A stretch of DNA of 64,000 nucleotides from Schmidtea polychroa (Eukaryota). A model generated the notes under the pieces. That model saw nothing but the letters and a program-made list of their open reading frames with translations. It ran no database searches and was not told the origin of the DNA. How positions within the stretch are numbered: the stretch's first letter is position 1; every line of letters begins with the position of its first letter. Location of the stretch: NCBI GenBank assembly GCA_044892525.1, contig CM097885.1, positions 100,502,001 through 100,566,000 on the forward strand, in the 5' to 3' direction. This document shows, piece after piece, positions 1 through 64,000 of this stretch. A program made the translations under genes and the position numbers.

Positions 1-1163
1 CTTGTTACTTATTTTCATACTATGTTCACTTTCTGTTGTTTTATATTTCTGAAGATGTTCTATACGAATCTCAGTTAAAATATTCTATTATAATTCAAGT
101 TCTTTTTTAGTTAAAAACTTTCGTTTTAATTTAAATTTAGAACTTTCCCAATTCCCATAACAGTTGATTTATTCATTTTCGCTGTTTTATGGAAATATCG
201 TATATTTTACGAGCACTATAAATTAAAATAAATTAAAATTTGAATCCAGTAAAACAAATTAAAAAACTTTAACGCCATTTTAAAATAGATATCACTCAAA
301 AGTTATAAAATGAATCTAAAAAACTCATGTCATACTTCTTTGTTTTTCCAAATCAGAGTTTTCCATAATAAAATTTTTCCAAACCAAAAAAAAACATCCG
401 ATATGAAGATGTTAACCGAATTTAATTTAAATTCTTGAAATTTTTGGAAATTCAAAAATTTCAAATAAAATAATTTTTCTTTCAACAATTAATAAATTTA
501 ATTTTCATTGAAATTTTCAATGTTAAGAATTCCAAACTATCATTTTTGAAAAAAAAACATTACTTGAGAATATAAATTCAAAAATCCAGTAAATTTATCA
601 GAAATTCGAATGTACATATTATAAGATTAACGCTTCAAAAAGAAGTGGAAAAATTTCAACATTATTTTATAAAATGAAATTCACAATGCATAATATTATA
701 ATGAATTTCTAAATGTTCGGTGTCATAATTTTTAAAATGTGTCGTGATTTATATTAGGGAAAGACAAACTGAATACAAAACACACATAAATTATTATTGT
801 AATAAGGTCATCTATTATTATTATCATTATTATTACTATATTATAAAGTGTTAAAATGGAAAATCGTGGTGACACATACTAACCTTCTTGATCTAAAATT
901 CAAAAAAATAAACAAATAACTACAATGAAGACTAAAAATTCGAAATAAAATTTAAAAACTTAATAATAATATTATTAATAATTAATTAATTAAAGAAAGT
1001 GTGTTGAAACATTTCTTTTACAAAATATTTTGACAGTATTTCTGGCTTCATCTGATAGAATAAAAAATAACTATAGTTATTCTTAATTCCAAAATATTTG
1101 GCTGACAAGAATATAGAATTATTTTTTAACAGGTAATAATAGATTGTAATATACATATTATCA

Positions 1164-1166
<3 letters not shown>

Positions 1167-1236
<70 letters not shown>
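1167..1236. repeat. (TA)n microsatellite abutting the Polinton-like terminus
   Basis: Perfect AT dinucleotide run of about 70 bp ending immediately before AGTAGT at 1237. Confidence 0.95.
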
Positions 1237-1240
<4 letters not shown>

Positions 1241-1639
1241 GTATGATGTGAGCGCCTTACCGGATTTTGGAACGCCCCCCCCCCTAACTGCTCAATAATT
1301 AATCAGAAATAAATAATAATTAATCATTATTTTTATTAAATTAATTAATTATTATAATTTTATTTCTTTATTACTTTTTTTAATTTTGTTATTTAATTTA
1401 TTTTAGTGTATATTTAAATTATTAATTCTTACCTGTTATTCTTAATACTCTTTTTTTTTACAAATTTATGCAAACTGAGACAAAAATGTTCAAAGTATAA
1501 ACATATATTAGTCAAACTTATTATACATAATCAATAAAAATAATCAATAATCAATAAAAACCAATATTTTAGCAAGATTTATTTGAATAGCATCTGGTAT
1601 ATCTTCAGCTGATTCTTTGAATGGTGGATCCGGATCGAA

Positions 1640-3389
1640 TTATTGAACAGCAAATGAGTCACCTCCCATATAATGCCCATATGCATAACTTTTATTTTTC
1701 CTTTTTCATTTTTTTTTATGGTTTTTGCATTTTTATGGTGAATAGCTGGTGATTTTTGCTATTTATTTTAGTTTACGGTATAGAAAAAATTTGATTAGTG
1801 TTATAACAATCCAGGTACGACTGATGTATTATGTCACTACCTTTCAATGTTACTTCTTTAGCTTTTTATCCTCCAAGGTAAATCCAAATGGAAGTACTTC
1901 CCAATCTACAGATTCACAAAAATAAATTATTTTATTTAACTCTTCTCTATTAGTTACCCATTTAAAATCCTTATATGGAAGTTTTTTGCTTAAAGCCCAA
2001 CCATACAAATTATTTATATCAATGTAAAGAAGTTCTGTATTGTCGGAGGATACTACATGGTGTTTGTTAACAAATGTTAATCCACCACGGATCCCCTTAA
2101 AAAAATTATTCATCTCCATATCTTGCAACAACTCGATAGGAGATTTCAAAGTCATTAAAGCGGAACTCCAGCTCATGCCTGGAATGCCCAAGAAATTAGG
2201 AGGTTCAAGTCGATTATGTGCAATAGATTTTGAACGAAATTGTTGAAAATAGTCAGCTAGTAAGAAAACATCCAATTTAAGATATAACATCATGTAATCA
2301 AACAATGATTCACAATGAAATTCTTTCCAGATATGTTGTGCCTTTTCATATTCATCAACAGTGACTCCTTCCCAAATTGGTGGTAAGTCATACGTATCTT
2401 TTAAAACTTCTAGAAGTTGCAAAATTATATGGGAATATCCCCTTTGAATTAACAATAGTCCCCCTAAATTCAGCTGATGTTAAAGGAAGAGATGTCAGGG
2501 TTTTTACTGCGTCATTTAAACTAGAACTAACAAAGTGACAAGAATCAATAAATTTATTGCTTAAACAATCAACTCTTGCTGTTAAAGTCAAAACTCTTTC
2601 GTTGCTGGTAGGAATACAATTAATATTCCAATTTTTCATTTCATTTAAACCATATTTAAGAATATGATGTAAATCATATCCACGTAAATTATGAAAAATT
2701 ACAGGCATGACAAACATAATTTGTCTTGAAATATTACATTTGGAACAAGAAGCCCCTAAATATTTACCCGTGTAATGATCATGATCTTTAATTGGATTTT
2801 TTAATAGTTTATTGCACAAGTAACAAATGTTTGAAGAAAGAAAGGATCTTTTCTGGTCAGAAGAAAGAAATTCCATTTTCTTTTTGGAATTATTTAAGAA
2901 GTAAGGTAAAACTAATTTTTCACCAATGTCATTTATTTCAGTCAAAAACTGTTCAATGCAGTTTAAACCATGAAAACTCTTATATATCTTTTCGCCAGTA
3001 AAATTATTAATTAATAATTGTCCGGCTGAAATCGGCAAGTGTAGCTGAAAATATGTATCGTCCTTAGGTAAAACAGCCTCAAAATCAGGATATACAACAA
3101 ATGGAAGAGTCACAATCTTAGACTAATCTTTAAATATCAAGTTCTTATCGGAAGGTAAACTATACAAAGTTGTACCTAGTTGGTTTTTCTTACATAATGT
3201 CTGATGTTTCTTAAAAGCTTCAACCATTCTGAATCCATTCAAGCATCCTTCACACCAAATATTCTGAATTCTAATATTTGAAACAGTATTACAATTCAAT
3301 AGCCTGTCAAGATAAGTAACTGATATGTAATGAAAAGAGTCATTTTTCTCCGACAATATTAAATTAATAGGAATTCCACCTACAACTTT
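1640..3389 (-). pseudogene. polB: Protein-primed DNA polymerase B, partial inverted copy (ZnF, endonuclease-VII-like, exonuclease, motif A, then deletion to the C-terminus)
   Basis: ORFs 3123-3356, 2388-3113 and 1850-2455 carry CEGC..KKHQTLC, YPDFE, DHDHYTGKYLGASCSKCN, FHNLRGYD, KGIFPY, GIRGG and YIDINNLYGWALS. Near-identical to the plus-strand copy, with a stop, a frameshift and a ~1.8 kb deletion. Confidence 0.9.
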
Positions 3390-3444
3390 TGACCTTAGAA
3401 TATTCTTTTTAATTTGTTGCCCGTCTTCGAAATAATGTATTGAT

Positions 3445-4270
3445 TTGTCCTATTTAACATCATTATTTTATTACTTTGTTGCAATATTTTTATTATTTTA
3501 GTTACACTTTGATAAATATTTTACAAATTTGTTGAAATTTTCTGAAATATGTTACTACTTTGTTGTAATATTTTATAATCTTGTTACAATTTGCTTAAAT
3601 ATTTTACAACTGTTGAAAATTTATCCGAAATATGTTATTACTTTGTTGCAATTTGATGAAAAAAGTTATTACTTTGTTGATTCATCACATTATTTTATTA
3701 CTTTGTTTCAATATTTTTATAATCTTGTTACAATTTGTTTAAATATTTTATAACTTTGTTGCAATTTGATAAAATCATTTATTAATTTTTATCATTTACG
3801 TAAATATTTTATTACTTTGTAATAGTTTTTATTATTTTGTTACGATATGATAAATATTTCATAACTTTATGTATATTTACTGAAATATGTTATTCATTTG
3901 TTTTAATTTAATGAAAGGTTTCACAACTTAATGCAATATTTTATTAATTTGTTGTCTTTCATCGAAATAATGTATTACTTTATTTACAATTACTTTAACT
4001 ATTTTATTACTTTGTTGTAATATTTTTTATTATTTTATTATTAGATAAATATTTTAGAAATTGGTTTAAGTTTACCGAAATATTCTAATACTATGTTACA
4101 ATTTGATGAAAAATGTATTTAGTTGTTGTCATTCACCTCATTATTACTTTATTTCAATATTTTTATAATCTTGTTACAATTTGATAAATATTTTACAACT
4201 TTGTTGAAATTTTCTGAAATCAGTTATTTGTTACAATTTGATGAAAATGAATTGATTATAATTTGTGTAT
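3445..4270. repeat. Degenerate minisatellite/satellite-like array
   Basis: Recurrent related units such as TTATTACTTTGTTGCAATATTTT, ATAATCTTGTTACAATTTG, AAATATTTTACAAC and TTGTTGAAATTTTCTGAAAT. Confidence 0.75.
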
Positions 4271-5409
4271 GTCGTTTTGAATGTTCTACACACATGTTTT
4301 GTATTAAATTTGAATTTTTCATCAATTTAGCAAATATTTAAAGAATCCTGTAGTATAATTATGAATAGATAGAATTTAATTCTTTATAAATTAGTCTAAA
4401 TATAATTTTATTTGGACACGTTTTAATTATTGGATTTTTCTCTATTTTGCTCTTTTGTTGATAATTACAATAATGAATAGTTATAATTTTCTAGAAGATT
4501 TGTCCGTCAAATATCTAATGTATTCTGTATGCCATATATTTTGGTTTAATTATTGCATCTTTAATTTAATAATTTTAGCTTTATTATGATTTATTAAATA
4601 AGTCACCTAACGTCAAAATGTGTTTTTAAAAATATATTTAAATTTTAAAATACCTCAACGTAATATTTTTTTCCTACCCCTTCCTTGATTTTGATTGGTC
4701 AGAATTTGTTCGTGTTTATTACCTTTAGTCTATAAACAATAATCTATCATTAGTCACATTTAACAAAAAGTTAACCTTTAAAAATGAATTCTTTAATAAA
4801 AACTGTTATGAATGTCCGAGGAAAAATTCAGAAATTTGGTAAATTTTAATTTATTGATTAATTAATTTATTAATTAATTTAGATAATATTAATGAAGACA
4901 ATTTGATATCGATGATTAAAGGAAATTTGAAAAGAAAAAGTAAAAATAATTTTTAATTTATTGATTTAATTAATTAATAATTTATGTAATACAAATAAAG
5001 AGAAAAATTATGACAATATGTCAATAAATCGAAACGACAATTTGCAATGTAAGTATTGATTACTTTTTATGAATTAAAGGAAATTTAATATAATTTATTA
5101 TTTAAGTAAATGTTAATATTTTTAATTTAATAAATATTTATAGTAATAAATTTTGTAAATATTTCTTGTAATAAATAATAATAATTTGAAAATTTTTGCG
5201 TAAACATTAATTTAAGCAGATTTCTTTAATATTATTTAGTAATAATAATAATATTTTGTGTAATAATTACAATTATATATCGAATTTCTTTTATTTTATA
5301 TTATTTAAAAAACCTTTGAATAATTTTAATGTTATTTTATAAATAAGGTAATCTTTACTCGAATTATTGTCAATGTAAAGTTCATTATGACCGCAATTGC
5401 AATAAAATA

Positions 5410-8400
5410 ATGAAAAAATACTATCGACATGTGAATAAACAAGTCACCTTCTTTATATGTCCCATTTGTATGACCTCCCAAAATATAACTTTTCCTGACT
5501 TTTATCATTTAAATCAATTTTCTTGTACAAAAAAGAATCTTTTTGCATCTATTAATCTAAATAAAAGACGAATTGTTACTGTTTGTCCACAACCAACGAA
5601 ACTAGTCGTAATTTCCGATGATGAAGATGTTCATTCATCAAATGACGAAAATATTGTTCAATATGGTGATTCTAATGAACCTTTAATTAAATTTAATTTG
5701 AATAAGGCACATGCTATTGTTAAAATGGTTTCTTTAAATTTAAATAAATTAATTATCACTGCACCATTATTAACTAAATTAAATTCTGTTATATCCGAAA
5801 TGGGATGTTAAAATTCAATTCTGCATTGATGTGGAATTTGAAAAAGATGGACAATTTCAGTCTTTTATAATATCTAAATCGGCGAAACCCATGAGTGATA
5901 CCTTCTTAGAAGATGGTATTGCTCTTTTGAATGAAAAAATAACTCAAGTCTGCGAAAATGGTAGCAACTGGTCATTTAATAAAATTAAGGAAATTAATTT
6001 TAAATTGACGAAATATTCACAAATAAGTAGGTTGAGTGGTCACGGAGGTATTGATACTCCTCCAAAATTATCCTTAAAACATTTTCCGGTTAATGTAAAA
6101 ACACTGACGATATGTGTTTCATCTATAGTATTTTGTCTATTATAAAATATGATGAGGTTAGTAGACATGACAGAAATATAACATCTAGTTATAATCCATC
6201 AGATCTTGCCTTTGATTCTTCTGATTTGCCAATGAAATTGTGTAATATCCCAACATTTGAGGCTAAAAATCCTGGATATGCGATTAGTGTTCTTTCGTAT
6301 GATGAATTTGACTTAATAAATGTTAATGATAAGGAAGTATTGAAACACCTTTTTTTAGATGTCATGCATAGGTATAAAGTTGTAGGTGGAATTCCTATTA
6401 ATTTAATATTGTTGGAGAAAAATGACTCTTTTCATTACATATCAGTTACTTATCTTGACAGGCTATTGAATTGTAATACTGTTTCAAATATTAGAATTCA
6501 GAATATTTGGTGTGAAGGATGCTTGAATGGATTCAGAATGGTTGAAGCTTTTAAGAAACATCAGACATTATGTAAGAAAAACCAACTAGGTACAACTTTG
6601 TATAGTTTACCTTCCGATAAGAACTTGATATTTAAAGATTAGTCTAAGATTGTGACTCCTCCATTTGTTGTATATGCTGATTTTGAGGCTGTTTTACCTA
6701 AGGACGATACATATTTTCAGCTACACTTGCCGATTTCAGCCGGACAATTATTAATTAATAATTTTACTGGCGAAAAGATATATAAGAGTTTTCATGGTTT
6801 AAACTGCATTGAACAGTTTTTGACTGAAATAAATGACATTGGTGAAAATTTAGTTTTACCTTACTTCTTAAATAATTCCAAAAAGAAAATGGAATTTCTT
6901 CTGACCAGAAAAGATCCTTTCTTTCTTCAAACATTTGTTACTTGTGCAATAAACTATTAAAAAATCCAATTAAAGATCATGATCATTACACGGGTAAATA
7001 TTAAGGGGCTTCTTGTTCCAAATGTAATATTTCAAGAAAAATTAGGTTTGTCATGCCTGTAATTTTTCATAATTTACGTGGATATGATTTACATCATATT
7101 CTTAAATATGGTTTAAATGAAATGAAAAATTGGAATATTAATTGTATTCCTACCAGCAACGAAAGGGTTTTGACTTTAACAGCAAGAGTTGAATGTTTAA
7201 GCAATAAATTTATTGATTCTTGTCAATTTGTTAGTTCCAGTTTAAATGACGCAGTAAAAACCCTGACATCTCTTCCTTTAACATCAGCTGAATTTACGGG
7301 GACTATTGTTAATTCAAAGGGGATATTCCCATATAATTTTGCAACTTCTAGAAGTTTTAAAAGATACGTATGACTTACCACCAATTTGGGAAGGAGTCAC
7401 TGTTGATGAATATGAAAAGGCACAACATATCTGGAAAGAATTTCATTGTGAATCATTGTTTGATTACATGATGTTATATCTTAAATTGGATGTTTTCTTA
7501 CTAGCTGACTATTTTCAACAATTTCGTTCAAAATCTATTGCACATAATCGACTTGAACCTCCTAATTTCTTGGGCATTCCAGGCATGAGCTGGAGTTCCG
7601 CTTTAATGACTTTGAAATCTCCTATCGAGTTGTTGCAAGATATGGAGATGAATAATTTTTTTAAGGGGATCCGTGGTGGATTAACATTTGTTAACAAACA
7701 CCATGTAGTATCCTCCGACAATACAGAACTTCTTTACATTGATATAAATAATTTGTATGGTTGGGCTTTAAGCAAAAAACTTCCATATAAGGATTTTAAA
7801 TGGGTAACTAATAGAGAAGAGTTAAATAAAATAATTTATTTTTGTGAATCTGTAGATTGGGAAGTACTTCCATTTGGATTTACCTTCGAGGTTGATTTGG
7901 AAATTCATGATTGGATTCACGACAAATTGGATGATTTTCCAGTTGCTGCTGAAAAGATGGTTCCATCTGGCTCTAAAGTTGAGAAGTTGATGCTTACACA
8001 CAGCTCTAAGAAGTACTATGTTCTTCATTGGAGACTTCTCAAGCTTTTTCTTTCTCTTGGTGTAAAATTAATTCATCTACATAGGGCAATTAAATTCACA
8101 AACGATAATATATTTAAAGATTACATCGATACCAATAGCAAACCTAGGGCGGAATCGAGTAATGCCTTGGATTAAAATTATTATAAGTTAATAAATAATA
8201 GTCTTTACGGCAAAACCGTAGAGAATCTGAAAAGAAGGTCTGAATTTGCGGCTTTGTAATTCGGCTTCTAGGCTAATTACATATACATCTAAACCAACGT
8301 TTAAAAGGGACGTAGGAAATTGGCAATGACTTAGTATCAGTCTTGCTAAATAAGGAAGCTATTTGTTTAGATAGACCCAGTTACATTGGTCAAACTGTAC

Positions 8401-9940
8401 TGGATTTATCGAAACTTAGAATGTATCAGCTGCAGTATGAAGAGTTACAAAAATATCGTAACGAATTCAACTGTAAAATTGTTGGGTTATTGAGTTGGTG
8501 ATAAATTTTAAATGTTACTCTGACACCAAGCGTGTCTTTATATGATTCACAAATAACACTTGACAACAGAAATCTTTATTGATAATTACAGATAAACTTT
8601 CACTTGACACTGACAATAAATTCAACACTCTGCTTGGTGACTATACAATGCTTATTACAACACTCGGTGAGGAATAGCACTTGTGTTAACACCGGGTTTT
8701 AAAGATCACAAATTACTGATTGGTTTCTAAACTGGGATTTTGAGCTGGTTGTTTTCTTTGACTTTATTCACAACTTTATTCAAATAATCAAATAACTTAT
8801 TTTCGTTTTATTTTTCAACTAATTCTTTTCTTCAACTATTCTCCAATAATTATTCTCCACAATTATTTCCTTTAAAATTATTTTGACAATCGTTTGTCCA
8901 ACAACGTTTCCTCCAAGTCTAATTTTATCTTTCAAATTGTCTCTCAAATCGTCTTCACTTTGTCTCTAATTTTCTTCTAATTTCATGTCCACTAGTTTTC
9001 CCTTATATAGTTCGCTTCTTTTGTGGCACTCTAGATAATCAAGTGTTTTTCCATTTTCCTTCTCCTGCTTTTCCCGACTGTCCCATTTTTATCTCTGACA
9101 GCTGTCAAGTTATTTTCCCTTTTCCCTTTTTTGATTGACCGCCTTCTACCATCAATTCTGTTATCACTGGCAAGCTGTCGAGATAAGGATATTGTTGTTT
9201 TTCCTTTTTCCCTGATTTCGAAATTCCTTTTCCTTTTTGTACTAATTAATTAGTACTGACCTTGGTTTTCATTTTCCTGTTTGATTCCCTTTATTTCCTT
9301 TATCTTTCTTATTTTTAGTTTCTTTTTACTTCCGTTTTCTTTTCTGAGTTCCAATCGATCGTCCCGTTTGTCATGGCGATCTTCCCCCAGGTAATTTTAT
9401 TTATTTCTTTAGAAATTGTTATTTAGGTATCCTCAACAAAATTAATATCGTTGCAGGCGATAGGGATTCATTTTTTCTTGAAGTAATTAATTGTAAGCTT
9501 GATGTTCTTTTACCAGCCATGATCCGTGATAATTTACTAAGCACATCTAATTACGAACCTAGTCATCCTTTATATAGTAGGAACCTTGATTCTGTCATTG
9601 GAAAGTTCAAAGACGAAAATGAAGGTCTTAAATATATGGAGTGGGTTTTTCTTAGGCCAAAGTGTTATAGTTTGTTAGGTGATGACGAGACTAAAAAGGC
9701 TAAAGGAGTAACATTGAAAGGTAGTGACATAAAACATCAGTCGTACCTGGATTGTTATAACACTAATCAAATTTTTTCTATACCGTAAACTAAAATAAAT
9801 AGCAAAAATCACCAGCTATTCACCATAAAAATGAAAAAACTGCACTTACCAACGCAGATGATAAAAGGGTTTGGATGGGGAAAAATAAAAGTTATGCATA
9901 TGGGCATTATATGGGAGGTGACTCATTTGCTGTTCAATAA
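5410..9940 (+). pseudogene. polB: Near-complete protein-primed family B DNA polymerase (Polinton/adintovirus type), disrupted by stops, frameshifts and a solo LTR
   Basis: Collinear fragments: N-terminal region (KIQFCIDVEFEK, ENGSNW, VNVK..CFIYSIL), C2H2-like finger, ExoI YADFE, DHDH endonuclease-VII-like motif, ExoII FHNLRGYD, KGIFPY, ExoIII YLKLDVFLL, motif A YIDINNLYG, motif B KLINNSLYGK (about 8185-8214), motif C GDRDS (9456-9470), GKFKDE, LRPKCYS, KAKGV, DKR..AYGHY, stop 9938-9940. In-frame stops at 6640, 7002, 8173 and 9786. Joining the 5410-5811 ORF by a frameshift is inferred. Confidence 0.92.
8480..9438 (-). mobile_element. Solo LTR (copy 1) inserted in pPolB
   Basis: TGTTG...CAACA termini and a 4-bp TSD AAAT (8476-8479 / 9439-9442). 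Removing it restores the frame CKINIVAGDRDSFFLE. Minus-strand TATATAA at about 9003-9010 with AATAAA downstream. Homologous copies at 16148 and 32349. Confidence 0.9.
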
Positions 9941-10649
9941 TTCGATCCGGATCCACCATTCTCGCAATTCAAAGAATCATCTGAAGATATACAGGATGTT
10001 ATTTAAATAAATCTTTGTTAAAATATTGGTTTTTTTGATTTTCTTTAGAATTAAATGTATAATAAGTTTGACTAATATATGTTTATACTTTGAACATTTT
10101 TGTCTCAGTTTGCATAAATTAGTAAAAAAAATGAGTATTAAGAATAACAGATAAAAATTAATAATTTAAATTTACACTAAAATAAATTAAATAACAAAAT
10201 AAAAAAAATTAATAAAGAAATAAAATTATAATAATTAATTAATTAAATAAAAATAATGAAATAAAAGGAAATGATTAATGAAAATATTTGTTAAGTTCTG
10301 ATTAATTATTGAGTAGTTAGGGGGGTTACCAAAATCCGGCAGTAGCAATAATATTTTATAAATGTTTTTATACAATTTGGTGTGTTTCGTAAGTTAAACA
10401 TACAACAGCAGCATAAAAAGTGTGATTTTTCCGATTAATTATCATACTATTTCATGGACATGTCTCACAAAAGAATTCTGCCTTTACTAAGAACTTATAT
10501 TTTCTATTGCTTGAAATTTGTTTTTATATAAATATTTAAAGTCACAAGTATAAATAGGTTTGCATTTTTGCCTGCATTCACTTGAACTGAACTTTTTTTA
10601 AATAAAAATACAAAATAATTTTTAAAATTAAGATCTCCGATCTTAAATT

Positions 10650-10722
10650 GGCGGTTCGTGAGCCACATTTGAATAGTTACAGAGCCACTTTTGGCCCGCA
10701 GGCAGCACTTTGGGAACCCATG
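10650..10722 (-). mobile_element. hAT (Charlie-like) terminal fragment
   Basis: Minus strand reads CATGGGTTCCCAAAGTGCTGCCTGCGGGCCAAAAGTGGCTC, resembling CAGGGGTTCCCAAAC..GCGGGCCAAA hAT ends. The opposite end was not found. Confidence 0.45.
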
Positions 10723-12238
10723 TTTTGGATCATTAAAAAAATAACATATTTTATTAATCAAAAATAATATTTAAAAAAATAATATTTGTATAATTTGATT
10801 ATTAAATCAATAGTTTTTCTTTTCCAACAAGATGATAACAGAAAAACTGTTGAAACATATCGTAAAATATATTGATGTTTGAGTAATGCTTTCTGANNNN
10901 NNNNNNNNNNNNNNNNNNNNNNNNNNNNNNNNNNNNNNNNNNNNNNNNNNNNNNNNNNNNNNNNNNNNNNNNNNNNNNNNNNNNNNNNNNNNNNNNNNNN
11001 NNNNNNNNNNNNNNNNNNNNNNNNNNNNNNNNNNNNNNNNNNNNNNNNNNNNNNNNNNNNNNNNTTACCTTTTACAAACATTCAATATGAAAATTATATA
11101 TGTGCTTTTCAAATGTTTTGATTATGATAATTAATGATAATATATATGAATTAATTCTGTCGACAGGAAGTTCCGTTCAAACTGAATGAAAACGTAAATA
11201 AACAAAACTTTGTTTACTAGTAAACACGTCTTTCTTATTATATAAAATAAATACGAATAAAAGTCATGAAGTTATAATTTGCGAAATAATTTTCAAATTT
11301 TACTTTTTTACGTGTTTTTAAATCAACTATTTACAAGAAAATTGCTTAAATATAAGCAAGAATTAAACTTTTGTTAGAGTTAAAACAAACTCAATAAGAA
11401 ATGATAAATATTATAAAAATGTGATATAATTTCTTTGCAATAATTTCGATAAATAAGTTTCAAGAAGTGGAACAAGTGGTTTTATTTTCAGCTTACAAGA
11501 AATCTTAAAATATTGAAGCAAAAATTACCATAGAATTTGAAAAATGATTAAGAAAAATTTTCTTAGTCAAAACAGCGATCTCTTTGTCTTTTTCATTTAA
11601 AGATTTACCTATGTTATGGCTTACACAAATTTTCAAAATTTCTTATGTCAATAACCTCCCTCTTTTTTGGACAGAAAACACCTGAAAACAATAATTTTTA
11701 CATATTCGAATTCAAAAACTCATTTTAAGACTCATTTGTTGCCTTTAGACTTTTATCTGAAAATGTTTGGAGGAATTTTTGACTTCGAACAATTAATTAA
11801 AAATGACATCCAGGCTATTAATTTTTATGTACTTTTACTTTTATCATTTTTTTCAACCAACAAGTAAATAATCGCATTTAAATGTAGTACTTGTTAATTT
11901 TATAATCCAATAAATTAATTTCTATCAATTTTATAAGAAAGCACCAATCAAACATTCTTTTCACGATTTATTTTGACAGTTTTCTTGTCATCATCAGGTT
12001 GGATATATTAACTATATAAATTAAGGATTTTTAAACCAATTTATTAATTGTATTAATTATTAATTATATAAAAAGTTTTTTTTTAAAAATAAAACTTTAT
12101 CCTTTTAAAAGTTATGATTAAAATAATTTATGGTTTTTTAAATTTTAACATTTAGAATTAAATTTAATAATTTATTAATTATTTAATTTAACAACAACAA
12201 TCGATACATACCAAATACAAAAAAATATTTAAAAACAT

Positions 12239-41800: not shown

Positions 41801-44417
41801 ATTATATTATATAAGTTTCTTCTATATCTAGTTTGCAAGACTGTAATAAATATGATAAAATAATAAAAATGATACAACTGTGATATTCATAGCGGCCTGG
41901 TGATAAATTGGCAGGTTATTGAAAGGAGCGGTCTCGAGATCGCGATTCTTACACGGTACTGATGATAGCAAAATAATGTCGTGACTAATCTGTCATTAAA
42001 AATTGCATCAAATATCATAGGACTATTTATTTGAAAAGACAGTACTAAATATATGCACGTACAGTAAAACCTCCATATAAAGTACACCTTATTTTCAAAC
42101 AATTCTTCTTCTGGTGTACTTCTTAAAGGTAGGTGTACTTATAATAGAAATATTGAAAAATAAAGAGTTTGATACACCATATTCAATAAAGATTGAGGGT
42201 ATTTATATATGGTAAATGTCGTGAATTCTAAAATTCTAGCAAATAAATTGTTTCGGTCATGAAAAGAGATATAAAAATTAAGGATACAACAATTATTGTT
42301 TAATTAAGAATTCATAATGTTTTGTTTGCCTTTTGTTTTTCTCTTGCATTTTTCTTGCTTTCTCATTCAACTGCAATATGTGAAGCTCTTATTTTATTAA
42401 TCCCGTGGTTTTAGCATAAATAACAAGTTTTGAAATCATTTGCATTGCTTTACAATTATGAGAGTTACGAATAACCAAAAAGTGTAGTTTTTCACCTAAT
42501 GTTGAGCATGTTAGAGCAACTATAATGCGGTCCTTTCCTCGTTCCCCACCTTTGCAAGAATCTCCGGTTTCTGTAAGCGTTTTATCAAATATTGTTCAAA
42601 AATACATCTTGTCCATATTGAATACATTACGGCGCTCGTTCCTTACTAAAATAGTTTTAGTGCCATTTTTAATTCATCAATTGATATTTAGTTTATAGTT
42701 CCCGATTTTCCCAATATTGAATTTTGGTTTGATATTATGACGACATTTTAACTCTATTAATCTCAAGAGCATCCCATATTTCGAGGGTCTTTGTTTGTAG
42801 AATAGGCCAAGTGATAGGATAATTTAACGAGAGTGAACGGACAAACCAACAATTGACATTATTTTCGACTGTTTTTCTTTCACCACTTGAACACATCCCT
42901 TAGACACATCCAAATATTTTGCCGTTTCTCTTACACTTTTATTCATTCGTAGACATTCTATAATCTTTATATTCTTCTCAAAAGCGACAAACTGTCTTTT
43001 TGTTGCTGTGGTGTTGTTGCGATTTTCCATTTTTATATGGGCTCATAAAAATATATTTATGAAATAGTTTTCTTAATATTAAAACTTAAATCTTAATTGT
43101 TTTTAATATTTAACGTTTTAATAATATTATATATATATTTCACTAATAAACCTCTAAATATAATTTTTATGATTATAAAAGATATATGATATTTGAAATA
43201 AGTATATTGATATTCTTTCTATTGAGTTATTATACGAACTTTTTTTGCTAATTTTACCAATGATTTCTTTTCCATTGACTTTGTATTTATTAACCCTTTG
43301 CAGTCCTATGTCGAGTCTAACTCGACATTCCATTAATTGCTCATTTGAAGTTTCAGATTTCGTTGTATGTATTTTTTTTGCATTTCGATTTAAGAACAAA
43401 TATATGTGTAGAATGTAAATTGTTTATGTTGGGTTTCGACCAGTTTAGTTCAAGAAAATCCTTTATTCAAAAAATCATTAAAACAATTGTGGACCTGGTG
43501 GGTAACTTTTTTTATGGACTGCAAAAGGTAAAAGGCTTGACTATGAATCAGTATTTATGAATCAGTCAAGCTTTTTAATAAATACAATGCATATTGAGTT
43601 AATTAATATTTTTTAAAAGTATTTAAATAAAATTGTGTACTTTGTGTAAGAGTCAATACCTCTTAAAAACACAAGAGCGGCTCATTTTCATTTTTTATAC
43701 CTTAAAGAGATGTGTATTTTTAGTGGGTGTACTTTAAAAGGAGGTTTTACTGTATGCAAAGGATGTTGACAGTTGAGTTTATATTGTGGAAAGAAAATGT
43801 TGATATTAGTAGATATAGTTAATAAGAAATAATAGTACAGAAATATTATGCGTTAAAACAGTTTTATAGCAGCAGTTTCTAACAATTGGTTTTTATCTAA
43901 TTTACCTAATAAATAATTAGCAAAGGTCGATTTTTCATTTATTTTGCTAAAAGGAAAAATGATGATATGACAGATATTGGCATTTGGGAAATAATTTCTA
44001 TTTATATAACATACTGAAATAAAATTCGTGAAAAGTGACAAGAAACTTGAAATAAAAAAAATTTTCAAATTCAATTAAGCTAATAATTTAAATTGGTTCA
44101 AAGTTAACTAATTAAAATGANNNNNNNNNNNNNNNNNNNNNNNNNNNNNNNNNNNNNNNNNNNNNNNNNNNNNNNNNNNNNNNNNNNNNNNNNNNNNNNN
44201 NNNNNNNNNNNNNNNNNNNNNNNNNNNNNNNNNNNNNNNNNNNNNNNNNNNNNNNNNNNNNNNNNNNNNNNNNNNNNNNNNNNNNAGCAATGAAATAGTC
44301 CTAACTCTGTTTGATCATTCATGAATTCCAAATAACTTTCGACCTCTATGTAGTCTGTTCCCCCAGTTGCAGTGTCTGACTTACTACGATATGGAACCAA
44401 AACAACTCCTCGAGCTC
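15461..44417 (-). CDS. NCX: Sodium/calcium exchanger gene (NCX/SLC8 family), partial: four exons covering Calx-beta 2 and the following segment
   Basis: Exons 44417-44306, 40112-40015, 36707-36559 and 15560-15461 all have AG/GT boundaries, compatible phases and no stops. Spliced peptide: GARGVVLVPYRSKSDTATGGTDYIEVESYLEFMNDQTEAFIKVNIIDDNEYEKDEYFHIELGEPILVKKPEFTG..EDMGKPRLGDIKEIKVIIKESLEFKHVVDNLLRHGQLSEFIGTSSWKEQFVEAITVSP. Flanking exons were not located. Confidence 0.9.
16148..17041 (-). mobile_element. Solo LTR (copy 2)
   Basis: TGTTGGGTTATTGAG...TATCCTCAACA, homologous along its length to 8480-9438. Imperfect 4-bp TSD AAAG/TAAG. Confidence 0.88.
18430..19270. repeat. Diverged tandem duplication (~300 bp unit) spanning an N-gap
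   Basis: GAGTTT.TCCGACAA...ACACTCAAC.TGTCTCAAATTATTACAAA...TAGTTGCACGAACATTT occurs at about 18430-18670 and again at about 18798-19265. Its end recurs near 19535. Confidence 0.8.
20644..20740. mobile_element. Hairpin (palindromic) MITE-like element, short version
   Basis: 48-bp arms with one mismatch around a 1-nt loop (AAGAGAGTTCGAAGACTATAAATCAGTAATATATCGATGTTTGTTGAT). Same family as 56319-56523. Confidence 0.85.
20747..20815. repeat. (TTA)n microsatellite
   Basis: Direct inspection. Similar tracts lie at about 18030-18200 and 19590-19675. Confidence 0.95.
22745..22990 (-). mobile_element. Possible apurinic-endonuclease fragment of a non-LTR retrotransposon
   Basis: Minus-strand pieces RLPGRVLYIRN and EEV*ITSLKVELKIFTFGVVYSPN resemble the LINE APE patterns GGGV..YI and E.VW...IG.IYRSP. 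Heavily decayed. Confidence 0.35.
23390..24034. repeat. Dispersed repeat with GC-rich hairpin core, possibly a solo LTR of a second family (copy A)
   Basis: Core TGTAGATCCCAGC..CCTTTAAAA..GGGATAGCTGGGGTGATTGTA (about 23523-23582) is shared with 30375-30432. TGT start and ACCACA end, but no TSD. Confidence 0.4.
29134..29318. mobile_element. piggyBac-type MITE (185 bp)
   Basis: TTAA-CCGTTTGCGGACGG ... CCGTCCGCAAACGG-TTAA: perfect 14-bp TIRs with TTAA on both sides. Confidence 0.9.
29480..29745 (+). mobile_element. Possible Helitron Rep/helicase N-terminal repeat fragment
   Basis: Three imperfect NET..QR..RL repeats (NETPQQQQERL, NETLNQRHARL, NETQVQRQTRI), read through one TAG. This motif type is common upstream of Helitron Rep domains. 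Confidence 0.45.
30256..30659. repeat. Dispersed repeat with GC-rich hairpin core, possibly a solo LTR of a second family (copy B)
   Basis: Core TGTAGTACCCAGC..CCTTTAAAA..GGGACTGCTAGGGTGATTGTA. Ends in ATTAACCACA, like copy A. No TSD. Confidence 0.4.
32349..33105 (-). mobile_element. LTR (copy 3), truncated at its right end
   Basis: Starts TGTTGGGTTATTGAGTTGGTG and aligns to 8480-9200. Homology stops after CTGTCGAGATAAGGATATTGTTGTT. Confidence 0.88.
33297..35955 (+). mobile_element. pogo/Tigger-like DNA transposon, degenerate
   Basis: Transposase remnants at about 33690-34560 include LEEKL, FTASHG*F.RYKQR..VGESESVD and KILLILDNDPGRP..VKFLPTNSTLLIQQMDEDV. TA-flanked imperfect TIRs CAGGAAACTCTCCCATAGTAC / CAGGAATATCTGATATAGTAC. 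The outer boundary is less certain than the coding remnant. Confidence 0.75.
36559..36707 (-). CDS. NCX: NCX exon (EFTG..EDMGKPRLGDIKEIKVIIKESLEFK)
   Basis: Matches NCX1 AEMGRPILGEHTKLEVIIEESYEFK. 149 nt with AG/GT, phase 1 in and phase 0 out. Confidence 0.9.
39062..39485. mobile_element. pogo/Tc1-mariner-type MITE (424 bp)
   Basis: Perfect 18-bp TIR CACCTAACCCTCGATTTA with TA on both flanks, and subterminal TTTACACG-like repeats. Confidence 0.9.
40015..40112 (-). CDS. NCX: NCX exon, Calx-beta 2 C-terminal part (AFIKVNIIDDNEYEKDEYFHIELGEPILVKKP)
   Basis: Matches NCX1 KTISVKVIDDEEYEKNKTFFLEIGEPRLV. TTTACAG acceptor and GTAAGT donor. 98 nt. Confidence 0.92.
42062..43752 (-). mobile_element. 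pogo/Tigger-like DNA transposon, internally deleted and degenerate
   Basis: 27-bp TIRs CAGTAAAACCTCCATATAAAGTACACC with 2 mismatches and TA flanks. Minus-strand HTH ORF 42824-43030 plus remnants NVFNMDKMYF and VALTCSTLGEKL. Confidence 0.88.
44306..44417 (-). CDS. NCX: NCX exon, Calx-beta 2 central part (GARGVVLVPYRSKSDTATGGTDYIEVESYLEFMNDQT)
   Basis: Matches NCX1 GARGNVIVPYKTIEGTARGGGEDFEDTCGELEFQNDE. 112 nt with AG/GT. Its phase-2 end joins exon 40112 to form GAA. Confidence 0.92.
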
Positions 44418-46609
44418 CTAAAAAAGAAATATAATAATTATCGAGATTATATTTTCTATAAAAATATTTCAATTGTCTCAATTGTGTATCAAATTTTAAG
44501 TATATATTTTATCTCAAAATTTTATTAAAATTTTCTATTTTTTATCTTTTTTATGCTAAAAGGTCTTATTGACAAATATTTTGTAAAAAATATTTAGTTT
44601 GAAATTTGTTCTCGTAGAAAACGTTTAAAACTTAAAAATTTGTTTATTTCAATTAAATATTAAAAGATAAATCAATATTTTCAATGTCACATGTGTGCAA
44701 GAAACTTTATTTGTTTATTCTTACTAAAATCAAAACATTATTAATGAAAAATCAACATGTTATATAAAGTTTATTTAAATAAGCAAAGTTTTGATTGACA
44801 GATAATTTAATTTTAATTTTATAGACGATTAAATATTTATTTTTGCAATTAATGAAATACTTAGATAGTTAGTGTAGAAGATAAAGTATAAATCAACAAC
44901 TAATATATTCCAACATAGAATCAATTAATAAATATGCGAGGATATTTCAATTTGATTACGTCATGTTTTTGAACTATCTTACATAATAAATATTATAAAT
45001 ATGTCAACATAAATATGTCAAGGTCAACCACATGTTTAAATTTAGATTTTTACAATTAGATAAAAATCAAAAGAACTCATTATTTTTGAATTATTTAATT
45101 ACCTTAACACAAATTTAAAGAAAAATTGCTCTTCTATATCAAACGTTTACATTATAAGTTTCCTGGTCAAATGTTCTAAATATTTACCTAGGGTTCTTTT
45201 TGAATATTTACTACCAATAAGATTACTAAAGTGGGCAATCTCATTTTAAAATTATTTAAATTCTTTATTAATGTTAAATATGTTTTATTTATCTTTATTT
45301 TTAGATTTATGTTTTCAAACTTATGTTTGTTGTTTTTGTCTAAATACAAATATGACGTTATTTATTCCAATTTGGTTATTATTATCTTTATTATTGTTTT
45401 GAAATATTTATCAAATTTAATTATATTTTTATAAACTATAAGAATTATTTAATTTATTTTATGAAATAAAGTTAAGAATGGATAAACAATTTGAAATTTT
45501 ACAATTTGTTCACAAATTGCTTTTTTATTATTACATTGAAAATCATTCCCAATTAGCCAAAACACATCATTATTAACATTTATCTTGATTTTCTGTCATT
45601 TTTTTATTCAATACTTAGTAGTTTCCAGTTTTTAGATTACTTATTTTTACTTTAGTTATTTTTAGTATTTTGGTGAATAATTTATTGTTTTAATTGTTTT
45701 AATCAATAAATGTAATTTCACCAAAAACAAATTATTATATTAGAGCAAAGGTGGACATAAACTATTTACAAAATTAAATTTTGATAGGAATAAGAAAATA
45801 TTAAATTTTTTCACTGAAAACTTTCTTTAATAAAAATATTAAAATTATTTCGATTATAATATTATTGAAATCTTATTCTTTTATATTTATTGATTTTGAA
45901 TTGTTTTGAATTCATAATAAAGGATACGTTTAACGATGAACTTAAAGGTCTTCATTGATAAATAACAAAATCTTTAAGGTTAAAGAAAGTAATAATATAT
46001 TTAAATTTGTGAGTAAAATAAAAGTAAACCAAATATAAAAATGAAATAAAAATATCAAATTAATTTTACACTATTAGACCAACAAAAATACATTTAACTC
46101 CCTTTTCACTGCCAAATTAATGATTACTTATCAACATAATATATTTAATAGTTACATATAGAATGGTAATAATATTTGAGCAATCTCTGATAGCAAATGA
46201 ATGTAAAAAACCAGTTTTAAATTTTTAAACAAATTAAAATATAACAAATCTATATGCCATAAATATATTTTTTAATTTCTAGAACAATTTAAGAGAAATA
46301 AATTATTGAAAATCTACTAATGAAAACTAAGTGCAAATGGAAAAAATCAATTTTCATTGACCTAAATTAATTTCCATAACTTACAGCAAATACTTTCAAT
46401 CAATAATTTATTTCAATTTATTTCCATTTCATTGGTTAATAAAAGTGGGAAATGACGACTTGTATAGGAAAACAATACAAAACTTGTGATATATATATAT
46501 TAAACATAAATTTAAAGTGAAATAATAATAATAATAATAATTTATTATTTTTATTCTTATTGAAATTAAATATAAAATTTTGGTGAATAATTAAAGATAA
46601 CTAATATAA

Positions 46610-47333
46610 TTGGTTCTTAATTTGCATCTGCCAATAAAAAGATGGATTGACATTCATGATGAAATTGTCTTTAAATATAATACAACATGGCATAGAGCAA
46701 TCAACACGACACCAATGAATGCTTTTAGAGGAAGACAAAGAAGCGAAATGAGAGAAAATTTATTGTTGGAAAATATTAATAATGAAAATTCACTTTTAGT
46801 TGAATCAGATGAATATACTGATCTAGTTGGGGATTTAAACACCAATAATAATGGCAATAGCAATGAAAATGAAAGCATTAATGCTGAATCAAATAGTGAA
46901 ATTATTCGAGAAAGCCTGGTTGACCTAAATTATCGAAACAGATATACCAGAAGAATGGTGAGTGATGCAGATGTTCACTATCATTCTATTACTTTTAATC
47001 CTGGAGAGCGTGTCTTGGTTAAGAAATCTTTTGATGCAAACACAGAAACAAGAAAAAGAAAAATGGAAGATTTTTATGAAGAAGGAAGTTGGATAATAGT
47101 AGAAAGAGTTGGAAACGAGTCTTTTAGATTAAAATCGGATTTGAATGAAGAAAATCACATGGTGGTTTGTAAAAATAGGCTGAAAAAGATAATTTAGAAA
47201 AACAATAATTAAATTTCATTATTTAATTGCTTTTTATATAATATTTTGGTGTTTTTATTGCTTTTTGTTTCTTTGTGTAGAATAAAAAAATTTTTGCGTA
47301 AGATATAAGCGTGCGTAAGATATGGGTTCGACA
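46610..47333 (+). mobile_element. C-terminal fragment of a retroviral-type (rve) integrase, Ginger/Gypsy-like, with candidate terminal ...ACA
   Basis: ORF 46610-47197 has WIDIHDEIVFKYNTTWHRAINTTPMNAFRGR (integrase core C-terminus) and FNPGERVLV..GSWII (SH3-like). A GCGTAAGATAT direct repeat is followed by GGGTTCGACA at 47333. The DDE N-terminal part is absent. Confidence 0.6.
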
Positions 47334-47671
47334 ATTGTTATAAAATCTCAATAAATTAACAAAATACATTCAAATTCAGTATAAAAATAATTAAATGAAA
47401 AAATAATATATATAAAACAATAAAAAATTTATGATCATGCAAAAAGCAACCAATATGTAAATTTTTTTTACTTCATCTTAGTGAGATTTTGCCATATAAC
47501 ATCATGGAAGAATGTATGTTAGTCTCTACTGATCAAAGTAACAACGATTACTGTTGAAATCAATGTTTTTTATGAAAATAGTGAATTTTAATTTTATATT
47601 CTAATTATTTTTAAAATTCGGTAGTTTGTTTGTTTTATTGTTTAGTTATATTAGTAGACTTAGTTCATTAA

Positions 47672-47843
47672 CCTCTTAAGTGGCTATGACGGATATATAC
47701 GTCATCAACATATGCATCAAAATATGTATTGCAAAACACATAAGACGAATAAAAATATATCATAAATATTACTTTTGTTAACATATTATCTTAATAAATG
47801 TCATCCAATAAGATATTATTTTACTTTTGTAACACTATGCCCA

Positions 47844-47885
<42 letters not shown>

Positions 47886-47950
47886 TAGCGGATAACAAAA
47901 CTCGCCGCTGACAAGCGCATTTCGTTTGACGAAATAAACCACTTAAGAGG
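47672..47950. mobile_element. piggyBac-type MITE (279 bp) containing a (TA)n tract
   Basis: TTAA-CCTCTTAAGTGG ... CCACTTAAGAGG-TTAA: perfect 12-bp TIRs. Confidence 0.85.
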
Positions 47951-48389
47951 TTAACACGAACACAGCACCCATAGTTTTGGATTCTCTCATCATCTGCATG
48001 TTTTTTACTATTTTTAATTTTCTTTTTTATCTTGTTAATTTCAATACTCAAATTATAACAATTACAAATGTGATTCTATTAAAACATACTACGTCTTTGT
48101 GATGTAATTGTATTGGGATATTTGATTGCGCCGACCTTTATATTATTCTTTTATACCCTTCTAATTATTAGTTATAAATTCATGCATGTTTGCTTGATTT
48201 TCCGGGTCTTTAATTTATATCATTGTTTATTATTAAACCCAATGATACATGCTTTGTAGACACATGAAGTATATATGCATATTGTATTAAGTCAAAAAAG
48301 AATAACGTTGGGAAAGTTTTTATTTTTTATCATAATCATTTGCTTGACGCCAAGTTTATAAGTCAAACAAACATGATCTTGAGTTTGAC

Positions 48390-48740
48390 CATCTTTTGAA
48401 ATCCTGGCACCAAATTCTTCGATAATTCACTTAGCCATGACGCCAATAATAGATGTTTCGAAAGCATTGTAATTTCTTTAAATTGTCTCAATACGAAGCA
48501 ATGGCGCAACGATAGCCCGATGATAGATTCGACGTGTGGTAATTATCTTTTGACTTTTAGCATATTGACATTCGACTTGAGTTGATTTTAAGAATTTCGT
48601 ATAATCTGACCAAATAGAAGAACTCTTTAAATCCAAACCCAGTTTATCTACTTCATAATCATAATTTTAAGCCATTCTTTCTTTGAGACTTTTATATTTA
48701 AATCTTGTTCCAAAAATGTTCTTTAAAACAAACTTTTAAC
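48390..48740 (-). pseudogene. CSTF3: Cleavage stimulation factor 77 kDa subunit (CstF-77/Rna14/Su(f)) pseudogene fragment
   Basis: KERMA*NYDYEVDKLGLDLKSSSIWSDYTKFLKS..YAKSQKIITTRRIYHRAIVAPLLRIETI*RNYNAFE..MAK*IIEE aligns ungapped to CstF-77 KEKMAQAYDFALDKIG..IWVDYINFLK..YAENQRITAVRRVYQRG..PMINIEQLWRDYNKYE. Stops at 48667, 48478 and 48427. Confidence 0.8.
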
Positions 48741-51700
48741 CAAATTCAGACAATTCAAAATAAATCCAAAATTCGAAGAAAATAATAATCAATTCGACCT
48801 TATTATAAAAAATACATACCCACAATTCGGTTAATTCTCCGAACATTGTATCAATTTTAATAACCACGCGCACACAGATGCGATAAAAATGACAAAAAAA
48901 AACCTCGTCCACGTCTGTATGCTTAATACAATGACCACCACAATCGCACACAGACGTGAGGCCGAATTCATACAGCTGGTCAGAGGGAGAAGTCATCCCC
49001 CCTCTGATTGATCAAAACACATATNNNNNNNNNNNNNNNNNNNNNNNNNNNNNNNNNNNNNNNNNNNNNNNNNNNNNNNNNNNNNNNNNNNNNNNNNNNN
49101 NNNNNNNNNNNNNNNNNNNNNNNNNNNNNNNNNNNNNNNNNNNNNNNNNNNNNATAAATTACCGACTATGTTATTTAAAAAAACAAAAATATGTATGAGT
49201 AACTTTTTAACAAACGCAGAAAGTTTTCTAGTGTCTATCAAGTTAGTAATCTTTTAAAATAATTGCATATTCTATATTTGAGTCACGCATTTTTTGACTT
49301 ATCAATAATTTTCATATTCATGTGAATAAAAATAGATTTAACTGTTTCTAATAAATGATTTTTTTCAATTATTTATATGAAATAATGTTTTTTCATTTTC
49401 GTTGCAAAAACCTTTCAATGGTTTTATATAGCGGTTTGGTAGACAAAATGTTTACAAACAATGTAAATGAGGAAATACTAAATTATTGTTAAAGGTTCCA
49501 TTATTCAAATTATTCTTATCTCGTTCATCAGTCTACCAACACAATCTATGCTAACAGTTATACACGGAAAAAATAATTACACAATAGTTATGATTTAATA
49601 AATTGCTTAAATAATCTCAATAAATTCGTTTCTGATTGAATGTTTATTGTAAGGGATTGTGATTAAATAGCCAGTGCCTCACACAAGACTCTCCTACTTA
49701 TTATTAAGGTTTGTATATAAAAGTTCTAAAGACTTTAAATCAGTTATTCCTTTTAATATTTCAATAATATGTTGCTATATTTTTGAACTCGTATGCGGAA
49801 AACATATATGTGGAAAACATATATTTTAGTGCATTATTTAAAGTAAGTTCCAAATATCAATAATAAACATTTTTTATACATTTCCATTAAAATTATAGAT
49901 TATTTTAAATAATTAAATAACTATTGTTGTTATATTAACAAGAATTATTTTATTTTAAATATTTTTACGAGATACATTCGTCAAAACGAAGAAAAGGATT
50001 GTAGAGAACCGAACGTTACATTTTATGTTTGGAAATATTATTTTATAAAATGATATAAACATTTCATATGTCAATAAACGTCTAAAAAATAAAAAGACGA
50101 AATCTTTATAAATCGATACATATTTATTATGTATATTTATCATTCTCAGTTACACATATAACTGAAACATTTTAGACATAAAAGTTTTCTTTCTAATATT
50201 GCCAATATATTTATGGTAGATTGATTAATTAATTTCTTGTTTTATGGATTATTTATTTGAAATTTCCCATTAATATTTTATAGAAAGACGAGAAAAATTA
50301 TTATTAATAAACTGATATTTTTTATTTAGGATGTGTAAAATTCTTTCTAAAATAAAAACGATCACATTTGCTAGATTTTAGTACAAATTGTATCAAAAAT
50401 TAATTAATAATAAATAAAATATACAAATTACTTTTTGTGTTTGATATTTTGTGTTTGATACCGATAATAAATAAAATTACAGTTTTATATAAAAATTAAG
50501 ATAAAATATAAATATAAAGTATTTATTAAAATGTTTGTCTATGAATGATAATTATACTTATACATAGTGAAGCTTTTACTACAAAGTCAATTGAAAAAAA
50601 ATCAGTGGTGAAATTTGCAAAAAGTTCTATTTTATGACACATAATAAAAATGAAATGAAATTCATTGTATCATAATAATACTCAATTATTAAAAAATCTA
50701 ATTTAATTAAAACTCATATTTCAATTGATTTCGGAAATAAAAATATTATTAAATATTAGTGATAGGGAAGCTTTTTTTATGACGGAAAATTAAAAGATTT
50801 TAAAATTTGGCGTTCCATTAATCATATTTATATATTTTCTATTTTTAATTAATTATATATCACATAGGAATTTTTATATTTTCATTTTATTAGTCGTTAA
50901 CTAGGAAAATAAAAATTTTTAGTTTTGATTTTGATTTTCAATGAGAAAGATGTAATTGTATTTTTTTAACTTTATTTATTTACCTCTTGGTTGCTTTTGT
51001 TTTTAGTTTGTGACCCGAAAGTATTTTAAATAAATCCAAAGTTGATTGATTCGAAAAGTTTTCAATATTCAAAAACATTTTGTGGCACACCTGAGAAGTC
51101 ATTAATTTAGAAGGAGTTAGAAGAAGTTAGTTCACCAAAGAACTAGTTCCAGAAATTCTGTCAAAAAGGATAATTTCTATGTTTCACACAAAATGTTTTT
51201 ATTTACTGAATAAATGAAATAATTTCCTGTTGTTTAATTCATATTTATAAACGTAGAAAAAGTAAACCATTAAACCACATTTTAGAATTTTTATTAAATT
51301 AAAGTAACCATTAATTTCGAAGGCTGTTTTTGTGATACAAAATACATTTTAAAAATTTATTACAAATGTAATTAAAAAAATCTGCATTTTAATATGAAAA
51401 TGTTTCAGTATTTAACATTGTCGGTAAATCCTTTATTTTATTAATTTTCATAAAATTTATTATCATATAAAATTTATTACATTAATGCAATAAATTTTAT
51501 AACAAAATTTTAAAGTTAATATTGCTGAAAAATTTCCAAATTAAAATATTGTGTAAATGAAAAATCAAAGTAATCAAATTTTTCATCAATTGCCTGAATT
51601 TATTTCCCAAAGATTTATGAATAATTAATCGCGAAAATAATTTATTTACTTTCATAAAGATAATTTAATTATTTACTTTAAATAGAACAAATGTAACACT

Positions 51701-52087
51701 TTTTCATCATTCGTTTCTTTGGAGTACAAAACATTTCATAGTATTTAAAAATAATAATAAAATATTGGAAAAAAAAAATTTTCAAAAAAATAATTTGGAA
51801 ATAATGAAATTTGTTTTGATTGTGTGATGTTGATGTTAAATTTAAAGTCTAAAATCAGAATGTTTTTTTTAAATATTAGTAAATTATTTTTGGATTTTGT
51901 ATGAAACAAATTTTCGGTCTGGTTAAATATTATGAAAATAGAATTTAAATGTTATTCAAATATTCCAATATTCCAAAAATATCCCGAAGTAAACTGAAAC
52001 GACAAAATGTATTATTATTTAAATAGGAAATCATGTAAATATTAAAATTCGAAAAATTGATAATTTATACAAACAGTCTAAATATAA

Positions 52088-52440
52088 CTAAATATTTTTA
52101 ACTAATACTTTCAATTCTATTGAATGAAGGTCAAGAGTGACAGCATCAGCATTTAAAGCCTCGCCGGAAAGAACACTGTTGCGTAGATTTGCCAAAGTCT
52201 TGACTCTCTCAAACCAACTAGTGCTAGCTTCAAAGTTTTCTTTCTTATCGTAAACACTACCACTTGCGTCTTTGTTACTCTCCAATTAATTTGAAATCGA
52301 TTTAATTTTAATTTCTTCAAACAAACTCTTTACTTAAGTTTGCATTGCAATTTTCTTAATATCATTTTTTGTGCAACTCGATTTGCAATGAAATTGGAAA
52401 GCCAAGACTCCATTTTAGTCATTAAAGCATTCATTGTTTG
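52088..52440 (-). mobile_element. pogo/Tigger transposase fragment (CENP-B-type HTH region)
   Basis: FEASTSWFERVKTLANLRNSVLSGEALNAD matches the Tigger F.AS.GWF.RFK.R..L..GE..SAD pattern. No TIRs found. Confidence 0.7.
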
Positions 52441-52503
52441 AGTCCATGTCTTAGTATCTATAGATGATTAGATTTCAAGTAGAAGATTTATTCAACAGTA
52501 ACA

Positions 52504-53000
52504 GTGGCTTTTTCAATTATTGGTTGATCAAGACATAAAGGAGTTATGGTTGGTATGGAACAAAAAGGTTGTTTTTTGGTAATAAGGCTTAGTTTAAGAG
52601 AGATATTTTAACTTTGAATTATCCTATAGAACATCACATTATTTCAAACTTTGATGATATGAGAAAGATCTGGTACCATACAATTTACAATGAATTGAAA
52701 CTTGCGTAAAAGGAACATCCACTTCTTCGTAATTAAGTGCCACTGAAAACAAAATTTAACAGAGAAAAAATGATTAAAATCATGTTTGAAACAGTCAATG
52801 TTTCTGCTATGCATGTTGATTTCCAAACTGTTCTGTCTCTTTTTGTTTCAGGAAAAACTACTGGGATTGTTTTAGATTGTGTCTCACAATTTTGTGACAA
52901 ATACTAAGTGAATTTATGTGGGTTATGCATTGCCTCATACAATTTGCAGAGTAGAGTTGACTGGAAGATATTTGACAGTGTATTTGATGAGAATTAAGCA
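52504..53000 (+). pseudogene. ACT: Actin pseudogene (N-terminal ~40%), intronless in this span
   Basis: [94 protein letters not shown] aligns to actin residues about 30-190, with several stops and frameshifts. Confidence 0.9.
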
Positions 53001-54102
53001 CAATAACAATTACAATAATTTTGGAATTTTTACCATTTCAATTTTTAAAAGAATTTCCTTTTCAATTTTATTGAAATAAAAAAATTACTTAAAGTTGTTA
53101 AGTGTTTTTGCAAATATCTTTCAACACATAAACATATTACATATTTTTTATTTCAATATTGGTTTTGACACATTGTTACAGTTGATGACAGGATTTCTTT
53201 TCAGAAGAAGAAGTGGCATTTTATTGGACAATTCAAACAAAAGCATGGGCAATCAATTGAATTTATTGCTATCTAAAAAACTAATTTTCTTGTCAATCAA
53301 ACAAAGAATTCACACAAATTCAATTTTAATGATTAAAACAATTTTATTCGACAAATTTAGGTTTAGAAACACTTAAAATTGTTACATATTTCAAATGTTA
53401 TAGATGTATCGTAAATAGTTGAATATCTTATTAAGTTGCATGTAATATTGACGTGAATAAATAATTCATTTATAATAAAAATTATTCGTTTTATAATCAC
53501 AGCGTGATAATAAAAAAAAATAATAGTTCTATGTTTTATTTATATTTTATTTCACATATAATTGTTACACAATAAAATCTTATTTTACTGAAATCTCTGA
53601 TTGAAATTGATTAGTATTTTTTTTTAAATATTTGAAATTTTAGATCAGAGTCTTTCAAACGGTGTACTGCGAGACTTTTTTTTCCCAAAAAGGTTTATAT
53701 TAAAAAAATTTACAAAACTATATCAAGCTTTTTACTATGAAAAAGTCACTTCTGTGGATCAAAATTACAAAAGATTTCCCAAAGAGAGGACTACACAAAA
53801 AATAAAAATTTATTTATAAAGAACTACTTCTATTAGAATTTAAAAAACATGATATTTCTTATTTCATTAGCAGTATTCGTCACGTAAATTTACAATAATT
53901 AAGATCAATAAAAAGTAGCTTTTTTTATATATCATTGGAAAATCAAAAAATTTGTAAAAATCTTTGATTTTTGGGCAGGTGTGCCGCGAGCGAGATGTGT
54001 TAGATGTTTGGTTAAATTTTAATAATCCACAAGAAACCATTTTTATTTTCATGTTCGTCATGTTGAAAATAATAAAAAATAATATTAATATTAATGATGT
54101 CG

Positions 54103-54143
<41 letters not shown>
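54103..54143. repeat. (AAT)n microsatellite
   Basis: Direct inspection. Confidence 0.95.
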
Positions 54144-56240
54144 TTTAAATTAATTGATTTTTAAATATTACATTTCTAAAGAATTATTTAGAAATATTTG
54201 TAAAATAAACTACTGTAAATATTGCATTTCGACCGACGAAATTCACTGTCATTTTGTTTATATGAGAAAAATATGTGCGAAATAATTCGGTTTGCCTTGA
54301 TTGAATGTTAATGATTTATTGACACTATTTTAAAATAACAGCGACTTTGTTTGTTGAATAAAATTTTAAATTGAAATAAATCTGACAAATATTTCGTTAA
54401 ATGAACAATGAATGTTTTGCCATTTTACCTTCATACTTTCTATTAAAACTAAATAACAAATTTTGTGTCAGGATTATCTCTAAATTACTTCTGAAAATTG
54501 AATAATATTGAATAAAATTTCATATAATGTACAACTTATACAATTTATATGCAGATAATTACTGAAATAATTTCATTGTGTTAATGCACAATCTAAATTC
54601 AAGAGATCCTAAGATATTTTAATGAAATGAGATACGTAATATTTAACAGCTTTATAAAATAAATAATATCACTGCACAAAATAGAATTTACTTTTAACAT
54701 TGTTTATGTAAAAAATACTTAATAATACTTCAAAATTTATTAAAAAATGTTTATGATATCAAACTAGCATCAAATAGGTTAGTTTAGGAATCATTAATAA
54801 ATCCTTATAATATATTATGATAATAAAAATTAATGGATCTCTATCATGTATCATTCTCTTAACAAATTGGACGACTCAATACAACTTAAAAAATTTAAAC
54901 AAATATATAGAAATAGTAAAAAAAATTAAAGAAGTGAACGAAAATAATAATATAATAAATTATCAAATAAAATATAAAATATAAAATGTAAAATTTGATT
55001 GTAATATTAGTCTTTTATCATAAAAAATAATACTAATAAAAATTACTAATAAAATTTCATTAAATTTCATTTGAATATAACTTACAAAAAAACTTAAAAT
55101 ATTTTTGAATTTACAATTGTGATACAAGGAAAAAATAGATCTCTATTATTAATGAGAATAAAGAAAATGTTAAAAGAAAGAAACTAAAGAATTTACAATT
55201 TGATTATTTAACAATTTTATTTGAATTTCTTTTATCTTTATTTTCCAAACTGTAAAAGATTTATTTAACTATCATGGATTTTCAACACAGCCTTTCTCAA
55301 ATGTAAAGAATAAATAAGTTACTATTTGTTGGATAAATATATATTGAAATTTCAAAAATTTAAACAAAATTAAATCGAAAAATATAGCAAATTAAAATTA
55401 GAAACAATGAATTAAGGTATTTGATGATTACAAGCCATTTGTTGAAAAATCAAAACTGCTAATGAGTCAAGAAAAGATTATTTTACAAGTAATTTAATCA
55501 TTATCTGAATTCAGCAACAATGAAATCTGATCTACGAAGTGAAAGGAGGTTAAAAATGTAATTTTAAAAATATTAATGTCTTGTGTTATTAATAAATATT
55601 AATAATAATATAAAATATTAATAAATGTGTTGAGAAAATATTTTTAAAAAAATTAATTAAATAAATATTTAAAGATATATTAGAATCATTCTAGAAATAA
55701 TCATATTCTTTGAATCATTACAACCAATCATAAGAAGTTATTTATTATTTTATAAAGAAAGAAATATTTTAATTAATAAAATGGTTGTATGACAGATGTT
55801 CTTATTTATTTTCTTTAAAGTTTTAAAATAGTAAAAATTGTAAATCGTATTTACTTATATTAAACATTATTAAAGTTTTAAATTGTATAACTTACAAACA
55901 CATGGTAATATATGTGTTGAATAAATGGGATTAAGTAAATAAAACATTAATCTATTATTTGCATAAGAAAATCGCTATTAAAATTATTCACAAAATCTAT
56001 ATTTAAGACGAATTTCAAACAAAATAAAATATTTCAAATATCTAATGAATCTAATAATTTATGTTAAATGTGATTGAGGAATATATAAAAGTGATATTAC
56101 TGAATTAGTGGATTCTAGATTGATTTGTCTAAAATAATATCCATAATTGTAAAAATATATTTATCCTTTTAAAAAATTAGTTCATAGTCAAACATTCTGA
56201 TTTTTTTTGTTTTAATAAACTTGAATACATCAACAAAGGC

Positions 56241-56244
<4 letters not shown>

Positions 56245-56318
<74 letters not shown>
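56245..56318. repeat. (TA)n microsatellite abutting the hairpin element
   Basis: Direct inspection. Confidence 0.95.
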
Positions 56319-56322
<4 letters not shown>

Positions 56323-56523
56323 TTATTAAAAAGAGAGTTTGAAGACTATAAATCAGTAATATATCGATGTTTGTTCATACTCGCGAATTTTCGGCATTGC
56401 CTTTTGTCAAGTGAATTTATTTCAAGTGACGAGAAATTCACTTGAAAAGGCAAATTCGTGAGTATCAACAAGCATCAATATATTACTGATTTATAGTCTT
56501 CAAACTCTCTTTTTAATAAATTC
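56319..56523. mobile_element. Foldback/hairpin MITE-like element, long version (205 bp)
   Basis: 72-bp inverted arms with 4 mismatches, plus a second internal inverted pair (TGCCTTTTGTCAAGTGAATTT / AAATTCACTTGAAAAGGCA). The arms match 20644-20740. Confidence 0.88.
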
Positions 56524-59500
56524 AATGGAAAAAATAANNNNNNNNNNNNNNNNNNNNNNNNNNNNNNNNNNNNNNNNNNNNNNNNNNNNNNNNNNNNNNN
56601 NNNNNNNNNNNNNNNNNNNNNNNNNNNNNNNNNNNNNNNNNNNNNNNNNNNNNNNNNNNNNNNNNNNNNNNNNNNNNNNNNNNNNNNNNNNNNNNNNNNN
56701 NNNNNNNNNNNNNNNNNNNNNNNNNNNNTGTTAGTGTATTTGTGTTACAACATAAATTAACGTCTGATTAATAAAATGTAATTTGAAAAAAAATAATAAT
56801 CTGTGTTTATACCATAGAAACCTTTACTTTACTTTACAGTTCGAAATATTATAATGAATCTTTAACTTTTGTATTATCAAAAATAATTTTTTTACTCACG
56901 ATTTAGGGATAACTATTCTCATACATATACCAAAATATAAATTATTTTAAGCCATATTAAAAGGATATAATTTTTCAAGTTATATGGTTGACTAACAAAT
57001 AATCTTTAAAGTTTTTACATTTTATCGGTTTTAACAGAAATGAAATTTATTTGCGTTGACTGTAAAAATGTAACAATTATACTTTGTGAGTCTCAATTCT
57101 TTTAGATGAAATGATATTTTATAAGACTCATTCTAATAATTTCAGTAAAACATCACATGACAAATCGTTAGTAAACCATGCAAAATTTATATTTATAATT
57201 TTATGAGTCATATACAGCCGGCATGGCTGAAGGAATATATAAAAATATGAATTTAATAATAATACATTGATGTTTTGAAAAAGAACCTATAAATTCAACG
57301 AAATGGTGCCAAAAGTTCTATGATGAAAGTTCTTATAATGTAAATTATATACGATTTTACTTTTCTTATTTTTATAATTAAAATGAAATAAAATAATTTA
57401 AGACAGAGCTTTTTAATTCTAAACAAATATGCAAAATGAAAGATAGCTGATAATATGTGGTCGATTCTTTACTATTAAAAGATAACTAGTTATTATACGA
57501 TTTACTTCCTCAATAAAAATATTTATATATTTATATTATATTCTTTTAATATATATATTTTCATTTTATATCAACTAAAATGTGAATGAAATTTTTTAAT
57601 TTTTTAAATATATAATTATAATATTTTAAATTTTTTTATTCAAAACCTAATAACTTATGAATAATAATAATATATGGGATATAAAGCTGAAATTTCCCTC
57701 TGCATAGAATTATTAATTTCAATTTGATATGTCAACAGAAACGATTAAAACAAATAAATGAAAATGAATATAATAGGAAATATGTGATTTGATCATGACT
57801 ATTTTAATTAAACTATTTTCTCATTAGAATTACAAATTTATTTAACAAAGTCAGCAAATAATATTTTTCCAATCTCTGCTGATATTTCCGATATAATCTT
57901 CGTATAATAAATAAATAATTTAAGTCTGCAGACAAGAAACAATGAAATATTTTTAGTTCACAAATCTCCCTTACATCTTTCATACGATATGAGTGATTTT
58001 TTTAAATATATTAAAAATTATTAAGCATAGTAATTTTAAAAAAGTGGCTTCCAAATTCGTATATTACCTCAAGATCGTTAGTAATTTAGATAGAAATAAA
58101 GAACTTTAAATTGTTGTTTTTTATTAGAATAAAGATCTGGTACTTATTTTTATACTAAAACAGTATGTACTTTTGATTATTTAAATTGTCCATATTAAGT
58201 TAACGATTTTTTTATATATTCAAAATAGAGAAGAAAGAAAATATTCACCTGCTATTATATTAAGTTTATATTGAGGCTAACACCTGATAAAAATTATGCG
58301 GAAATCTTGGGAACATATTTAATTTAGTTCATTAATGAATTTTTTCTGAAAAATAACAAAAGGAAATAAGAAATATTTATAAAAATATAGTGTGCTACAT
58401 TGTGAAACTTTAAGACAATGTACACCCATGGATAAGAAATACTTTATTACAAAAATACATTATCACTTGTGTATACTAGAAAAACAATTAAGGAATATCT
58501 ATTGTATTTAAACAAAAAAGATTACTATTAAAACATTTTAATGGTCATCGATTTCTAATAGTTTATAATATAATACGTCACAATAGAAATGAATTAATTC
58601 ACCTTGAATTAATTAGTTCAAAATAAAAAATTATTAAAAAAAACATATTTTAGTAAAATTAAATAAATGCCTCATTATATTTTTCCTTATATTTTTATAT
58701 TTATTTATATTCATATTTGATTTAGGATTAAAAAATATACTATTAATTTGATTATCTTAAAGATTTTTCCCAAAGAATGAATTCTTTTATCCATACTTAC
58801 TGACAAGATGGATATCTAAAGGAGAAAAGAAATCTTTCATCCATTCCCATCATAAAATATAATTACATCACCTGGAAAAGGACTCTCGTGGTATTTTCTC
58901 ACCCCACAATGATTGAAGATTGAAATTCTAGTGTCAAATAATTTTATTCAAAAGAATATTTTTTTTTACAATAAATTTTTCGCAATCATTTGATATCCTT
59001 TTAAATTTAAACTATAACAGGAAAATTATTTTAAGTCATAGAGATTTATATTTCTTCAGAAATGTCTATTAGTTAAATAATATCATAAAGAAAATTAACT
59101 AATTATTTTAAAATTATGTATTTAAAGATTTTTTAACTGAATGCACTCAAATTTATTTGATAATATTTTACATTATTATTTTACAATAAGATAAAGGTAA
59201 ATGCGCGTCGTAATTGTATAAATTTTTGTATTTCATTGATATAATACAGTTTTGGTTATTTTTAAATACCTCTATAATATCAAAAAAATAATATCAAAAA
59301 ATATTCTTCCATCTTCCATTAGAAGTCGTATAAAATAAAATGCTCAATCATCAGTAGCCCGAAAAATATCAAAAACAAAAATTAAATATTGAATCAATTT
59401 TGGATCTTTTCTATTTCCGACATTATAAACTTCATATTATAGAATTATCGCATAAATATATTTTAAATAATTAGCAAATTTTTGACGAAATTAATTTACA

Positions 59501-60686
59501 AGACAATATATATTATTACATTGTTAATCAATTTTCATTTTAAATGTCTTTCATTTTAATTTTATTATCACAACCTTTTCAAGTGTTTGTAAAATATTTT
59601 AAAAATATATAAATAAATTTGAATATAAAGTTATATTATGAATGCATTTTTGGTTAAAATCTTTTTGGTTGAATATTTTATATGAACTCCTAACAATTTA
59701 TTTTAATAATTTTGGGAAAATTTATTTTTTTCTTCACTTAGAGTTAATTCTTGACACAATTCTATTTTGAATTATTTTTACTTGCTAGGTAGTTTACACT
59801 CAATCTGAATAACTCTAATTTGTGTAAATGTTCAAAAGACCCTAATTAGAAAACCTTCTATGATCAAACATATAATAATTTATGCTATTATTTTATTGAA
59901 ACTATTTTACAGTATTAATAATTATACCATAATAAAAAAATGGTTATAAATTTTATATGATATATTTTAATATATAAATTGAAATAAACTTTTTGATATT
60001 TGATTTTAATTTTCATCCAATCTTGTTTTAAGTTTATATTTTTCAAATTTTTAATTCAGGGCGAAATTATATGTATTTCATATTTCTTGAAAACATTTAT
60101 AAACAGATTTGGAAATTAATTTTCTTTTGAATTTTTTCTGATAAACTTTTAAAAAATTCTTTAAAAATCAAAATATGATTTTTGGGAAATTTTTAAATTG
60201 ATTAATCACAAATATATTTATCAGAAACAACTTCTTAATGTCAGATTGTGAAATGAAACGACTATCGGTTATAAAATTACTATTTCTTACTATTTTATCA
60301 ATAATAAATTTATTTATTATATGTTTGAATATAATAATTTCTAAATAAATGTATTTTTCCCACAAACTTTTTAAAAAAGACTTAAGACCCATTAAAATAT
60401 ATATAATAGTTAATTAAAATTTTAAAATTTTAGAAAAATTATTTTTTAAGCATATCTGACATTAGTTTTACTTATTTAACTTTTGACTTTATTATCTAAA
60501 TAATGTTTCATCATCTGTACAACACAAATATACCACTAATAACCTTGGCTTGTTTAGTAAATAGACGCCACATAAGCGGATTTATTTTTAAACAGAAAAT
60601 ATATAGGCTTTTTTGTGAAATTCCATTCAGTGTATATGATGAATTTTCAAATGAAATCTGTAAGTTTCTCTCCTGATGTTTTGACG

Positions 60687-60755
60687 CAGGGGTCACCAAC
60701 TCTTTTGGAAAACCGGCCGAATCAAAATTCCAAAATTTATCGCGGGCGGTAAAAT
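60687..60755 (+). mobile_element. hAT-like terminal fragment
   Basis: CAGGGGTCACCAAC followed by GC-rich CCGGCCG/CGCGGGCGG subterminal motifs. The other end was not found. Confidence 0.4.
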
Positions 60756-60977
60756 ATTCTTATTTGAATTCAAGTAGAATATATGTATGTATTTGCATGT
60801 ACTTACAATATTTTTACTTCAACGTACAACTTACGTATGTGATAAAGTGACAACGCTTAATGTTAGAATTTGAAAGAGCCATTTTGAATTCGAGCCAAAC
60901 AATGCATATTATTTAAACAATATCAAAAATAGTTGAAGAAATAATGTTTTTATATTTTTAAATAATTCATCATAACC

Positions 60978-60980
<3 letters not shown>

Positions 60981-61020
<40 letters not shown>
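60981..61020. repeat. (TA)n microsatellite
   Basis: Direct inspection. Confidence 0.95.
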
Positions 61021-61023
<3 letters not shown>

Positions 61024-64000
61024 TCACACATTACAATCATACATTGATAATTATAAATGTACAAATTAAATATAATTAATAATTAAATAAATATATAAAT
61101 ATTCTACTATCACTTTGTACAAGAATAAAACTATGGATATCAGTAAAATAGTTATTTGATATTCAGCAGTTTTTTAATTAACACTTACATTCTTATAGTA
61201 AAATTACATTTTAATGTGATGAGTGTGCTTGTTTTTCAAAAAGCAATGTTTTGAATATCTGGATTGAAATTTGTCGTTTAAATTTGTAATAAATTTCCTA
61301 AACGTGAATTGGTAATATGGGTTACCTTTTTCATTTGACAGCTTTCGTTCTAGAAATTTTCTGCTCACAGATATGTGCACTGCCATTGTTTTTTTATTTT
61401 TGAAAAGTTGTTTTCCGGATCTTCTTGATGAAAATATTTGGTACTTTTTGTTATAGTTAATAGTAAGACATATTTGTACGGAAAAACATTAAATTCGATT
61501 TTTTATTTGAAAAAAAGTATTTATTCAATTAAAAGACTAAGGCCGGTTTAGTGATCGCTGTTTTAATGTATCAATTAAATATTAATTCCGGTTAATTAGC
61601 CAAAGTTTTGGTGATGTTATTAAGCATGGTTTATAAAGTCAGTTTATTAATCAATTAAAATAAGAAAAGTATGATTGGGTTCATAGTGTAAAATTATTAT
61701 TATTTTTGTGTTTCTTTCCATCTAGTATGGATCCTTCGATATTTGTTGCCAAGAATGTCTGAAAGCTCTGCTGCGCATGCTGAACAACTCGGATAAATAA
61801 TGATTAATAAAAAAATACAACGTCGAAAATATTTTATTATTATTCAAAAAACTTGTTATTGAAATTAAAAAATAAGTATTAGGTACTTATTTCCAGCATT
61901 TTAATTATTATATCCAATTAAGAAATTTTTATTTCCATTAATCACTACAAGTATTATAAGGTTATGCTATAAATTAAACATTTACCAGTTGGAATATGAT
62001 TGAATTTAATAGTCATACAAGTCGCTGATATAGTTTAATGACTCTTATCAAAAATTGCTATATCCGGGTTAAGCATTTACAGACCTAATTTCATACAAAT
62101 ATTTATTTTTTAATTTCCTTTTTAAATGATTAGCTAAATCAAATAATTGTGAAAATATTTCATTCAAGTATTTAAAACAATAAATAAGGATTAAAATATT
62201 TATCTCATTCCACTTTAACTGATCAAAAATTATTAACTAATTAAAAATTGATTTCGAATGACATTGTAATATTTTTAATTCAGTAGCATGAGCCGTTTTG
62301 TTAGATCAGGATCTTGTTCATTTTCGAATAATGATCTTTTGTTTTTATTGTAGGTATTGATTCAAAATATTCTGACTTGATAATATTACCGATAATGTAT
62401 TTAATGGTAATACGAATCCCAATCATTATTGTTGTTAAATAAACAACAAATATTTGTATTTTTCTTCATTTACAAAAGTAATAATTCATAAACATCAAAA
62501 TTCGACGAAGTTAAGTTGAAATCGTTTAAGAAAAACATGATATGAAAATAAAATATAAGAATTTTATTTCAACATCAAAATCTAATTTAAAATAATAATT
62601 TAATAAAATTGAAAAGGTTTGGAAAATATATATTTCGTGTGCTGTAAATCTTAAAAATGTGATTTACCAGAATTAGGAGATAAATTTTAGAATCAAACCG
62701 TATTATTACATTGTTCTAGCTGCTTTTGGAAGTGTCAGATTTTTGTTTGAGACTATTTTTGTCTATCTAATAATGTTTTTAGATAAATCTTTGAAGATGC
62801 TATTTGATATTAATGAAGTTTGCATTTTATTTCCCAGTCCGTTAGCTAATACGATGAATTCTTTTTGATGGTTTCTATCCTTGTACTTACCACGTAGATT
62901 TTGATGATGTATAACATACATTAACATTTTTATGAGGTGAGAAGCATTTTAATAATGGGATTTATGATTGCTTTACTGATATAAAAAGTTATAATAAATA
63001 GCAAGTATATTCAGTCCCACTATTGTCACGATCTTTTCCACATTTTGACATTTTAAGAAAATACTATTGTTTTTATATTTAAAAGTATTATTTTTTAATG
63101 AATAATTTCCTATTTCAATATATTTTGAAAGATGTACGAAGAAAAATTAAAAACAAATATGACAAATAAATGTATAAATAATGAAGTATTCTCATTCATA
63201 ATTTCTTCACAGTGTGACAAATTTAAACAATTTATTTAAATAGAAAATTGTATTATCACTATTGAAATAATAAATTTAATTCTCTACAATTGAATGCAAT
63301 TATAACGCATGACAAAGAGAAAAAAACATTTACAAAATAGAAATTATGAAAAAAAAATTCTCATGTACAAAATATATGTATCAAATTTTACCGAGCCCAT
63401 TAAAAATCAAAGTCGACATTTAAAATTAGACAGTAATGGCATAAATCATTTTTATAAAGAATCCAGTTTCAGTATGGCGATACATTTCTGATTTTATGTT
63501 TTCCATTAAAATTTTGATATTATTTAAGTCGCCAATAAATTATTTTTGGGTTATGTGTTTATTCGTAAATTCTAAGAAAAATAAATTTCGTTTAAAATTG
63601 TTTAAATTTTAGAAAACTAGTTTTACTTATGCAAATTAATTGAGTCGTTTAATAACAATAATGATGACAATTTAAAATTTAGTAAAAAACATAAATTGAA
63701 AAATATTTTTCTAAAAGTTTAAATTCTCTGTTTGAATATTATAATACGTTTTAAAAATACAAAGAAAAATTAGAATTTTGACACTCAGTTAATCGGAATT
63801 AATTTAAACAAATTCTTTCACTAGGCATTAATTTCGTTTTCAAAAATCTGAAAATTTCTTCACTTTTTTCAATTTCAATAAAAGAATAAATTATATTCAG
63901 CATTTATCAATAAATGAATTTAAAATAATTTATTGTCGAACAGAAAATGTTTTTCGACAGATCGAAACACTAATAAAATCTTTACTAATCAAAATATTTA

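What the first reader, a model, noticed from the sequence alone, without database searches (positions are those of the whole stretch)
1237..10339. Fold-back (copy-back-like) Polinton derivative whose inverted arms contain the polymerase gene itself
Seen: the ~2.1 kb left arm is an inverted copy of the right end plus the distal pPolB gene, so both outer ends carry the same terminus. The arms differ by scattered substitutions and indels, so they are not a simple collapsed duplicate. They share two lesions: the TAG after IFKD and the frameshift after FPYNFATSRS. Known: Polintons replicate by protein-primed synthesis from TIRs. Inference: a template switch created a short, symmetric-ended, capsid- and integrase-less defective replicon that would need a helper polymerase. 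The alternative is a chromosomal fold-back inversion after pseudogenisation.
Basis: partly seen in the sequence, partly recalled or inferred. Interest (0 to 1): 0.8.

Follow-up and report, generated by a model that had tools for sequence, protein, structure and literature searches.

The report
Dead Polinton with copied-over left arm
This is a long-dead, virus-like transposon in what looks like a flatworm gene's intron, whose left interior was most likely overwritten later by a back-to-front copy of its own broken polymerase gene; it is an ordinary DNA-repair scar, not a new kind of replicating element.

Summary
The inverted arms are real, but they are not one copy-back event. The left arm has two blocks: 1260-1869 pairs with 10339-9692, and 1870-3395 pairs with 7891-6370. 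It skips 1.8 kb that holds polymerase motifs B and C and a solo-LTR-like insert. Only the left end has the AGTAGT terminus; the right repeat lacks the outer 21-23 nt, and no target-site duplication is found. Arm divergence steps from 5.6% in the outer ~360 nt to 1.0% further in (p=4e-6). The polymerase gene was already broken when copied: three lesions are shared, and the right copy has 7 frame breaks and 4 stops. Best reading (0.55): the outer blocks are the original terminal repeats of a Polinton that died in place, and a later chromosomal repair event primed from the left repeat copied the right interior behind it. A helper-dependent copy-back replicon is unlikely (0.08). Paralogous copies (0.15) and misassembly (0.15) could not be excluded without the host genome or reads. 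The host looks planarian, and the locus probably lies in an slc8a-1 intron, so hairpin RNA is possible. Gene-containing Polinton repeats are already described. Interest 0.2.

The parts
1167..1236 (.). (TA)35 microsatellite directly outside the left end
   Evidence: TRF 1167-1237, period 2
1237..1618 (+). Left terminal repeat, starting with the AGTAGT end motif; probably the original left TIR
   Evidence: Motif at 1237; pairs with 10339-9962 from 1260 at 5.6% substitutions (15 of 266 strict sites) and 9 gap events
1619..1869 (-). Inverted copy of the polymerase 3' end (pairs with 9961-9692); carries the shared stop at 1775
   Evidence: 3 of 204 strict substitutions and about 3 indel events, intermediate between the flanking blocks
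1870..3395 (-). Inverted copy of the polymerase middle (exonuclease, endonuclease VII insert, motif A; pairs with 7891-6370); joined to the previous block across a 1.8-kb skip with a 4-nt microhomology
   Evidence: 15 substitutions and one 4-nt indel in 1526 nt; junction; Pfam DNA_pol_B_2 and Endonuclease_7 on ORF 2388-3122, both just under their curated cut-offs
3396..4250 (.). Degenerate tandem array (periods 31, 83, 114 nt); the inner join of the left arm falls at its start
   Evidence: a 7-nt word at the join recurs at the matching place of an array paralogue at 3923
4611..4710 (.). Fragment of a dispersed host repeat in the spacer
   Evidence: 90% identical to 18528-18625
5410..8479 (+). 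5' part of a full-length but decayed Polinton pPolB gene
   Evidence: tblastn of 7 relatives covers residues 1-1068 of P0003 with 6 frame changes; stops at 6640, 7002, 8173
8480..9438 (.). Solo-LTR-like insertion (TG...CA ends, 4-nt target duplication) inside the polymerase gene
   Evidence: relatives at 16148-17041 (15% substitutions) and 32348-33116 (5' part)
9439..9940 (+). 3' part of the decayed pPolB gene, with the shared stop at 9786 and a frame break near 9840
9962..10339 (-). Right terminal repeat, lacking the outer 21-23 nt and any target-site duplication
15456..15566 (-). Host slc8a-1 (Na/Ca exchanger) exon for residues 664-700; later exons are not in 1-15460, so the element probably lies in the next intron
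   Evidence: 94.6% identity to the named Schmidtea mediterranea Slc8a-1; no match for residues 696-917 in 1-15460

Best explanation
A Polinton with terminal repeats of about 380-400 nt and its polymerase gene next to the right repeat inserted, died and decayed in place (inferred; decay shown). Much later a break in the left interior was repaired in the chromosome: the end at the left repeat paired with the right repeat and was extended inwards along the polymerase gene (inferred, BIR/MMBIR-like). The copy skipped or later lost 1.8 kb and rejoined the chromosome at a tandem array through short microhomology (junctions shown; order inferred). The original left interior, with integrase and capsid genes, was lost then or earlier. 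Both copies have since mutated neutrally (shown). The locus encodes nothing functional; its only likely activity is to form a long hairpin in the host intron RNA (inferred).
For: Divergence step: 15 of 266 strict sites differ in 1260-1618 against 17 of 1711 in 1619-3395 (Fisher p=3.9e-6; p 1.2e-5 and 8.8e-7 under two other gap settings); change-point at 1609 (2-lnL range 1596-1734), reached by 0 of 2000 permutations. The step remains outside homopolymer runs (11 of 269 against 12 of 1463, p=2.5e-4), and the AT-richest fifth of the inner part is not raised (5 of 431). A 380-400-nt repeat matches vertebrate Maverick TIRs (46-1447 bp, mean 402; PMC8097293). Template dead before copying: three shared lesions; the right copy has 4 stops where 0.96 are expected if it were only as old as the copy (p=0.017). 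Neutral decay since: 2 synonymous and 13 non-synonymous of 15 substitutions, expected synonymous share 0.20, p=0.75; of 12 amino-acid-changing sites examined, 7 changed on the left, 3 on the right, 2 unresolved. One-ended copy: no older continuation of the arm inside 3396 (34 of 100 shuffles reach the score). Short microhomologies at all three joins. In two related loci the polymerase also ends 319 and 135 nt from a contig end (L010, L012).
Against: The true TIR length is unknown, since no parent element was found (best protein relatives 59-67% identical). Block 1619-1869 is ambiguous: by substitutions it resembles the young block (p=0.44 against inner, 0.027 against outer), by indels the old block (p=0.38 against outer, 0.0099 against inner); if it is old, the shared stop at 1775/9786 was in both repeats at insertion. 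The frame-break clock is only borderline (7 in 3.57 kb against 1 in 3.04 kb, p=0.056). No target-site duplication ties the left repeat to the right one. The microhomologies are 4-7 nt in AT-rich DNA, and one is read from a paralogue, not from the original sequence. The scaffold has 12 N gaps and the arms share a 589-nt identical stretch, so a mis-join is possible.
Confidence: 0.55

Rival explanations
1. Copy-back (template-switch) replicon: during protein-primed replication the polymerase switched to the nascent strand and made a short symmetric genome that a helper Polinton replicated and integrated.
For: The overall shape (end, partial gene, loop, gene, end) fits a copy-back genome as defined in PMC13506859. 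The left end is intact. Polintons lacking polB are reported to stay mobile in butterflies (10.1101/2025.02.07.637071).
Against: Arms made and integrated at once should diverge evenly; they step 5.6% to 1.0%. The right terminus and a target duplication are missing. The left arm is discontinuous. 0 of 36 related loci hold an inverted second polymerase, though most are short contigs of distant relatives.
Confidence: 0.08
2. Non-autonomous family: the left arm is a second, truncated member of a polymerase-dead family inserted head to head; or a polymerase-dead copy with ~630-nt repeats was mobilised in trans and only block 1870-3395 was copied later.
For: The shared stop lies in block 1619-1869, whose indel density resembles the old block. 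The spacer holds an array and a dispersed host repeat and could be host DNA. Truncated Polinton remnants from the pPolB end cluster at one locus in C. elegans (10.1101/2024.01.15.575659).
Against: Two family copies should not show a sharp step at the likely TIR edge. No remnant of a terminal repeat was found upstream of the right polymerase (4250-5346: 9 of 60 and 3 of 60 shuffles reach the score). No near-identical protein from another copy was found, but the host's pseudogenes need not be in that set.
Confidence: 0.15
3. Assembly artefact: a paralogous Polinton fragment from elsewhere was stitched in through the (TA)35 run or the 589-nt identical stretch.
For: 12 N gaps of 129-253 nt point to a short-read scaffold; identical stretches of 589, 245 and 172 nt; the left end abuts a microsatellite.
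Against: No N between 1 and 10896. Each arm has private changes, so two real sequences exist. The flanks are unrelated (score 42 and 39 against a shuffle maximum of 44), so the arms are not two alleles. A 2974-nt spacer and substitution-type differences do not fit a missed-adapter read.
Confidence: 0.15
4. Old long arms later homogenised by gene conversion, which carried the lesions from one arm to the other.
For: Conversion between terminal repeats expands them into polymerase genes in linear mitochondrial plasmids (PMC3673629). It would explain both the step and the shared lesions.
Against: A conversion tract should leave older arm sequence on its inner side; none is found.
Confidence: 0.07

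Closest known systems
Degraded Polinton/Maverick loci (PMC8097293; passages)
   Same: AGTAGT end motif, TIR of about 400 nt, polymerase with stops, frameshifts and a secondary insertion; 96% of vertebrate loci are eroded in this way.
   Different: Here the left interior is an inverted copy of the polymerase, and only one end keeps the motif.
Butterfly Polintons with ~2-kb gene-containing TIRs, and polB-less mobile Polintons (10.1101/2025.02.07.637071; sections 12 and 13)
   Same: About 2 kb of inverted repeat that duplicates core genes.
   Different: Those repeats hold capsid and protease genes in many recent insertions; here they hold a dead polymerase at one known locus and are of two ages.
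Terminal-repeat expansion in linear mitochondrial DNAs and plasmids (PMC3673629; passages)
   Same: Recombination starting in a terminal repeat copies neighbouring coding sequence, including 50-700 nt of DNA polymerase genes, to the other end.
   Different: There it happens on free linear replicons with equal ends; here the diverged outer repeats point to a chromosomal event.
Polinton remnants at C. elegans eri-6/7 (10.1101/2024.01.15.575659; passages)
   Same: pPolB-end remnants and TIRs inside a host gene drive local rearrangements; pPolB next to a TIR without integrase at 10 loci.
   Different: There host exons are inverted; no inverted polymerase duplication was seen in the passages read.
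Mu killer and Ac killer of maize (10.1101/2020.01.07.897926; passages)
   Same: One-off inverted duplication of part of a DNA transposon within reach of a host transcript.
   Different: Those are shown to give dsRNA, siRNAs and silencing in trans; here there are no RNA data, the loop is 3 kb and the sequence is intronic.
Copy-back defective viral genomes (PMC13506859; passages)
   Same: Panhandle shape with a unique loop.
   Different: Mostly described for negative-strand RNA viruses; their arms are one continuous fresh copy, which is not the case here.

Membership tests
Polinton/Maverick (derived from) | [quoted passage not shown] | tested here: met
   Pfam DNA_pol_B_2 E 2.9e-12; full length covered by 1238-1312-aa relatives, as a pseudogene
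Polinton/Maverick (derived from) | Terminal inverted repeats of about 50-1500 nt | tested here: met
   1260-1618 against 10339-9962; size range from PMC8097293
Polinton/Maverick (intact) | (AGT)2...(ACT)2 motif at both ends | tested here: not met
   Left end only
Polinton/Maverick (intact) | 5-8-nt target-site duplication | tested here: not met
   the right end is truncated, so its loss may be secondary
Polinton/Maverick (intact) | Integrase, packaging ATPase, capsid genes | tested here: not met
   0 of 187 tblastn hits from 279 ORFs fall off the polymerase pieces; the queries included these genes but are distant
Alpha adintovirus PolB class (OTU plus pfam03175; PMC8502044) | pfam03175-type PolB with an N-terminal OTU domain | tested here: inconclusive
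   pfam03175 met; the N-terminal region aligns with relatives but no OTU profile or fold was tested
Copy-back defective genome | One continuous reverse copy of one end | tested here: not met
   Two blocks with a 1.8-kb skip
Copy-back defective genome | Arms of a single age and two equal termini | tested here: not met
   Step 5.6% to 1.0%; right terminus absent
Copy-back defective genome | Replicated in trans by a helper (many copies or free linear DNA) | not testable with these tools
   Host genome and reads were not available
Transposon 'killer' locus (Mu killer type) | Inverted duplication of transposon sequence inside a transcribed region | tested here: inconclusive
   Duplication met; intronic position inferred from exon order, later exons not seen
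Transposon 'killer' locus (Mu killer type) | dsRNA, small RNAs and silencing in trans | not testable with these tools
   No RNA data

The most novel reading that the evidence does not exclude
The locus is one member of a family of short, two-armed, helper-dependent Polintons made by template switching during protein-primed replication: a genomic fossil of a defective-interfering genome, and indirect evidence that Polintons replicate as free linear DNA. The uneven arm divergence would then come from later conversion and loss of the right tip. A second bold reading, about equally unlikely (near 0.07): read-through of the host slc8a-1 intron turns the 1.5-kb, 99% stem into dsRNA that silences this Polinton family in trans, a planarian counterpart of Mu killer.
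Probability: 0.08. Interest if true: 0.65.

Novelty: new member of a known kind. Interest (0 to 1): 0.2.

Why it matters
As read here it matters little: it shows that a dead Polinton's own terminal repeats can prime chromosomal repair that lengthens them, which warns against reading long gene-containing repeats as replicative design and against dating insertions from whole arms. It would matter more if the same joins recur across the genome (defective Polinton genomes spread by a helper), or if the intronic hairpin feeds small RNAs, since Polintons are among the elements most clearly silenced by piRNAs in planarians (PMC8532177, passages).

Tried and rejected
Rfam on 1-12000: 0 matches. PDB sequence search with the 30-protein alignment: 0 matches. 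Pfam on the two longest spacer ORFs and an ORF in an LTR copy: no family; the 9 other spacer ORFs were not scanned, except 3123-3449 and 5347-5811. Two protein searches with ORF 7282-8175 found no near-identical relative: best 61% among the 120 listed of 273 longer hits, 64% (67% over a third of the query) among 50 near-length hits. 36 related loci from prokaryotic genome bins, probably mis-binned eukaryotic contigs: 0 of 36 with an inverted second polymerase, and none showing both ends. In one search the block 1549-1573 was set in the wrong register (56% apparent differences); the Fisher values that include it are discarded and one search replaces them. Search for a terminal-repeat remnant: the left repeat scored above 60 of 60 shuffles against 3396-5346 (+) and against the left flank (-), but not against 4250-5346; these hits were not inspected and are taken as AT-rich low-complexity matches. 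One substitution next to the deletion join (1874) was left out of the 12 polarised sites, and one stop at an alignment edge (8313) out of the stop count. The Atlas look-up of the host exon gave only a lead (0.84); Pfam, PDB and the protein search settled it. Alternative genetic code rejected: the host exons and the polymerase pieces read under the standard code and the stops are of more than one kind. Allelic copy and missed-adapter read rejected (see rival 3). Literature: 10 searches listed no paper describing a Polinton with its polymerase duplicated in inverted arms; I saw listings and abstract starts, passages of 14 papers and two whole sections of one. No supplements were read. Repbase, subscription papers and the preprints' extended data were not seen and may hold such families. 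The viral and metagenome contig collections and the host genome stayed unchecked.
Full report
Observation. The window holds a long inverted repeat at the stated place. Self-BLASTN gives two separate blocks: 1260-1867 against 10339-9694 (85% with gaps) and 1870-3395 against 7891-6370 (98.8%, 1526 nt). The left arm therefore skips 7892-9691 of the right unit. Both arms encode pieces of a protein-primed family B polymerase (Pfam DNA_pol_B_2, E 2.9e-12). The relatives found with the 297-aa ORF carry DNA_pol_B_2 and endonuclease VII domains.

The right polymerase. Seven relatives align along 5410-9937, from residue 1 to about 1233 of a 1242-aa protein, with 7 frame changes: near 5805, 6070-6097, 6900, 7350, 8235, 8310 and 9840. 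Four stops lie inside alignments: 6640, 7002, 8173 and 9786. A 959-nt insert with TG...CA ends and a 4-nt target duplication interrupts the gene at 8480-9438; two relatives lie at 16148-17041 and 32348-33116. I call it a solo LTR from these features; the family was not identified. The left arm holds residues 358-872 and about 1155-1197 only, so it lacks polymerase motifs B and C. Three lesions are shared: stops at 6640/3125 and 9786/1775 and the frame break near 7350/2413. The break near 6900 and the stop at 7002 are on the right only.

The ends. AGTAGT starts the element at 1237, directly after a (TA)35 run. This is the commonest Maverick end motif (PMC8097293, passages). The right repeat stops 21-23 nt short of it; the terminal 20-mer occurs once in the window with up to 3 mismatches, and no target duplication is found. 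The two ends are thus not the same terminus.

Two ages. Counting only sites 5 or more columns from a gap, the arms differ at 15 of 266 sites in 1260-1618 (5.6%) and 17 of 1711 in 1619-3395 (1.0%), p=3.9e-6; two other gap settings agree. The best change-point is 1609 (range 1596-1734), reached by 0 of 2000 permutations. Composition does not explain it: outside homopolymer runs the counts are 11 of 269 against 12 of 1463 (p=2.5e-4), and the AT-richest fifth of the inner part has 5 of 431. Against this, block 1619-1869 groups with the young part by substitutions but with the old part by indels, so the boundary may lie at 1870. Since the copy both arms have changed neutrally: 2 synonymous and 13 non-synonymous substitutions (p=0.75 against neutral); of 12 sites examined, 7 changed on the left, 3 on the right and 2 are unresolved. 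The gene died well before the copy: 4 stops against 0.96 expected (p=0.017), and 7 frame breaks in 3.57 kb against 1 indel in 3.04 kb since the copy (p=0.056).

Joins and spacer. The 1.8-kb skip has a 4-nt microhomology with two further changes beside it. A 9-nt indel between 4-nt direct repeats sits at 1618/1619, at the divergence step. The inner join falls at the start of a degenerate tandem array, on a 7-nt word found at the matching place of an array paralogue. No older continuation of the arm lies inside 3396. The spacer has no recognisable gene and holds a dispersed host repeat at 4611-4710. No integrase, ATPase or capsid similarity was found anywhere in the window, with distant queries.

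Host context. An exon at 44305-44418 is 97% identical to the named Schmidtea mediterranea Slc8a-1. Four exons run on the minus strand down to 15456-15566 (residues 537-700, 95-100% identical), and residues 696-917 have no match in 1-15460. The host is therefore a planarian, and the element probably lies in an intron of this gene, unless the later exons hide in the two N gaps or the scaffold is mis-joined. The pre-mRNA would cross both arms and could form a 1.5-kb stem; this is inference, without RNA data.

Mechanism. Most likely (0.55) the outer ~380 nt at each end are the original terminal repeats of a Polinton that decayed in place, and a later repair event primed from the left repeat copied the right interior behind it, in the way break-induced and microhomology-mediated replication do (PMC9199198, passages). 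Shown: the blocks, the step, the lesions, the missing terminus, neutral decay.

Comparison with what is known. Most Maverick loci are eroded fossils (96% in vertebrates). Polintons with ~2-kb repeats that duplicate core genes, and polB-less mobile Polintons, are described (10.1101/2025.02.07.637071, sections 12 and 13). Terminal repeats of linear mitochondrial plasmids expand into polymerase genes (PMC3673629, passages). Polinton repeats rearrange a host locus in C. elegans (10.1101/2024.01.15.575659, passages). The locus works like such repeat expansion and resembles Mu killer in anatomy (10.1101/2020.01.07.897926, passages), but it fails the tests for a copy-back genome and for an intact Polinton. 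Passages of PMC10748475, PMC11071308, PMC3014272, PMC13506859, PMC8502044, 10.1101/2022.07.12.499685, PMC8532177 and PMC6431247 were also read. Ten searches listed no report of a polymerase duplicated in Polinton arms; Repbase, subscription papers and supplements were not seen. 0 of 36 related loci show an inverted second polymerase, a weak test because most are short and distant.

Verdict. A real, well-resolved rearrangement of a dead Polinton, most likely a one-off chromosomal repair scar. New member of a known kind; interest 0.2. Whether the architecture recurs in the host genome stayed unchecked and is the test that could raise the score.

Noticed in passing
window 8480-9438, 16148-17041, 32348-33116: Three copies of a solo-LTR-like repeat with TG...CA ends; the first has a perfect 4-nt target duplication, the second 3 of 4, the third matches only the 5' part.
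   Followed up: partly
window 15456-44418 (-): Four exons of planarian slc8a-1 spread over 29 kb; residues 1-536 and 701-917 were not found in the window, so its introns are very long.
   Followed up: yes
window 3396-4250: Degenerate tandem array with 31-, 83- and 114-nt periods and no other copy in the window; unknown whether it is host or Polinton sequence.
   Followed up: partly
window 4611-4710, 18528-18625, 19132-19224: Short dispersed repeat; the last two copies flank an N gap inside a larger duplicated stretch (18491-18776 and 19098-19374), possibly an assembly overlap.
   Followed up: partly
window 12239-13141 (-): Two ORF remnants that look like a reverse transcriptase and GIY-YIG element (recalled resemblance; Pfam gave no supporting family).
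   Followed up: no
window 34150-34542 (+): DDE_1 transposase fragment (Pfam E 1e-15).
   Followed up: partly
window 46610-47197 (+): 195-aa ORF without a Pfam match that resembles the end of a retroelement integrase (recalled resemblance).
   Followed up: partly
window 56316-56526 and 20628-20746: 75-nt inverted repeat beside a (TA)38 run, with a related copy at 20.6 kb; MITE-like.
   Followed up: no
L019:11993-13567 and 16736-18310: A related locus carries a direct duplication of the polymerase's C-terminal half (two 525-aa ORFs with the same alignment to the window).
   Followed up: no
L001-L036: 36 Polinton-type polymerase loci inside bacterial and archaeal genome bins; several also carry integrase and ATPase genes and one a jelly-roll capsid. 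Probably mis-binned eukaryotic or viral contigs.
   Followed up: partly
window 1870-3395 against 6370-7891: Transversions outnumber transitions among the 15 arm differences (11 to 4); unexplained.
   Followed up: no
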